A DNA stretch of 64,000 nt, taken from positions 480,001-544,000 of the forward strand of contig OZ251992.1 of NCBI GenBank assembly GCA_965246885.1, written 5' to 3'. Origin of the DNA: Abditibacterium sp. GTDB taxonomy: Bacteria > Armatimonadota > Abditibacteriia > Abditibacteriales > Abditibacteriaceae. The notes under the pieces were generated by a model. That model ran no database searches. It was not told the origin of the DNA and worked only from the letters and a program-made list of their open reading frames with translations. The number at the start of each line of letters is the position of its first letter. Positions within the stretch are counted from its first letter, which is position 1. Positions 1-64,000 of the stretch are shown here, piece by piece. The position numbers were made by a program, and so were the translations under genes.

Positions 1-879
1 GGTGGATTCAAGGCGCGCGATGTCGCTTTGCCGATGGGCCAAACGCGCCGCTTTTGGGCCGTCTTCAGTTCCCGTTGGCGACTCTTGTGACTCGTTTGCT
101 TCGCGCGCGAGGCGCTCCACGTCGCGCACCGTCAGTCCATCGCGCACTGTGCGGCGCAGCAGCGCGCGCCGTGATTCCTCCCCGCTCGCCATGAGAATCG
201 CGCGGCCATGTCCCTCGGAAATTTGGCCCCCCTTCAACGCTTCCAACGCTTCGGGCGGCAAGTCGAGTAGGCGCAGCGTGTTGGCAATGGCGACGCGGCT
301 TTTCCCGACCCGTGCGGCGATTTTCTCCTGCGACAAGCCGAACTCGCTCGCCAACCGCTTATAAGCGTGCGCCGATTCGAGCGATGAAATGTCGTGGCGT
401 TGCACGTTCTCGATGATGGCCAACTCCAGCGCCGCTTGGTCGTCCACGTCGCGCACGATGGCCGGAATGTGCACTAAGCCCGCTCGCGTCGCGGCCCGCC
501 AGCGCCGCTCGCCCGCGATCATTTGGAAGCGGTGCTTCCCAGTTGGCCGCACCAACACGGGCTGCAACACGCCGTGCTGCTTCAGCGAAACCGCGAGGTT
601 CTCCAATTCTTCCTCTGAAAACACTTGGCGCGGTTGGAACGGGTTCGGCTCAATGGCACTAATCGCCAAATATCGCACCTCGCCTTGAAGCGCGCCCGCG
701 CCGTTCTTGGGTGCCTCGGACGCTTTCCCGCCGCCTTTGGCGTCCTTCGCGGTGGGGATGGATGGCAGGGCGGGTAGGGCATCGCCTCGCGCGAAGCCAG
801 AAAGCAGATCAAAATCGGATTCGGGAATCAGGGCGGATAATCCGCGTCCCAGCCCGCGCTGAATGGTTTTGGTGGACAT
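1..879 (-). CDS. parB: ParB/Spo0J chromosome partitioning protein (3' end runs off the window; absent from ORF track)
   Basis: Manual translation from ATG at 879: MSTKTIQRGLGRGLSALIP...PNPFQPRQVF...GVLQPVLVR...IAGERRWRAA...ENVQRHDISSLESAHAY; directly downstream of parA. Confidence 0.95.
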   Translation of the reverse strand, partial: MSTKTIQRGLGRGLSALIPESDFDLLSGFARGDALPALPSIPTAKDAKGGGKASEAPKNGAGALQGEVRYLAISAIEPNPFQPRQVFSEEELENLAVSLKQHGVLQPVLVRPTGKHRFQMIAGERRWRAATRAGLVHIPAIVRDVDDQAALELAIIENVQRHDISSLESAHAYKRLASEFGLSQEKIAARVGKSRVAIANTLRLLDLPPEALEALKGGQISEGHGRAILMASGEESRRALLRRTVRDGLTVRDVERLAREANESQESPTGTEDGPKAARLAHRQSDIARLEST

Positions 880-915
880 GATAATGGTGCGATTGTGGTG
901 CGAAGCGAGCGCAGT

Positions 916-1731
916 TTAAGGTTTTGCCGGGGCCAGCCCGGCGCGACTCATCACCTCAACGGCGAGGCGGCGATACGCATCCGCTCCGGGCGAGCGCTTA
1001 TCGTGCAAGGCGATGGGCTTGCCGAACGAGGGCGCCTCGGCCAAGCGGACGTTGCGCGGAATGGCGGTTTTGAACAGCAGTTGCGGAAAGTGCTTTTCCA
1101 ACTCCTGCGACACCTGCCCCGACAGCGCGACGCGCGAATCGAACATGGTGCGCAGCAAGCCCATCACCGATAGGTCGGGGTTGAGAAAGCGGCGAATCTT
1201 TTCGAGCGTGCGCAGCAGTTGGCCCAGCCCCTCCAAAGCGAAGTATTCGCACTGAACGGGGATAACTAACCTATCGGCTGCCACCAGCGAGTTCACGGTG
1301 AGAATGGACAACGACGGCGGCGTGTCTATCACCACAAACTGGAAGTCGTCTTTTAGGGCACCGATGATTTGTTTCAGCCCGTCGCGGCGCGGGTTGGCGG
1401 CGAGTTCGATTTCCGACCCCGCCAGTTCGGGTGCTGCGCCAACGACCGACAAAAGTGGCATAGGGCCTTTGGCAATGCCGGGACGAAGCACACTGGCGGG
1501 CGCCGCGTCGGGATGATCGGCGCGCGCGCTTTCAATTGCGACCAGCGCCTCATACAAGGACGGCCCGCCGTAGTCGGACGCCGACACTCCGCAACCGGAG
1601 GTCGCGTTGCCTTGCGGGTCAAGGTCAAGGAGGAGAGTCGGGTGCCCCCACTGCGCGAGAGCGGCGGCTAAGTTCACGGCGGTTGTCGTCTTCCCGACGC
1701 CGCCTTTTTGGTTAATCACGCTAAGAATCAT
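916..1731 (-). CDS. parA: ParA/Soj ATPase
   Basis: NQKGGVGKTTT deviant Walker A, DLDPQGNA, IDTPP, PVQCEYFALEG, IPRNVRLAEAPSFG. Confidence 0.97.
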   Translation of the reverse strand: MILSVINQKGGVGKTTTAVNLAAALAQWGHPTLLLDLDPQGNATSGCGVSASDYGGPSLYEALVAIESARADHPDAAPASVLRPGIAKGPMPLLSVVGAAPELAGSEIELAANPRRDGLKQIIGALKDDFQFVVIDTPPSLSILTVNSLVAADRLVIPVQCEYFALEGLGQLLRTLEKIRRFLNPDLSVMGLLRTMFDSRVALSGQVSQELEKHFPQLLFKTAIPRNVRLAEAPSFGKPIALHDKRSPGADAYRRLAVEVMSRAGLAPAKP

Positions 1732-1745
1732 AGTCGCGCCCTCAA

Positions 1746-1761
1746 TGTTTCACGTGAAACG
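1746..1761. promoter_or_regulatory. parS site 1
   Basis: TGTTTCACGTGAAACG, 15/16 match to consensus TGTTTCACGTGAAACA, 15 bp upstream of parA start. Confidence 0.9.
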
Positions 1762-1778
1762 GGCGGAAGGTATTTTAG

Positions 1779-1794
1779 CGTTTCACGTGAAACA
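1779..1794. promoter_or_regulatory. parS site 2
   Basis: CGTTTCACGTGAAACA, 15/16 match to parS consensus. Confidence 0.9.
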
Positions 1795-1827
1795 AGGCGC
1801 ACGGCCCACGCGAGCGGGCGCTCTTGG

Positions 1828-3192
1828 TTACTTGAGCGCGAAATTCTTGGGCACCACAACTATCCCTTCGGGCGAGACGGTAAAGCGGGCGCGGTCGGCC
1901 TCCTCATCGTAGCCTATCTCCGTGTGTGGCGGGACTTTGACGTGCTTGTCTATGATGGCGCGACGGATTTTGCAATGGCGCCCAATCTCCACGTCGTCGA
2001 ACAAAATAGAGTCCTCGACGCTTGCCCACGAGTGGATGAACGAGCGCGGGCCGATGATGGAGCGCTCTACGCGCGCCCCCGACACCACAGAACCCGTGCA
2101 CAAGAGGGAATCTACAATCACAGGTGTGCGCCCCCGGTCGTGCGCAATCACACGAGCCGGTGGGCCAGGTTGCGCGCGGCGATGCACGGGCCACTCGTCG
2201 TCGTACAGGTTGAACTGCGGTGCCACGCTGACCAAGTCCATGTTCGCCTCGTAATACGACTGCACCGTGCCGATGTCCCGCCAATACACCTCGTCCGGCG
2301 GAAGGGCCGCCGACTTGTTCTCGTCCACAAACGGGTAAGCAAAAACGCGGTCGCCATCCTTCACCATGCGCGGGATGATGTTCTTGCCGAAGTCGTGGTC
2401 GGTATCGGTTTTCACGTCCTCTATTACACGCCGCACCAACTTCTCGGTCGAAAAGATATACACGCCCATCGAAGAGTAGGAAAACTCCTCGTCGCCGGGG
2501 ATGGGCGGCGGGTCGGTGGGCTTCTCCATGAAACCCTCGATGCGGCCCGTCGCATCGGCTTGCGCGATACCAAAACGGGACGCTTCCGCTCGCGGCACGC
2601 GCGTGCAAGAGATGGTTAAGTCGGCGCCGTGCTCCATATGAAAGTTGAGCATCTTCGCGTAGTCCATCTTGTAGATGTGGTCGCCCGACAGAATCACCAC
2701 ATACGCCGGTTTTTCCTGCTCCAGCATGTAGATGTTCTGATAAATGGCGTCGGCGGTGCCCCCATACCAGCGCGACACATTGCGCTGTTGGGGCGGAATC
2801 ACGTTGATGTACTCGCCCATCACAGGGTTGAACAGTTCCCACGCCGTTTGGATGTGGCGCTGCAAGGAGAACGACTTGTACTGCGTCATCACCAAGATGC
2901 GGCGCATACCGGAGTTGATGCAGTTGGACAGCGCAAAGTCAATGATGCGGTAAGTGCCGCCAAAAGGAACCCCCGGCTTGGCGCGGTCGCGCGTGAGGGG
3001 CGAGAGCCGCTCCCCCTGACCGCCCGCCAGAATCATCACGACGGTGTTTTGCAACGGGTTCTGACCTGCGCGCCCCTGCACTCCGCGCGAGATGGTCGGG
3101 GCAAAGCGCACCTCACCGGGATGGACATACTGGTCAACGGGCGAGGGCGCGGACTCAGCCGGGGATGATTCGGTTGGCGTGTGGAGTTCCAT
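1828..3192 (-). CDS. glgC: Glucose-1-phosphate adenylyltransferase
   Basis: ILAGGQGERLSPLTRDRAKPGVPFGG, GTADAIYQN, LSGDHIYKMDY, FMEKP, DFGKNIIP, YWRDIGT. Confidence 0.96.
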   Translation of the reverse strand: MELHTPTESSPAESAPSPVDQYVHPGEVRFAPTISRGVQGRAGQNPLQNTVVMILAGGQGERLSPLTRDRAKPGVPFGGTYRIIDFALSNCINSGMRRILVMTQYKSFSLQRHIQTAWELFNPVMGEYINVIPPQQRNVSRWYGGTADAIYQNIYMLEQEKPAYVVILSGDHIYKMDYAKMLNFHMEHGADLTISCTRVPRAEASRFGIAQADATGRIEGFMEKPTDPPPIPGDEEFSYSSMGVYIFSTEKLVRRVIEDVKTDTDHDFGKNIIPRMVKDGDRVFAYPFVDENKSAALPPDEVYWRDIGTVQSYYEANMDLVSVAPQFNLYDDEWPVHRRAQPGPPARVIAHDRGRTPVIVDSLLCTGSVVSGARVERSIIGPRSFIHSWASVEDSILFDDVEIGRHCKIRRAIIDKHVKVPPHTEIGYDEEADRARFTVSPEGIVVVPKNFALK

Positions 3193-3219
3193 GATGATCT
3201 TAAAAAACAGGTGCAGTGT

Positions 3220-3624
3220 CTACGCGGCGCGCGTTTGGAGTAGCTCGGCGACTTTGGCTTTCAAACCGGACAGGTCGCTTTGCTTCACAATGTAAGCGTC
3301 GGCTGACCACGACGCGAAGGAGTCCTTATAACTCGCGTAGGCAGTGTGAATGATGACCGGGACGTGCCGGTCGGCTTCGATGAGGCGCGACATGGTATCG
3401 AGGCCGTCCATCACCGGCATGTTGACGTCTATAATGACGAGGTCGGGGTGCGACTCGGCAGCCATGCGTAACGCCTGCTTGCCGTCGGGCGCGGTAATGA
3501 CTTCGTAGCCCTCATCGCGCATCTCTTCCTCATACAAAGCGCGTTGGTTGGGATCGTCTTCGACGATCAGTATAAGCGGCTGGCGCGGTGCGGTTTGGGT
3601 CGGTGTGCTGGTGTCGGTATTCAT
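3220..3624 (-). CDS. Single-domain response regulator (receiver)
   Basis: ILIVEDD, PDLVIIDVNMPVMDG, HTAY, YIVK; no output domain. Confidence 0.92.
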   Translation of the reverse strand: MNTDTSTPTQTAPRQPLILIVEDDPNQRALYEEEMRDEGYEVITAPDGKQALRMAAESHPDLVIIDVNMPVMDGLDTMSRLIEADRHVPVIIHTAYASYKDSFASWSADAYIVKQSDLSGLKAKVAELLQTRAA

Positions 3625-3672
3625 GGCGATGATAAGTGAACCTTGTAAGAGCGATACGCGCGCCAGAAGTAA

Positions 3673-6042
3673 TTAAATTTCCTTCTGGACTTCCTCAGTT
3701 GTCCTCAGGGGAAAGGTGAACGTAAACGTGGTGCCGACGCCCTCCTCTGACTCGACGTCTATGTGCCCGCCGTGATCGGCGATGATGCGCTTGGTGACGG
3801 GTAGTCCCAAGCCCGACCCGGAAACTTTGGTCGAAAAGAACGGGTCGAACACCTGCTTAAGGGCTTTCCCCGAAATTCCAACGCCCGCGTCTTTGATGCT
3901 GATGGCGACGGTATCCGGGGACGGCTGGCAAGTCGTCACGCACATGGCGCCGCCGTCCGGCATGGCCTGCGCGCCGTTGCGGATAGTGTTGAGTAGCGCT
4001 TGCAAGATGCGCGAGCGGTCGAGGGGCACAAGCGGCAACTCTGGGGTAAAATCGCGCTCTACCGTTACCCCTGCCGCGCGCAGGTCGGCTTCGGCGAGGA
4101 GCAACGAATGCTCGGCGACCTCGTTGAGCGATTCTAATTGTAGTTCCAACGGGCGCGGGCGGGCCATATCGAGCAGGTCGCCCAAAAGCTCTTCCAGCCG
4201 TTTGACCTCGTCCACAATGACGCCCGTTTTGCGCTTGACGCCTTCCACCTCGTCGGGCTTTTTGAGCACGGAGCGCGCGAAGCCGCCGATGGTCGCCAAG
4301 GGGTTGCGAATCTCGTGCGACACGCGCGCCGCCATCTCTCCCACCGCCACCAAGCGCTCGGACAAAACCAGTTCGCGCTGCGCTTCTTGCAAGTCGCCAA
4401 AAGTCTGGGCGTTGTCTATGGCCAAGCACGCTTGACCCGCCAAGGTGTCGAGCATTTGCACGTCGTCGTCCTCGACGGGCGCCCCGGAATAAAGGTTGTC
4501 GGCGAAGATGACGCCGATGACCTCGTCTTTGGTGACAAGGGGCGCAATGGCCATTTCGCGCGCGCACAAGAGGGCGGCGAAACGACCCGTTTCGTCTTTC
4601 CATTCCGGCGGAGCATCGTCGGGGCAGGAAAAGAGGTCGTCGTGCGTCACGCGGCGCGCGCGTTTGTCGGCCAAGACGGTGGCGAGCAGGGGAAAGCAGG
4701 GGTTGTCCGGGTGCCCGACTAACTCCCGCGTTTGCTGTTGCAGAGGCGTGTCGAGGTTTACCCCGTCGTGCGCCAGCATTTCTTCGAGCGATAGCTCGCG
4801 CTGCGAGATGTCCCCCCAAATCTGGCCCGCCTCGTCCGCCGACGACGGCCCAAGCGCCATGCGCCCGTTGAAGACGCCCCGCGCGCCATCGAACAGAAAC
4901 ACAAACGCCCGGTTGAACCCCAGAGCCGACCCCGCCGTGATGCACGTGAGCACCGTAGACAGCACCCGGTTGACATCGAGCGAAACGGCTTCTTGAAACA
5001 AGCGCCCGATTTCGTGCATCAGTTGCAGCTGGTACGTCTTGCGCCACCTCTGCGTCAGGTTAATCATCAACAGCGCTGTCTCGGCCTGCCCCCGAAAGTA
5101 AACGCGGAACAAGCGCACGTCGAAGATTTGGTTGCCTTCACGCGACCAGACATGCACTTCCGGCACCTCGCGCGCCTCGCCGGTTTCGAGCACCGTCTCG
5201 ATGGCGGCGCGCAGGTCGTGGTGGCGGGCGGGACTTTCCCCAAAGACGCGCTCGAAGGGCTGTTTGTGGAAGTCCTCCCGCGCGGCGCCAAAGGTGTCCA
5301 ATAACCGTTGGTTGACGAACTGAATGGTGCCGCCCTTATCCACCACCAGAAGCGAGTGCATCATCGAGGTAAGCAAGGACTGGTTAAAGTCGTTGATCTC
5401 GCTCATCGAGCGAGTGATGCGCGAGTTCTGCAAATAGGCGGCGACAATCGCGGCGCTGGTGTGCAATGCCGCTTCGTCGCGCGCTTCGAGGGCGCCCTCA
5501 TCGCGGGTCTGAATCACCAGCCAGCCCGACCCCTCGCCGTCGGCGGGCACCGTCACGCTCAGGACGGAGCGCGCTTCGGGGTGGGCGTCGCCGCTTCGCA
5601 GTTCGTGAGCGCGACGGCGCGACAAGGGCAGTGGCGCCAGACCATGCTCGCCCGCACCCGCCACTAAGATGAGGTCGTCCGCTTCGCCGTCCCAAAAGCG
5701 CACGAGGGAGTCTTCGTCGCCAAACAAGCCCGACAGCGCGCGACCCGACAGATACAGCGAGACATCGCAATCGGCGAAGTGCGAGCCGATGGCGCGCGTC
5801 ACCTGCGACAGAAACACCTCGTTATCGTGGGTGGCGAGCGCGCACTTTTGCACTTCGTTAACCAGAGAGAGGTGCCGAGCGCGCTTCTGCTCTTGTAAAA
5901 ACAGGGCGGAATGACGCGCGTCGGAGATTTCCAATTCTCGCACTTGGTGACTCAACTCTTCAATGCGCGCGTCGGCATCGAATTCCTCGGACGGCGGCGG
6001 GAACGTCGAACGCAAGGGGGGCGGCGGGGCGGCTTCGAGCAT
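3673..6042 (-). CDS. Cytoplasmic GAF/PAS sensor histidine kinase
   Basis: H-box VSHEIRNPL, N-box NTIRNGAQAM, DAGVG, FDPFFSTK, GSGLGL; GAF-like (IGVIFADN) and PAS-like (IQFVNQRL) segments; start placed at ATG 6042 (uncertain). Confidence 0.9.
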   Translation of the reverse strand: MLEAAPPPPLRSTFPPPSEEFDADARIEELSHQVRELEISDARHSALFLQEQKRARHLSLVNEVQKCALATHDNEVFLSQVTRAIGSHFADCDVSLYLSGRALSGLFGDEDSLVRFWDGEADDLILVAGAGEHGLAPLPLSRRRAHELRSGDAHPEARSVLSVTVPADGEGSGWLVIQTRDEGALEARDEAALHTSAAIVAAYLQNSRITRSMSEINDFNQSLLTSMMHSLLVVDKGGTIQFVNQRLLDTFGAAREDFHKQPFERVFGESPARHHDLRAAIETVLETGEAREVPEVHVWSREGNQIFDVRLFRVYFRGQAETALLMINLTQRWRKTYQLQLMHEIGRLFQEAVSLDVNRVLSTVLTCITAGSALGFNRAFVFLFDGARGVFNGRMALGPSSADEAGQIWGDISQRELSLEEMLAHDGVNLDTPLQQQTRELVGHPDNPCFPLLATVLADKRARRVTHDDLFSCPDDAPPEWKDETGRFAALLCAREMAIAPLVTKDEVIGVIFADNLYSGAPVEDDDVQMLDTLAGQACLAIDNAQTFGDLQEAQRELVLSERLVAVGEMAARVSHEIRNPLATIGGFARSVLKKPDEVEGVKRKTGVIVDEVKRLEELLGDLLDMARPRPLELQLESLNEVAEHSLLLAEADLRAAGVTVERDFTPELPLVPLDRSRILQALLNTIRNGAQAMPDGGAMCVTTCQPSPDTVAISIKDAGVGISGKALKQVFDPFFSTKVSGSGLGLPVTKRIIADHGGHIDVESEEGVGTTFTFTFPLRTTEEVQKEI

Positions 6043-6169
6043 GGCGCGGGGGTTCTCCAAAAAGCACCCGCAGTTTGCCCGAATGGACTCCGCCGCGCGC
6101 GGCCACTCCACCGCGCGCGGCCACTGCACTGCCTTTGTCTGTTACTCGCCGCCACGCGCGCGCCACTGA

Positions 6170-6211
6170 CCCACAGGTACGCGTCGTTCGCCCACAGGTA
6201 CGCGTCGTTCG
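6170..6211. repeat. Perfect 2 x 21-bp tandem repeat in divergent intergenic region
   Basis: CCCACAGGTACGCGTCGTTCG twice; a near-perfect 18-bp duplication lies just upstream (about 6093-6128). Confidence 0.85.
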
Positions 6212-6449
6212 CCGCCACACGTCTGTCAACGCGTGGCGCAGGGCGGTGGCGGAGCCGCCTGCTCGTGTCCAACGGGCAGACACGGAAGCACGGCGGCGCG
6301 CGATTGACATGCGAATCGCACCTCCGAGGAAAAAATCGCCCAAGGCATCGGCAGATTTGGCACACTTGCGCTCCAAAGAACGTCCGCGCATTTTCTGGTT
6401 CGTGGGCGCCCATCTCTTATTTTCCGCCCTTCGCCCGGCTGTCTTCTTT

Positions 6450-8582
6450 ATGAAATCTCTCGATTCGCGCTCTTTGGCCTTGCTTGCGCCGCTTTTGTTG
6501 GGCACCCTCCCCGCATCGGCGCGCGGGCGCCATGTCGTCCTGCGCCCCTCCCTCGTGCCGCCCGTGTCGCGCCCCGTCCCGTTTGGCACAGCCATCAAAC
6601 GCATCGCCAACGCGCAGCTTTTGCCCGAAACCACCGCGCGCGCGGTGGAGTTACAAGGCGATGCGCTGTCCATCAGCTTGGGCGATGTCGTGCTGTTGCC
6701 GTTTACGAGCGTGACGCGCATTATTACCGAGGACGACGAAATTGCGCGCGCCTACTTCCAAAACGGCTCGCCCGTTCTGCAAGGCGTGGCAACGGGCGTC
6801 ACCAACGTGGAGATTTACCAAGCGAGCAGTTCGCCGCGCGTATTGACCATCACCGTCGGTTCCGCAACGGGGAAGCCCAAAGCTACGCCCGAACCGGTTC
6901 CCACCGTCGCTCCCTTTCCCATCGCCACGCCCATTGCGACCCGCACGCCCGCGCCACTTCCCACCGTCACGCCCGAACCGGAGCCAACCGAAGCGCCGCT
7001 TCCCCTTCCTACAACTGCGCCCGAACCCTTCGCCACGCCGCTTCCCACTGCGGCGCCCACGCCTTCGGGCGGAGACAGCATGACGCCGCCCGTTTCGGGT
7101 GGGGATACGACTCCGGCGCCCGACAACGCGCCGGTGACACCCATCGCGCCCGCGCGCTCGTCGCTGTCGATTGCCCTGCGCGCCACCCCGACGACGGGCA
7201 ATCCGGGGCAGACCACGTTTTTCGTGGACTATCGCAACCCCGGCCCGACATCCGCGCGCGGCGTGGTAGTGCGCTTCGCACTGGATGAGAGGGTTTCGTA
7301 TGTGACCGATTCGGCGTCTAACGGCGGGCAGTACGATCCGGCGCGGCGCGAGGTCAAATGGAACATTGGCAACTTGCCCGCCGGATTCGCGCGCGGGCAA
7401 TTATCGCTACGCGTCGAACCCATCGAACGCGGCGCTTTTACGTTCACCTCGCAAGCCACCATCGAGGACGCGACGGGAGACGCTCCCATCCCGTCGGCGC
7501 AACTCTCGTATTCGACGACGACCACGCCGCTTCTGACGGTCTTCGCGCTTCCCGACCGCTTTCTGGCGGCGCAAAACAAGCCGCGCCTGAACGACGTGAG
7601 CGGAACGGAAACCGAGGCCGCCGTGACCCGCTTGCAATACATGGGCGTGGTGACGGGCCGCGCGCCGGGGTTATATGAACCCGCGCAACCCGCCGAGCGC
7701 GCCGAGTATGCGGTGATGACGCTCAACGGCCTCAATCTGCGCGACCTGCGCGACGTGACGCAAATCAAGTTCGTGCTGTCGCGTCATTCGACAGTGTCGT
7801 TGGGCATCGAAAACGCGGCGGGGGTGCGGGTCGCGGATTTGATCCGCCAGACCGCGTTCGAGGCGGGCGAGCACACGGTGGTATGGAACGGCAAAACGGC
7901 GCGAGGCTTTGTCGCGCCGGGGCGTTACACGTACATCTGCACCGCGCGCGACGCGCGCGGGCAAAGCACCACGCTTCGCGGAACGCTACAGATCGTGTCC
8001 AACGAGCCGCTCCCGCTTGAAGGGATGCCTACGTTCTTGGATGTGAAGCCGTCCGACTGGTTTGCGCGCTATCTCGCGGTCGGTGAAAAGCAGGGGCTGG
8101 TCTTCGGCTTTCCCGACAAGACCTTCCGCCCCCGTCAGCCCATCTCTCGCGTGGAAGCGACGGCCATCGTGGTGCGCGCGCTTGGCCTGTCGGATGTCGC
8201 CCGCCGTTGGAGCGACAAGGACGTCGGCTTTTTGGATTACGCCGAAATTCCCAAGTGGGCGCGCGGCGATGTCAACGTGGCGACGACCCTCGCCAAAACT
8301 GCCGCCGGGCGCCCGATGCTACGCGGCACCACACAAAACACCTTCGAGCCAAACGCGCAGCTACGCCGCGATCAAGCCGCGCTGATTGTGCAGCGCCTCA
8401 TTGACCGCGAAACCACGCGCCGCGTGAGGGTTTCCGGCTCGATTGTTCCCGGCGCCGTCGTTTCCATCAACTCGCGCCCCATCTCGGCGGACGGCAACGG
8501 CACGTTCTCCTTCGACATAGACCAAACCAACTCGGCGCCCACGACGCTTTCCGTTGTGGACACGCGCGGCAACGCCTTCTAA
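6450..8582 (+). CDS. Secreted surface protein: Ig-like N-terminus, Pro/Thr linker, DUF11-like domain, three SLH domains with an FlgD-Ig-like insert
   Basis: Signal peptide MKSLDSRSLALLAPLLLG; SLH motifs (FLDVKPSDWF...GFPDKTFRPRQPISRVEA; FLDYAEIPKWA); FlgD-like GEHTVVWNGK...VAPGRYTY. Confidence 0.8.
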   Translation: MKSLDSRSLALLAPLLLGTLPASARGRHVVLRPSLVPPVSRPVPFGTAIKRIANAQLLPETTARAVELQGDALSISLGDVVLLPFTSVTRIITEDDEIARAYFQNGSPVLQGVATGVTNVEIYQASSSPRVLTITVGSATGKPKATPEPVPTVAPFPIATPIATRTPAPLPTVTPEPEPTEAPLPLPTTAPEPFATPLPTAAPTPSGGDSMTPPVSGGDTTPAPDNAPVTPIAPARSSLSIALRATPTTGNPGQTTFFVDYRNPGPTSARGVVVRFALDERVSYVTDSASNGGQYDPARREVKWNIGNLPAGFARGQLSLRVEPIERGAFTFTSQATIEDATGDAPIPSAQLSYSTTTTPLLTVFALPDRFLAAQNKPRLNDVSGTETEAAVTRLQYMGVVTGRAPGLYEPAQPAERAEYAVMTLNGLNLRDLRDVTQIKFVLSRHSTVSLGIENAAGVRVADLIRQTAFEAGEHTVVWNGKTARGFVAPGRYTYICTARDARGQSTTLRGTLQIVSNEPLPLEGMPTFLDVKPSDWFARYLAVGEKQGLVFGFPDKTFRPRQPISRVEATAIVVRALGLSDVARRWSDKDVGFLDYAEIPKWARGDVNVATTLAKTAAGRPMLRGTTQNTFEPNAQLRRDQAALIVQRLIDRETTRRVRVSGSIVPGAVVSINSRPISADGNGTFSFDIDQTNSAPTTLSVVDTRGNAF

Positions 8583-8600
8583 GACGCGGCAGGCGCCTTT

Positions 8601-9248
8601 ATGCTTCCCAAATACGACACCCTCTCCCGCCTCACCTCCGTTGGGCTGGTGGCGGTCGTGCGCGCCGAAAGCGCGGACGCGGCGCTCCGGGTAGCCGAAG
8701 CGCTTCTCGAAGGCGGTTGCCCCGCGCTCGAAATCACCTTTACCGTTCCGGGCGCGCCGAAGGTGCTTGAAGCCTTGGCCGCGCGCTACTCGCCGAGCGA
8801 ACTCATCTTGGGCGCGGGCACTGTCCTCGACCCCGAAACGGCGCGCATCGCGCTCCTCTCAGGTGCGACCTATATCGTGTCGCCCGCGCTCAACGTCGAA
8901 ACGGTGCGCTTGTGCAATCGCTACCAAGCCCCCGTTATGCCGGGCGCCATGACGCCGCGCGAGGTGATCGAGGGCTTGGAAGCGGGCGCCGACATCATCA
9001 AACTCTTCCCCGGCGAAGCGTTCGGGCCGAGTTTCCTGCGCGCTTTGAAAGGCCCGCTCCCGCAAGCGCCGCTTATGCCAACGGGCGGGGTGGATTTGGG
9101 CAACGTCGGCGAATGGATACGCGCGGGCGCCGTTGCGGTAGGCGCCGGTTCGAGCCTAAGCGGAGCCGCGCGCAATGGCGACTACGCTGGTGTGTCCACG
9201 ACAGCGCGCCAGTTCATCGAGGCCATCCGCGCCGCGCGCAGCGGTTGA
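8601..9248 (+). CDS. eda: KDPG/KHG aldolase
   Basis: LVAVVR, LEITFTVP, GAGTVLD, IKLFPG, MPTGGV. Confidence 0.93.
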   Translation: MLPKYDTLSRLTSVGLVAVVRAESADAALRVAEALLEGGCPALEITFTVPGAPKVLEALAARYSPSELILGAGTVLDPETARIALLSGATYIVSPALNVETVRLCNRYQAPVMPGAMTPREVIEGLEAGADIIKLFPGEAFGPSFLRALKGPLPQAPLMPTGGVDLGNVGEWIRAGAVAVGAGSSLSGAARNGDYAGVSTTARQFIEAIRAARSG

Positions 9249-9320
9249 GTGGGCGGCTGAGCATCTTCTGCCAGACCCGCGCGTGTGGTTTCCGTTTATA
9301 ATGAAGTGGAAGCACACACT

Positions 9321-10115
9321 ATGAACACCAAACACTTATCTGCAACGGTTACACTTGCGAGCGCGTTCGCGCTCGCCGGGGTCTTTCGTCCCGCCCTTGC
9401 CGCACCCGCGACGCCGCTCAAAGTCGGGCAGGGCGGCACGACGACACTGGAGAAGAACGCGAGCGTGGATTATACGGTCTCGCTTCCTAAAGGTTTATAC
9501 CGCATCGTGTGGGACGCGGAGCGCGTGGACGGGCGGGAGTCGAACATACAAGGCGAACTGGAATTACTCAAGCCCAACGGCGTGGTGCTGAACTCTTCGC
9601 TCGCCAGTTTCAACGCCATTGCCGTCGCCAGTCGCGTCGGGACGACCTACCGCGCGCCCAAGCCGTTCGTGGCGCGCTTTCGACTTCGTAACGAGGATGC
9701 GCCGCTCCATGTCTGGTTTCGCGTGGTGTCCGCGCAAGCCGCGCGGGTGCCGTTTGGCTGGGGCGCGAAGGTCACGCCCGCGCGCATTTCAAGTGACAAC
9801 GGTGTCGGCGGGAGTCTCGAACCGAATCAGAGCGCTTTCCACGCCATCACTCTGCCGCCCGGCAAGTGGAGCATCTCGCTCGGTTTGCAACTGCCCGACG
9901 GCCAGAACTCCAATCTTCAAGGTTCTATCGACCGCTTGGACGCGCAGGGGTTTATGGTGAAAAAGGACTTCGTCAGTCTGAATAAGATAGACACTCAGGC
10001 CCGCGACGAGGGCATCCTGACGATCACCAAGCCGACGCCGATCCTCCTGCGCGTCAACAACGATTCGGGCGGCAAGAGCTACAAATACGACGTCACTATC
10101 GAGAAGGCGAGCTAA
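9321..10115 (+). CDS. Secreted hypothetical protein with two internally repeated beta-sandwich (PPC-like) domains
   Basis: Signal peptide ending ALA; repeat LEKNASVDYTVSLPKG..SNIQGEL versus LEPNQSAFHAITLPPG..SNLQGSI. Confidence 0.75.
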   Translation: MNTKHLSATVTLASAFALAGVFRPALAAPATPLKVGQGGTTTLEKNASVDYTVSLPKGLYRIVWDAERVDGRESNIQGELELLKPNGVVLNSSLASFNAIAVASRVGTTYRAPKPFVARFRLRNEDAPLHVWFRVVSAQAARVPFGWGAKVTPARISSDNGVGGSLEPNQSAFHAITLPPGKWSISLGLQLPDGQNSNLQGSIDRLDAQGFMVKKDFVSLNKIDTQARDEGILTITKPTPILLRVNNDSGGKSYKYDVTIEKAS

Positions 10116-10238
10116 GACCCGCAAGCGACTGAAGTCGCAGCCATCGGGAATGTCGGCCTTCGCCGACGGCCACCGCGTCAACGAAGGTTGACGATTTCAC
10201 TGGCTGCGACTTCAGTCGCTTGCGGGTCTTAGCTCGCC
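10106..10238. mobile_element. REP-doublet/MITE-like palindromic element
   Basis: Perfect 38-bp inverted repeats (10106-10143 / 10201-10238) containing CGACTGAAGTCG; internal hairpins GTCGGCCTTCGCCGAC and GTCAACGAAGGTTGAC. Confidence 0.8.
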
Positions 10239-11531
10239 CATCGCCGCTTCGATGTCGTCGGCTTCCAAGGGGACGCCGTCCATCAAGTCCTCATTCTCGG
10301 TTTCGCTGATGACGACGAGGTTTTCCAAGCGGATGCCGAGCGCCTCGTCGGGGATGTAGAGGCCCGGTTCGACGGTGACGACCATCCCCGGCGCGAGGGG
10401 CACCCAAGGAAAGGAAACGTCGTGCGTTTCGAGGCCGATGTGGTGACTGACGCCGTGCGGAAAGAACTTTTTGAAGGCGGGCTTGGCGTCGGGGTCGTCG
10501 AAGTAGCCCTCCGGCGCGCGCGCTTCGGGCTGGACGAGGCCCAGTTCGATGAGTTCTCCCTCCATGAAGCGCTCGACGTTTTGCTGCACGTCGCGGAGCA
10601 ACACGCCGGGGCGGAGCAACGTCTTGGTGTGTTTGAGGGCGCGCAGAACGGCGTCATACACAGCGCGTTGGCGGGGAGTAAAGCGGCCATTAACGGGGAT
10701 GGTGCGCGTCATGTCGGAGTGGTAGTTCGCGTATTGCGCGGCGCAGTCGAGGAGGAGCAGGTCGCCGTCCGCGCAGGTGGCGTTGTTCTCGATGTAGTGC
10801 AAAACGGTCGCGTTCTTGCCGGAGGCCACGATGGGCGCAAAGGAGAAGCTGCGCGAGCGGCGCGTGTATTCGTGGGCCAGTTCCGCTTCGACCTCGTACT
10901 CTTTGACGCCGGGACGGACAAAGCGGAGCAACCGCTCAAACCCGGCGACGGTCGCGCGCGTCGCTTCGCGGATGGCCTCCAACTCTTCGGCGCTCTTGGT
11001 CATGCGGAGCGGGGTGAGCAAGGGCGCGAGGCGGTGCAGGTCGTGGAGCGGGTAATCGCGGCGGATTTCTTCGACGACGCGGCGCTCGCGGGTGGGAACC
11101 TCGGAGGAGTTGCGCGTGTGTTCGTTGAAACCTAAGTAGACGGACTGCGCCTCGAACAGGGCTTCCTTGAAAGGGCGCCCGCTTTCGCCGTGCCAGTAAA
11201 CCGTCTCGATGCCGGTCGCTTCGCGCGCCTGCTCTTTGGACAGACGCGCGCCTTCCCAGACGGCGATCTGCTCGCTGGTTTCGCGCAGGAAGAGCATTTC
11301 GCGCCGTTTGGGATTGTGGCACGAGGGGAACAGGACGAGCGTGGTTTCCTCTTGGTCTACGCCGCACGCCCACAGGAGGTCGGAGTTCTGGGCGAAGCCC
11401 ATCACGCCGTCAGCGTTGGTGGGCATGGGGTCGTTGGAACTGAGGATGGCGAGAGCGCCGGGGGGGAGTAGGGCAGTGAGGCGCGCGCGGTTGGACTGAT
11501 AGAAGGAGGGGGATAAGCGGGTGTAGCGCAT
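10212..11531 (-). CDS. pepP: Xaa-Pro aminopeptidase (M24B)
   Basis: AMP_N-type N-terminus (FAQNSDLLWACG), LHY, DLLLLDCAA..YHSDMTRT, HGVSHHIGLETHD, TVEPGLY, GIRLEN. Confidence 0.93.
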   Translation of the reverse strand: MRYTRLSPSFYQSNRARLTALLPPGALAILSSNDPMPTNADGVMGFAQNSDLLWACGVDQEETTLVLFPSCHNPKRREMLFLRETSEQIAVWEGARLSKEQAREATGIETVYWHGESGRPFKEALFEAQSVYLGFNEHTRNSSEVPTRERRVVEEIRRDYPLHDLHRLAPLLTPLRMTKSAEELEAIREATRATVAGFERLLRFVRPGVKEYEVEAELAHEYTRRSRSFSFAPIVASGKNATVLHYIENNATCADGDLLLLDCAAQYANYHSDMTRTIPVNGRFTPRQRAVYDAVLRALKHTKTLLRPGVLLRDVQQNVERFMEGELIELGLVQPEARAPEGYFDDPDAKPAFKKFFPHGVSHHIGLETHDVSFPWVPLAPGMVVTVEPGLYIPDEALGIRLENLVVISETENEDLMDGVPLEADDIEAAMGELRPASD

Positions 11532-11552
11532 TAGGGGAGCAGTTTGAGCGAT

Positions 11553-12434
11553 TCAGGAAGCGCCCAGCATCCGCGCCAAGAACAACTCTTTGGCCGCTTC
11601 GACTTGCACGGAAACGGACACCCGCGCGTTGGGATGGCCCTCGACGCGGCGTGTGACGGCGCGGGCGTCGCCGGATAAGACGGTCTCCAAGCGCATCGGC
11701 TCGAACGCCACGACATCCGCGAAAAGCGTCAAGACGGTGAGGGGGTCGTGCAAGAAGACGCGGTGCTCCCACAAGCGGATGAGGTCGCCCAAGAAGCGGG
11801 CGCCCGCGTCACCGGATTTGGAGAAGCGCGCGCTTTGCTCGTCGCTCAAGACGACTTGTTCGGTGACGTCGAAGGAAACGAGGGTGACGTCGGCGCCGCT
11901 TCCCAGCACGACGGCGGCGGCTTCGGGGTCGCAGCGAATGTTCCACTCGGCCTCGTCGCGGCCCCACAAGGCGCCCATCGCGCGGATGCGGAGGTGCGGG
12001 ATGATGTCGGGCGCGAGGCGAAGCGCAAGCGCGGCGTTGGAAAGGGCGCCGATGCAAACGAGGGTGAGTTTCTCACTCCGCGCGCCGAACTCGCGGGCAG
12101 TTTGGATAAGATAGTCAACGGCGTGACGCGGCTCCGTCCACCTTTCCGCCGGGTCGAGCGCCTCGAACTGGCGGCCCAACTGCCGCCCATCGGGGAAGGC
12201 GTCCCAGTCGGGCAAAATCGGCTCGGAGCATCCGGCGTAAACGGGCACGTCCGCCGCACCGAAGGTATCCAGCACTTCGCGGGCGAGTAGGGCACGGCGC
12301 GGGGCGTCGCGGAAAACGGTGGTGACGCCGACCAGCCGCAGTTCGGGGCAACGCAGCGCCAAGCCGAGGGCGAGGGCGTCGTCTATATCGTCGCCGACAT
12401 CGGTGTCTATAATCAAGGAAAGCGGCTGGCGCAT
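11553..12434 (-). CDS. Inosine/uridine-preferring nucleoside hydrolase family
   Basis: IIDTDVGDDIDDALAL, IGALSN, AEWNIRCDPEAA, LHDP. Confidence 0.92.
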   Translation of the reverse strand: MRQPLSLIIDTDVGDDIDDALALGLALRCPELRLVGVTTVFRDAPRRALLAREVLDTFGAADVPVYAGCSEPILPDWDAFPDGRQLGRQFEALDPAERWTEPRHAVDYLIQTAREFGARSEKLTLVCIGALSNAALALRLAPDIIPHLRIRAMGALWGRDEAEWNIRCDPEAAAVVLGSGADVTLVSFDVTEQVVLSDEQSARFSKSGDAGARFLGDLIRLWEHRVFLHDPLTVLTLFADVVAFEPMRLETVLSGDARAVTRRVEGHPNARVSVSVQVEAAKELFLARMLGAS

Positions 12435-12440
12435 GGTGGC

Positions 12441-12475
12441 AAAAGAAAGGGCGCGCATCCCGGATGCGCGCCCTT
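12441..12475 (-). terminator. Intrinsic terminator after the TolB-like gene
   Basis: AAGGGCGCGCATCC-C-GGATGCGCGCCCTT hairpin followed on the minus strand by a T-rich tract. Confidence 0.65.
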
Positions 12476-12496
12476 GCAGTATGTGCTTCCGGCGCC

Positions 12497-13615
12497 TTAG
12501 CCGGAACCCGGCAAAAAGGCGGGAGAGAAGTTGTCGCTGGTATCGCCTACCGGGATTTTGGTGGGCGCTGAATACGGCGTCTTAGCCGAAAAGACTTGGC
12601 GGCGCGAGTTCGCGCTGGCGGAGTCGAAGAACAGGGTCTGCGAGTCGCGGCCCCAGTTGCCCACGCGGTTACTGGTTCCGGGCGCGGGCGAGCCGCCGTC
12701 GCGCGCGCTGGTGCCCACGTTAAAGACCAGAGCCTGCGCTGAGGCCATCGCCGAGCCGTTGGCCACCATGCCCAGTGTGTAAGCGACGCGACTCCCATCG
12801 GGCGAAAGGGCGAGGCCAAAGACGCCCTGCCCGGTGCTCAGGCCCGAACCGATGCGCTTGGTGACGGTTTGCGTTGCGATGTTGTAGATGGCGACGGGCT
12901 GCGTCGTGTTGGTGGTGGCGACGTAGGCGAGGTTGCCGTTGCGGTCGAGCGAGGGATAAGCGGAGGGTTCGCGGATGGCTTGGACTTGGTTGGCGCCGCT
13001 TACGTCCATGCGCCAGATGTGGGGAACTCTATCGGTGGCCTGCCCGTTCGCGTCCAAGGCGCCACGTGTCGAAGTCCAGTAGATGTAGCGGCCATCGGAC
13101 GAGTAAACGGGGTTGTAATCGTCGGGGTTGTTGGCGACGGCGGTGTCTTTGGTCAGTTGGACAAAGCCCGACCCATCCACGTTGATGGAGCCGATTTCGA
13201 TGTTGTTGGTGCCCCCAGCGCTGTTCGAGTCGCCGAATTGAAAAGCGACGCGCGTGCCATCGAAGGAAACGGACGGCTTATCCACGCCCGCCGAGATGGT
13301 AGCGGGGAACTTCGTCAATCGCGTGACGCTGGTGCCGTCGGGGTTCGATTTGTACAAGTCGGTGCCGCCCGAAGTGGAGTTGCGGTTGGACACGAACACG
13401 ACTTGGTTGCCCACAACGGTCGTGCCGCCACTTCCGGGAACGGGCGTCGAAGTCGGGACGGGAGTGTTGGTGGGAGTGGCGTTGGGGTTGGGCGTGGCGG
13501 TGGGCGTCGAGATGCCGGTTCCGCCGCCGCCGCACCCGGCCAAGAGCAGGGCGAGAGCGCCCAACAGGGAAGACGCGAAGCCGCGTCGCAGGGTAGTTGT
13601 CATAGCGGTGGGCAT
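12497..13615 (-). CDS. TolB-like (PD40 beta-propeller) lipoprotein
   Basis: Lipobox LLAGC then GGGG and P/T linker; PD40-like repeats VFVSNR, SFDGTRVAF, YSSDGRYIYWTS, LSPDGSRVAY. Confidence 0.85.
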   Translation of the reverse strand: MPTAMTTTLRRGFASSLLGALALLLAGCGGGGTGISTPTATPNPNATPTNTPVPTSTPVPGSGGTTVVGNQVVFVSNRNSTSGGTDLYKSNPDGTSVTRLTKFPATISAGVDKPSVSFDGTRVAFQFGDSNSAGGTNNIEIGSINVDGSGFVQLTKDTAVANNPDDYNPVYSSDGRYIYWTSTRGALDANGQATDRVPHIWRMDVSGANQVQAIREPSAYPSLDRNGNLAYVATTNTTQPVAIYNIATQTVTKRIGSGLSTGQGVFGLALSPDGSRVAYTLGMVANGSAMASAQALVFNVGTSARDGGSPAPGTSNRVGNWGRDSQTLFFDSASANSRRQVFSAKTPYSAPTKIPVGDTSDNFSPAFLPGSG

Positions 13616-13638
13616 TTTAACACGAAAGCGGGCGCAAG

Positions 13639-14355
13639 TCACGGCTTCGGCGGCGATTTCTCCCCGGTGAGCACGAAAATCACCAGCCCCCAAAAGCACT
13701 GCACCGCCGCTTGAAAGGGAAACTGGAGCGCAAGCGGAAGCGCATACAGCACCAGCACGGCGGGCGTCCACACGAGCAGCGCCGATGCATACATCGGCGC
13801 CAGACGCTCCCGCACCCACCCGCGCCCCAGAAACTGCCGCGTCTGGTCGGGTGAATAGCCGCAATCCTTGAACGCGAACGCCCACACGATGAGCGGCATC
13901 ACCAAAAGCGGCGTGAACGCCCCCAAATCACACGCGGATTTCAGCGCAACAGTGCGCCAGTCCGCCCCTGCGCCCCATACATGCGCTTGAAGCGCGTAGA
14001 AAGTATCGGTCACTCCCCCTTGAAGCGCCCAAAACGCGAGCAGAAACGGCAGATCGCGCGTCCGCGCCTGCGTCCGCCCACTCCGTTGCAAGCGCGACAA
14101 CCCGAACGGCAGCAACCCGGCGGCGAAGGCTTGCGCGGGCATCGAAAACTCCAACCCCAGCCGCGCCTTGAACGCCGCCAATTCTCCCAGCGCCGCTTGC
14201 GTCGCGGGATTGACGCGCCACGCCCAGAAAATGAGCAGCGACGCCGCCCACAACCCCAGCGCGGGCCAAATGTTGGCGGCGAACGCCCGACGAATTGAAT
14301 CCAAAGCCCCCCAGTTTGCCCCCGTTGCCCGCGCCCGCGCTGGATCAGCCCACAA
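13639..14355 (-). CDS. Membrane protein, Mpv17/PMP22-like
   Basis: Several TM segments; LKSACDLGAFTP and VWTPAVLVLYALPLALQFP resemble Mpv17/PMP22 motifs; start uncertain. Confidence 0.6.
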   Translation of the reverse strand: MWADPARARATGANWGALDSIRRAFAANIWPALGLWAASLLIFWAWRVNPATQAALGELAAFKARLGLEFSMPAQAFAAGLLPFGLSRLQRSGRTQARTRDLPFLLAFWALQGGVTDTFYALQAHVWGAGADWRTVALKSACDLGAFTPLLVMPLIVWAFAFKDCGYSPDQTRQFLGRGWVRERLAPMYASALLVWTPAVLVLYALPLALQFPFQAAVQCFWGLVIFVLTGEKSPPKP

Positions 14356-15685
14356 AAGCGCGGTAGATGGCGTTCATGGCGCGCTCGTAGTCGGCCTCGT
14401 CCACGCCGACGATGATGTTAATCTCGCTCGCGCCCTGACTAATCATGCGCACGTTGACGCGGGCTTCGCGCAGGGCGTCGAACAGGGTACCCGCGACGCC
14501 CACGCGATACGCCATGCCTTCGCCAACGGTGGCAAGGAGCGCCATTTTGGGCAGCAGTTCGATGCGGTCGGGCTGAAGCGTCCGCTCCATTTCGCGCACG
14601 ATGGCATTTTCCCGGCCCGCCCATTGGTCGTCGGACACCACGACGGACATAGAATCAATGGCGGAAGGCATATGCTCGAAGGAGACGCCGTTGGTTTCGA
14701 GAATCTCCAAGGCGCGCCGTCCAAAGCCGCGCGACTGGTTCATCAGCGCCTTCTCGATGTAAACGGTGGAGAACCCCTTGCGCCCCGCGATGCCGACGAT
14801 TTGCCCCTCGCGCGAGTCGCGCGCGGCGACGATGCAGGTTCCTGTGTCGTCGGGGGCGTTGGTGTTCTTGATGTGAATCGGGATGCCCGCTTCGCTCGCG
14901 GGGAAGATGGTTTCTTCGTGCAACACCTGCGCGCCCATATACGCTAACTCGCGCAGTTCGCGGTAGGTGACTTCAGCGATGGGGCGGGGGTTTTCGACGA
15001 CGCGCGGGTCGGCCATCAGGAGGCCGGAGACGTCCGTCCAGTTCTGGTAAACGCTTGCGCCGACGGCGCGGGCGACGACGGCGCCGGTGATGTCGCTGCC
15101 GCCGCGCGGGAAGGTTTTGATCTTGCCCTGCCGGTCGCGCCCATAAAAGCCGGGGACAACGTAGCGCGCCCCGTCGTCGCTCATCTGCGCCGCGAGGTTA
15201 GCGTAGGAAGCGGGGTCGAGCATCCCTTCGTCGTCGAAGCGGATGCTTTCGCCAACGGGCACGAACTGCGCGCCCAAATAGTCGGCGACCAGAAGCGCGA
15301 GGCAAAACTCGCCGCGCGCCGCCATCCAGTCGCGGGTGGCGAGCGAATCGGCGCCCTTTGCCAAGCGCCTAAGCTCCGCGTCCGCTTCGTCCAACGGCCC
15401 GCCCAAACGCGCCACGCCCAAGCCGTCGGCAATAGCGTCGTAGCGCTCGCGGATAAGACCGAGGGGTTGCGCGTAGTCCAGCTTTTGTGCGGCCAAATGC
15501 CAGCAAGTGAGGAGCAAGTCGGTGATCTTCGCGTCGTCCTTGCTGCGCTTTCCCGGCGCCGACACCACGACAAAGCGCCGCCGCGCATCGGCTTCGACGA
15601 TGGCTTTGACTTTGGCGATTTGCCCCGCGTCGGCAAGGCTGGTGCCGCCAAACTTGACGACGATGTGTTCTGTGGACTGGGACAT
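14345..15685 (-). CDS. lysC: Aspartate kinase with C-terminal ACT domains
   Basis: VVKFGGTSLAD, VVSAPGKR, RGGSDITG, WTDVSG..ADPR, ISQGASEINI. Confidence 0.93.
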   Translation of the reverse strand: MSQSTEHIVVKFGGTSLADAGQIAKVKAIVEADARRRFVVVSAPGKRSKDDAKITDLLLTCWHLAAQKLDYAQPLGLIRERYDAIADGLGVARLGGPLDEADAELRRLAKGADSLATRDWMAARGEFCLALLVADYLGAQFVPVGESIRFDDEGMLDPASYANLAAQMSDDGARYVVPGFYGRDRQGKIKTFPRGGSDITGAVVARAVGASVYQNWTDVSGLLMADPRVVENPRPIAEVTYRELRELAYMGAQVLHEETIFPASEAGIPIHIKNTNAPDDTGTCIVAARDSREGQIVGIAGRKGFSTVYIEKALMNQSRGFGRRALEILETNGVSFEHMPSAIDSMSVVVSDDQWAGRENAIVREMERTLQPDRIELLPKMALLATVGEGMAYRVGVAGTLFDALREARVNVRMISQGASEINIIVGVDEADYERAMNAIYRAFVG

Positions 15686-15724
15686 GGTTGGGAGGGGGGA
15701 GTGTAAGGGGGACGCCGCAACTTC

Positions 15725-15867
15725 GTTCCCGGCGCTAAAGCACCGGGCTATACCGACGCTGCGCGCCGCACTGCCCGCCTTCGCGGGCAAAACGCAGTTC
15801 GTGATGGCCACGAAGGTGGCCTGTGGCGCCGCAGGCGCGTGTAGCCCGGTCATTCATGGCCGGGAAC
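15725..15867. mobile_element. REP-doublet-like palindromic element
   Basis: Outer arms GTTCCCGGC..CCGGGCTATA / TGTAGCCCGG..GCCGGGAAC; inner hairpins GCCCGCCTTCGCGGGC and GGCCACGAAGGTGGCC, the same layout as 10106-10238. Confidence 0.7.
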
Positions 15868-15883
15868 CGTATGGTTGGCCGCC

Positions 15884-18505
15884 TCACCCCGCCACCCGCT
15901 TCATCATGGCGATGACATCATGGATGTCGAACGAGATGCGGCGCGTCGTGCCTTCGAGGGTGATGGGGAGTTCCGTCGGCTCGATGCCAAAGCCGAGCGG
16001 GTTGATGAGGTTGCGCACCGTCACGACGAGGATGGGCAGGCGGGCTTGGTATTGGATGTCCACGCCGGTCACTTCGGCGAGGGCGCGCGGCTTGTTGCGG
16101 CCTGCGCCCTCGAACCAAAAGCGCGCGGTGGACAGGGCGAAGCGGCCCACGCCGTCTTGATCCCAGAAAGTGGCGCCGCCGCGCGAGCGGTATTTGTAGG
16201 AAATGGCGCGCGACAGCCACACGATCTCCTCGCCCGCTTTGGCTTCGCGCGAGGAGAACGAGAGCGGCACGAACCCCTCGACGGCGGCGCGCTTAAAGAG
16301 GCCGTCCAATTGGAGTTGCGCGTCGCGCTTGCGGTTGGCGGTGAACTGGTCTTGGCGGGCGCGTTCGGCGTCGCGGGCGGCAGTTAATTTCGCGGCTTCG
16401 TCGCGCAAGGCGCGCTCCTCGGCGGCGAGGGGCAGGCGCGCGGCGACGCGGTGCCAGTCGGCCCAAGGCAAAACGAGCGTTGAGCGAGCGCTCAACAGGG
16501 GGTTATTGGTGGCAACAAGGGCGAACGCATCGGCGCCGCGCGCGTCGAACTCCGTTCGACAGTTCGTGCAAATGCGCCCCGGTTCGCCCGACGTTTTCCC
16601 GGCGACTTTGGCCAGCCAGCGCTTGACGGGGTAGGCTTGCCCCAACGCGAAGCCCCAGCCCGCCGCGCGCCCCTGCTCGGAGGTGTTAGCGCGCAAAAGG
16701 GCGAGGCTTTGGGCGCCCATATCCAATTTCCAGCGCGCATGGCACGACGGGCAGCGATGGGTGGACGGGTCATTGCCGCCGCCCGCCGCCAATTTCGCCC
16801 ACGCTTCTGGCGGGAGCGACTGTCCGCCCGCGCTCGCGGCGACGCCAAAAGGATCGCTTTGCCACGCGGTCAGCAGTAGGCTACCGTCCTTTTGTTCGAG
16901 GAAGCGCGCCTGACAGTTGGGGCAGTCGGCTATTTGGCCCGTCGCGTTCGCGGCGTCGTTCCACTGCGCGAACGTGCAGGTTTGACCCAGTAGGGGCGTG
17001 GGCGCAAACTGCGCTTCCACTTGCTTCAGGCGCGCGGCGTTGCTGCTGACGGGGGCGTAGTGGGCGTGACAGGCGGGGCACTCGAACTCGGACTGCGACG
17101 CGAAACCGAGCAAGACAGTGCGCTCGACGCGCCGGACGGGGGCGCGGCGGCACACGGCGCACAGGAACTCCGTCGGGGCGAGCATGTGGAACTGGAGCGT
17201 TCCCGTCCGGCACACAGCGCATTTGCCGATGGGCCACTCGATGCGCGAAAGCGGCGAGCCGTCGAACGGGCACGCGCCGGAGTAACCCCCCGACACGACC
17301 CTAACGGTAGGCTGGTGGCACGACGGGCAACTGCTGGCGGCGGGCAGGGCGAACGACGCGGCGCCCGCAAGCTCGCGCTCAATGGCGTCCAAGCGCCCTT
17401 GGTCGGGGAAGTTCGGCGGCGCGGGCGCAGCTTGCAGACTTTGGACAAGGGCGCGAATCTGGGACAGATAGGGGTTGCCCCCGCTTTGGGGCGGCGACGT
17501 TGGGGCGGTTCTGGGCGCCGACGGCGCTGGTGGGAACGGTGCGGGCGACTGCTTGGTCGAACGCAACGCGCGGGCGAAATCGCGCATCGAGTCGAAGCGG
17601 TCGGCGACCTTAACCGCCATCGCGCGCTCGACGGCATCCGACACGGCAACCGATACAAGCGGGTTCTTCTCGCGCACAGACGGCAACTCCACCCCCGCCG
17701 CGCGCTCGATAGCCGACACGGGCACCTCGCCCGTCAACAGGTGATACAGCGTGGCGCCCAAAGCGTAGATGTCCAAACGGTGGTCGAAGCGGGCCTGACT
17801 GGAATACTGTTCGAGCGGCGCGTAGCCCGGCGTGAGCATCGGGTTAATCTTCTGCGTTTTGTCGCGCACGAACTGCTTGGCGGCGCCAAAATCTATCACG
17901 ATGGTGCGCCCGTCCTTGGTCAGCACGATGTTGTCGGGCTTGAGATCGCGGTGGATAAAGCCCGAAGCGTGCATCGCTTCCATCGCGTCGGCGACGCGCT
18001 CGATGATGGAAACGGCCTCGTTCTCGCTCAGCTTGCCCTTGTTCACCAAGTCGCCCCCGCTCTGGCCGTCGAGGAACTCCATCGCCAGATACGCCGTGCC
18101 GTTCTCTTCCCACACGAAGTAGACGTTAACGATGCCGGGATGCGCGAAGCGGGCGACGGTGCGCGCTTCCTCGATGAACTCGCGCCGCGTGATGTCCCAC
18201 TCGGCGGCGGAAACAGTCGAGGGCGGCAGAACGGTCTTGCCATTGCGCCGCGAGCCATCGGGGAAAAGCTCCTTGATGGCCACCAAACGCGCGAGGTTGA
18301 CGTCGTTGCCCTTGTAGGTGATGCCAAAGCCGCCCTGTCCCAACACGCGGCCCGTCGAAAAGGCGCCGCCATTGAGCCGCGTTCCGGCGGGAAGCGCGAG
18401 GGGAAAGCGGTTGGTGGGCGTGGCGCCGCCAAGGGGCGAGCCGCAGGTGCCACACGCGAGGGCGCCGTCCGGGTTGGGCGAGGAGCAAGTCGGGCAAACG
18501 ATCAT
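15884..18505 (-). CDS. Hanks-type Ser/Thr kinase with N-terminal zinc ribbon and C-terminal multi-CxxC region
   Basis: LGQGGFGITY, VAIKE, HRDLKPDN, IDFG, TPGYAPLEQ, DIYALG; CPTC/CGTC at N-terminus, many CxxC pairs after the kinase. Confidence 0.92.
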   Translation of the reverse strand: MIVCPTCSSPNPDGALACGTCGSPLGGATPTNRFPLALPAGTRLNGGAFSTGRVLGQGGFGITYKGNDVNLARLVAIKELFPDGSRRNGKTVLPPSTVSAAEWDITRREFIEEARTVARFAHPGIVNVYFVWEENGTAYLAMEFLDGQSGGDLVNKGKLSENEAVSIIERVADAMEAMHASGFIHRDLKPDNIVLTKDGRTIVIDFGAAKQFVRDKTQKINPMLTPGYAPLEQYSSQARFDHRLDIYALGATLYHLLTGEVPVSAIERAAGVELPSVREKNPLVSVAVSDAVERAMAVKVADRFDSMRDFARALRSTKQSPAPFPPAPSAPRTAPTSPPQSGGNPYLSQIRALVQSLQAAPAPPNFPDQGRLDAIERELAGAASFALPAASSCPSCHQPTVRVVSGGYSGACPFDGSPLSRIEWPIGKCAVCRTGTLQFHMLAPTEFLCAVCRRAPVRRVERTVLLGFASQSEFECPACHAHYAPVSSNAARLKQVEAQFAPTPLLGQTCTFAQWNDAANATGQIADCPNCQARFLEQKDGSLLLTAWQSDPFGVAASAGGQSLPPEAWAKLAAGGGNDPSTHRCPSCHARWKLDMGAQSLALLRANTSEQGRAAGWGFALGQAYPVKRWLAKVAGKTSGEPGRICTNCRTEFDARGADAFALVATNNPLLSARSTLVLPWADWHRVAARLPLAAEERALRDEAAKLTAARDAERARQDQFTANRKRDAQLQLDGLFKRAAVEGFVPLSFSSREAKAGEEIVWLSRAISYKYRSRGGATFWDQDGVGRFALSTARFWFEGAGRNKPRALAEVTGVDIQYQARLPILVVTVRNLINPLGFGIEPTELPITLEGTTRRISFDIHDVIAMMKRVAG

Positions 18506-18590
18506 CGGCGCATGGCTGGACGCCAAAGCGAGCGCGCCGCCTCAACAAAAGAGACGGCGCGCGGCAACGGACGGGAATGGCGGGGTGAAC

Positions 18591-21197
18591 TCAGCCCGCC
18601 ATTGCGACGACCAAGTGGCCCGTTTCGGGGTTCCAGTCCACGTGCGCGTCCAAGCCTTCCTCAAAAAAGCGGGTGGGCACCATCGTGCGGCCCTCGAAAA
18701 GGAACGCGGCCAGTTGCATCATCACCTGCTTGTTGTTGACCGACGCGAACTTGGAGCCGACCGTAACCCGCACTGTCGAGGCGCCTTTGCGCGCGACGAC
18801 TTCCTGCTTCGCGGCGTCCCATGTGATGGTGCCGCCGGTGTGCTCGAACAAAAAGCGCATCGCGGTGAAGGACGTGTCGCCCGCAAGAAGCGTAGCGACA
18901 TCGCCGCGCACGCGCTGGCCGTTGAAGGACAACTGCACTTGGCGCGGCAGTTGAACCCGCATGCCGGGGATGACGCGCATGTCAGTCGTCCAGTTGTTCG
19001 CCGCCGCGACCAACTCCACCGGCAAGCCGTAGTGCTGTGCGACGGCGCGCAGCGTGGTGTGATGGCGCACCTGATGGAAGCTGGGCAGGGACGAGTTAAA
19101 CGCCACGCGCACCGGCGACACGGTAATGGACGGCTGAATCGGTGGCGCGCTTTGCGGCGCGACTTCGACGGCGTGGGCGTCGGGCAACCCGACTTGCGGC
19201 GCGCGGGCCACGCGCGGCAGAGTCTTGGAAAGCGGCGCCACGCCCGCGCGCACCCCGTCGCGCCCCGTCGCACGCTCGCTCAAAACGGGCGCCGGAAGGG
19301 GAGCCACGTCGGTTGACTTGGCCGATAAGGTGGGCGCTTTGATTTGCGTCGGCGGAAGCGGTGGCAGAGCGTCCTTTGGGGCGACTTTGGCCTGCGTCAC
19401 GGTTTTGGCGGCGACCTTGGCGACTGCATGGCGCGTGCGCTCGTGACGTGGGCGTTCCTGTACTGCCGCGCGGCGCGGGGTGGCGCGCAGGGCGGTGTCG
19501 GGCGCCGATACGAGGAGCGCGACGGGCGCGGGTTCGGCGGGCGCCGCGACGGGGATGAAGGTGTGCGCGGTGGCGATGGCGCCCGCGAGCGAGGTGTTTT
19601 GCGAACTGAGCACCGGCTCGACTTCAAGCGAGCGCGCCGGTTGTTCGGGCGGCGTGAGGCGCGCCACTTCAATGCGCGGCGTCGCGGCGTCGGGCGTTTC
19701 GAGGGTGGGCGCGTGCGCCGGGGAGATGGCGCTCGCCGCGTTTTTGGCGGGTGAGAGCGTAGCGTCGGCGGTCGTGAGCGTGGGCACGGTTTCCGTTTCG
19801 CTGGGCGCGGCGGACGCTTCTGGCGCGACGGCGGGACGCGGCGACTCGGTCGGGGGCGTCAGTCGCGCGACGGCAGACGTCTGTCGGCCAATCGCAGACG
19901 TCTGGGAATCCCCGACAGGCATGTGGGAATCAGTGACAGACGCGCGGGAATCGCCGCCAGAGGTGTGGGAATCAATCCCGGACGTCTGCGACGCGATGAC
20001 AGACGTCTCTGTCGGCGCGCTTAACTCCGGCATCGCGGGAGAGACGGACTTTTCCGCGCGCGCAACCTTAGTTGTGGGCTTACCGGCGCCTGTGGATGCC
20101 GGGGCGGGGCGCGGCGCGAGCGAGGGAAGGGCGATTTTGCCGACCGGGGCGGCGGTGCTCGTCGCGGCGACTGGCGAAGTGCTCGGCAGGGGTAGCTTGG
20201 GCAGCAACTTGTAACCGACCGGTACTTTGGGAAGGGTGGCGGTCTTGGGGGTGGACAAGATGCCGCCGATGGAAGCATCTGCGAGGGGTTTGGGCGTGGG
20301 CGGGTTTACGGCGACTGCAACGGGCTTGGGGGCGTGCGCGGCTTGCGTGACTTTGGTTGCAGTTGCGGCTTTGGAGCGCAGGTTGTCGAGCGACTCACTC
20401 AAGGTCGTGGCGTTGGTGGGGTTATTGACGACGCCAATGGTAAGCGGGGGCGAGTGGCCTTCTTGCTCCATCGAGTCCCACGCGCGGGCGGAGAGAGCGT
20501 AGAGGCCGTCGGCGACTTTGGTGGTGTCGAGGTCAAAAGCATACGGCGGGCGCGACAGGAGCCACGAACGCTGCGCGGGCTGCTTGTCGGCTTTCTCTAT
20601 GGGATTGAGCGAAACGATGATCCACTTCACGCCGAAGTTGTCTTTGGCGCCCAGTTCGATGCGCGCCGTCCCCGACAATTGCTGGAAGGCTTGGACGTTG
20701 TTCCAACGCAGGTCGGGCGGCGTGGTGTCGCGCGTTCCGGCGTTGTTGATGTAGACGCTGACTTCCGTCCAACCGCGAAAGCCTTGTGTGTCGGTCACGC
20801 GCACCGACAAGCGGTGCGAGCCATCGGGCGTCGCGCGTGTGTCCCAATCGAACGAGGACGACGCGAGCGACGAGAGCGGCAACACGTTCGAGGCGGGCTT
20901 GTCGTCCAAGAACAGTTGGATGGTGGCCGGGTTGAACTGCGTGGCGCGCACGCCCACGAGGATGCGGGCGCGGCCCTTGAGCACGTCTTGATAAGCGGGC
21001 GCGATGATTTGCACTTTTGGGCCGTTTTCATCGCCGCCCACAACTGGAGATGCCAAGGCGAGCGGCGCGTTGGGGAACACGAGCAGCGCACCTGCCGCGA
21101 CGGTCATCCCCCAGAAAAGCGGCGACAAACGGGCGCCGCGCGAGCGCGACGACAGGGCGAAAGGGCCAAACGAGTGGCGCAAAAACCGAGAACGCAT
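18591..21197 (-). CDS. Secreted protein: two Ig-like (Big) domains, long Pro/Ala/Thr linker, LysM, copper-amine-oxidase N-terminal (stalk) domain
   Basis: WDTRATPDGSHRLSVRVTD, LDTTKVADGLYALSARAWD, TLRAVAQHYGL..LVAAANN, GRTMVPTRFFEEGLDAHVDWN. Confidence 0.8.
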   Translation of the reverse strand: MRSRFLRHSFGPFALSSRSRGARLSPLFWGMTVAAGALLVFPNAPLALASPVVGGDENGPKVQIIAPAYQDVLKGRARILVGVRATQFNPATIQLFLDDKPASNVLPLSSLASSSFDWDTRATPDGSHRLSVRVTDTQGFRGWTEVSVYINNAGTRDTTPPDLRWNNVQAFQQLSGTARIELGAKDNFGVKWIIVSLNPIEKADKQPAQRSWLLSRPPYAFDLDTTKVADGLYALSARAWDSMEQEGHSPPLTIGVVNNPTNATTLSESLDNLRSKAATATKVTQAAHAPKPVAVAVNPPTPKPLADASIGGILSTPKTATLPKVPVGYKLLPKLPLPSTSPVAATSTAAPVGKIALPSLAPRPAPASTGAGKPTTKVARAEKSVSPAMPELSAPTETSVIASQTSGIDSHTSGGDSRASVTDSHMPVGDSQTSAIGRQTSAVARLTPPTESPRPAVAPEASAAPSETETVPTLTTADATLSPAKNAASAISPAHAPTLETPDAATPRIEVARLTPPEQPARSLEVEPVLSSQNTSLAGAIATAHTFIPVAAPAEPAPVALLVSAPDTALRATPRRAAVQERPRHERTRHAVAKVAAKTVTQAKVAPKDALPPLPPTQIKAPTLSAKSTDVAPLPAPVLSERATGRDGVRAGVAPLSKTLPRVARAPQVGLPDAHAVEVAPQSAPPIQPSITVSPVRVAFNSSLPSFHQVRHHTTLRAVAQHYGLPVELVAAANNWTTDMRVIPGMRVQLPRQVQLSFNGQRVRGDVATLLAGDTSFTAMRFLFEHTGGTITWDAAKQEVVARKGASTVRVTVGSKFASVNNKQVMMQLAAFLFEGRTMVPTRFFEEGLDAHVDWNPETGHLVVAMAG
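19873..20010. repeat. In-frame 21-bp tandem array (about 6.5 units) inside the LysM/stalk gene
   Basis: Units with core CAGACGTCTG/GGGAATC; encodes 7-aa repeats TSVIASQ TSGIDSH TSGGDSR ASVTDSH MPVGDSQ TSAIGRQ. Confidence 0.8.
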
Positions 21198-21445
21198 AAA
21201 GGTTGTCAGAAGGCGGCACCCCACCTTTGGAGCACGCGCAAAGCAGCCGAAATAAAGTGGTCGCCGCGCGCACCGGACGCAAACTCCGGTGCTGACGCGA
21301 CGCAAAAACGCGCGGGTAATCCGCCAAAGGTTATCAGCCTCAGGCAGGAAAGTCAAAGAACCCGCGCGCAGTCATAACAATCCGGGGCGCCATTCCAAGC
21401 CGCCGTGTAGACTTTGGGAAGGTTTCTCCCCACAACCGCCCCACT

Positions 21446-21865
21446 ATGCGCCTTGGCAACACGACGAAATACGCTTTTGAAGCGTTAGCCTACCTCATCC
21501 GTTCTTTCGCGCGCGACGAGTGGGCGCAAATCAGCGAAATCGCCCGCGTGTGCGACATCCCGCGCAAATACCTCGAACAAGTTTTGCTCGACCTGAAGAC
21601 CGCCGGGCTGCTCGAATCCAAAAAGGGGCAGGGCGGCGGCTACCGTTTGGCGCGCTCGCCCGACCAAATCTCGGTCGCGCAGGTGCTGGGCGCCATCGGC
21701 GGCGAACTGGTGCCGCTTCCCGATTGGCTCAGCGACCGCAGCGCACACTTTTCGACAGAGTCGGGCCTGCGCGACGTCGTCGCCCGCGCCCGCGACACCG
21801 TCGAGGCGCTCTTTCAGGACACTTCCATCGAAGTGCTGGTTTGTCGCCCCAGCGCATGGGTGTAG
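21446..21865 (+). CDS. Rrf2 family transcriptional regulator
   Basis: ISEIARVCDIPRKYLEQVLLDLKTAGLLESKKGQGGGYRLARSPDQISV; lacks the three-Cys Fe-S motif. Confidence 0.92.
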   Translation: MRLGNTTKYAFEALAYLIRSFARDEWAQISEIARVCDIPRKYLEQVLLDLKTAGLLESKKGQGGGYRLARSPDQISVAQVLGAIGGELVPLPDWLSDRSAHFSTESGLRDVVARARDTVEALFQDTSIEVLVCRPSAWV

Positions 21866-21874
21866 CGCGGCCCC

Positions 21875-22135
21875 TCAGCGCGCCGTCATTGTGGGCTTCG
21901 CTTTGACGGCGACCCGCTTTCCCCGCGCGGGCGTAATCTTCGCGACGGCGCGCGTGGCGGGCGCTTCGTTGACGGGGTAGCCTTGGAGGATGCCCGCCGC
22001 CGCCAAGCGTTGCACGGCGGCAAAAGCCCAGTGGGTGCGCGGCACGTCGCGGAAAAGCGGCGCGGTGGGTGCGGTTTGCGCCATAGCGCCCGTTGCCAAG
22101 GCACCTGTCAAGAGGAGAAGAAGGGTGATTTTCAC
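21875..22135 (-). CDS. Small secreted single-SLH-domain protein
   Basis: Signal peptide plus FRDVPRTHWAFAAVQRLAAAGILQGYP. Confidence 0.8.
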   Translation of the reverse strand: MKITLLLLLTGALATGAMAQTAPTAPLFRDVPRTHWAFAAVQRLAAAGILQGYPVNEAPATRAVAKITPARGKRVAVKAKPTMTAR

Positions 22136-22237
22136 CCTTGTTTAGACGCGCAACGAGTGGTGCCCGCATCACATCGGAAGGGCGGAGTTCACCGTCCTTG
22201 TCACACCATTTCGCAAACTCAACGCGGGATACATGCG

Positions 22238-22909
22238 ATGACGCTCGAACTGCAACCTTATCTGGAACAACAGCTTTGCTGGCCCGCGTCGGGACGGCAC
22301 ATTCTGGCGCAGTTCGACGCCGATTCGGTCGTGGTCTATCAAGCGTACAGCGCGCGTATCGGGGAGTATGCAACCCGTTATGGGCGTTTTGGCGGCGAGT
22401 TTTCCTTTGGGCGCATGAGTTGGATCAAGCCCAATTTCTTGTGGATGATGTATCGCTCCGGCTGGGGCGAAAAAGATGGCCAAACCCACGTGCTGGCGAT
22501 TCGCGTCCGGCGCACCCTGTGGGATGAGATTCTGGCGGGGTCAGTGCCTTCGTCGTTCAGCGCGGCGCTTTACGAGTCGCCCGAAGCATGGAAAGCCGAT
22601 ATCGCGCGCTCCGAGGTGCGTTTGCAGTGGGATCCCGACCATGCGCCACGCGGTCAGGCCTTGGAGCGGCGCGCGGTGCAATTGGGCTTGCGCGGTGAAA
22701 CGCTGCGCCGCTTTGCGACGGAAGCCCTCGCCATCGAAGACGTTTCCGAGTTTGTCCGCGCGCAAAAACGGGTGGTTGATGGCGCACCTTGGAGCCTGCT
22801 TCAAACGCCCCGCGAACGGGTTTATCCAGTCAACAACCCCGACGCGGCGCGGCGCTTGGGCTTGGCGAAACTTGAGACAGAACAAGCGGGGAGCGGGGAC
22901 GACCTTTAG
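22238..22909 (+). CDS. DUF4291 family protein
   Basis: VVVYQAY, RMSWIKPNFLWMMYRSGWGEK, VRLQWDPDH, RRAVQLGL. Confidence 0.85.
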   Translation: MTLELQPYLEQQLCWPASGRHILAQFDADSVVVYQAYSARIGEYATRYGRFGGEFSFGRMSWIKPNFLWMMYRSGWGEKDGQTHVLAIRVRRTLWDEILAGSVPSSFSAALYESPEAWKADIARSEVRLQWDPDHAPRGQALERRAVQLGLRGETLRRFATEALAIEDVSEFVRAQKRVVDGAPWSLLQTPRERVYPVNNPDAARRLGLAKLETEQAGSGDDL

Positions 22910-22919
22910 ACTGGGCGCT

Positions 22920-24068
22920 ATGTCCGTCCCCTTGAAAGTGTTTTTGGTTGTCGGCACGCGGCCCGAAGGTGTGAAGATGGCGCCGCTCGTCAACCTGCTT
23001 CGCGCCCGCCCCGCCGAGTTTCAGGTGGTGCTGTGCACCACCGGGCAGCACTCCACTATGCTCGATGCCGTGATGAACTCCTTTGGCATCGCGGGCTACA
23101 ACTACGACCTGCATATTATGTCGCAGGGGCAGACGCTCACGCAGATAACGACGCGCGCCTTGGAGGGGTTGGAGCCGATTTTGGTCGCCGAAAAGCCGGA
23201 CATCGTCCTCGCGCAGGGCGACACCACGAGTGTTTTGGCGTCGTCGCTCGCGGCGGCTTATCAGAAAGTAGCCTTTGGCCACGTCGAAGCGGGCTTGCGC
23301 ACGGACAACAAGTTCGATCCGTTCCCCGAAGAACTGAACCGGCGCCTCACCACGCAAATATCCGACCTCCACTTCGCCCCGACGGAGCAATCGCGCGCCA
23401 ATCTCTTGCGCGAAGGCGTGCGGGCTGAAGCCATTTACCTCACGGGGAACACCGTCATTGACGCTCTCTTTCAAGTGACCTCGCGGCGCAAAGGCATCGC
23501 GCCCGACGCGAGCCGGGGACGCACCATTTTGGCGACCACGCACCGCCGCGAGAACTGGGGGGCGCCGTTGGAGCAAATCGCCCTCGCGTTTGCCGACATT
23601 CTCGACCGCTTTCCCGACGCGCGCTTGGTGCTTCCCATGCACAAGAACCCCGTTGTGCGCGAGCCGCTGCAACGGATTCTGGGCGCCAACCCGCGCGTGT
23701 CGCTCATCGAGCCGCCCGATTACTTGGAGTTCGTGCGCCTGATGGAAACGGCGCACCTGATTCTGACCGATTCGGGCGGCGTGCAAGAGGAAGCGCCCTC
23801 GCTGGGCATCCCCGTCCTCGTTTTGCGCCGCACGACGGAGCGGCCCGAAGGGGTGGATGCCGGAACTTCGACGCTCATCGGCACCGAGCGCGCCGACATC
23901 GTGCGCGCCGCGTCCGCGCTGTTGGGCGACGAGGCGGCGTATGCCCAGATGAGTCACGCCGCCAACCCGTATGGCGACGGGCGCGCCGGGGAGCGCATTG
24001 CCGAGGCGCTGCTTCACTGGGCCGGACGCGGGCCACGCCCCGCCGACTTCGATTACCAAGGGCGGTAG
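22920..24068 (+). CDS. wecB: UDP-N-acetylglucosamine 2-epimerase (non-hydrolysing)
   Basis: GTRPEGVKMAP, TGQH, QGDTT, HVEAGLRT, PFPEE, HRREN, TDSGGVQEEAP, NPYGDG. Confidence 0.96.
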   Translation: MSVPLKVFLVVGTRPEGVKMAPLVNLLRARPAEFQVVLCTTGQHSTMLDAVMNSFGIAGYNYDLHIMSQGQTLTQITTRALEGLEPILVAEKPDIVLAQGDTTSVLASSLAAAYQKVAFGHVEAGLRTDNKFDPFPEELNRRLTTQISDLHFAPTEQSRANLLREGVRAEAIYLTGNTVIDALFQVTSRRKGIAPDASRGRTILATTHRRENWGAPLEQIALAFADILDRFPDARLVLPMHKNPVVREPLQRILGANPRVSLIEPPDYLEFVRLMETAHLILTDSGGVQEEAPSLGIPVLVLRRTTERPEGVDAGTSTLIGTERADIVRAASALLGDEAAYAQMSHAANPYGDGRAGERIAEALLHWAGRGPRPADFDYQGR

Positions 24069-24091
24069 GCCGGGGCCTCCCGAACGGACAT

Positions 24092-25288
24092 ATGTTCTCC
24101 AAATTCAAACCCTTCAACCAGTGGGACGAGCGGCGCTGGCTCACCTTCATCGCCCTCGCCACGCTTGTGGTGTCGCTCGTGTGGCGCTTGCCCGAAGAGT
24201 TGCGTTACTTCGCGGCGCGCGGCGGGGAGTTGCTGGTGGCGCTTACGCTCGCGCTGTCGCTGTATTATGTGTTGCGGCCCGTCGTGCGCTTTTTGGAAAG
24301 CCGCTCTAAAGGGCGGGCCGGAGGGCGCACGATGGCGACGCTCCTCGCGTTCGTGCTGTTGTTCGGCGTCGGGTACCTGTTTTTCCTCGTGGGCTTCAAG
24401 CCGTTGCAAAGCGACGTGAGGGAGCTACTGAAGGGATTTTTGGCGCGCACCCCGGCAGAGCGGGCCGCACTCATGGAGCAGTGGAAGGGCGCGCTCCAAA
24501 CCGCGCTCGCGCCGTATCGCGGCTTCGTGCCCGACACCATCGCGGACGATCCCGTCGCGTTTCTGACGGCCCAAGCCACTCCGTTGTGGCACCGCGTCGG
24601 GACGTGGTTGGGGCACCAAACGGGGCATCTGGGCTTCATCGTGGAACTGCTGCTCATCCCGGTGCTGGCGTTCTACTTCCTGTCGGACGGGCAAGCAATC
24701 CGCCACGAAGCGCGCGTCTTGTTTCCGCTCACTTGGCGCCCGCGACTGGCACGGATGGGCGCGCAGTTCGACCACATTCTCGATGGCTATGTGCGCGGGC
24801 AGGTGTGGATGTGTCTGATCGCGCAGGTGCTGGTGACGCTCGCCTTGCTGGTCTTGCACGTTCCGCATGCCCTGACGTTGGGGCTAATCGCGGGGCTAAC
24901 GCGCGCCATCCCGGTCGTTGGGCCACTGCTGGGAGGGATTCCGCTCCTTGGCGCGTGCCTGTTCTACACGCACTCCCTCCCCACGACGGGCCTCCTGCTG
25001 GGCGCGTTCACGCTTATGCACTTTCTGGAGTCGAAGGTGCTCCTGCCTAAAATCGTGGGACATCACGTGGACTTGCACCCGGTGACTGTGATTATGGCGC
25101 TGCTGGTGGGGTTGGAGTTCTTCGGGGCTATGGGCGTCATATTAGCGGTGCCTATCGCGGCGATGATTAAGGTGCTGCTGACGGAATACCACGACGCGCA
25201 GGAGAAACGGCTCGCCCTCGAAGCGCCCAACGGGGTCGCGCGCTTGGAGGGTGAACCGCAAGCCACACGCGCCGAGCGGGTCTCGTGA
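24092..25288 (+). CDS. AI-2E family transporter
   Basis: Multi-TM; FYFLSDG, GYVRGQ, IPVVGP, LLPKIVG..VDLHPV, GVILAVP. Confidence 0.9.
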   Translation: MFSKFKPFNQWDERRWLTFIALATLVVSLVWRLPEELRYFAARGGELLVALTLALSLYYVLRPVVRFLESRSKGRAGGRTMATLLAFVLLFGVGYLFFLVGFKPLQSDVRELLKGFLARTPAERAALMEQWKGALQTALAPYRGFVPDTIADDPVAFLTAQATPLWHRVGTWLGHQTGHLGFIVELLLIPVLAFYFLSDGQAIRHEARVLFPLTWRPRLARMGAQFDHILDGYVRGQVWMCLIAQVLVTLALLVLHVPHALTLGLIAGLTRAIPVVGPLLGGIPLLGACLFYTHSLPTTGLLLGAFTLMHFLESKVLLPKIVGHHVDLHPVTVIMALLVGLEFFGAMGVILAVPIAAMIKVLLTEYHDAQEKRLALEAPNGVARLEGEPQATRAERVS

Positions 25289-26097
25289 TGCCTGACTCTT
25301 CTGGCGTCTCGTGGCAGCAGGCTCTCCTGTTGGGCGCGGTGCAAGGGCTGACCGAGTTCATCCCCGTCTCCTCGTCGGCGCACCTCAACATCACGCACGC
25401 CCTGATGGGGCAAGGGCGCAACTTGCCCTTCGATGTGTTTTCCGGTGTGGGAACAACGGCGGCGCTCGGATGGACTTATCGCCACGAGTGGAAAGCCCTG
25501 CTTTGCGATCCCAAGCAGCGCCCGTTGCTCGGCATGGTGCTACTGGCGTGTGTGCCTGCGGTGTTGGTGGCGGCTTTGTCGCCGATTCGCAAGTGGGAGG
25601 ACACCTCGAAACTTTTCACCTCGCCGTTTTACAATGGTTTGTGGATGCTGCTGGGCGGCGCGCTCCTGCTCGCGGCGGACAGTGCGGGCGCGAAGACGCG
25701 CGGGGTCGCGGATATACAAACGAGCGACGCGCTACTAATTGGCGCCTCGCAAGCCTTGGCGCTTGTGCCCGGCTTTTCGCGGTCGGGAACGACGATGGCG
25801 GCGGGGCTAATGTTGGGGTTGAAGCGCGAGGACGCGGCGCGCTTCTCGTTTTTGCTGTCGCTGCCGATTTCGTTGGGAGCGGTGGCGTTCGAGGGGCGCG
25901 GCGTTGCCAAAGACCGGGCGCAATTGGGCGCGGGGGCGGGGGAAGTGGGCGTGTGCATCGCGGCGGCGACGGTGTCAGGTTTGGGAGCGATCTGGTTCCT
26001 GCTTAACTATCTGCGCACGCGCGGCATGGCGCCCTTTGGGGTGTGGCGCGCGGTCGTTGGACTTGGGGCGATGCTTTGTTTTTCCAAAAAGCGGTAG
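25285..26097 (+). CDS. uppP: Undecaprenyl-diphosphate phosphatase
   Basis: LGAVQGLTEFIPVSSSAHL, QALALVPGFSRSGTT, AARFSFLLS. Confidence 0.95.
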   Translation: MMPDSSGVSWQQALLLGAVQGLTEFIPVSSSAHLNITHALMGQGRNLPFDVFSGVGTTAALGWTYRHEWKALLCDPKQRPLLGMVLLACVPAVLVAALSPIRKWEDTSKLFTSPFYNGLWMLLGGALLLAADSAGAKTRGVADIQTSDALLIGASQALALVPGFSRSGTTMAAGLMLGLKREDAARFSFLLSLPISLGAVAFEGRGVAKDRAQLGAGAGEVGVCIAAATVSGLGAIWFLLNYLRTRGMAPFGVWRAVVGLGAMLCFSKKR

Positions 26098-26228
26098 CCT
26101 CGCCCACTGGCCTCGCCCACTGGCCTCCCTCTTTTTGACGCGAAAGGGGGCGCGCGCGGGTAAAATGTTCGTCAGTTGCTGCAAGCGCAGGCTGACCCCG
26201 GCTTTTCAAGGAGAACCCACTGGCACAA

Positions 26229-28559
26229 TTGATTTGTGGTCGTTGCGGCAAGCCCACTGCCGAGAATTCAACTTTCTGCCCGCAAGATAGCTGGGCCATC
26301 TTCGTAGACCGCCCCGTCACTTCCGACGCGGGCGCGCTGTTTGGCTTTGAATTGCCCGCCGGTTCTGGCCGCTTGGCGCGGCGCCGACAGGAAGGCATCT
26401 GCGCGCAACTGGCGCACTCCTACGAGGACAACTTGCAACGGCGCAACGACGCGCTCGAAAAGCGCCTCGAAGCCGAGCCGGATTCCTACGAGGTTTTGCG
26501 CGCCCTCGCGCTTATTGCCTACCTTGAAGGGCAACTGGCGCGCGCCGCCACCCTCTTCGAGCGCGCCCACAAAGCCAATCCCGACGACCTTGAATCCGCC
26601 GTCAACTTCGCCATCGTTTTGGCGCGGCGCGGGCAATTGCAGCCCTCGCTCAACCTCTTGAACGAACTGCGCAAAGCGCACCCCGATTCGCCCTTTGTTT
26701 GGCTCAACCTCGCCCTCGTCGCCCTCCAAGCGCACCGCGCGCCGCTCGTTCACGAAGCTGTTGGCGCGCTCGAACAACTGTGGCTCGGCAACGAGCAAAT
26801 CGCCCTTGCCTTTCACGACGACGGCGTCACGGCGCGCGGCCTCGCCTTTTTGCTCGAAGGCAAAGCGCGCGAAGCGTGGGATCAACTCAACGCTTCCGCG
26901 CGCCACGCCATCAACCTCAAAGTCGAAGCGCGCAAAGACGCCGAGCGCGAAGGGTTAACCTTCGACAACGCGGACACTTTCGGCGACGACGAGGCCGGTG
27001 CGGAGGTCGTTATGGAAGGGATGGGCGCCGAAGCGAGCGCGCTCAATAACCTCGCTATCGCCGAAGCCGAAATGGGTGAACTGACGCGCGCCCAAGCGCG
27101 CTTGCGCGCCGCGCTACGCTTGGAGCCGGGCAACAGCGCCATCTTGAACAACATCGGCGTCCTCGCGTATCGCGGCGGCAATCTCTCCGCCGCGCACCGC
27201 GCCTTGGAAACCGCGCAGGGCGTCGAAGAGTTTATCGGCAGGCCCGACCCCATCACCAACAACCACTTGGGCGTTGTCTTAGGGTCAATGGGGCGCATGG
27301 ACGAAAGCCTGAACTTCTTCCAACGCGCCGGGTCGGTAGACCACGCCGAGTTCGAGGTCTTTTATAACCTTGGTCGCGCCTTCATCGAACACGGGCGCTC
27401 GGACGTGGGCGTGCCGCATCTGCGCCAAGCCTTTGCCATCGAACCCAACAACGCCGATGTGCACACCGTCTTGGGTGCGGCCTACTTGTTTTCCGGGCGC
27501 CTCAACTTGTATGCCGAAGCGCTCAAGCACCTCAAGCGCGCCGTGCAACTCGACTCGCACTCGCGCACCGGCGCCGCCAACCTCGTGCTGGCGCTCTTGG
27601 AAATCGGCAACCGCGACGCGGCGCGCGGGATATTGAACCAAGCGCTCAAGGTGTTCCCCGGCGCGGCGGAGCCGAACTATCTCGCCGCGCTTATTCTGTT
27701 GTATTCGTTGGAAGGCTCCGACAACCCGGAAACCTTTTGGGCGAGCGCTTCGCAACACTTTGAACTGGCGCGCGCAGCGCGGCCTGATACGGCGGCGGCG
27801 CTTTACAACTCGGCACTGTGCCAATTCATGATGGGCTTCCGCGATACCAGCGCCAAACTGCTCGAAGCCGCCACGCAACGCGACCCCTCGCTTGGCCCCG
27901 CGTATTACCTGATTGGCGTCGGGCACGCAGTCGCCAAGCGCGACAAAGAAGCGCTGGCGGCGTGGAGCATCGCGGCCCAGTTGGAGCCGCTCAACGCCGA
28001 CGTCCACATCAACACGGGCGCGCTCTTGTATCGCATGGGCGACTTCAAGGGCGCGTGCGACGCTTACTTTCGCGCGCACCGCTTGTTGCCCGAAGACCCC
28101 ATCATCCTCGCGTCGCTGGGCATCGCTTTCGCGCGCCGCAAGATGTTCGCGCAGGCCATCACTTCGCTCGAACAAAGCCTGCGCATTGACCCGCGCTCGG
28201 CCATTGCCCACTCCAATATCGGCCTCGCGCATTATCTGTTCAACGCCATCGAGCGCGCGATGGAGCACTGGCGCTTGGTGTCGCAACTCGACAAGTCCTA
28301 CGCCGCTTCGCGCGAGGAAGAGCAGCAACGCTCGTTCGACGATTCCATCATCCAAGTGCGTCCGCTTGAATGGAAGAATCGCATCATTGGCATCGCGCCT
28401 GTGTTGCCGCGCCCGCGCACGCGCTTGACGCCCGCCCAAGGCGTTGACCCGTTCCGTATGATCTTGACCGACCCCGCGTTGGCCACCATCGCCGAACAAA
28501 AGCGCCAACTCGAAGCCCAGCGCCGCGTCTTGGGATGGATGAGTTTGAAGACGCACTAA
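26229..28559 (+). CDS. TPR-repeat protein with N-terminal zinc ribbon
   Basis: CGRC..FCPQD N-terminus; many TPR units (ALNNLAIA, ILNNIGVL, FYNLGRAF, AHSNIGLAHY). Confidence 0.88.
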   Translation: MICGRCGKPTAENSTFCPQDSWAIFVDRPVTSDAGALFGFELPAGSGRLARRRQEGICAQLAHSYEDNLQRRNDALEKRLEAEPDSYEVLRALALIAYLEGQLARAATLFERAHKANPDDLESAVNFAIVLARRGQLQPSLNLLNELRKAHPDSPFVWLNLALVALQAHRAPLVHEAVGALEQLWLGNEQIALAFHDDGVTARGLAFLLEGKAREAWDQLNASARHAINLKVEARKDAEREGLTFDNADTFGDDEAGAEVVMEGMGAEASALNNLAIAEAEMGELTRAQARLRAALRLEPGNSAILNNIGVLAYRGGNLSAAHRALETAQGVEEFIGRPDPITNNHLGVVLGSMGRMDESLNFFQRAGSVDHAEFEVFYNLGRAFIEHGRSDVGVPHLRQAFAIEPNNADVHTVLGAAYLFSGRLNLYAEALKHLKRAVQLDSHSRTGAANLVLALLEIGNRDAARGILNQALKVFPGAAEPNYLAALILLYSLEGSDNPETFWASASQHFELARAARPDTAAALYNSALCQFMMGFRDTSAKLLEAATQRDPSLGPAYYLIGVGHAVAKRDKEALAAWSIAAQLEPLNADVHINTGALLYRMGDFKGACDAYFRAHRLLPEDPIILASLGIAFARRKMFAQAITSLEQSLRIDPRSAIAHSNIGLAHYLFNAIERAMEHWRLVSQLDKSYAASREEEQQRSFDDSIIQVRPLEWKNRIIGIAPVLPRPRTRLTPAQGVDPFRMILTDPALATIAEQKRQLEAQRRVLGWMSLKTH

Positions 28560-28655
28560 CCGCCCGCACCCTGCTGGCCAGTCACTTCTTTATCTTCCGA
28601 GCAGGCCGCCTTTTGGATGGTAACTTAAACTGGACTTGTTCGTTCATCTTGTCTT

Positions 28656-29429
28656 ATGGAACCCTGGAAATTAGCCATTATCGGTGTGCTGGGCGCGGGG
28701 ATGTTGGGCTACGGCATGTATGCCAACTCGACACCCAAAGTCAACTTGGCGCCGCCCATGCCGGGCGCCGCTCCGGTGCCCGTGCAATATGTGGGCAAAG
28801 CGCTCCCGGCGTGGCCCAGTGTCACGCAGTGGATGAACACGTCCGCTCCGCCGTCGCTGAACGGGTTGAAGGGCAAGACGGTGCTCCTCGAAGTGTTTCG
28901 CACCGAGTGCTCGCATTGCCAAGCGGCGGCGCCGTTTCTGGCGAAACTTTATCCGCGCTACGCGCCGCGCGGCATTGAGTTCGTGGGCATCCAGTCGCCC
29001 TCGAAGTCGCCCGAACCCGACAATCCTGAAGAGGACTGGACGAAAGTGCAAGCGTGGGCCAAAGCAAAAGGCTACACATGGCCGGTCGGCTTCGATGACA
29101 AAAGCCAGTGGTTCCAAGGCAAGTTCGGCCAAGGCGTCTCGTATCCGTCGCTGTTTCTCCTCGGCCCCGATGGGAAGGTGGGGTTCTTCCAGTCGGGTCA
29201 CACCCCGGAGAAGGCGTTGGATTTGGCCGTTGAATTGGAAAAAGTCGCGCCCGGACAGGGCGATAACGCCGCGCGCGCGCGCGATTTGACGCGCTTTCTG
29301 GCGAGCGATTTGGGAGTGCAAAGCGATCAGAAAGCGCAGCAGTCGCTCGCCGCCGACATCCAAACCCGCCTTTCTGCCAAACCCCAAACCAAAACCGCCG
29401 CCGCGCCCGCACCCGCCAAAGCGGGTTAG
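28656..29429 (+). CDS. TlpA/redoxin-family thioredoxin-like protein, membrane anchored
   Basis: N-terminal TM; LKGKTVLLEVFRTECSHC (CxxC); YPSLFLLGPDGKV. Confidence 0.85.
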   Translation: MEPWKLAIIGVLGAGMLGYGMYANSTPKVNLAPPMPGAAPVPVQYVGKALPAWPSVTQWMNTSAPPSLNGLKGKTVLLEVFRTECSHCQAAAPFLAKLYPRYAPRGIEFVGIQSPSKSPEPDNPEEDWTKVQAWAKAKGYTWPVGFDDKSQWFQGKFGQGVSYPSLFLLGPDGKVGFFQSGHTPEKALDLAVELEKVAPGQGDNAARARDLTRFLASDLGVQSDQKAQQSLAADIQTRLSAKPQTKTAAAPAPAKAG

Positions 29430-31093
29430 GCCCGGCACAGCGCGCACAGCCAGCCGCCCGCGTGGGGAATCCAGTCCTCGTCGGTGAACGAGTGCGGCCC
29501 GTCGTTGGCGATCATTGGCGCGACGTCGAAGGTGAACTGGTCGCCCGTCGAGAAGCCGTTGCAGATGGAGCCGCGCACGGCGAGCCAAGTGCCCGCCGTG
29601 CGTGCGCCGATGCCGCATATCATGCTGACCGGGAGCGCCACGCCGGGGGGCACGTCGGCGCTCCACATGTGGGAGGCGAAGAGGGAGTCGCTTGAAAGGC
29701 CAGCGTTCAGCCCTGCTATCCATTGGAGGTTGCCGACGGCAATGTCGCCAAAGCGGGCGTCGCCAAACAGTGCCTCGAACTCGAAACCCAGCGCCGCCGC
29801 CCATCCGTAAACCCCGTTCATGCCGTGCCACAATCCGGCGAACCAAAGCAGCCCTTGGCCGGCGAAAATACCGAGCGGAAGCAGCAAAAACGGGTTCGCT
29901 TGGCAGGCGGGCAGGAAGTAACCGTAAGCGAAGTCGCGCACCGTGTCCTGCCATAACCCGGCGTCGGGGTGCGCGGGATGGGCGCGAAGCATTTCGATGA
30001 GCGGCACGAGGTAGTGCGGAAACGTCGCCGTGACATCCGAGCCGATTCCGCTCTTGCCGAGGGAATGGAGCCACGCTTTTTCGGGCAAATCGGCGCTTGC
30101 ATACGTGCGGAAGTATCCGTAGAAGCCGAACTGCCCCTCACCTTCACTCACTTGGCGCTCGCAAAGTTCCCGCGCTAACTCCGCCGCGCGCCGCGCGAAG
30201 TCCGGCACGTCTTCACTTCCGAAATCGAGGCGCGACAGTTCCCACGCGGCCCACAGAGCGGTCGTGAGATCATGGCTGAGATGCTCGCGCGGCGGTTGCC
30301 AGTCGTCGGCAACGCCGTGCGCTGTCGGGTTAAAACCCTGCGCTCCGCACGGCTCGCACCGCTCGAACCACGCGAAAGCGAGCGCGGCGCGCCGGGTGTA
30401 ATCGGCTTTGCGCGCGGCGTAGTCGTCGCCTAAAAGCCGCGCGGCGCGTGCCCACACGACGGCGGCTTGCAGGGCGTCACCGGGCAAATGGGTGTCGGGG
30501 AAAGTTGGCAGTTCGTGGATGAGCGCGCCATTGGCGTCGCCGCGACCATCAGTTTGGTCTTGCAAGAGCGCCAAGTAGTCGGCGCCGTTGACGATTTGCT
30601 CCCCCAAACGCGCCCGTTCCTCGGTATTCCACTGGCCCGCGCGGTGTTCCAACACGTCAAGCAAGCCGAGGGCGAACGCGGCGTGCGAGTTCGCTTCTTG
30701 CCAATGGGCGCCGCAATCCTGCCACCCGACGCCGTTCTTGGCCAGCCGCGCGCGCCGCTCGGCTTGGTCAACCGACGCCAGCCAGCCCGACTTCTGCCAC
30801 AATAGCCCCGCGCCGACTTCAATCTCGCCCCCGAAACGGGCGTCGCCGTTCACTATCTCTATCGTGAACCGTCCGCCCTCGCTCAGGCCGGAAAAATCGG
30901 CGATCCACCAGTGGCTGCCCCACTTTTCGCCCCACAGGGTGACGGCGCCTTCGAGCCAAACCGCCGCGCCGCGCAGGACGCGAAAGCGCGCGGCGGGCGA
31001 GAGTTCGCCTGCGCCGCCACGAACGATGGCGCGCAGGGGGCGGCCCAAGTCGTAGCCGATTTGTGAATAAAGGAAGCCAACGGGGGAGTTCAT
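29426..31093 (-). CDS. GH9-like / six-hairpin glycosidase with N-terminal Ig-like domain
   Basis: SQIGY..ADFSGL..GRF (cellulase N-terminal Ig pattern), GWQDCG, NLQWIAGLN, DEDWIPH; real start at ATG 31093 overlaps the rbsK stop. Confidence 0.7.
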   Translation of the reverse strand: MNSPVGFLYSQIGYDLGRPLRAIVRGGAGELSPAARFRVLRGAAVWLEGAVTLWGEKWGSHWWIADFSGLSEGGRFTIEIVNGDARFGGEIEVGAGLLWQKSGWLASVDQAERRARLAKNGVGWQDCGAHWQEANSHAAFALGLLDVLEHRAGQWNTEERARLGEQIVNGADYLALLQDQTDGRGDANGALIHELPTFPDTHLPGDALQAAVVWARAARLLGDDYAARKADYTRRAALAFAWFERCEPCGAQGFNPTAHGVADDWQPPREHLSHDLTTALWAAWELSRLDFGSEDVPDFARRAAELARELCERQVSEGEGQFGFYGYFRTYASADLPEKAWLHSLGKSGIGSDVTATFPHYLVPLIEMLRAHPAHPDAGLWQDTVRDFAYGYFLPACQANPFLLLPLGIFAGQGLLWFAGLWHGMNGVYGWAAALGFEFEALFGDARFGDIAVGNLQWIAGLNAGLSSDSLFASHMWSADVPPGVALPVSMICGIGARTAGTWLAVRGSICNGFSTGDQFTFDVAPMIANDGPHSFTDEDWIPHAGGWLCALCRA

Positions 31094-31995
31094 CGGGTCG
31101 CCTCCACTTCCGCCCGCGTCGGGATGGACGGCTGGGCGCCCGCGCGCGTGACGCTTAGGGCGGACGCGGCGACGGCGAACTCGACCGAGGGCGAAACCGC
31201 GCCGCTTTGCGCCCACGCGACGGCGAAAGCGCCGCAAAACGTGTCGCCCGCCGCCGTCGAATCGAGGGCGCGAACTTGGGGAGCCGGGACATGGGCTTCG
31301 CCTTCCCCGGACAAAACGAACGCGCCCCCGGCGCCGAGCGTAACGATCACGATTTGCGGCCCGCGACCACGCAGCCAATGCGCGGCGACGATCGCTTCGG
31401 CAAGGGAACCGACGGCTTGCCCGCACAAGGCGGCGGCTTCGGTTTCGTTGACGATGAGGGCGGTCAGGGCGTCGCTGAGGGCGATGGCGCCGCGCGCCGG
31501 GGCGTAGTTGAAAACAACGGGGACTTTGTTTTGCTTGGCCAACTCCAAGGCGCGGCGGTTGACCGCGTCGGGAATTTCCATTTGCAGCACGACGACATCG
31601 GCTTGGGCGAAGAGTTCGGCGCGTAGGTGTCCGGGCAAAAGCGCGTAGTTGGCGCCGGGAGCAACCGCGAGATAATTGTCGCCCGCGCGGTCGAACATGA
31701 CCAAAGCCGACCCACTTGGAGCATCGGGCGCTTGGTGGATGTGGCCGGTTTCGATGCCCTCGCGCCGGAAGTTCTCGATCATCTGCGCGCCGAACGGGTC
31801 GCGCCCGACGCCGCACACCAACGTCACCGCGCCTCCGGCACGCGCGGCGGCGACGGCTTGATTGGCGCCTTTGCCGCCGAAAGTTTGGAGAAATTGCCCA
31901 TCGGTCACGGTTTCGCCGACGCGCGGAAGCGCCGCCAAGCCCATAATGAAGTCGGTATTCGACGAGCCGACAACGAGAACGCGGGGAACGCTCAT
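31090..31995 (-). CDS. rbsK: Ribokinase (PfkB family)
   Basis: VVGSSNTD, GGKGANQAVAAAR, NETEA, DSTAAGDTFCG, GAQPSIP. Confidence 0.93.
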   Translation of the reverse strand: MSVPRVLVVGSSNTDFIMGLAALPRVGETVTDGQFLQTFGGKGANQAVAAARAGGAVTLVCGVGRDPFGAQMIENFRREGIETGHIHQAPDAPSGSALVMFDRAGDNYLAVAPGANYALLPGHLRAELFAQADVVVLQMEIPDAVNRRALELAKQNKVPVVFNYAPARGAIALSDALTALIVNETEAAALCGQAVGSLAEAIVAAHWLRGRGPQIVIVTLGAGGAFVLSGEGEAHVPAPQVRALDSTAAGDTFCGAFAVAWAQSGAVSPSVEFAVAASALSVTRAGAQPSIPTRAEVEATR

Positions 31996-32772
31996 TTAGT
32001 AGCCCACCTGCGTCGCAACGGGGATGGGCGATGGAGCGGCGCCCTCGAACTGCGCGCGAGCGGCGCTTAAGATGGCGTGTGTGGAGGTGGTGCCAATGCG
32101 CGACACGCCGAGCGGTAGCACCCGCATCACGTCGGCAAGGGTTCGCATGCCGCCCGATGCTTTGACGCCTACCGTTGGTGCGCACACGCGGCGCATGAGA
32201 ACGAGGTCGGCGTCTTGGGCGCCCGGAGCGAAGAAGTGGCTGTCGTCGGTTTTGACAAAACCAAAGCCCGTCGAGGTTTTCACCCAGTCGGCGCCCAGTT
32301 CCGAGCAGATCTCGCATAAGCGGATTTTGTCGGCTTCGGCGGTGAGATAGCTCGTCTCGAAGATGACTTTGAGTTTTCCGCCGTGCCGCCGCGTTTCGGC
32401 TAATACGGCGGCGATGTCGGCGCGCACGAAACTCCAATCGCCGCCCAAGGCTTTGCCCGTGTTGACGACCATATCCACTTCGCGCGCGCCGTCGGCAAAA
32501 GCGTGGGCGGTCTCGGCGACTTTGACGGGCGTAATTTGGGTGCCGTGCGGAAAGCCGATCACCGTCCCGACGCCGATGGGCGTGCCGGACAGCAGGGAAG
32601 CCGCGAGCGCGACGGCGTGCGGCTTGATGCAAACGGTAGCGATGGGGAAGGCGCGCAGCCCCTCGATGTCGGCGCGCAACCCGGCGTCGGTCAGGGTGGG
32701 GTGGAGCAGGGCGTGGTCAAGTGTCGCCGCGATCTGGGCAACGGACGGGGCGGTAGTAGTGGGCTGATTCAT
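31996..32772 (-). CDS. deoC: Deoxyribose-phosphate aldolase
   Basis: LDHALLHP, VIGFPHG, EVDMV, LKVIFET, VKTSTGF, VKASGG, RIGTTS. Confidence 0.95.
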   Translation of the reverse strand: MNQPTTTAPSVAQIAATLDHALLHPTLTDAGLRADIEGLRAFPIATVCIKPHAVALAASLLSGTPIGVGTVIGFPHGTQITPVKVAETAHAFADGAREVDMVVNTGKALGGDWSFVRADIAAVLAETRRHGGKLKVIFETSYLTAEADKIRLCEICSELGADWVKTSTGFGFVKTDDSHFFAPGAQDADLVLMRRVCAPTVGVKASGGMRTLADVMRVLPLGVSRIGTTSTHAILSAARAQFEGAAPSPIPVATQVGY

Positions 32773-32833
32773 GGGAAATTTGGGCGCAGAGAAAAATTTT
32801 CGCCAAAAGTGTTAGAACGGGGTGCCAAATGGG

Positions 32834-32859
32834 TATAATCCATATTGTTCCGAAACAAT
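32834..32859 (+). promoter_or_regulatory. Putative -10 box and palindromic operator in the divergent deoC/regulator region
   Basis: TATAAT at 32834-32839 followed by near-palindrome ATTGTTCCGAAACAAT (32844-32859). Confidence 0.5.
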
Positions 32860-32914
32860 CGAGGCGACCAGCAGTTTGACCGGGCCGCTTCGATTTGGGA
32901 AGGAGGATGGCACA

Positions 32915-34054
32915 ATGAGCAGCAACGGCATTTACAAAGCGGACGGCAAAGTGGCCCAAACGAGCGCGCAGTTGGAAACGATGGCGCGCTCGCTGGGCGA
33001 TCACGTGCGTTTGCCGGGAGTGCGCGAGCTACGAGCGCAGTTGGGTGTCAGCCTGACGACGCTCCAAGAAGCGTTGGGCGATTTGGAAGGGCGGGAAGTG
33101 ATTTACCGGCGGCAGGGAAGCGGCATCTTCGTGTCGCCGCGCCGCGACGTGCGCAACATCTTGATGCTGTGCGACTACTCGCACATCCGCTCGGCGAGCC
33201 ACTCGCCCTTTTGGGACATCGTGGCGGACAAAGCGATGGCGCGGGCGGCCTCTCATAGGGAGCAGGTGCGTTCGCACTTCACCTCAACGTTGGGCAACGA
33301 GGGCGAACTGCTGCCGCCCGCGTTGATGGGCGAAGTGTTGTCGGGCCGTGTGCATGGCATCGTGGCTGCGTCCATCCATGACGATACGGCACGCGGGTTA
33401 CGCCAGTTGAAAGTACCATTCGTATCGTTTGGCGCGCGCGGACAGGGCACTGTCTTTCTCGCTGAACACACAATGCTGCACTTAGGCGTGCGCGCGCTCA
33501 AGGAGCGCGGATGTAAGCGGATCGGGATATGGCGCCCCGTCGCCCCGCACCAACCCGACTCGTCCGAATCTGCGTCCGTCGGCTCTCAGTTGCTCCAAAC
33601 CTTCGCCGACGCGATGCGAGAAGAGGGCTTAGAGTTCGAGCCGCACTGCGTGGAGTACAACCTGAACTTGGTGCGCGGCCCCGGTCACATCACGCGCCTG
33701 AGCAAGCAAGAGCAGGGCTACGAGACGGCGCAGCGCGTGTTTTGTCCGTCGGGAGAAAAGCCGGACGGCATCGTAGTTACCGACGACCTAATGACGCACG
33801 GCGCGCTTTCGGCCCTGCAAAACATGGGCATCCAAGCGGGCCGCGACGTGCAAATCGCCTCGCACGCCAACAAAGGATCGGTCGTGCTGCTTGGGCAAAG
33901 CGAGCGCTTGGTTCTGCTCGAATTCGACCCAAGCGAGGTTGTCGAAGCCTTGTTTGGTCAATTAGAAACTTTGATGGACGGCCACTCTTTAGAGCGGCCC
34001 GAAATCTTTGTCCAACCTACGGTGCGCACCCCGTCGCGCCCGCAAGGTTTTTAG
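32915..34054 (+). CDS. GntR-HTH / LacI-type sugar-binding domain transcriptional regulator
   Basis: LPGVRELRAQLGVSLTTLQEAL..RRQGSGIFV; PDGIVVTDDLMTHGAL; AGGAGG SD before ATG 32915. Confidence 0.88.
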   Translation: MSSNGIYKADGKVAQTSAQLETMARSLGDHVRLPGVRELRAQLGVSLTTLQEALGDLEGREVIYRRQGSGIFVSPRRDVRNILMLCDYSHIRSASHSPFWDIVADKAMARAASHREQVRSHFTSTLGNEGELLPPALMGEVLSGRVHGIVAASIHDDTARGLRQLKVPFVSFGARGQGTVFLAEHTMLHLGVRALKERGCKRIGIWRPVAPHQPDSSESASVGSQLLQTFADAMREEGLEFEPHCVEYNLNLVRGPGHITRLSKQEQGYETAQRVFCPSGEKPDGIVVTDDLMTHGALSALQNMGIQAGRDVQIASHANKGSVVLLGQSERLVLLEFDPSEVVEALFGQLETLMDGHSLERPEIFVQPTVRTPSRPQGF

Positions 34055-34095
34055 GAACGGTTTAGACGGGAAATACTCTTTATTCAGAGGCTTCC

Positions 34096-34875
34096 ATGAA
34101 AACACAGAATACGTTAGTGTCCCGTAAAGGTTTCACATTGATAGAGTTGTTAGTAGTCATCGCCATCATCGCTATCTTGGCTGCTATTCTTTTCCCCGCG
34201 TTCGCTCGCGCCCGCGAGAACGCCCGCCGCGCCAGTTGCCAATCCAACCTCAAGCAGATCGGCTTGGGCATCCTGCAATACACGCAGGATTACGACGAAA
34301 CCTATCCGCGCGATTACTACGACACCGGAAGCTGGAACACGGTCATCTTCCCCTATGTGAAGAGCTTGCAGGTTTACAAGTGTCCCTCCAACAGGAGCGA
34401 CTTGACTGTTGGCACGACCCCTTCCGGCGACATCCCCCTCTCTTACATCGGGTTTGTGGCGCCCAATGGGTTCGAGCATCCTGTCACGCATGCGACCATC
34501 CCCTCCGTAATCGCCTCGAACTTCTTCTCCAGTGGAACGAGGCTATCCGAAATAATCTCCCCGGCAGAAGCACTTATGGTGGGTGAATACGCCAGCAAAG
34601 ACGTTGGCCGCGCGACCATCTCTATGTGCACGATTGACTCAACCGGGATTCAGCCGGGCGAGTATCAAAGCCATTTGGCCACGTCCAACTTTTTGTTTTC
34701 CGACGGGCACGTCAAGGCCATGCGTTGGGATCGCACATTCACCTCGACAGTAAATATGTATGCCGCCGACACCACAGCCGTTGACGACACCTCGCGTGGT
34801 TACAACACGTTCTTTGGGGGCGCCAACGCGACCATGACTGCGTTCACGACCAAAGTGCAAAGCACTTTGAATTAA
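34096..34875 (+). CDS. Prepilin-type N-terminal cleavage/methylation protein (DUF1559, H-X9-DG)
   Basis: [62 protein letters not shown]. Confidence 0.93.
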
Positions 34876-34892
34876 CTGCGCGCTTCCAAATC

Positions 34893-35141
34893 ATGAAATT
34901 CCTTGTTGTCGTGGCGTTAACCACATCTGTTCTGATCGGGGGGTGTAGCCACAGCATCCCCGCACCGTCGCCTACCGATGTTGCTCAAGCTCAGAGCCGG
35001 CAAAAGGCGGAAGAACTCAAGCAAATTGATGCTCTGATGCAAACGACGCAAAACGATCCTAAGATGTCCCCGGACAAAAAGGCTCAAGCGTTAGCCAATT
35101 TGCAAGCGCGACGTCAGTCCCTCTCAGTGGTTAAGCCTTGA
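34893..35141 (+). CDS. Small helical lipoprotein
   Basis: MKFLVVVALTTSVLIGGC lipobox; Q/K/A-rich helix. Confidence 0.75.
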   Translation: MKFLVVVALTTSVLIGGCSHSIPAPSPTDVAQAQSRQKAEELKQIDALMQTTQNDPKMSPDKKAQALANLQARRQSLSVVKP

Positions 35142-35176
35142 GCGCGTTCCCGCCGCATTCCCAACATCACCGTTTT

Positions 35177-35207
35177 CAAACGCCCGCTTCTTTGGAGCGG
35201 GCGTTTG
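35177..35207 (+). terminator. Stem-loop (terminator or mRNA-stabilising hairpin)
   Basis: CAAACGCCCGCTTC-TTT-GGAGCGGGCGTTTG. Confidence 0.6.
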
Positions 35208-35235
35208 GTGTGCCTTTTTAAACAACTGCTCCACC

Positions 35236-37596
35236 ATGTTCAAACCGTTTCTTTTTCTCGCCACTCTCGCCGCCGCTTACACGTCCACTTCTTCATGCGC
35301 TCAGTCCGCGCCCAAGGCGCTTGCTGTGGCTCAGCCTGTTACCCCGACAAAGCCCGCCGCGCCTTCTAACCCCGCCAACCTTTCCAACTCCTACAATTGG
35401 AAGCCGGTTCGGATTGGCGCGGGCGGGTTTGTGACGGGGTTCGTGACTCACCCGCTCGATGCCCGCGTGCGCTATTGCCGCACCGACGTTGGCAACGCTT
35501 ACAGGTGGAACGGACGCGAGTGGGTGCCAATGATCCGGCGCATCGGCAAGACCGGTTTGCCGCGCGAGTTCACGCGCGCGCCGGGGCAGGGCGGCAGTGA
35601 GGCCCTCGCTGTAGACCCCTCGAACACGCGCGTCGTTTACATGGCGTACGCGGGCTACTACTCGTCCGACCAGAAAGATGCCGGCTACGCCGCCGTGCCG
35701 GGGAGCGTCTACAAAAGCACGGACGGCGGGCAGACCTTTGTTGCGGGCGATTTGAACGTGCCGATGGAGCCGAACAACGAAGACCGCACCAACGGCGAGC
35801 GATTGCAAGTTGACCCCAACAACGGCCAAGTCGTTTATTACGGCTCGCGCAAAAACGGCCTGTGGCGCTCCGTTGATGGCGGCGCACATTGGGCGCAAGT
35901 GAGCGGGGGCGGAGCGCCCGACGCCACATCCAATGTTATGCGCGTCCTGTTTCTCAAGGGCGACACGGTTTCGAGTTCTGGGCAAACGGTGGGCAAGACG
36001 GTTTTCGCCACGACGTGGGGCGGCTCCGTGTTCGGTTCGACCGACGGCGGGGGCACTTGGACGAACATCTCCAAAGGCGAAGAGTTGGACGGGCACGCGG
36101 GCATTTCGCTCGTGGATAGTCGCGGCGCGCTGTATGTCGTGCAAAAAGACACCCCCTTCGTGTGGCGCTACGTCGGCGGTAAGTGGGAGAAGCTGATTAC
36201 ACGGCTAACCTACGGCGGCTCGCCCGCGCGTGGCTTCGCCGTTGATCCGCGCAACCCTGACCGACTGTATGCCAGCAACGGCAACGGCGGGTTGGGGCGC
36301 TCGCTCGATGGCGGCAAAACGTGGACGGAGCTTGGCTACGACATCCAATTTGCCAACACCTTCGGCTGGGGGCCGCAGCCGCGCTTCAAAGTGGGACGCT
36401 CCAACGCGGGCATTTTCTTCGACCGCGACGGCGTTCTGTGGATGCCCCAAGGCAACGAAGGCGTGCTACGCGTCAAGCTGACCGACACCGAACCGTTTGA
36501 CGGCGTGCGCTGGACAATTGACTCCAGTGGCATCGAAGAGTTCGTGACGCACGACGTCATTCTCCCGCCCGGTGGCAAGCCGCTCGTGGCCGTTCAGGAC
36601 GCTATCGGCCTGCTGGTCAACGACCCCGCCACGTTGTCGGCAAAGCAGATTAGCCTGCAAGACCAGCTAATCAGCAACGGAAGCGGTCTCGCGTACTGCC
36701 CCGACGCTCCCTCGTTCGTCGCGGTCGCTGCCGCCGACGTCAACCACACCGGGTCGGGCGCCAACTACTCCGGCTTCTCCTCCGATGGCGGCGCGACGTG
36801 GACGCGCTTCGCGGGCTTGCCCCACAACCCCGATGGCAGCACGGTCAACGCTCCCGGCTCCATCGCCATCTCGCGCCGCGACGGGCGCGCCTTGGGCGCC
36901 GACCACCTCGTCTACCTTCCCTCCGGCACAAGCGGCGCTTTCTACTCCAAGGACGGCGGCGCGACGTGGGCAAAAGCCACCGGCTTTCCAGACGCCCAAG
37001 CGTACTGGATTTTCGCCCTCAAGCAGCGCGCCCTCAAAGCCGACCCCTTCGTCGCCGACAAGTTTTACTACAAAGGCTCGTGGACTCCGGCGGGGCTGTA
37101 TGTCTCGACCGACGGCGGCGCGTCGTGGAGCGAGCAGAAAGACGCCGGTTTGCCGGGGAACACCCATCACGGCCAGTTGGAAGTCAATCGTTTGGTGAAG
37201 GACGACCTCTGGTTTGTGGACGGAATGGAAGGCGCAACGGCGCACGGCCTGTGGCACTCGACTGATGGCGCCCACTTCGCCCGCGTGCCCGGCGTTGATT
37301 TCGCCTACACCCTCGCCGTCGGCAAAGGAAGCGGCATCAAGGGCGATGCGCCTTCGGCCACCTACTTTTACGGCAAAATGAGCGGCGATGACGACTGGGG
37401 CGTTTTCCGCTCCCTCGACGGCGGCACCCATTGGGCGCGCATCTCGTATTACCCCACCGGTTTGCTCGACACCCCCACCTGTATGGCCGCCAATTACGAC
37501 GCTTTCGGGGTTGTTTACGTCGGCTTCAACGGCAACAGCTTCGTTTACGGAACGCCAGTCGCCGCCAAGACCCCCGCGCCCGCCAATTTGCCCTAA
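35236..37596 (+). CDS. Secreted GH74-like (xyloglucanase-type) BNR/Asp-box beta-propeller hydrolase
   Basis: YNWKPVRIGAGGFVTG..YCRTDVGNAYRW, GERLQVDPNN, many SxDGGxTW repeats. Confidence 0.85.
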   Translation: MFKPFLFLATLAAAYTSTSSCAQSAPKALAVAQPVTPTKPAAPSNPANLSNSYNWKPVRIGAGGFVTGFVTHPLDARVRYCRTDVGNAYRWNGREWVPMIRRIGKTGLPREFTRAPGQGGSEALAVDPSNTRVVYMAYAGYYSSDQKDAGYAAVPGSVYKSTDGGQTFVAGDLNVPMEPNNEDRTNGERLQVDPNNGQVVYYGSRKNGLWRSVDGGAHWAQVSGGGAPDATSNVMRVLFLKGDTVSSSGQTVGKTVFATTWGGSVFGSTDGGGTWTNISKGEELDGHAGISLVDSRGALYVVQKDTPFVWRYVGGKWEKLITRLTYGGSPARGFAVDPRNPDRLYASNGNGGLGRSLDGGKTWTELGYDIQFANTFGWGPQPRFKVGRSNAGIFFDRDGVLWMPQGNEGVLRVKLTDTEPFDGVRWTIDSSGIEEFVTHDVILPPGGKPLVAVQDAIGLLVNDPATLSAKQISLQDQLISNGSGLAYCPDAPSFVAVAAADVNHTGSGANYSGFSSDGGATWTRFAGLPHNPDGSTVNAPGSIAISRRDGRALGADHLVYLPSGTSGAFYSKDGGATWAKATGFPDAQAYWIFALKQRALKADPFVADKFYYKGSWTPAGLYVSTDGGASWSEQKDAGLPGNTHHGQLEVNRLVKDDLWFVDGMEGATAHGLWHSTDGAHFARVPGVDFAYTLAVGKGSGIKGDAPSATYFYGKMSGDDDWGVFRSLDGGTHWARISYYPTGLLDTPTCMAANYDAFGVVYVGFNGNSFVYGTPVAAKTPAPANLP

Positions 37597-37620
37597 CCAT
37601 CGTCAGGCGACCCGAAGACA

Positions 37621-37752
37621 GACGTGCGCCATGCGAAGACGGGCGTCCGGGAGCGAGTAACAGAGGCCAGCGGGTCGTTCCCGGACGTCTGTCACGCGTC
37701 CGCCGTCGTCTGTCACTCGCTCCCGGACGTCCGTCTTCGCATGGCGCACGTC
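37621..37752. repeat. 44-bp inverted repeat built from GACGTC-core units
   Basis: 37621-37664 versus 37709-37752, 2 mismatches. Confidence 0.8.
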
Positions 37753-37760
37753 GCTAAACG

Positions 37761-37791
37761 CACGGCGCCCCGATGGTTTCGGGGCGCCGTG
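37761..37791. terminator. GC hairpin between convergent genes
   Basis: CACGGCGCCCCGA-TGGTT-TCGGGGCGCCGTG. Confidence 0.6.
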
Positions 37792-37812
37792 TGGTGTTTT
37801 GCTCCGGCAGAC

Positions 37813-37938
37813 CTATTTCTTGGTCTTGTCGACTTGCTTGGCCGCCGCATCGCTGGCTTTTTTCGCGTCGCTCGCGCCGGTCTTGGTTTGCTTTTGTGCC
37901 GCCTGCTTTTTGTTGGATTTCGGGGATTTATCGCCCAT
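37813..37938 (-). CDS. Small Lys/Ala-rich protein, 41 aa (not in ORF track)
   Basis: MGDKSPKSNKKQAAQKQTKTGASDAKKASDAAAKQVDKTKK*, GGAGG SD about 9 nt upstream, hairpin just downstream. Confidence 0.65.
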   Translation of the reverse strand: MGDKSPKSNKKQAAQKQTKTGASDAKKASDAAAKQVDKTKK

Positions 37939-37992
37939 AGTATTTTGCCTCCGTGCGTAGGTCGCAGTATAAGCGCCAAGGGCGGCGACATG

Positions 37993-38922
37993 TTACGCGA
38001 GCCACGCGGCGCGCACCGCTTCGAGTTGCGCCATTTGCGGGGGCGAGATGGCGCCGCTCCAAAGGGTGCTGGTTTGACCGTTGAGGCCGCGCTTGACGTT
38101 CAGTTCGCCTGTTGCGCAACCGGGGCACTTGGTGTACACGACATCGCAGTAAGATTTCTCGGTGGCGCCTTGGGTGGGCAGATCACTCAAGGCGGTGAAA
38201 TCGCCCCCTGCCGCGATGCGCGCTGCTTGGGTGGCTTGCCCCGGTAGCGCGCGCAGGGCGGTCAGTTCCACGCCGTGCCACTGGTCGCAAGCGGCGCAAA
38301 ATGGCGTGCCCGCTTGTTTGGCGGCCACGCTCCACGCGCCGCCGCAGATGAGCAGGGCTTTGAACAGGGTGAACATCCAGAACGCCCCGCCAGTGATGGC
38401 GGAGCGGTGCGAGGACGAGGAGTAGCTGCTGGAGCTTTTGAGGGTGGTGCCGTGTCTGCCGAGGAAGCGCACGTAAAGCGGCAAGAAGCGCGCGGGGGAA
38501 TAAAGGCGCCGCAGCGCCGCCTCGATGCGCGGGGCTGTTGCCGGGTTGCCCGCGCTCCACTTGGCGGTGCGTGCGGCGATGAACACTTCGCGCATATGGA
38601 GGGCATCGCTCGCCCAGCGCGCGCCAAAGCAGGCGAACCCGCCCGCAACGGCGAGGGTGAGCAAAAGCGGCTTAGAGCGCACTTTGTGCTTTTTGGCGCT
38701 CGAAGCCAACACGCCGCCCACGCACATTCCCGCCACCAGTGGGAAGATAATGAACAAGTCCAAGGCGCGCCCGATGAAGTGATACACCACTCCTATAAGG
38801 ATGGCGGCGGGCAAAACCGGCCACAATCCCAGCACGCGCGCAAGCGTGGAAGCAGGGCGCGGCGCGTTCCCGAACGCGCCGGGCGTCGAAAGCAGCGAAG
38901 ACGAGGAAAACGGTGATTCCAT
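37993..38922 (-). CDS. Hypothetical membrane protein with C-terminal CxxC pairs
   Basis: About 4 TM helices; PFCAACDQW and CPGC. Confidence 0.75.
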   Translation of the reverse strand: MESPFSSSSLLSTPGAFGNAPRPASTLARVLGLWPVLPAAILIGVVYHFIGRALDLFIIFPLVAGMCVGGVLASSAKKHKVRSKPLLLTLAVAGGFACFGARWASDALHMREVFIAARTAKWSAGNPATAPRIEAALRRLYSPARFLPLYVRFLGRHGTTLKSSSSYSSSSHRSAITGGAFWMFTLFKALLICGGAWSVAAKQAGTPFCAACDQWHGVELTALRALPGQATQAARIAAGGDFTALSDLPTQGATEKSYCDVVYTKCPGCATGELNVKRGLNGQTSTLWSGAISPPQMAQLEAVRAAWLA

Positions 38923-38943
38923 GAGCAGGGAAACTCCAATGCC

Positions 38944-38987
38944 AAAAGAAAAGCGAGACCGGGCGAAGTAGCCTTTCACTCGGCCTC
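38944..38987 (-). terminator. Probable intrinsic terminator ending the ncRNA/defence transcript
   Basis: GAGGCCGAGTGAA...TTCGCCCGGTCTC followed by GCTTTTCTTTT on the minus strand. Confidence 0.6.
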
Positions 38988-39332
38988 TGGTGCCGCGATT
39001 TCGGTCGCCGATGGCGTTTAAGGGAGCGCTGAAGTTGAAATCACACGTCGTATCACTTGACTACCCCTCCGAGTAAGTGGGTGTCTGGCGGAGGGGGGAG
39101 GAATCAAACCTCCGTTTTGTGAGACAGGCACTTCCATTGGATCCGGCGAGCGCGGCGAATACTCAACTTGCGAGGAACACCTTGAATTTGAAACCAGCCG
39201 AATCCGTTGATTCGTGCGTCTGCCATTTCGCCATCCGCGCGTGAAAATCGAAGTGCGCGGAGCAGGACTCGAACCTGCACGCCGGGTTGTTTCAAGTTGA
39301 TCTTGAACTTGAGCTTGCCTCGCAGAAGATTT
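38944..39332 (-). ncRNA. Putative large structured ncRNA with two circularly permuted tRNA-like modules (YrlA/Y-RNA-like topology); boundaries approximate
   Basis: Module 1: T-arm GCAGG-TTCGAGT-CCTGC, closed acceptor TCCGCGC/GCGCGGA, D-arm TGGCGAAATGGCAGACGC. Module 2: GGAGG-TTTGATT-CCTCC, CCCTCCG/CGGAGGG, TAGTCAAGTGATACGAC. Enclosing stems plus a terminal hairpin and U-tract. Confidence 0.75.
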
Positions 39333-39354
39333 TACCGGATGGGGTGGCGGCGCG

Positions 39355-40086
39355 CTACCGGAATAAATACCCGAACAGCGCATCTCCCACTTTTTTCTCG
39401 TCGGCTTCGATGCCGTTGGCTTGTTCGCGCGAGAACTTGACGGCTTGGGAGAGCTTTTCCAAGCGGTCTAACAGTTCGCGTTTGCGCGGGATGGGCAGGG
39501 CGCCGGACTGCTTGACGGTGTCCCAGTAGCCCACGACGACATCCTCGGTGATGAGTTGCGTTTGCGCGGGGTGTTTGTCGGTGGCCTCGTACAAGACGAC
39601 GGGGCGCTGCACTTTTTTGGTGCGCTGCGTGGCGATGGAAGCGGTTTTGAACAGCCCGGAGTTGGGGTCGCTTTGCCACTCGTCGGCGGGGTCGAGCGTG
39701 GGGAGCTTGTCCACGAACGTGTGCAAGTCGGTCAGTTGCTTTTCGAGAAACAGCAGGAACGGGATGGGCGCTTGCGCAATAAGCGTTTGTCCGTCCACCA
39801 CAACGTCAGCAAAGGCGAGGCAGTTGGCGAAGTCCTTGGTCGCCGAAACGTCGAACATTTCGGTGAGGAGTTTGGAAACTTGGGCCAGCACCTCGTTCGC
39901 TTCGAGTTGGACGCGCTTGGTTTCGGGCGGGTAGTCCTCGCCTTCTTCGTCGCGCTTGCGGTAGTTCTTCGAGAAGCCGGTGAACAGGTCGGCTTTTTGG
40001 GACGCCTTGTGCAGTTCGGTGAAATCGCCGTAGACGCGCGACTTGACCGACTTTTCAACGGCCACGATTTGGTTGAGTTTGGGCAT
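39355..40086 (-). CDS. Uncharacterised protein (KLNQIVAVEK N-terminus; DUF7873-like from memory), directly upstream of the tRNA-like ncRNA
   Basis: 243-aa ORF with normal codon usage; helical N- and C-termini around a central beta-rich segment (TQRTKKVQRPVVLYEATDKHPAQTQLITEDVVVGYW). Confidence 0.85.
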   Translation of the reverse strand: MPKLNQIVAVEKSVKSRVYGDFTELHKASQKADLFTGFSKNYRKRDEEGEDYPPETKRVQLEANEVLAQVSKLLTEMFDVSATKDFANCLAFADVVVDGQTLIAQAPIPFLLFLEKQLTDLHTFVDKLPTLDPADEWQSDPNSGLFKTASIATQRTKKVQRPVVLYEATDKHPAQTQLITEDVVVGYWDTVKQSGALPIPRKRELLDRLEKLSQAVKFSREQANGIEADEKKVGDALFGYLFR

Positions 40087-40113
40087 ATGGGGTTCGCCTT
40101 TGAAATCTGCGCT

Positions 40114-43100
40114 TTAGTGTGACGGCGTGGCGCGGGCTTGGATGTCGCGCAGGATGGCGGCGAGTTGGTCGGCGCCCGATGGGAAAAGGCCCAACGCGCC
40201 GGAGGGGTGGGCGTGGGTAAACGGTTGGGCGATGAGTTGCCCCGGTTCGACGATGCCGTTTTGCGCGAGCAGGTCGAGGAGTTGGCCAATGAAATCCATC
40301 TGCGCCGCCGTGAAAGTGGCGCCGTCCAAGAAGGCGCCGAAAGCCTTTTTTGCTGCCGCGCGGTCGAGGCCCACGACGGAGCGCACGAATTCGCCCAGCT
40401 TGGGTTGCGGGCCAAAGTACGCCTCGTAGTCGGCGCGCGAGGGGAAGCCGGACGCGCCGAAAATCATCTCGTCCAAGAGCGCCCACTCGTCGGGCGCGAG
40501 CGGCTCGTTCTCGTGCAGTTTGCGAATGGCGGGGTGGTGTCGCTGCGACTCTATCCAAGCGCGGACGCGCTTGCGATAGTCTACGAAGGCAGGCGAAGGC
40601 GCAAGTCCGGCGTGTTCGACGAGTCGCACGTTCGAGTCCTCAAAGTCGGTGTACACCGGCAGGCGTGCGCTTTTGTCGGCGAAACCGACGAGGTCGCGCA
40701 TCCCCCGGCGCAGCGTTTCAAGAGCCGGGAGGGAAGCGTTTCGCCACCATTCGTCCTCCGTGACTTCCACGAGGAGCGGCTCCTTCGCGCGGACATCGGG
40801 GAGGGTGGCGGCTTTTTCGAGCAGGTTCTGCGCGAGGTCGCGCACCTCCTTTTGTAAGGGCGCCCACTCCTTCGAGGCGTGCAACAGCGCGAGTTGCAAG
40901 CGCAAGCACGTCAGGTCGAAGCGGCGCGCGAGCGGCTCATCGGAGGGCAGTTCGGTCGGGAGCGCGGCGAGGTGCGCTTTGATTTCGTCCGCGTCGGTGT
41001 CGGAGATGGTCTCCCAACGCGCGCGGTCGTTCCAGCGCTCAACTTGGCGCCCATGCGCCCGCACCACGAAGTTGTCGCGGTTCATGGCCGCAACCTCGGC
41101 GTGCAGGGCGTCCGCCCACTCGCGGCGCAACTCCGCCAACTCCGGCCCCATCTGTCCCGTCAGGCGCAGTAGTTCGACGCGCCGCTCAAAGATGCGCTGG
41201 TCTAAACCCACTTGGGCGGGCGCCTCGATGCCTTCGGGCTTGGCCTCGAAAAATTCCAAGTTGCCGCAAAAATCGAAGACGAAGAACTCCCTTTTATCTA
41301 CGCCCACGTCCAATAGGTCAGGGCACAAGCGCGTGCCGCGTCCGATCATCTGGGCGAACTTGGTCTTGGAACGCACCGGTTTGAAGAACACGAGGTTGAC
41401 GATTTCGGGCACGTCTATGCCGGTGTCGAGCATGTCCACCGAGATGGCGATGGTCGGCTGCTTGTTGGGGGTGGAGAAGGCGTCAATGAGCGACTGCGCG
41501 CCGGTGATCTCGCTGTGAATGACGGACGCGAAGTGCCCCGCATAGCTGGGATAAGCGAGGTTGAACCGCTCGCAAATGAACTCGGCATGCTTTTGGTTGC
41601 GCGCGAAGATGATGGTCTTGCCCAACTGCGCGCCGCCGCCCACCTTGAGGCCGCTCGTCATCAGGGTTTTGAGGACTTTGTCCACCGTGTCGGCGTTGAA
41701 CAGCCACGCATTGACGGCGGCGGAGGGCACTTCGTCGGGGGCGCCCTCCTCGCCCCATTCGCGCTCGTCCCACTCGGCTTTCTCTTCGTCGGGCAACTGC
41801 GCGTATTTGATGCCCTCCATCGGGAACTTCAAGTGCCCCGCGAACAGCTTCGCCGGAACGAGGAATCCGTCGCTGACGGCTTCTTCCATCTCGTAAAAGG
41901 AAGTGGGGGCGCCCTTTTTGAGGTCGAAGAGTTTGTAGGTGTCCTTGTCCACTTCGTCGCGCGGCGTGGCGGTGAGGCCGAGCAGCAGGGAGTCGAAATA
42001 CTCGAAAATGGCGCCGTATTTCTGGTAAACACTCCGGTGCGCCTCGTCCACGACGACTAAATCGAAGTGCCCGACGCCAAAGCGCCGCGCGGCGTCGGCA
42101 TCCTTGCCTTCGATGAGGTTCATCATCGTCGGATAGGTGCAACACAACACGCGCGCGCCCGTCTCGGCCTTGTCCTCGACCAAGTTCTGCGGCGATGAGG
42201 AGGGCAGATGCTTCTTAAATTGCTTCCACGCTTGATCTACGAGCGCCTTTCTGTCGGCCAGAAACAACACCCGCTTTGCCCATCCCGCGTTCATCAGCAT
42301 GTCCACGAGCGCGATGGTGGTACGCGTTTTTCCCGTCCCGGTCGCCATGACGAGCAAGCCTTTGCGGTGCCTGTTTTCGAGATGCTCGCCCCACGCCCGA
42401 ATCGCGCGGGTTTGATAGGCGCGGCCGGCGATGCTCTGGTTAATCGCCACACTTCCGAGCGCCACCCGCGTCGTCCGTTGCCCGACCAGCCGCTCCAACT
42501 CGGCCTTCGAGTAAAAGCCTTGAACCTGTCGCGGCGGGTAGCCGTTGCCCTCGTCCCACAGATAATGCTCATAGCCATTGGAATAGAACACGACGGGACG
42601 GCGCCCGAACTTGGCCGCGAGGCAGTCGGCGTATTGCCGCGCTTGCTCCTGCCCGTCGTGCGGCGACTTGCTCGCGCGCTTGGCTTCGACGACCGCGAGC
42701 GGCAACCCGTCGTCGCCCCACAGGACGTAATCCACGCGTCCGTTGCCCGATTCGCTCGGCATCCCCTCGACGGGAAACTCGCGGTCGCGCGGGTCGGCGA
42801 GCAGCCAACCGGCCTCGCGCAGCAGCACATCAATCAAAATCTCTCGCGTTTTGGCTTCGGAATAATCGTGGGTATCGGGCGTTTCGAGCGACTTCTTCTT
42901 GGCGAGCGCCAATTCCTGCCGAAGTTCTTCGATCTCGGCTTCGCTTTGCGAGAGGCGCGTGCGGTAATCCTCGCGCTCGCCCCGAAGCTGCTGCGCCAAC
43001 GCTTCGACCTGCGCCCGACTCGTCGCCACTACCTTACCAATCGAAGGCGGCAACTTTTGCGGCTCAAACGCGAGCGAGTCGGCGGGCTTTTGCTTCGCGT

Positions 43101-43464
43101 AAGTGCGCGCCACCCAGAAGAACAAATGGAACAACTCGCCCACGATGCTCCGCGCCAACTCGCCATCGGGCGGCAACGCGCCGTGAACCGCCTCGTTGCC
43201 CACGCGCTGCAGCAAGCGCGCTTTCTCGTGGACGGCTTTGGGGAAAAAGCGCAGCGCCCCCAATTCGCGTAGGTTGTCGCCGAGCGAATCATACGGCGTG
43301 GGCAGCGATTGGTCGTGGTCAAACAACCACTCCACGCCCACTTCGAGCGCCCGCCGCGCATAAAAACATGCCGCGCGCGGGTCGGAGTTCGCATAGTTCT
43401 CGGCAGTGCGCGCGGCAGCGAAAAGGTCGGGAAACTCCGTTTGAAGGAAGAGGAAATTGCTCAT
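40114..43464 (-). CDS. hsdR: Type I restriction endonuclease subunit R (EcoAI/EcoEI-like, DUF4145-type N-terminus)
   Basis: VDYVL..VEAKR nuclease, MATGTGKT, VDEAHRS, GLTATP, DMLDTGID, QMIGRGTR. Confidence 0.95.
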   Translation of the reverse strand: MSNFLFLQTEFPDLFAAARTAENYANSDPRAACFYARRALEVGVEWLFDHDQSLPTPYDSLGDNLRELGALRFFPKAVHEKARLLQRVGNEAVHGALPPDGELARSIVGELFHLFFWVARTYAKQKPADSLAFEPQKLPPSIGKVVATSRAQVEALAQQLRGEREDYRTRLSQSEAEIEELRQELALAKKKSLETPDTHDYSEAKTREILIDVLLREAGWLLADPRDREFPVEGMPSESGNGRVDYVLWGDDGLPLAVVEAKRASKSPHDGQEQARQYADCLAAKFGRRPVVFYSNGYEHYLWDEGNGYPPRQVQGFYSKAELERLVGQRTTRVALGSVAINQSIAGRAYQTRAIRAWGEHLENRHRKGLLVMATGTGKTRTTIALVDMLMNAGWAKRVLFLADRKALVDQAWKQFKKHLPSSSPQNLVEDKAETGARVLCCTYPTMMNLIEGKDADAARRFGVGHFDLVVVDEAHRSVYQKYGAIFEYFDSLLLGLTATPRDEVDKDTYKLFDLKKGAPTSFYEMEEAVSDGFLVPAKLFAGHLKFPMEGIKYAQLPDEEKAEWDEREWGEEGAPDEVPSAAVNAWLFNADTVDKVLKTLMTSGLKVGGGAQLGKTIIFARNQKHAEFICERFNLAYPSYAGHFASVIHSEITGAQSLIDAFSTPNKQPTIAISVDMLDTGIDVPEIVNLVFFKPVRSKTKFAQMIGRGTRLCPDLLDVGVDKREFFVFDFCGNLEFFEAKPEGIEAPAQVGLDQRIFERRVELLRLTGQMGPELAELRREWADALHAEVAAMNRDNFVVRAHGRQVERWNDRARWETISDTDADEIKAHLAALPTELPSDEPLARRFDLTCLRLQLALLHASKEWAPLQKEVRDLAQNLLEKAATLPDVRAKEPLLVEVTEDEWWRNASLPALETLRRGMRDLVGFADKSARLPVYTDFEDSNVRLVEHAGLAPSPAFVDYRKRVRAWIESQRHHPAIRKLHENEPLAPDEWALLDEMIFGASGFPSRADYEAYFGPQPKLGEFVRSVVGLDRAAAKKAFGAFLDGATFTAAQMDFIGQLLDLLAQNGIVEPGQLIAQPFTHAHPSGALGLFPSGADQLAAILRDIQARATPSH

Positions 43465-43470
43465 GGCGGG

Positions 43471-44157
43471 TTAAAAGAGTTTGTCGTCGCCGCACGCGGC
43501 GTCAAGGGCTTCGAGGAGGAGATGAACGTCGGTGCCGGGGTTGGCGGGCGGGGTTTGGGTCGAGTTGCCGCACAAACGCTTGGCTCGCCCGATGGCATCC
43601 CGAATGAGAGGGTGCAACAAGTCAAAATCGAAATCCTTTTTCCCGTAACCACGCCGCTCTGTGTTTTTCCACTTGGTGCGGATGTGCGATACGACCTCTT
43701 TACATCCCTTCCAAGGGGCAAGGACTTCCTCGGTGTGAAGCAAAATCCACAGCTCAAAGCATGGATTGGAAAACACAACAGAAAACGCTTGTTGGCTGCA
43801 AAGGGCAAGGGCGCGCTCCGTTCCCGTTCGGTGCCCTTTCTTGAAATGGTGGTCAACGTCCAGCACAATCCACACGTCGTCGCTGTCTTCCACTTCCAAC
43901 TGTTTGAGCGCGCGTTCCACCGTCTGAAGCGGGCTGGAAAGGTCGTGGGCGTCGCGCGATTGTTGGGGTGTCAGGGGCCGCAACGCCAACACGCGGATGT
44001 CGTCGCGCCCCTTGACCAACTCCTCGAAATAAATCGCTTCGCTGTGCCCGCCACAGGCAATAATGAAAAGCGGAATCGCTTCCGGCTCGGCTTCAACGGG
44101 CGCAACCTCTTTCGGGTCGCTCTGAGAAGACGGGCGAACTAACTCAGGACGCGGCAA
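43471..44157 (-). CDS. rloB: RloB family (TOPRIM-like) protein
   Basis: SEAIYF, VWIVLDVD, FSNPCFELWILLH, NPGTDVHLL; overlaps the ATPase stop. Confidence 0.85.
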   Translation of the reverse strand: MPRPELVRPSSQSDPKEVAPVEAEPEAIPLFIIACGGHSEAIYFEELVKGRDDIRVLALRPLTPQQSRDAHDLSSPLQTVERALKQLEVEDSDDVWIVLDVDHHFKKGHRTGTERALALCSQQAFSVVFSNPCFELWILLHTEEVLAPWKGCKEVVSHIRTKWKNTERRGYGKKDFDFDLLHPLIRDAIGRAKRLCGNSTQTPPANPGTDVHLLLEALDAACGDDKLF

Positions 44158-45538
44158 TGGCGTTCACCTCGCTCGCTTCCGCCGCGTTTTCATCCTCGTC
44201 TTCTTCCATCAAGGAAAACATCCGGTAGCTCAGTTCCGGCCCGCCGCCGCCGATGCGCCCCAACTCATACGCCTTTTCATACGAGCGGTCATTGCGAATC
44301 GGGTATTCGTTGAGCCGCTCCAACGTCGTGCGGTTCTGCTTTTTGCGCGCGAAGAAAATCTCGTCGCGGCGCAGGAGCAGCGAATCGAGCAGCGCCGTTT
44401 CGTGCGTCGTGAAAATCAGTTGGTTGCCCAAAACCGGCGACTGTTGCGCTAACTCCACCAAGCGCCGCGTGAGTTTGGGATGAAAGCGGCGCTCGATTTC
44501 GTCTATGACGAACACGGTCGGCGCATCTTTCATCCGAAACAGCCCCGCCAACAAGTGGATAAGGCGCTGCGTGCCAGATGACTCCCAATCAAGCGGGAAT
44601 TCCGCGTCGCTTCCATCGTCTTTCTTGTGGCAGGCCACCAACTCTAAAAACCACAACTGGCCCTCATCGTCTTTTTCGATTGCCGCCGGGGTGTAGTCTT
44701 TGAGCAGAGTAAGGCTCGTGCCCGGTTCGAGCGCGGCCAGTCGCTCTTCCAAATCATCGGGGTCTGCTTCAACCCACTCCTTTTTGAAAGGACGGCGCTT
44801 TGGCACTAAGCAATCAATTCCCGTGTCGGCAAACTTCAAAAACTCCGAAAGGAACTCCAAAAACTCCTGTCGTTTGTGAGCTACGGTTGCCAACGTTTCC
44901 ATTTTCGCCTCAGCATGGGCGATAACCAAAACCTCTCGAAACCACTCTTCCAAGGGTTTGATAGATTGGCTGTTGCTGTCTATAAAACGCCAAAGCACCA
45001 ACTCGTCTTCGGGCAAACGTCCGGGTTTTGTCGAGAGTTCGAGGAGTTGTGCCTCGTCTTTAGGGAGAGATTTCAAGAACGCTGGCCCCCACTTGACCTT
45101 CGTCTGTTTGTCTGCATCGGTTGTGCGCTCGAACCACTTCTGCTCTTTGCCGCCGTTTTGGTCTTGCACAAAAAGATACTCCTCGGCGACGCGCTGGCCG
45201 TTGACCTCGAAGCCGTAATTCCACAGCCGCGCCTCGTAAAGAAAAGACCAATGAAAGCCAGAAGGGCGTTCTATTTCGCCAGACAACCGAAAGCGAGAGC
45301 GTGCCCGAATAGTTGCCCCACGCTGACGCATAATCAAATCCCGCGCAAACCCCATCGCCAAAACCAAATTGCTCTTGCCCGCCGCGTTTGCGCCGTAGAT
45401 GGCGGCTGTTCGCACGGCGCTGTATTTTCCGAGCGCCATGACGTGCGAGGGGTGGTCTTTGTCGCCGCCTGCGCGCATCGAGAACGCGGTCGGCTCGTCG
45501 AAGGATTTGAAGTTGGAGGCGGTGAACTGAAGTAGCAT
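44144..45538 (-). CDS. rloA: RloA-like AAA_21/ABC-type ATPase
   Basis: MLLQFTASNFKSF, IYGANAAGKSN, ESSGTQRL, VIDEIE..HP, QLIFTTH, RRDEIFF. Confidence 0.85.
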   Translation of the reverse strand: MLLQFTASNFKSFDEPTAFSMRAGGDKDHPSHVMALGKYSAVRTAAIYGANAAGKSNLVLAMGFARDLIMRQRGATIRARSRFRLSGEIERPSGFHWSFLYEARLWNYGFEVNGQRVAEEYLFVQDQNGGKEQKWFERTTDADKQTKVKWGPAFLKSLPKDEAQLLELSTKPGRLPEDELVLWRFIDSNSQSIKPLEEWFREVLVIAHAEAKMETLATVAHKRQEFLEFLSEFLKFADTGIDCLVPKRRPFKKEWVEADPDDLEERLAALEPGTSLTLLKDYTPAAIEKDDEGQLWFLELVACHKKDDGSDAEFPLDWESSGTQRLIHLLAGLFRMKDAPTVFVIDEIERRFHPKLTRRLVELAQQSPVLGNQLIFTTHETALLDSLLLRRDEIFFARKKQNRTTLERLNEYPIRNDRSYEKAYELGRIGGGGPELSYRMFSLMEEDEDENAAEASEVNAIAAS

Positions 45539-45559
45539 GACACCCTAAAATATAAACGA

Positions 45560-45601
45560 AAACGCCCATCCGTGCGGGAAAACCGCAGTAGATGGGCGTT
45601 T
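45560..45601 (-). terminator. Stem-loop terminator after the 45622-46317 gene
   Basis: AAACGCCCATC...GATGGGCGTTT followed by T-rich sequence on the minus strand. Confidence 0.6.
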
Positions 45602-45621
45602 GTCGGCGGAATCGGCCCCCT

Positions 45622-46317
45622 TTACGCCAGTGTCGCTATGGTTTGGGTGAGGGACATTTTGCCGTCGCCTTGGATGCCGTCGGTTGACCATTCGACGGCG
45701 TAGTTGCGGACTTCGGAAATGTTGAGATTGGCGTTGGGGCGCGTGTCCACGTAGTGGGTGCCCGCGACTTTATCCAGCAGCGACAGTTGTTGTTCTCCCG
45801 CGCGCATCGAATAGATGAACACCATTTTCGCGCCGCCGCGCCGGAAGGTTAGCCCGACTTGGCCGTGCATCATCGGGTCGAGGCTCATAATTTCGGGCAC
45901 GACGGTGGAAACCGGCGCGAGGGGCACCAAGCCGAGCGCGATTTTTTCGGCGTCGCTGGCGGTGGGCAGAATCTTGACGTTGATGATTTGCGCCATGCGC
46001 TTGAAGATGCCGCTTTGCGCGACGGGCGGCGGTGTGGACGGCGTGAACGCGGGATATGGCTGGCCGCTCGGTGTGGCGTCGGTGTCGAGTTGGTCGGCGT
46101 ATGAGGTGACGGCTTTCGAGAAAGTGCGCGTGTAATTGACCAGCCCGACGCGCGCATAAGACAGCGCCATCGCCGAGTTGTGGATGTCGAGCAACTCTTC
46201 TTGCAGCAGGTTGAACTTGGTCGCAAAGGGCGGAATGGCCGTAGCGAAGTTGACGAGCCAGTTCATGCGGTCAATGCTGCCAACGGGCAGATACGGCGCG
46301 TAAAAGAAGGTGGACAT
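45622..46317 (-). CDS. Hypothetical protein, helical N-domain plus C-terminal FnIII/Ig-like beta domain
   Basis: YLP..WLVNF helical start, ALGL hinge, beta-rich C-terminus with YVDTRP..EVRNY. Confidence 0.75.
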   Translation of the reverse strand: MSTFFYAPYLPVGSIDRMNWLVNFATAIPPFATKFNLLQEELLDIHNSAMALSYARVGLVNYTRTFSKAVTSYADQLDTDATPSGQPYPAFTPSTPPPVAQSGIFKRMAQIINVKILPTASDAEKIALGLVPLAPVSTVVPEIMSLDPMMHGQVGLTFRRGGAKMVFIYSMRAGEQQLSLLDKVAGTHYVDTRPNANLNISEVRNYAVEWSTDGIQGDGKMSLTQTIATLA

Positions 46318-46376
46318 GGGTGTTGAGAACTCTCCGCCCCTTTGTATCCCTCATTTTGGGGCGTCGCGCTACTCTG

Positions 46377-46544
46377 GCGCGAGTTCGCGCGAGAGTCGCG
46401 CGGCTTCCCTCAAGAGCCGCGCGAGTTCGCGCGAGAGTCGCGCGGCTTCCCTCAAGAGTCGCGCGAGTTCGCGCGAGAGTCGCGCGAGTTCGCTCAAGAG
46501 CCGCGCGAGTTCGCGCGAGAGCCGCGCGAGTTCCTTCAAGAGTC
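46377..46544. repeat. 21-bp tandem array, 8 units with alternating A/B variants
   Basis: GCGCGAGTTCGCGCGAGAGTC alternating with GCGCGGCTTCCCTCAAGAGCC-type units. Confidence 0.92.
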
Positions 46545-46586
46545 GCGCGAAGCCCCGAAAAGGTGGGATTGAGCGTGAATTGTGTC

Positions 46587-46712
46587 CGGAGAACGCTTGG
46601 CGCAGCCGGATGCCGGGGATTTTAGTTCCCCGTTGGTGTGTGGGCTGGTGGAATCGGGGATATGAAATCCCCGGCATCCGGGCGCAAGCGCCCAAGCGTC
46701 CTGCCGGACGCG
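46587..46712. mobile_element. REP-doublet element, copy A
   Basis: CCGGATGCCGGGGATTTTA..spacer..GGGGATATGAAATCCCCGGCATCCGG, with flanks matching the reverse complement of 49909-50027. Confidence 0.8.
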
Positions 46713-46725
46713 GCACGAGGGCGCC

Positions 46726-47856
46726 CTACAATTCCCCGCAAAACGCCCGCTCTTGCAGCGCCCCAAACAGCGCGTCGCTTTCCAACAGCGCCGCCCGCGC
46801 CGTCGCCTTGAGCGTTTCGATGGCCTCCACCCGCTCCGCGAACTGCTGTTGAAGCGGGAGGGGCGGGAGGGGGATTGGCAATCTCCGCAAGTCGTCGCCG
46901 CTTATGTTGATAAACGTGCTTCCGTTTCCCGTCGCCTGAAAATATGGGTAATAGATTTGGAGAACGAAGTAGACAAACTCGCGGCTGACGGTGGAGAATG
47001 GTCTCATTCGGATGGCGGCAACACCGCGCCCCAAACAGTAAGTTTTGTCGGCGATGTTCAAGCGCCCCGCCGTCGCCCCACGAACGCAAAAGAGAATGTC
47101 TCCGTCCTCGCATAGCTTGGTCGGCTCGGTCGTCCACTGCTTTTCGATGGGATAGCGCATCCCAAACTCGGTCGGCCCGTTCAGAAGTGGTTGCCCTTTG
47201 CCTTGGTCGTTGTAGGATGTTCCGGGCGGCGACTGCCCCATAACCAACTCCACCACGTTGCCCAATGAAGTCGCGCCTTCCGGCGCCTTTTTTTGCGATA
47301 CCTGCGCCAAGGGGTCGCCGAACATATCGCTGAAAAGGGCGGCGACGAGTTCATCGAGGCGTTGGAGCATTTGGGCGCGCAGTCGGCGCACGGCGTCGGC
47401 TTTGTCGAGGATGGACGCGAGGCGCTGCTGCTCGGAAAGGGGCGGGAGGGGGATTTCAATGTCTCGAATCTGCTTGACGGACAAGTGTTTAACGGTGACG
47501 AAGGGCGTCACATCCTCAATTTTCTTGAGAGCGGCGGGCAGAAAATAGAAGAGAAACCCGCCGTCTAATTTGCCGCAGGCGCAAATGCGGCAGACCCGTT
47601 GGTTCAACAGCGCCTTCTCGGATTTCCACTTGGCGCGGTTGAACTCTCCGTCCATCCCAATCAGGGTATCGCCGTCACTAACCAAATACCGCTCGTCGTA
47701 GGAGCCGGAGTAATATGTTTCCGAGAAGCCACGCACAACATCCCTAATCCGAGCGAGAGGCAACCCCTCGCCGTGCGTGTTGAACATCGTGGAATCGAAA
47801 GCAAAGCCGGAAAGAATTTCCGTCACCTCCCCCAATTTGACGGTTTGCCAGTTCAT
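46726..47856 (-). CDS. hsdS: Type I R-M specificity subunit (two TRDs)
   Basis: WQTVKLGEV; conserved repeats IPLPPLSEQQRL and IPLPPLPLQQQF; ERAFCGEL end. Confidence 0.95.
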   Translation of the reverse strand: MNWQTVKLGEVTEILSGFAFDSTMFNTHGEGLPLARIRDVVRGFSETYYSGSYDERYLVSDGDTLIGMDGEFNRAKWKSEKALLNQRVCRICACGKLDGGFLFYFLPAALKKIEDVTPFVTVKHLSVKQIRDIEIPLPPLSEQQRLASILDKADAVRRLRAQMLQRLDELVAALFSDMFGDPLAQVSQKKAPEGATSLGNVVELVMGQSPPGTSYNDQGKGQPLLNGPTEFGMRYPIEKQWTTEPTKLCEDGDILFCVRGATAGRLNIADKTYCLGRGVAAIRMRPFSTVSREFVYFVLQIYYPYFQATGNGSTFINISGDDLRRLPIPLPPLPLQQQFAERVEAIETLKATARAALLESDALFGALQERAFCGEL

Positions 47857-49394
47857 GCGAGGAGTTCCTCCAGTTGGGCGAGTTGGGTTTGGATTTGGGC
47901 GTCGAGGGTGCGCAGGTCGGCGAGGAGTTCGGCGGGGGGGCGGTGGGCTTGGGTTTGGAGTTCGATGTGTTTGTAGCGGTTGAGGCTGAGGTCGTAGCCG
48001 TTGGCGGCGATTTCGGATTTGGGGACGAAGAAGGATTGGGCGGTGCGGGGGTTGACGGGGGGAGTGAGAGCGGGGCTACCGCCCTCTTCCAATCCTTCCA
48101 CCAAGCCCGATTGGAAGTGGGCGGTAGCCCCGCGCCACGCTTCCAGCACCGCCGGGATGTCGTTGTCGCGGGTGGGTTGGCGCTTGTCGTCGAGCGAGAA
48201 GCCGTCGGCTTTCATGTCGAAGAACCACACGTCGTCGGTGCCGCCCGCGCCGGTTTTGGTGAAGAGTAGGATGGCCGTCGAAACGCCCGCATACGGTTTG
48301 AAGACGCCCGACGGCATCGAGATGACGCCTTGCAAGCGGTGCTTTTCGACGAGGGTTTCGCGCATCGCGCGGTGCGCGCCCGAACTGCCGAACAAGACGC
48401 CATCGGGCACAATGACCGCCGCGCGGCCACCGGGTTTCAAGAGGCGCAGAAACAGCGCGAGAAAGAGCAGTTCGGTCTTCTTGGTCTTGACTTCGGCTTT
48501 GAGGTCGTTGGCGACGGCGCTCTCGTCCAAACTTCCGGCGAAAGGCGGGTTGGCGAGGATGACGTCGTAGGATTCGGCGTCGCCCGACGCGCCTTGCGAA
48601 AGGGAGTCGCGGTATTGGATGCGCGGGTTCTCGACGCCGTGCAAGGCCATGTTCATCGAGCCGATGCGCAGCATGGTGGCGTCGAAGTCGAAGCCGGTGA
48701 AAGCGTCGTTGTTCCAAAAGTGCGTGGTGTCGCCGTTGCGATGGATGGCATTGCCCCACGTCTTGCGCTCGTAGATGGCCGAGTACACGAGGAAGCCCGC
48801 CGTGCCGCAAGCGGGGTCGCACACGCGCTCGCCTGCGCGCGGCGCCATGAGCGCGACCATCATTTCGATGATGTGGCGCGGCGTGCGGAACTGCCCGTTG
48901 CGTCCCGCTTGCGAGAGTTTGGAAAGCAGGTATTCGTAGATGTCGCCCTTGGTGTCGAGGTAATCTTTCCCCGCCATGACGAGGCGTTGCGCTTCTAATT
49001 CGAGGCCGTCTATGAGTTCGACGACGCGCCCCAACAGCGCCGCCGTCGGAATGGTGAAGCGCGCGTCCTTCATGTTGGCGGTGTAGGAACTGCCGCCGAG
49101 CGTTCGCAGCCAAGGGAAGAGGTCGCGCGAGAAAAGCTCGAACTGCGCGTCCGGCGCGATGTTGTGGAAGCGGCTCCACCGGAACTTGCTCGACGCCGCG
49201 TCGAACAGGGAGTTCTCCAAGACGCCGCCCTCGATGCGCGCCCGTTGTTCGAGGGCAATCTGCGTGTCATCCAAACGCCGCAGGAAGAGCAGGTAGGTAA
49301 TCTGCTCGATGGTTTCGAGCGGGTTCGAGATGCCGCCGGTGTAGAACGCTTCCCAGACGGCATCTATCTTCGACTTGAGTTCGGGCGTGAGCAT
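47853..49394 (-). CDS. hsdM: Type I R-M N6-adenine methyltransferase subunit
   Basis: GQFRTPRHII, DPACGTAGFL, ANPPF, IVPDGVLF. Confidence 0.96.
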   Translation of the reverse strand: MLTPELKSKIDAVWEAFYTGGISNPLETIEQITYLLFLRRLDDTQIALEQRARIEGGVLENSLFDAASSKFRWSRFHNIAPDAQFELFSRDLFPWLRTLGGSSYTANMKDARFTIPTAALLGRVVELIDGLELEAQRLVMAGKDYLDTKGDIYEYLLSKLSQAGRNGQFRTPRHIIEMMVALMAPRAGERVCDPACGTAGFLVYSAIYERKTWGNAIHRNGDTTHFWNNDAFTGFDFDATMLRIGSMNMALHGVENPRIQYRDSLSQGASGDAESYDVILANPPFAGSLDESAVANDLKAEVKTKKTELLFLALFLRLLKPGGRAAVIVPDGVLFGSSGAHRAMRETLVEKHRLQGVISMPSGVFKPYAGVSTAILLFTKTGAGGTDDVWFFDMKADGFSLDDKRQPTRDNDIPAVLEAWRGATAHFQSGLVEGLEEGGSPALTPPVNPRTAQSFFVPKSEIAANGYDLSLNRYKHIELQTQAHRPPAELLADLRTLDAQIQTQLAQLEELLA

Positions 49395-49430
49395 GAGGGC
49401 GCGAGTTTAAGGGGCGGCGCGCGGCCTCCT

Positions 49431-49889
49431 TCACAAGTCGAAGTGCACGTTGATCCACTCGCCGTCCAAGCGGGCGCCGAAGTGCTCGTAGAACCCCTGC
49501 GCGGGCATGTTCCAATCGAGCACCTGCCACATCAGCCCGGTGCAAGCGGCGTCTCTGGCGGTTTGAATGGTCGCTTCCAGAAGCGCCTTGCCGACGCCAC
49601 CCCCGCGCGCGGACTCGGTGACGATGAGGTCTTCGAGATACAACTGCTTGCCGCTCCACGTCGAGTAGCGAAAGTAGCACAGCGCCATCCCGACGACCGC
49701 GCCGCCCGACTCGGCAACCAGAAAGTGAAAGAGCGGCGCCTCGCCAAAGCCGTCGCGCTCCAACTGTTCGGGCGTGGTTTGCACCTTGTCGCGCGCGTTC
49801 TCGAAGGTGGCGAGTTCGCAGATGAGTTCAAACGCGCGCGGAACATCGGCGCGCACGCCGGGGCGGATGTGGACGGAAGCAGGGTTCAC
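49431..49889 (-). CDS. GNAT acetyltransferase (SSAT-like)
   Basis: YSTWSGKQLYLEDLIV..RGGGVGKALL, VLDWN..FY. Confidence 0.9.
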   Translation of the reverse strand: MNPASVHIRPGVRADVPRAFELICELATFENARDKVQTTPEQLERDGFGEAPLFHFLVAESGGAVVGMALCYFRYSTWSGKQLYLEDLIVTESARGGGVGKALLEATIQTARDAACTGLMWQVLDWNMPAQGFYEHFGARLDGEWINVHFDL

Positions 49890-49908
49890 GTGGGAAAGTG
49901 TGCGGCGT

Positions 49909-50027
49909 CGCGTCCGGCAGGACGCTTGGGCGCTTGCGCCCGGATGCCGGGGATTTTATATCCCCGGTTAGGAGGTGCTGTCGGGGATATAAAATCCCCG
50001 GCATCCGGCTTCGCCAAGCGTTCTCCG
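49909..50027. mobile_element. REP-doublet element, copy B (inverted relative to copy A)
   Basis: CCGGATGCCGGGGATTTTATATCCCCG-spacer-CGGGGATATAAAATCCCCGGCATCCGG. Confidence 0.8.
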
Positions 50028-50324
50028 AACGCGCTTCCGTGTGGCACAGGCACAACCTTGTCCCCATCGGGGAAAACCCGCGCTTTTGCCGGAAAATTCT
50101 GTCCCGCGCCCACCGAAATAATTTCCGGGCGCACCGTCTGCGCCCCCGTTTCCGCCCGCTTTGGCGCCGTTTTGAGCGTGGACGGTTTCATCGCGCGACT
50201 TTGCACCGACGGCCCCGCGCGCTGTCAAGTCTTAATGGGCGGCGCAAAGGGCGGTATAATTGCCTCTATCTCTTAGTCGGACGAGTTCCGCTTCGGGCGC
50301 TCTGAGCGCACCCACAACACAGCA

Positions 50325-53069
50325 ATGGCGCAAAATTTCGGGTCGAACCCCTCGGTCATACCGTTTCCGCAACGCGAGGCGAACTCCAACCGCCCGCTCG
50401 CGCGCGAACGGCTCACGCCGCAGTCGCTCGAAGCCGAGCAGTCCACCATCGGCGCCTGCCTGATGGAGCGCGACGCCATCGCGCGCGCCGTTGAACTGCT
50501 GACCGTTGACGACTTCTACCGCGAACTGCACAAGAAGATTTACCGCGTCGTCCTCAAACTCTTCGACCGGGGCGAACCCGCCGACATCGTGACCGTGTCG
50601 GAAGATTTGCGCCGCGCCGGACACTTGGAAGAGTGCGGCGGCGCCGATTATCTGTCCTCCTTAATAGAAGCGTGCCCCAGTTCGGCCAACGTCGAAGCCT
50701 ACGCGCGCGTCGTCCAAGAGAAATCCGTGCTGCGCCAACTGCTCACCGCGAGCGAACAAATCGCGGGCTGGGCGTATCAGCCCGACACCGACGAAGTCCA
50801 CACCCTCGTTGACCGCGCCGAAAAGAAGATCTTCGAGATCGGCCAAAAGCAATTGCGCGACGGCTTCGTCCACATCAAGCCCCTGTTGATGAGCGCCTAC
50901 GACCAAATCGAGCGCCAATTCCAACACAAAGGCGAAGCGATGGGCGTGCCAACAGGTTTCTACGACTTAGACGACATGACGAGCGGCCTGCAACCGACCG
51001 ATTTAATTATCTTAGCAGCCCGTCCTTCCATGGGAAAGTGCCTGTCGAGCAATAGCAAACTAGTAAATCCTCAAGACGGCAGTGTAGTTACCATTGAAGA
51101 AGCAGTCAGAAGTAGGCAAGAGAAAGTCGCCAACATGAACGCCGCCAACCAACTCCAAACGGCGCACGTTTCCGATTGGATAGATTCGGGCGTCAAACCG
51201 ACGTGGAAAGTCACGACGCGATTGGGCCGCTCTGTCGAAACGACGGGGCACCACCCGTTCTTTACCGCCGATGGCTGGGTGCCGCTCCACGACATCAAAG
51301 TCGGCGAGAAGATCGCCGTGCCGCGCTCAGTTCCGGTCTTTGGCGCGGATGAAACATGGTCGAGCGAGCAAGTGCGGTTGCTTGCTTATCTCATCGCCGA
51401 GGGCAATTTGACGAACGCGACCGCGCGCTTCACCAACACCGACCCGCTTTTGGTCGGCGACTTCACGGCGTGCGTCGAGGCGGCTTTCCCCGCTTATGAG
51501 GCGCGCCAAAGCGGCGAGGCCATCACCTACAGCGTCACCCGCAAGGATAAAACCCGGCCCAAAAGCGACATCTCCGCGTGGCTGGAAGAGTTGGGTTTGA
51601 TGGGCAAACTCGCCAAGGAGAAGTTCTTCCCCGCGCCCGTGTGGACGCTCGCCAAGCCCAAACTCGCGGAGTTCTTGCGCGTGCTGTTTTCGTGCGACGG
51701 CACCATCTACAAACTCGGCGACTTCCCGCGCATCGAGTTCACTGTCGCGTCGGAGCGCCTCGCGCAGGACGTGCAACACGCGCTTCTGCGCTTTGGCGTC
51801 GTCGCCAAGCTGTGGGCCAAGACCGCCCGCCACAAGGACAAGTCGTTCGCGTCGTGGCGCGTCGAAATCACGGATCCGTCGTCGGTCATTCGCTTCAACC
51901 TCGAAATCGGCTGGATAGGCGAGAAAGCGAATCGCGCGGTTTCGACCGACTTCTGGGCGCGTGCGCTTCCCAAGCGCGCCTCGAACGCCGGACACCCGCC
52001 GCGCGCAGTGTGGAAGCACGTCGAGTGGGCGTGCAAACGCGCGGGCATCTCGCTCGTCGAACTCGCGCGCCGCTCCGGTGAGACGACGGCAATGGGCAAA
52101 CAGGGCGGCTGGAACCCGCACAAGAACCGCTCCTTGCCTGCGCACCGCTTGCGCGCTTATGCCGAAGTGCTGCAAGACGCGCGCTTGTTCCGTTTGTCGT
52201 CGCCTGATATTTATTGGGATGAGATCGTCTCGATTGAATACATGGGCGAGCAGCAGGTGTATGACTTAACGGTGCCCGATGGCTCGAACTTCGTCGCGCA
52301 AGATATTTTTGTGCACAATACCGCGCTCGCATTAAACATCGCGCACCACATTGCGCTAAAGGAGCGGTTGCCCGTTGCCATCTTTTCTTTGGAGATGTCG
52401 AAGGAGCAGTTAGTGCAGCGATTGATTTGTTCGCAAGCGGAAATTAAGTCGCAAGACTTGCGGCGTGGGAAGGTGCAGGACTCGGATTGGCATCGGATAA
52501 CGAACGCGGTCAACGAACTTTATCAGGCGCCCATCTTTATTGATGACGTGCCGGGGGCGGGCACCTTCGAGATGCGCGCCAAAGCGCGAAGACTGACGGC
52601 GGAGCATGGGCAACTGGGCCTCATTGTGATAGATTACTTGCAATTAGCGCACTCGTCGGGGAAGTCCGAGAACCGCGTGCAGGAAATCTCCGAAATCGCG
52701 CGGGCGTTTAAGTCAATGGCGCGCGAACTGAAGTGCCCCATCATCGCGCTCTCGCAACTGTCGCGCGCCGTCGAGCAGCGCGAAGACAAGCGCCCGATGC
52801 TTTCCGACCTGCGCGAATCGGGCGCAATCGAAGCCGACGCCGACATCGTCACCTTCATCTACCGCCCCTCCTACTACCGCCGCAAGGCGCAAATGAAGGA
52901 CGGCGTGCCCGACCCCAATGCCGAACCCGACCCCGACGATGGCATCGCCGAAATCATCATCGGCAAACAGCGCAACGGCCCCGTCGGAATGGTCAAATTA
53001 GGTTTTCAACCGGAGTTCGCCCGCTTTACAAATCTGGCGCGCGACCAATACCGGGGCTACAGCGACTAA
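50325..53069 (+). CDS. dnaB: Replicative DNA helicase containing an intein
   Basis: PQSLEAEQ, GVPTGF, AARPSMGK|intein|TALALNIA, FSLEMS, IDYLQL, ALSQLSR, SDLRESG, KQRNGP. Confidence 0.97.
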   Translation: MAQNFGSNPSVIPFPQREANSNRPLARERLTPQSLEAEQSTIGACLMERDAIARAVELLTVDDFYRELHKKIYRVVLKLFDRGEPADIVTVSEDLRRAGHLEECGGADYLSSLIEACPSSANVEAYARVVQEKSVLRQLLTASEQIAGWAYQPDTDEVHTLVDRAEKKIFEIGQKQLRDGFVHIKPLLMSAYDQIERQFQHKGEAMGVPTGFYDLDDMTSGLQPTDLIILAARPSMGKCLSSNSKLVNPQDGSVVTIEEAVRSRQEKVANMNAANQLQTAHVSDWIDSGVKPTWKVTTRLGRSVETTGHHPFFTADGWVPLHDIKVGEKIAVPRSVPVFGADETWSSEQVRLLAYLIAEGNLTNATARFTNTDPLLVGDFTACVEAAFPAYEARQSGEAITYSVTRKDKTRPKSDISAWLEELGLMGKLAKEKFFPAPVWTLAKPKLAEFLRVLFSCDGTIYKLGDFPRIEFTVASERLAQDVQHALLRFGVVAKLWAKTARHKDKSFASWRVEITDPSSVIRFNLEIGWIGEKANRAVSTDFWARALPKRASNAGHPPRAVWKHVEWACKRAGISLVELARRSGETTAMGKQGGWNPHKNRSLPAHRLRAYAEVLQDARLFRLSSPDIYWDEIVSIEYMGEQQVYDLTVPDGSNFVAQDIFVHNTALALNIAHHIALKERLPVAIFSLEMSKEQLVQRLICSQAEIKSQDLRRGKVQDSDWHRITNAVNELYQAPIFIDDVPGAGTFEMRAKARRLTAEHGQLGLIVIDYLQLAHSSGKSENRVQEISEIARAFKSMARELKCPIIALSQLSRAVEQREDKRPMLSDLRESGAIEADADIVTFIYRPSYYRRKAQMKDGVPDPNAEPDPDDGIAEIIIGKQRNGPVGMVKLGFQPEFARFTNLARDQYRGYSD
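51039..52319 (+). mobile_element. 427-aa intein with LAGLIDADG homing endonuclease in the DnaB Walker A
   Basis: Cys1 (CLSSNS), block B TGHHPF, LAGLIDADG-like LLAYLIAEG and FLRVLFSCDG, VYDLTV..NFVA..VHN, +1 Thr. Confidence 0.95.
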
Positions 53070-53091
53070 AAACGGACGTCTGTCGTGCGAC

Positions 53092-53238
53092 GGCGGGAGG
53101 AATTTATCGGATGCGGGGAGGTATTTACGGGACGCGGGGAGGTATTTACGCCGTGCGGGGAGGTATTCACGGGACGCGGGGAGGAGTTCATGGCGTGCGG
53201 GGAGGAAATCACGGGATGCGGGGAGGTATTTATGGGGT
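53092..53238. repeat. 21-bp tandem array, 7 units, just after the dnaB stop
   Basis: Consensus GCGGGGAGGTATTTACGGGAY, with variable 3' half. Confidence 0.92.
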
Positions 53239-53276
53239 GCGGGACGTCTCCCGTGCTTTCAGCGCACACTCTGATC

Positions 53277-53960
53277 ATGACAACGCTGGCTTCCATCGAA
53301 CGGGTGTTGCACCTGCAAGGGAGCGCGTATGAGTTCCTGCTGTGGCTGGGGCAACGCGCGCGCGAAGACGACTCAATCCTGCGCGACGAGAACATCGAAG
53401 CGTGGCGCTTCCCCGACTCGACGCAGGTGTGGCTAGGCGGCTTTGTCGGGATGATGCCCGCGCATTTGCGCCCGGAGGAGGGCGACGCTCCCGCTTTCTC
53501 GCGGCTGTTCTCGTCGTTCTTCTCGACTTCCTTTCAGGTGTCCGAGAAGACGAACTTGACCCAGAATGATGGAGATGGGCGTTACGGGTGGCAAGAAGAC
53601 CGGCGCTCGTTGGTGGCCGCCCCGCCGTCGCTGGGCAAGAAGAGCGCGAAGGGCAAAGCGAAGGTCAAGGATGATGCGCGGGAGTTGAAGTTGCTGGCGC
53701 TCGAAGCCTTGGCGTTAGAGGAGGAACTGTTCCCGTCGCGGGCGGAGTTGGAAGCGCTCCTCGCGCAACCCGAATTAGAGCGCGAGGTGTTGATTTGGAC
53801 GTATTTCCACGAGATAGAGCGGCGCGCGAACTTCGCTTCGCAAGGCGCCCCGGTGCTGTATTTGTGGCGCGAAATGAGCGTGGCGGAGCGGCGAAAGCTG
53901 GACGCCGCGCGGGTGTGGGAAGCGCGCGAAGCGTTGCTGAAGCAACTGCGGGCCGCTTGA
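53277..53960 (+). CDS. Hypothetical protein
   Basis: 227-aa ORF from ATG after the repeat array; no motif recognised. Confidence 0.7.
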   Translation: MTTLASIERVLHLQGSAYEFLLWLGQRAREDDSILRDENIEAWRFPDSTQVWLGGFVGMMPAHLRPEEGDAPAFSRLFSSFFSTSFQVSEKTNLTQNDGDGRYGWQEDRRSLVAAPPSLGKKSAKGKAKVKDDARELKLLALEALALEEELFPSRAELEALLAQPELEREVLIWTYFHEIERRANFASQGAPVLYLWREMSVAERRKLDAARVWEAREALLKQLRAA

Positions 53961-53975
53961 GACAAACTACGGCTC

Positions 53976-55031
53976 ATGCAAATTCGCTTTTCATGGGTGC
54001 TGTTGAGCGCCTTGGCAATTCCGGCGGCGGCGCAGACGAGCGCCGCGCCGTCGAAGCGCCACGAGTTCTCCAAGATCGATCCGGCATGGGAAGCGAAGAC
54101 GAAGTTTTTGCGCCCGCAGTCCCTCTACTACAAGTCGTTGTCACCACAGGAACATTCGCAGTCGGAGATGATTAGCTTCGAGGCACTGCCGCTTCAACTG
54201 GGCGACGATGCGTTTATCGTCGTGAATGGCACGGTGAAGCGCAATGCAAAAACCGATTGGAAGACCGTCTCCTACTCCGAGAAGTTGCCCGCAAAAGCAG
54301 AGGGCACGTTGCGCAAAAAGCTCTGCTACTCGCCCAATGGTCGGCTCGTTGCGGAAAGCGATGTTTCGGCCACTGACACCTTTTCCCGCCGCTTTGCCAC
54401 AGATGGCTCGGTGGTTGCTTACGAACACACGGTTGGCACGAAGTCGGACGCGGGGTGGAGCATCAGCCCCGACCGAAAAACCGTTAGCCACTTCGAGGGC
54501 GGCGAGGGCGACTGGATCGAGTGGAGCGACAAAGCCGGTGACTTCACGCACTTCTGGTATCACGAAGGCACCGCGTATCTGGTGGAAAACTTCCAAAACG
54601 GCAAACGCCTCAGCGCGAACCTTGGTAGCCCGCAAGATGGTTACCTGCGAACTTCCCTCAAAGGAGAAGAATTGAACTTGTTCTCATTGCACGAGGTCTG
54701 GAGCAAGACGCCAAACACACCGGTTCAGGCGCAGGTCATGGACTTTTACGGCGACGGCAAGGGCCACATCCTCCCCTTCCACGTCACCGATGACGAAGTG
54801 AAAAAGCACATTCGCTCTCGTTGGCCTCGCTTCTTCTCTGGCTCGCAAAGCGCGTTGCTTCACGAGCAGCAGCAGAGAAAAGCCATTCAGCAGCAACTCG
54901 AAGGCGACTACCTCCACCGCCGCGCCGACTTTCTGGTGAGCTACGAAAAGGTGCTACGCGCCGCCGGACAGACGTGGCACAGCGTTGGTTTGGACGACCT
55001 TTCGCCGCACCACACCGTTGAACCGAGCTAA
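53976..55031 (+). CDS. Secreted hypothetical protein
   Basis: Signal peptide ..ALAIPAAA; beta-hairpin-like segments YSPNGRLVAE, FATDGSVVAY. Confidence 0.75.
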   Translation: MQIRFSWVLLSALAIPAAAQTSAAPSKRHEFSKIDPAWEAKTKFLRPQSLYYKSLSPQEHSQSEMISFEALPLQLGDDAFIVVNGTVKRNAKTDWKTVSYSEKLPAKAEGTLRKKLCYSPNGRLVAESDVSATDTFSRRFATDGSVVAYEHTVGTKSDAGWSISPDRKTVSHFEGGEGDWIEWSDKAGDFTHFWYHEGTAYLVENFQNGKRLSANLGSPQDGYLRTSLKGEELNLFSLHEVWSKTPNTPVQAQVMDFYGDGKGHILPFHVTDDEVKKHIRSRWPRFFSGSQSALLHEQQQRKAIQQQLEGDYLHRRADFLVSYEKVLRAAGQTWHSVGLDDLSPHHTVEPS

Positions 55032-55064
55032 GCGCGTGGTGTTTCTCCCGTCACACTTACGCCC

Positions 55065-56339
55065 ATGAAAATCTTGGTGTTGGGGGGTGGCGGGCGCGAA
55101 CATGCGCTTGTGTGGAAGATTCGGCAGTCGCCGCTTGTGAGCGAGGTCTTTTGCAGTCCGGGCAATGCGGGGACTGTGCGCGAGTGCCCGTGTTTGGTGG
55201 GAGATGCGGTCGAGGTGGCGCGCTTGGTGGGCGCGGATTTGGTGGTGGTGGGGCCGGATGGGTTGTTGGCGGAGGGGGTGGTGGACAGGTTGCAAGCGGC
55301 GGGGTTTCTGGCGTTTGGGCCAACGCAAAGCGCAGCGCGGTTGGAATCGAGCAAGATTTGGACTAAACAGCTACTGCGTGACGCGGGGGTGCCGACGGCG
55401 AAGTTCGCCGCGTTCGACACGGCGCAAGCGGCGAAGGCGTATCTGGCGTCGCAGGGCGAGAGCGCGTTCGTGGTCAAGGCGGACGGCCTCGCAGTTGGGA
55501 AGGGCGTGGTGGTGGCGGACACGCTCGCGCAAGCCCTCGCGGGGGTGGACGAAGTGCTGGGCGTCGCGGCGCAAACAGTCGTGGGAGACGGGGGGCGCGT
55601 GCTGGTCGAGGAGCGAATGACTGGGCCGGAAGTGTCGTTCTTCGCGCTCACCGATGGGCAGAGTTTGCTGCCGATGCTCGCGGTGCGCGACCATAAGCGC
55701 GCTTTCGATGGCGATAGGGGGCCGAATACGGGCGGAATGGGCTGCTTTTCGCCGGTTCCGGAGTGGAACGCGGCGCTGGAAGCGCAGGTGATGGCGCAGA
55801 TATTGGCGCCGACGCTCGCAACGATGCGCAAAATGGGCGTGGACTATCGCGGCGTGCTGTATTGCGGGCTGATGCTGACGGAAACTGGGCCGAAAGTGGT
55901 CGAATACAACGCGCGTTTTGGCGACCCGGAATGTCAGGTGCTCATGGCGCTGTGCGCGTCGGACATCGTGCCTGCCCTGCTCGCGTGCGCGCGGGGCGAC
56001 GGGTTGGACGCGGTGCAATTGACGTGGAAACAGGAGGCGGCGCTGCTCGTGGTGATGGCAGCGGCGGGTTATCCGGCCTCTCCCCGGCGCGGCGACGCCC
56101 TTGTCGGATTGGAGGCCGTAACCGACGCGCTGGTTTTTCACGCGGGAACGCGCGCGGAGGCGGATGGGCGAATTGTAACGAGTGGCGGGCGGGTGTTGGG
56201 GGTGCTTGGAACGGGCGCCGACTTCCCCCTCGCGCGGCGGCGGGCGTATGAGGCAGTGGGCCAGATTGCCTTCGAGGGCGCGCATTTTCGGGGGGATATT
56301 GGAAGCTCTCTGGTAGGGCAGGGCGTGCCGGGCGACTGA
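55065..56339 (+). CDS. purD: Phosphoribosylamine-glycine ligase
   Basis: MKILVLGGGGREHAL, KADGLAVGKGV, DHKRAFDGDRGPNTGGMG, EYNARFGDPE, TSGGRVL. Confidence 0.97.
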   Translation: MKILVLGGGGREHALVWKIRQSPLVSEVFCSPGNAGTVRECPCLVGDAVEVARLVGADLVVVGPDGLLAEGVVDRLQAAGFLAFGPTQSAARLESSKIWTKQLLRDAGVPTAKFAAFDTAQAAKAYLASQGESAFVVKADGLAVGKGVVVADTLAQALAGVDEVLGVAAQTVVGDGGRVLVEERMTGPEVSFFALTDGQSLLPMLAVRDHKRAFDGDRGPNTGGMGCFSPVPEWNAALEAQVMAQILAPTLATMRKMGVDYRGVLYCGLMLTETGPKVVEYNARFGDPECQVLMALCASDIVPALLACARGDGLDAVQLTWKQEAALLVVMAAAGYPASPRRGDALVGLEAVTDALVFHAGTRAEADGRIVTSGGRVLGVLGTGADFPLARRRAYEAVGQIAFEGAHFRGDIGSSLVGQGVPGD

Positions 56340-56435
56340 AGTCGCGGCAACTCACAGCGAAGTCGGCCTGCGCCGACTGCACTTCTAACTCCAGCCTCCG
56401 CAGGGAGGCTTTGCTGTGAGTTGCCGTCGCCCGGC
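56327..56435. mobile_element. REP-doublet element, CGACTGAAGTCG family (supplies the purD stop)
   Basis: GCCGGGCGACTGAAGTCGCGGCAACTCACAGC..GCTGTGAGTTGCCGTCGCCCGGC with inner hairpins AGTCGGCCTGCGCCGACT and AGCCTCCGCAGGGAGGCT. Confidence 0.75.
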
Positions 56436-56627
56436 GCCCGGCACAAAGAGGTGTGCGACACAAGTTCCTTCCGCATTTCCGCACGGACATCGGGGCGATT
56501 GCCCCTTAAATGGGCGGTTTTTCGGGGTAAACGGCGTCGCGCCCTAAAAGTGGCGTTAAACTGGCGCCATCTTCAATGGCGCCGGGGGGATGGGCCGCTC
56601 GGCGCTTCCCCTACGGGTGTTATCTCT

Positions 56628-57308
56628 ATGCCTCTTGCCGAAATTCACGTCACGCTCAAGCCCGCGCTTTTTGACGCGCAAGGACAAACCATCAAAAAGG
56701 CGCTCTTGCAGCTGGGGCACGCGGGCGTTTCCGACGTTCGCATCGGCAAATATATCACCGTCGAAGTGTCCGGCGACCCGCTTCTGATGCAGGACGAACT
56801 CGACCTGATGTGCCGCCAACTGCTCGCCAACCCGGTGATGGAGGACTACGAAATCACCTTTGCCGGGGCGCCGCAACCCGTCGCTCCGGCGCGGGCGGTC
56901 GAGAACCCGTCGGCGCCCGCGCCGGGGGCCGTCCTGCACAACCAAAGCGTCGGCGTAACGGCGGGGCGCATCACGGCGCCCTCATCGCAAGTGGCGGCGA
57001 GCGCGGCAGGCGGGGCCGAGCCGGTCTCAACCCCCGGCGGCGTCACCGACCCGTTTCAAGTGGATTTCCGCTCCTACGAAGCGATGCCCACCGACGCCAA
57101 GATGGGCCTGCGCACCCTTGCGCTACGCAAATACGGCACGTGGATTGAGGGCCAACTGCGGGGCCGCAAAGCCGCGTGGGTGTTGTGCTTGGGGCAGGAA
57201 GTCCTCGAAAGCGGCCCGACCATTGACTCGTATCCCTCCGACCAGCACCTGCTCAAGATGGGGATCCAATACGACCGCGTGCCTTGGGTGTTCACCAAAC
57301 CCAACTGA
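56628..57308 (+). CDS. purS: PurS fused to a Pro/Ala linker and an extra C-terminal domain
   Basis: VTLKPALFDAQGQTI, VRIGKYI, MCRQLLANPVMEDY, then about 150 extra aa. Confidence 0.88.
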   Translation: MPLAEIHVTLKPALFDAQGQTIKKALLQLGHAGVSDVRIGKYITVEVSGDPLLMQDELDLMCRQLLANPVMEDYEITFAGAPQPVAPARAVENPSAPAPGAVLHNQSVGVTAGRITAPSSQVAASAAGGAEPVSTPGGVTDPFQVDFRSYEAMPTDAKMGLRTLALRKYGTWIEGQLRGRKAAWVLCLGQEVLESGPTIDSYPSDQHLLKMGIQYDRVPWVFTKPN

Positions 57309-57326
57309 CACCGCGACCTCCTCACC

Positions 57327-58055
57327 ATGCACTTTGGCATCTTAGTTTTTCCCGGCACCAACTGCGAGCGCGACACCCTCCATGTCGTGACGGACGTGTT
57401 GGGCGAAACCGGCGCGCTCGTCTGGCATGAGGCGACCGACCTTTCGCCCTTCGACGCGGTCATCATCCCCGGCGGCTTCGCGCACGGCGACTACCTGCGC
57501 ACCGGCGCCGTCGCGCGTTTTTCACCGGTGATGGACTCGGTCGCTGAGTTCGCCGCCAACGGCAAGCCGGTGCTTGGCATTTGCAACGGCTTCCAGATTT
57601 TGTGCGAGGCGGGCCTCCTTCCCGGCGCGCTCCGGCGCAACTACAACTCGCATTTCATCTGCCGCGACGCCCACCTGCGCGTCGAATCGAACCGCAACCC
57701 GTTCCTGCACCTGACCAATGTCGGCGATATTTTGCGGATGCCCGTTCGTCACGGCGAGGGCTGCTACACGGTGGATGACGCCACGCTTGCGGGGATGGAA
57801 GCGCGCGGCCAAGTCGTGCTCCGCTACGTCAACCGGCGCGGCCAATTGGACGACGCGGCCAATCCCAATGGCAGCGTGTCGAACATCGCGGGCGTCTGTT
57901 CTGAGCGCGGCAACGTCTTGGCCCTCATGCCGCACCCCGAAGCCGCGAGCGAAATCCTGCTCGGCAGCGCCGACGGCTTGCGGATATTCGCCGCAATGAC
58001 GCGCGAACTCGACCCGACCCGCGCCACGCCCAAAGACCCCTTGATGGCGCTTTAA
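57327..58055 (+). CDS. purQ: FGAM synthase glutaminase subunit
   Basis: VFPGTNCE, PGGFAHGDYLR, GICNGFQIL, NPNGS, MPHPE. Confidence 0.97.
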   Translation: MHFGILVFPGTNCERDTLHVVTDVLGETGALVWHEATDLSPFDAVIIPGGFAHGDYLRTGAVARFSPVMDSVAEFAANGKPVLGICNGFQILCEAGLLPGALRRNYNSHFICRDAHLRVESNRNPFLHLTNVGDILRMPVRHGEGCYTVDDATLAGMEARGQVVLRYVNRRGQLDDAANPNGSVSNIAGVCSERGNVLALMPHPEAASEILLGSADGLRIFAAMTRELDPTRATPKDPLMAL

Positions 58056-58070
58056 AGAACCGCACAAATC

Positions 58071-58691
58071 ATGTCTACAGCCACTTCTGCTCCCCTTCGC
58101 CCCGCCGCGCGCCCGCGCTCGCGGGCGGCGTTCAAGTCCAATGATGGGCGCTTGCGCGTGGCGGATTGGGCCAAACTGCCCGAAACCAAGCCGCACTACG
58201 AACTCATTGACGGGATTCTCCAGCAGAAAATGCCGACACGACGCAGACACTCGCACGCCGCAGCCATGCTGCACTTCCTCTTGATGCAATGGGGATTGGA
58301 ACAGGGCTGGATGTTTTACACCGAAGGCACCGCCGTCCGCGCCGACCAGTTCAACGGCTTCATCCCCGACGTGAGCGGCTTCGCGCCGAACGTCACGCTC
58401 GACCCCGAAGCCGTCTACGAGCAAGCGCCCTTCTTGGTCGCCGAAGTCCTTTCCACGTCCACCGCCAAAGACGACCGCACCACGAAGATGGACGGCTACG
58501 CGCAGGCGGAAGTCGAGTTGTATTTGCTCATTGATACGAAGAAACGCGCGGTCGAGGTGTATCGTTTGCACGCAGGAGGCTACGGCGCGCCGGAAACCTT
58601 GAGGGGGGACAAGGTGTGGGCGCCCGCAGAACTGCCCGAACTGCGATTGGATTTGGCGCGTTTGTGGATGCCCGCGCGCCGGGGCAAATGA
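58071..58691 (+). CDS. Uma2 family endonuclease
   Basis: YELIDG, IPDVS, LVAEVLSTST..DR..K..YA, YLLID. Confidence 0.9.
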   Translation: MSTATSAPLRPAARPRSRAAFKSNDGRLRVADWAKLPETKPHYELIDGILQQKMPTRRRHSHAAAMLHFLLMQWGLEQGWMFYTEGTAVRADQFNGFIPDVSGFAPNVTLDPEAVYEQAPFLVAEVLSTSTAKDDRTTKMDGYAQAEVELYLLIDTKKRAVEVYRLHAGGYGAPETLRGDKVWAPAELPELRLDLARLWMPARRGK

Positions 58692-59101
58692 ACCGCATGG
58701 CGACTTGGCTTTTTAAAACCGAACCCGCGACCTACTCGTTCGCGGATTTGGAAAACGACGAACACACGATGTGGGATGGCGTCTCGAACGCCCTCGCCCT
58801 CAAATACCTGCGCGCCGTCGAAGATGGCGATACCGTCCTCGTCTACCACACCGGCGACGAGAAGCAAATTGTGGGCGTCGCCGAAATCTCGCGCGAGTGC
58901 TACCTGCCCGACGGCGAAACCGACCCCAAAAAAGCCGTCTGCGACATCTCCTTCGTGCGCTGGCTCGACGCCCCCATCACCCTCGCCCAAATCAAAGCCG
59001 AGCCGAGCTTAGCCGAGTGGGAGTTAGTGCGCCTCGCCCGCCTGTCCGTCGTCCCCGTCAGCGACGAAGTGTGGGATAAATTGCAGGTTTGGATGGGGTA
59101 A
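58688..59101 (+). CDS. EVE domain protein
   Basis: WLFKTEP..YS, WDGVSN, GD.VLVYHTG, IVGVAEI, RLSVVPV; start 58688 (ATGA overlap with Uma2 stop) or 58697. Confidence 0.92.
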   Translation: MNRMATWLFKTEPATYSFADLENDEHTMWDGVSNALALKYLRAVEDGDTVLVYHTGDEKQIVGVAEISRECYLPDGETDPKKAVCDISFVRWLDAPITLAQIKAEPSLAEWELVRLARLSVVPVSDEVWDKLQVWMG

Positions 59102-59109
59102 CAGCCGCC

Positions 59110-60027
59110 ATGAAAGTCGCCGACCTCGAAGAGCTATTCCGCCAACACAACCTGCAACGGCTAATTCCCCACCTGCCCGCGCTCGCGCGTCCCTCGATTC
59201 GGCTCCTTGAAACCGAGGACGTGGTGAGCGTGGGTTTGTCGCGTTTAGGCGGATTGCCGGAGGCGCCCGCAGGTTTCGTGTGGCCGCGCGTGCGCGATTG
59301 TTCCCCAGAATACTTGGGCGAAGGCGCCGACCCCGACGCGCCGCTCGCATTTTTGGGGCAGTTGAACTGGGCGCAGCTTAAACCGTTCGATGTCGAAAAT
59401 GTTTTGCCCGCGTCGGGCGGCGCGCTGTTCTTCGCGGGCTTTGGCGTGTGGTGCTACTTCGCAGCGTCGGTTGATTCGTTCGCGGCACCCGTCGCGGCCC
59501 CGACTGATTTGGCGAGCGTTCTGCCGGAATTACTTTTGGCGCCGCAGTTCGAGTGGACTCTCCCGGCTTACGGCTCGCACGGCACAATTGGGGGTGGAGA
59601 TATACGGAACTGCTTTGCCGATGTGTTCGCGCCCGAAACCGAGTTTTTGGAACTCAGCCGCGATGAGCAAGACGCCTATGACAAAGTGCGAGAGAGTCTT
59701 TCCCAACCTGAAAGGCGCCACATTCACCGCGTTTTGGGGCACCCTAACTACGAGCAAAACCCAATGGTCCTTGACTTAGAACGACAGGCGCGCGGTCTGA
59801 AACTCGACTACGAAACATACTCTACGCTGTGCGAGCCAGACGCGCCCCTCACCGTTGAACTCAAACAGCAAGCCGTCGAATCGAACTGGCAACTGGCGTT
59901 TCAGGTCGCGTGCTTCTGCGACGACGACGAACTCTGGGGCGACGGCGGCACTTACTACTTCTGGAACCGCGCCTGCGAGTTGCAACTCCCCCAACCTCGC
60001 TTTATCGGCGACGGGCAATGTGGCTAA
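59110..60027 (+). CDS. YwqG/DUF1963 family protein
   Basis: SRLGGLP, PLAFLGQLN, HRVLGHP..EQ, LAFQV, WGDGGTYYFW. Confidence 0.85.
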   Translation: MKVADLEELFRQHNLQRLIPHLPALARPSIRLLETEDVVSVGLSRLGGLPEAPAGFVWPRVRDCSPEYLGEGADPDAPLAFLGQLNWAQLKPFDVENVLPASGGALFFAGFGVWCYFAASVDSFAAPVAAPTDLASVLPELLLAPQFEWTLPAYGSHGTIGGGDIRNCFADVFAPETEFLELSRDEQDAYDKVRESLSQPERRHIHRVLGHPNYEQNPMVLDLERQARGLKLDYETYSTLCEPDAPLTVELKQQAVESNWQLAFQVACFCDDDELWGDGGTYYFWNRACELQLPQPRFIGDGQCG

Positions 60028-60048
60028 AACGGCGCGTCCGCGCGGCGT

Positions 60049-62328
60049 GTGCTAAACCCCAAGGACATCATGCTCGAAAAAGCCCGCGCTCTTGGAATGA
60101 CCGACGCCGAATACTCGCGCGTCACTGACACCCTGCAACGGGAACCGACGGCGACCGAATTAGCCATGATTTCGGTCGAGTGGAGCGAACACTGCGGCTA
60201 CCCGCGCTCCAAGAACCTGCTGCGCCTCCTGCCCAAAGACGGGCACTACGCTTCGATTGCGGGCGCGGACACGGGCGGCATCGAAGTCGAGCCGGGGTTA
60301 ACCGTTGTGTTCAAGATGGAATCGCACAACCACCCCTCGCAGGTCGAGCCGCGTCAGGGCGCAGCGACGGGGATTGGCGGCATCGTGCGCGACATCTTCA
60401 CCGTTGGCGCGCGGCCCATCGCCAACCTCAACTCCTTGCGCTTTGGCCTGCTCGACGACCCGCAACACGGCGCTAAGGCGCGCTACTTGTTCGGCGGCGT
60501 CGTGGACGGGATTTCCTTTTACGGCAACGCGATGGGCATACCCTGCGTCGCGGGCGAGGTCGCGTTCAACCCCAGTTATCGGGGCAACTGCTTGGTCGGC
60601 GCCATGAGCGTAGGCGTCGTCGCGTCCGATGCCATCGCGTCGAGCGCCGCGCAGGGGACGGGCAACCCCGTGATGTACTTCGGCAACGCGACGGGACGCG
60701 ACGGGATTGGCGGGTGTTCCATCCTCGCCTCGCATGAGATGAGCGACCTCGCCGCGCGCCCGACAGTTCAGGTCGGCGACCCGTTCTCCGAGAAGTGTTT
60801 GCTCGAAGCGACGCTCGAAGCCTTGGCCACCGGCGCAATGGTTTCGATGAAGGACATGGGCGCGGCGGGGCTGACTTGCACCACCTGCGAGCAGGCGGCG
60901 GACGGGATGCACCAGTTCGGCGAAAAAGTCGGCATGGACATCAACCTCGACTTCGTGCCCCTGCGCGAGACCGACATGGAAGCCTTCGAGATCATGATGA
61001 GCGAGTCGCAAGAGAGGATGCTGGGCGTCGTCCAGCGCGGGCGCGAAGCGGAAATCATCGCCATTTTCCAAAAGTGGAACACCAACGCCGCCGTCATCGG
61101 GCGCGTCACCAACGACGGCAACATCACCATCCGGCGGCACGGCGAAGTCGTCGCCAAGCTCGACGCCCTGTTTTTGGCCGACGCGCCGCGCTACGACCTG
61201 CCGCAGACCGAACCCGCCTATTTGCGCGAGCGCCACGCTTTCGACTTCAACCAACTGCCGCTTCCCAACGACTACAGCGCCGTGTTCTGGCAGTTGCTGA
61301 GCGCGCCTAACATCGCTTCCAAGGAGTGGGTGTATTCCCAATACGACCACATGGTCGGCACCAACACCGTCGTGCGCCCCGGCGAAGGCGACGCGGCGGT
61401 GCTGCGTCTCAAAGACTCGAAAGTCGGCAAGGGCTTGGCCGTCAAAGCGGACTGCAACTCGCGCTACGTGTTCCTCAACCCCGAACGCGGCGCGCAAATC
61501 GCCGTCGCCGAGTGCGCGCGCAACCTCGTCTGTGTCGGCGCGGAACCGGCGGGCGTCACGGACTGTTTGTGCTTTGGCAACCCCGAAAAGCCCGATCGCT
61601 TTTGGACTTTTGCGCGCGCCATCGACGGCATCGCCCGCGCTTGCCGCCACTTCCGCGTGCCCGTCGTGTCGGGCAACGTGTCGTTGTATAACGAGTCGCC
61701 CGACTCGGCGATTCATCCCTCGCCTCTCATCGGCATGGTCGGCGTCTTGCAAGACGTGAAGCAGCACATGGGTATGGGCCTGCGGCGCGACGGCGACTTG
61801 ATCATTCTCTTGGGGGATACGCGCGACGAATTGGGCGGGTCGGAATACCTTTTCACAACGCATGGCTTGGAAGAGGGCGACTGTCCCGCGCTTGATTTAG
61901 ACCGTGAACTGAACGTGCAGCGCCTCACCCTCGCGGCGATTCGGCGCGGCCTGATTCAATCGGCGCACGACTGCTCGGATGGCGGCTTGGCCATTGCGCT
62001 CGCGGAAATGTGCATCGCCGGAGAAGTCGGCGCTTCCATCGAACTGCCCGCCGAAGCCGAAGCCAGCCCCAATATCCGACTGGACGCGCTCCTCTTCGGC
62101 GAATCGCAAAGCCGCATCGTCGTCAGCATCGCGCGCGAAAGTTTGGAATCTCTTCGCACAATGGCCCGCCAAATCGGTGTCCCCTTCGCGTATCTGGGCA
62201 CCGTCGGCGGCGAGCGGTTCACGCTCGCCGACAACCGTATGGGCTTCTTGCGCCCGCTTATCAACTTGCCCATCACCGAAATGACCGGCGCTTATCGCGG
62301 CGCCATCGGGCGCATCATGAGCAAGTGA
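60049..62328 (+). CDS. purL: FGAM synthase subunit PurL
   Basis: WSEHCGY, KMESHNHPS, GAATGIGGIVRDI, DMGAAGL, SESQERM, VSGNVSLYN, SAHDCSDGGL. Confidence 0.97.
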   Translation: MLNPKDIMLEKARALGMTDAEYSRVTDTLQREPTATELAMISVEWSEHCGYPRSKNLLRLLPKDGHYASIAGADTGGIEVEPGLTVVFKMESHNHPSQVEPRQGAATGIGGIVRDIFTVGARPIANLNSLRFGLLDDPQHGAKARYLFGGVVDGISFYGNAMGIPCVAGEVAFNPSYRGNCLVGAMSVGVVASDAIASSAAQGTGNPVMYFGNATGRDGIGGCSILASHEMSDLAARPTVQVGDPFSEKCLLEATLEALATGAMVSMKDMGAAGLTCTTCEQAADGMHQFGEKVGMDINLDFVPLRETDMEAFEIMMSESQERMLGVVQRGREAEIIAIFQKWNTNAAVIGRVTNDGNITIRRHGEVVAKLDALFLADAPRYDLPQTEPAYLRERHAFDFNQLPLPNDYSAVFWQLLSAPNIASKEWVYSQYDHMVGTNTVVRPGEGDAAVLRLKDSKVGKGLAVKADCNSRYVFLNPERGAQIAVAECARNLVCVGAEPAGVTDCLCFGNPEKPDRFWTFARAIDGIARACRHFRVPVVSGNVSLYNESPDSAIHPSPLIGMVGVLQDVKQHMGMGLRRDGDLIILLGDTRDELGGSEYLFTTHGLEEGDCPALDLDRELNVQRLTLAAIRRGLIQSAHDCSDGGLAIALAEMCIAGEVGASIELPAEAEASPNIRLDALLFGESQSRIVVSIARESLESLRTMARQIGVPFAYLGTVGGERFTLADNRMGFLRPLINLPITEMTGAYRGAIGRIMSK

Positions 62329-62330
62329 GC

Positions 62331-62519
62331 GGGAAGCGTTGACATGGGCCGGTGAGCCGTTCACCGCCCTCTGTCCCTCCAGCGCCGGGCCGCGCGAACC
62401 AACGGCGCGGCGCGGCGAACCGTTCACCGGGGTGCGTGACTCATCCGCCGGGGTGCGTGGAAGCCTCCCGCGCCCCGGCGGAGCGTTCCCCCGCATCGCT
62501 GAGCAGTTCGCGCGCGTGC
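62331..62519. repeat. Degenerate 21-bp-periodic array at the purL/recN convergence
   Basis: Units such as GTGAGCCGTTCACCGCCCTCT, GCGAACCGTTCACCGGGGTGC, GTGACTCATCCGCCGGGGTGC; recN C-terminus reads into it. Confidence 0.55.
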
Positions 62520-64000
62520 CCCAAGTTCGCCTTGGACTCGCTGCCCATCATGCGCGCCAGTTCGACGACGCGGTTGTCGCCAACGAGCGGCACGACCGAC
62601 ACGCTGGTAAAGTCGCGGCCCGATTGCTTTTCGACGCGGAAGTGGTGGTCGGCGCGCTTGGCAATTTGCGGCAGGTGCGTGATGCAAAAAACTTGGTGGC
62701 CGCGCGCGATTTCTTGCATCTTTTCGCCGACTTTTTCCGCCGTGAGGCCGCCGATGCCGGTATCTACTTCGTCGAACACGACGATGGGCACGCCCGCGTC
62801 GTCATCGTCGGAGCCGCGTTTGTCGCGCAGGACGGAGCGAAGCGCGAGCATGACGCGCGAAATCTCGCCGCCCGACGCGATCTTGGCGAGGGGGCGCACC
62901 TCTTGGCCGGGGTTGGCGGAAAAGAGGAACTCGACCTTGTCCACGCCATCGTTCGAGCCGTTCTCGACGCGCCCGAAACCGATTTCAAGGCGCGCTTTGT
63001 CCATCGCCAAGCCACCTAACTCCGCGACGACGGCACTTGTAAACGCTTTGGCGAGCTTGTGGCGGGCGGCGGACAGCTTTTCGGCGTGCGCGAAGAACTC
63101 GGCGCGCAGCTTCTCGACTTCGGCTTTGAGTTGGCCAATTTGCTCATCGGACAGCGTGAGCGCCGCCATTTCGGTTTCGATGGCGGCGCGGTGTTCGAGG
63201 ACATCGGCCACGCTCGCGCCGTATTTGCGCTTCAAGCGGCCCAGCTTGTAAAGGCGCGCTTCGATCTCTTCCAAGCGGTGCGGGTCGGCGTCGAGCGAGT
63301 CGGCGTAATCGCGCGCGCTTTGGGCGGCGTCCTCGATTTCCAAGAGGGCGCTTTGCAGTTGGTCGGCCCAAACGGAAACGGCGCCGTCGAAGGCTTGAAT
63401 TTCTCTCGCGGATTTGAGGGCACGCTGGCCGAGCGAAACCGCGCCCGGTTCGTCGTCGCCCAAGAGCAAGTCGCGGCACAGCGCGGCGGCACTGCGCAGC
63501 TTCTCGGAGTTGGTTAATTTGGCTCGCTCCTCGTCCAAGCCCTCGTCTTCGCCCGCTTGCAGTTTGGCTTTGTCTATCTCCCCGGCTTGGAACTGGAGCA
63601 TGTCGAGGCGCTGGGCGCGGGCCTGTTCGTCGCGCGAGATTTCGTCCAAGCGGCGGCTCGCGTCGCGCCACGCGCGGTAAGCCTCGCGGGTCTTTGCGCG
63701 CAGTTGCCCATGCTTCGCGTCGCCAAAAGCGTCCAAAAATCCAAGGTGCGCTTCGGGGCGCAAGAGGTGCTGATTGGCGTGCTGACCGTGAAAGTCCACC
63801 AGCAGTTCGCCCAAGGCCGCGAGGGTTTGCGCCGTCGCCATGCGCCCGTTGAGGCGCACCTTGGAGCGCCCGCTCCGCTCGACTTCGCGCGCGATAATGA
63901 GGGAGTTGTCGTCGCTTTCTAATCCTTGCTCTTCCAAAAAGCGGCGCGCGCGGGGGGCATCGGACAGGTCGAAGGCGCCCTCGACGACGGCGCGCTCACT
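62441..64000 (-). CDS. recN: DNA repair protein RecN (5' end outside the window)
   Basis: DFHGQH, coiled coil, FSANPG..LAKIASGGEISRVML, FDEVDTGIGG, CITHLPQIA, ELARM. Confidence 0.96.
   Translation of the reverse strand, partial: SERAVVEGAFDLSDAPRARRFLEEQGLESDDNSLIIAREVERSGRSKVRLNGRMATAQTLAALGELLVDFHGQHANQHLLRPEAHLGFLDAFGDAKHGQLRAKTREAYRAWRDASRRLDEISRDEQARAQRLDMLQFQAGEIDKAKLQAGEDEGLDEERAKLTNSEKLRSAAALCRDLLLGDDEPGAVSLGQRALKSAREIQAFDGAVSVWADQLQSALLEIEDAAQSARDYADSLDADPHRLEEIEARLYKLGRLKRKYGASVADVLEHRAAIETEMAALTLSDEQIGQLKAEVEKLRAEFFAHAEKLSAARHKLAKAFTSAVVAELGGLAMDKARLEIGFGRVENGSNDGVDKVEFLFSANPGQEVRPLAKIASGGEISRVMLALRSVLRDKRGSDDDDAGVPIVVFDEVDTGIGGLTAEKVGEKMQEIARGHQVFCITHLPQIAKRADHHFRVEKQSGRDFTSVSVVPLVGDNRVVELARMMGSESKANLGHARELLSDAGERSAGAREASTHPGG

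Follow-up and report, generated by a model that had tools for sequence, protein, structure and literature searches.

The window, a 64,000-nt stretch of Abditibacterium sp. DNA (contig OZ251992.1), contains a minus-strand gene for a 243-aa protein followed by an RNA-like sequence that resembles two circularly permuted tRNAs, and we asked what this pair is and what it might do. The original prediction had called the gene uncharacterised and proposed that its product and the RNA form a ribonucleoprotein (RNP) with a double tRNA elbow. A Pfam family for the gene exists: the product matched DUF7873 (PF25283) at 348.7 bits, above the Pfam cut-off of 27 bits. The features of the locus are as follows.

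39355 to 40086, minus strand: DUF7873 gene, 243 aa (Pfam E value 2.5e-104)
39329 to 39334, minus strand: weak candidate -10 box of the RNA's own promoter (TANNNT pattern)
38944 to 39324, minus strand: whole RNA, about 380 nt, with putative ends
39318 to 39324, minus strand: 5' strand of P1, which pairs with 39169-39175 and closes domain 1 (three covarying column pairs, z 5.6-7.8)
39290 to 39316, minus strand: repeat strand T, (A-R-N-Y-U-N)n, four U-N-A units at period 6 (unit and column counts)
39281 to 39286, minus strand: linking stem at the variable-arm position, pairing with 39194-39198 (sequence; geometry across homologues)
39216 to 39280, minus strand: head 1, tRNA-Leu-like; U48; T arm, 39262-39278; 3' acceptor strand, 39255-39261; A73, 39254; 14-nt loop; 5' acceptor strand, 39234-39240; Leu-type D arm, 39216-39233
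39199 to 39214, minus strand: head 1 hairpin at the anticodon-arm position, 6 bp with a 4-nt loop, lacking an anticodon (comparison of heads)
39177 to 39192, minus strand: repeat strand V, two U-N-A units (column counts)
39158 to 39169, minus strand: repeat strand W, which may pair with the start of strand T and would then cross P1 (cell-pairing count)
39129 to 39156, minus strand: 5' strands of domain 2; P3, 39151-39156 (from sequence only); P4, 39144-39149; conserved internal-loop motif, 39137-39144; P5 (covariation for P4 and P5)
39047 to 39114, minus strand: head 2; C48; T arm, 39097-39113, with a non-canonical loop; 3' acceptor strand, 39090-39096; G73 and encoded CCA, 39086-39089; 5' acceptor strand, 39064-39070; D arm, 39047-39063
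38992 to 39039, minus strand: 3' strands of domain 2; U-N-A units, 39028-39039; YUUAAAYG, 39015-39022; P4', 39005-39010; P3', 38992-38997
38944 to 38987, minus strand: terminator-like hairpin, 38955-38987, and U tract, 38944-38954 (minimum-energy fold)

On rereading the sequence, we found both T arms, both D arms, P1 and the two closing stems of domain 2 where the original prediction had placed them. The acceptor stem of the second module is present too, but its tRNA register lies one base over, with 39090-39096 paired to 39064-39070. The described lack of an anticodon loop is accurate for a 7-nt loop, although head 1, which is joined to the rest of the RNA through its variable-arm position, keeps the small hairpin at 39199-39214; the described lack of a free CCA applies only to the uncut transcript, as head 2 encodes CCA after G73. 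The two elbows exist as tRNA-like heads that are neither equivalent nor simply closed, having 7-bp acceptor stems, frequent CCA and leucine identity in head 1. The terminator said to end the unit corresponds to a hairpin and U tract, with similar hairpins in homologues, but this hairpin is absent from the list of our terminator scan. A promoter scan of the region found nothing; in 21 of the 56 loci that could be anchored, a TANNNT sequence has its end 4-7 nt ahead of P1, a count made without a control set. The folding energy of the single sequence is not significant alone (z -1.23), and neither Rfam nor ARAGORN made a call for the RNA region. The period-6 repeats are a feature that the earlier reading of the locus had missed.

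The AlphaFold2 model of DUF7873 (pLDDT 96) predicts a helical bundle with a long β-hairpin (residues 151-194), at the tip of which lies the conserved motif T-x-x-H-P-A-Q. Among 148 sequences, H172, Q175, D182, N88 and N224 were near-invariant, and 15 positions were Lys or Arg in at least 70%. A complex model of four copies gave a symmetric homodimer with a score of 0.44 (best control, 0.00), contact agreement between runs of at least 83% and partner pLDDT of at least 75. Of 30 solved pairs, 20 scored at least this high, as did 1 of 23 single chains; these counts apply only approximately because the DUF7873 job used four copies and its own alignment, unlike the calibration. From this modeling, DUF7873 is predicted to be a two-fold symmetric homodimer. 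Searches of the PDB by sequence and by fold, and of VIA and BFVD by fold, gave no clear relative; the best fold-search matches were generic helical bundles, which does not by itself establish a new fold. No family in NCBIfam, PHROGs or PADLOC (2023) matched DUF7873. We found no published DUF7873-RNA pair in open PMC and bioRxiv texts, from which the name "DUF7873" is absent; some such RNAs could be listed in papers behind subscription or in the supplementary files of Chen et al. 2014.

The family is large (2333 clusters at 50% identity) and was found in 17 of 201 genomes of the window's phylum, in 4 of 251 and 13 of 201 genomes of two other phyla, in 75 INPHARED phage records, in 300 IMG/VR matches and in at least 474 metagenome matches; 80 each of the viral and metagenome matches were taken into our locus set. 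The 243 loci with a protein hit were reduced to 196 distinct ones by dropping 26 duplicates, 18 loci with less than 450 nt downstream and 3 partial proteins. A pattern finder detected heads downstream of the gene in 179 of these (two heads in 131, one in 47, three in 1) and upstream in 6, compared with a single positive each among 140 distant flanks and among 196 reverse strands. A domain-2 covariance model recovered the RNA in 6 of the 11 loci that the finder had missed, bringing the permuted-tRNA RNA to 191 of the 196 loci, in bacteria and phages alike. Neither method found it at five intact genes (L013, L056, L150, L177 and L209). Many of the one-head counts are finder misses; three phage loci do appear single-headed, which suggests that two heads are not always needed.

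The tight linkage to the upstream gene, whose product the original prediction had proposed as the RNA's partner, was also seen at the level of whole genomes. When 150 genomes were searched with a covariance model, a full-length hit of at least 70 bits was present in 13 of 14 genomes with DUF7873, 5 of which were in the training set of the model, and in 1 of 136 others. The 14th DUF7873 genome has a long insertion and scored 35 at the locus. The sole hit in a genome lacking DUF7873 is a 5'-truncated remnant (L265, contig C160 of genome G143, about 1425-1700) in which domain 2 is intact and head 1 and the gene are gone; the best remaining score in the 136 genomes was a partial match of 56.6. These comparisons indicate that the gene-RNA association is real and conserved. 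Inserted genes separate the RNA from the DUF7873 gene in two loci (L001 and L042), and in planctomycetes the RNA lies upstream of the gene; both arrangements suggest that the RNA has its own transcript. The gene inserted in L042 (3684-4961, Microcoleus phage My-WqHQDG) is an RRXRR-HNH (IscB-like) gene. In annotated phages, the DUF7873 gene is followed by a gap of about 400-500 nt that carries no annotation. In Gordonia phage Ziko (L041, about 3330-3440), an extra T-arm hairpin precedes the RNA and overlaps the small annotated ORFs 125-126, which may be mis-annotations.

Conserved, covarying structure lies downstream of homologous genes, in agreement with the idea of an RNA partner. When 104 loci were aligned by sequence alone, the columns with the strongest covariation fell in two long-range helices of domain 2 (z 8-12) and in P1 (z 6-8). 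The named domain-2 structure was 90.2% paired in 41 sequences, compared with 59.3% for shuffled and 39-49% for slid sequences. P4 and P5, which unlike the heads had not been chosen by pairing in this test, were paired in 91.9% and 86.2% of cells, with compensatory changes at every pair. Acceptor stems were fully paired (7/7) in 90 of 94 heads, though the finder required only 5 pairs. The tRNA tertiary pair 15-48, positions that the finder did not use, was complementary in 305 of 312 heads (shuffles: mean 200, maximum 227), which argues that the heads are under selection for an L shape. Related sequences inflate all of these pairing and covariation counts.

The two heads differ in identity. First heads carry A73 in 115 of 132 cases, G1-C72 in 104 and a Leu-type D arm in 100, and have canonical T loops; second heads never carry a Leu-type D arm (0 of 133), have more odd T loops, vary at the discriminator (U 71, G 44, A 18) and have C74 in 117. 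In this genome, the four best tRNA matches of head 1 were all tRNA-Leu, and head 2 had no clear match. The Leu-type features, found in head 1 only, comprise A73, U8-A14, the D/T core, the D arm and the geometry of the variable region; the D-arm patterns were defined with the data in view and afterwards tested on natural tRNAs. An encoded CCA follows the acceptor strand in 69 of 133 second heads, including that of the window, and in 34 of 132 first heads, compared with 0 of 47 host tRNA genes. Of the 132 first heads, 17 lack A73 and 98 lack an encoded CCA, and some loops are only 4-6 nt long, which counts against the charged surrogate that we favour below. We considered whether the CCA encoded in head 2 compensates for poor CCA addition and found no support for this (17 of 28 heads with odd T loops encode it, compared with 52 of 105 others).

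Head 1 exists in two forms that differ in D arm and geometry. GCG-type heads keep the anticodon-position hairpin in 44 of 59 cases, and the link enters 1-2 nt before the T stem; GCC-type heads have the hairpin in 2 of 51 and show 5-6 unpaired bases before the T stem. Among natural tRNA-Leu genes in the loci, 14 of 15 with the GCG type are long-arm and 8 of 8 with the GCC type are short-arm, so that the geometry of each head-1 form matches that of the corresponding natural tRNA-Leu. Among natural tRNAs of the studied loci, 23 of 49 tRNA-Leu had one of these D arms, and none of the 281 others did. On a FastTree protein tree the form changed 8 times, compared with 38 for shuffled labels, which indicates that it is inherited with the protein and yet has switched more than once, staying Leu-like both ways. 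That the form tracks the tRNA-Leu of the host was unsupported, as the GCC-type D arm is unique to the DUF7873 locus in 4 of 5 genomes with a GCC-type head. According to the available text of PMC2377443, LeuRS requires A73, the D/T tertiary core and how the variable arm is oriented, and not the anticodon arm; that of PMC6614811 reports that Streptomyces LeuRS ignores A73. Head 1 carries U73 in 3 of 5 actinobacterial chromosomal loci, two of which are close kin. Head 1 could also owe its leucine features to a tRNA-Leu ancestor, with folding as the reason for keeping them; descent by itself could account for some of the resemblance.

The hexamer repeats occupy the rods. At least three U-N-A units at period 6 were present in 41 of 57 loci (9.6% of shuffles), and within domain 2 they lie opposite one another in the loops that separate covariation-backed helices; the domain-2 motif YUUAAAYG is conserved in 96 of 137 two-head loci. 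Strands T and V showed no covarying register above shuffles, either in 31 rows or in the 56 loci, of 137, for which an anchor was available. Between W and the beginning of strand T, 432 of 616 cells were paired, compared with 408 ± 6 for shuffled rows, an excess due mostly to a single column pair. RNA binding through periodic repeats is known for TRAP, Hfq and Cas7; the U-N-A repeats are probably docking sites for the DUF7873 dimer. An alternative in which the repeats mimic anticodon loops (Y-U-N-A-R resembling positions 32-36 of Leu and Phe tRNAs) was set aside, as the base counts fit unconstrained positions and no test favours it.

Among known RNAs, the closest in design is YrlA, the Y RNA bound by Ro60/Rsr (RF02553). 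The order of T arm, closed acceptor stem and D arm, with tRNA tertiary pairs, is found here too, and the available text of the YrlA papers (PMC4201824; 10.1101/312249) indicates that YrlA shares the covarying Levitt pair, a protein-docking rod in the anticodon position and an occurrence in bacteria and phages. RNase P cuts the YrlA of M. smegmatis, which also acquires CCA (PMC4201824), and YrlA acceptor stems vary in length (10.1101/312249), as far as the available text goes. The DUF7873 RNA differs in having two unlike heads, fixed 7-bp acceptor stems, a frequent encoded CCA, leucine identity in head 1, period-6 repeats in place of the Ro60 motif GNCGAAN0-1G, and DUF7873 in place of rsr as partner gene. 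The window RNA gave no YrlA match in Rfam at E values up to 5, and none at the RF02553 threshold of 69 bits; 3 of 8 homologous loci matched at 25-27 bits, the best at 27 bits (E 0.0009, 431-nt search), which bears out the predicted YrlA-like topology. The Ro60 motif occurred in 22 of 137 RNAs, the chance level (19% of shuffles). As originally predicted, rsr is absent from the window; we found none among the 77 flanking ORFs scanned and no TROVE match in this genome (92.7% complete). In the window's phylum, TROVE was found in 10 of 17 DUF7873 genomes and 34 of 184 others, kin not being independent, and no match was found in the other 7 of the 17 or in 4 of 5 further DUF7873 genomes; where both occur in one genome, the distance between them is hundreds of kb, or they sit on different contigs. 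Given the sub-threshold Rfam score, the absence of the Ro60 motif and the lack of an adjoining rsr, the sequence comparisons indicate that the DUF7873 RNA is built like YrlA but is not a member of that family.

Two further RNAs invite comparison. Like tmRNA with SmpB, the DUF7873 RNA combines an anticodon-less tRNA-like domain with a dedicated protein, and we propose a further likeness in charging by a synthetase that ignores the anticodon (alanine in tmRNA, leucine in head 1). Two-piece tmRNA likewise arises from a permuted gene from which the acceptor loop is removed, as we propose here. The DUF7873 RNA differs from tmRNA in having two heads and no tag reading frame with a conserved stop; ARAGORN and Rfam called no tmRNA here, ARAGORN found a separate tmRNA elsewhere in the genome, and the alanine identity G3:U70 is nearly absent (positions 3-70 hold G-U in 2 of 132 first heads and in 1 of 133 second heads). 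With type II (long-arm) and type I (short-arm) tRNA-Leu, as described in the available text of PMC6614811 and PMC2377443, head 1 shares the D arm, A15-U48, A73, G1-C72 and the geometry of the variable region; it differs from them in being permuted, lacking an anticodon loop and free 5' and 3' ends, and being embedded in an RNA of 330-380 nt. In genomes G125 (L277, C3:306800-307750) and G096 (L272, C4), we also observed tandem permuted tRNA-like units that keep an anticodon-loop-like sequence and adjoin a ThiF-like ORF (labelled by eye); G125 gave no TROVE match. Three near-identical hairpins of the window's genome (G000:C1 351206-351281, 1435707-1435791 and 3354297-3354378), called tRNA-SeC or tRNA-Stop by ARAGORN, look like a dispersed repeat family and not tRNAs.

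On the protein side, DIP1984/DUF6847 (PF20935; PDB 3KDQ) resembles DUF7873 in the order of helices and hairpins and in two invariant Asn residues, and an Atlas cluster with 14% DUF6847 members aligned to a DUF7873 model at TM 0.47/0.63. Searches for homology between the two gave HHalign probabilities of 1.3% and 0.9%, and 3KDQ was absent from the top 50 VIA matches. In 4 of 6 loci (L065, L067, L069 and L070, the last behind a tRNA cluster), the DIP1984/DUF6847 gene is followed, about 20-260 nt after the stop, by a conserved RNA-like stretch that has a single T arm and shared 3' motifs; it matched no Rfam family and not our DUF7873-RNA model. DUF6847 and this stretch possibly form a sister RNP family.

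The surroundings of the pair differ between viruses and bacteria. Flanking tRNA genes were found in 40 of the 81 viral loci, compared with 10 of the remaining 115, and RlaP, PNKP and RNA ligase genes surround one viral locus. Among bacterial neighbours (77 of 112 flanking ORFs scanned), no partner gene was shared and no defence gene recurred. In the window, the pair comes after a type I restriction-modification operon (hsdM, hsdS and hsdR; 40114-49394, minus strand) in which an AAA ATPase and RloB pair matching AbiLi/AbiLii is inserted before hsdR. In two phages the RNA is followed by a band-7 protein gene (L038:3874-4746) or a PP-loop (TilS-like) gene (L036:5813-6646). At 37584-37804, the window also holds a long nested inverted repeat downstream of a 328-aa ORF, with chance-level Rfam matches only.

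The reading that we favour, at a probability of about 0.4, is that DUF7873 and the RNA form one RNP in which the loops are cut, head 1 is leucylated and the complex serves as a tRNA surrogate in translation. Comparison across loci shows an RNA of two rods, each ending in an L-shaped, circularly permuted, anticodon-less tRNA head. A DUF7873 dimer would, very likely, dock on self-complementary Y-U-N-A-R units of the rods, as Ro60 does on YrlA. By the same analogy, RNase P together with 3' trimming or CCA addition would plausibly remove the acceptor-stem loops and leave real CCA ends. The chances seem even that host LeuRS, not needing an anticodon, would then charge head 1 with leucine while head 2, having no fixed identity, would stay an uncharged CCA arm. 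More tentatively, the complex might stand in for tRNAs when these are damaged or scarce, donating leucine to stalled ribosomes or occupying them; a role under tRNA stress is our proposed reason why phages keep the pair among tRNA and RNA-repair genes. Counting against a surrogate, we infer that the 70S decoding site could not take the long rods at the anticodon position without a sharp bend. An extended version strikes us as improbable: the RNP would be a "wildcard" nuclease-proof leucyl-tRNA, with DUF7873 replacing the anticodon arm and the uncharged second head as its pair, that adds leucine to or releases ribosomes stalled by tRNA-cutting defences so that phages keep translating, and DUF6847 and unnamed viral clusters with T-loop RNAs of their own would be branches of a wider RNP superfamily.

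Next in our ranking, and less likely, is a decoy or shield that never enters the ribosome and absorbs factors that recognise the elbow, acceptor arm or CCA end, be they toxins that bind tRNA, defence enzymes or starvation sensors. The abundance of the pair in phages, including inside tRNA clusters, and its position after a restriction system with AbiLi/AbiLii-like genes fit this role, and two different heads would cover two targets; however, DUF7873 has no PADLOC match, the scanned bacterial neighbours hold no recurring defence gene, and an RNA lacking an anticodon loop cannot mimic the site cut by anticodon nucleases. A Y-RNA-like tether, in which DUF7873 takes the place of Ro60 and is linked through the RNA to PNPase or enzymes of RNA repair, ranks lower and seems rather unlikely. 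It would draw on the YrlA-like topology and the higher frequency of TROVE in DUF7873 genomes, and the tRNA shape, cutting and charging would serve only to protect from nucleases, as suggested for M. smegmatis YrlA by Chen et al. in the available text of PMC4201824. Protection, though, leaves unexplained why head 1 is Leu-like in two geometries that switched about eight times and head 2 never is.

Lower still, and distinctly improbable, is a toxin-antitoxin pair in which DUF7873 would be a toxin directed at tRNAs or ribosomes, with the RNA as the antitoxin that binds it at the repeats and mimics what it acts on. Systems with RNA antitoxins are likewise two-part mobile units with repeats, the conserved H172, K158, Q175 and D182 could be catalytic, and the remnant in G143 kept the rest of the RNA after losing the gene and head 1. 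The five genes at which no RNA was found can be cited for this reading and, being intact, against it; lytic phages moreover keep the pair among tRNA genes, and the PDB, VIA and BFVD matches, all weak, include no nuclease or transferase fold. Two last readings are very improbable. A true YrlA Y RNA that binds an Rsr encoded elsewhere, with the DUF7873 link incidental, would account for the sub-threshold YrlA matches and the TROVE enrichment, but not for the genomes in which TROVE was not found, the chance-level Ro60 motif or the almost perfect co-occurrence of RNA and DUF7873. A tmRNA-like template or gapped guide could be read from the repeats, where the A-R-N-Y-U-N frame lacks stop codons, varies at third positions and gives alternating Lys/Arg/Asn/Ser and Leu/Phe/Val/Ile codons, and the weakest-grade Foldseek matches of DUF7873 include Cas7 and a RAMP protein (TM 0.11-0.15). 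We rejected the repeats as a coding frame: polar triplets nearly always begin with A, even in GC-rich hosts, the same units occur on several strands, 1-nt insertions and an in-frame stop interrupt the frame, and the first stop lies 6 to 84 codons away.

If the extended "wildcard" version is true, this RNP would be a second, so far unrecognised kind of trans-acting tRNA surrogate beside tmRNA. A charged head 1 would give bacteria a rare natural case, next to tmRNA, of an aminoacylated RNA that is not a tRNA. The finding also bears on the purpose of the tRNA-like head in bacterial Y RNAs, the interactor of which is left unknown in the available text of both YrlA papers (PMC4201824; 10.1101/312249). 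Here, a YrlA-like design occurs without Ro60 and with a different protein, in a large family that spans several bacterial phyla and phages cultured on laboratory hosts. With a leucine signature and an encoded CCA, processing, charging and ribosome binding become direct questions for this putative RNP.
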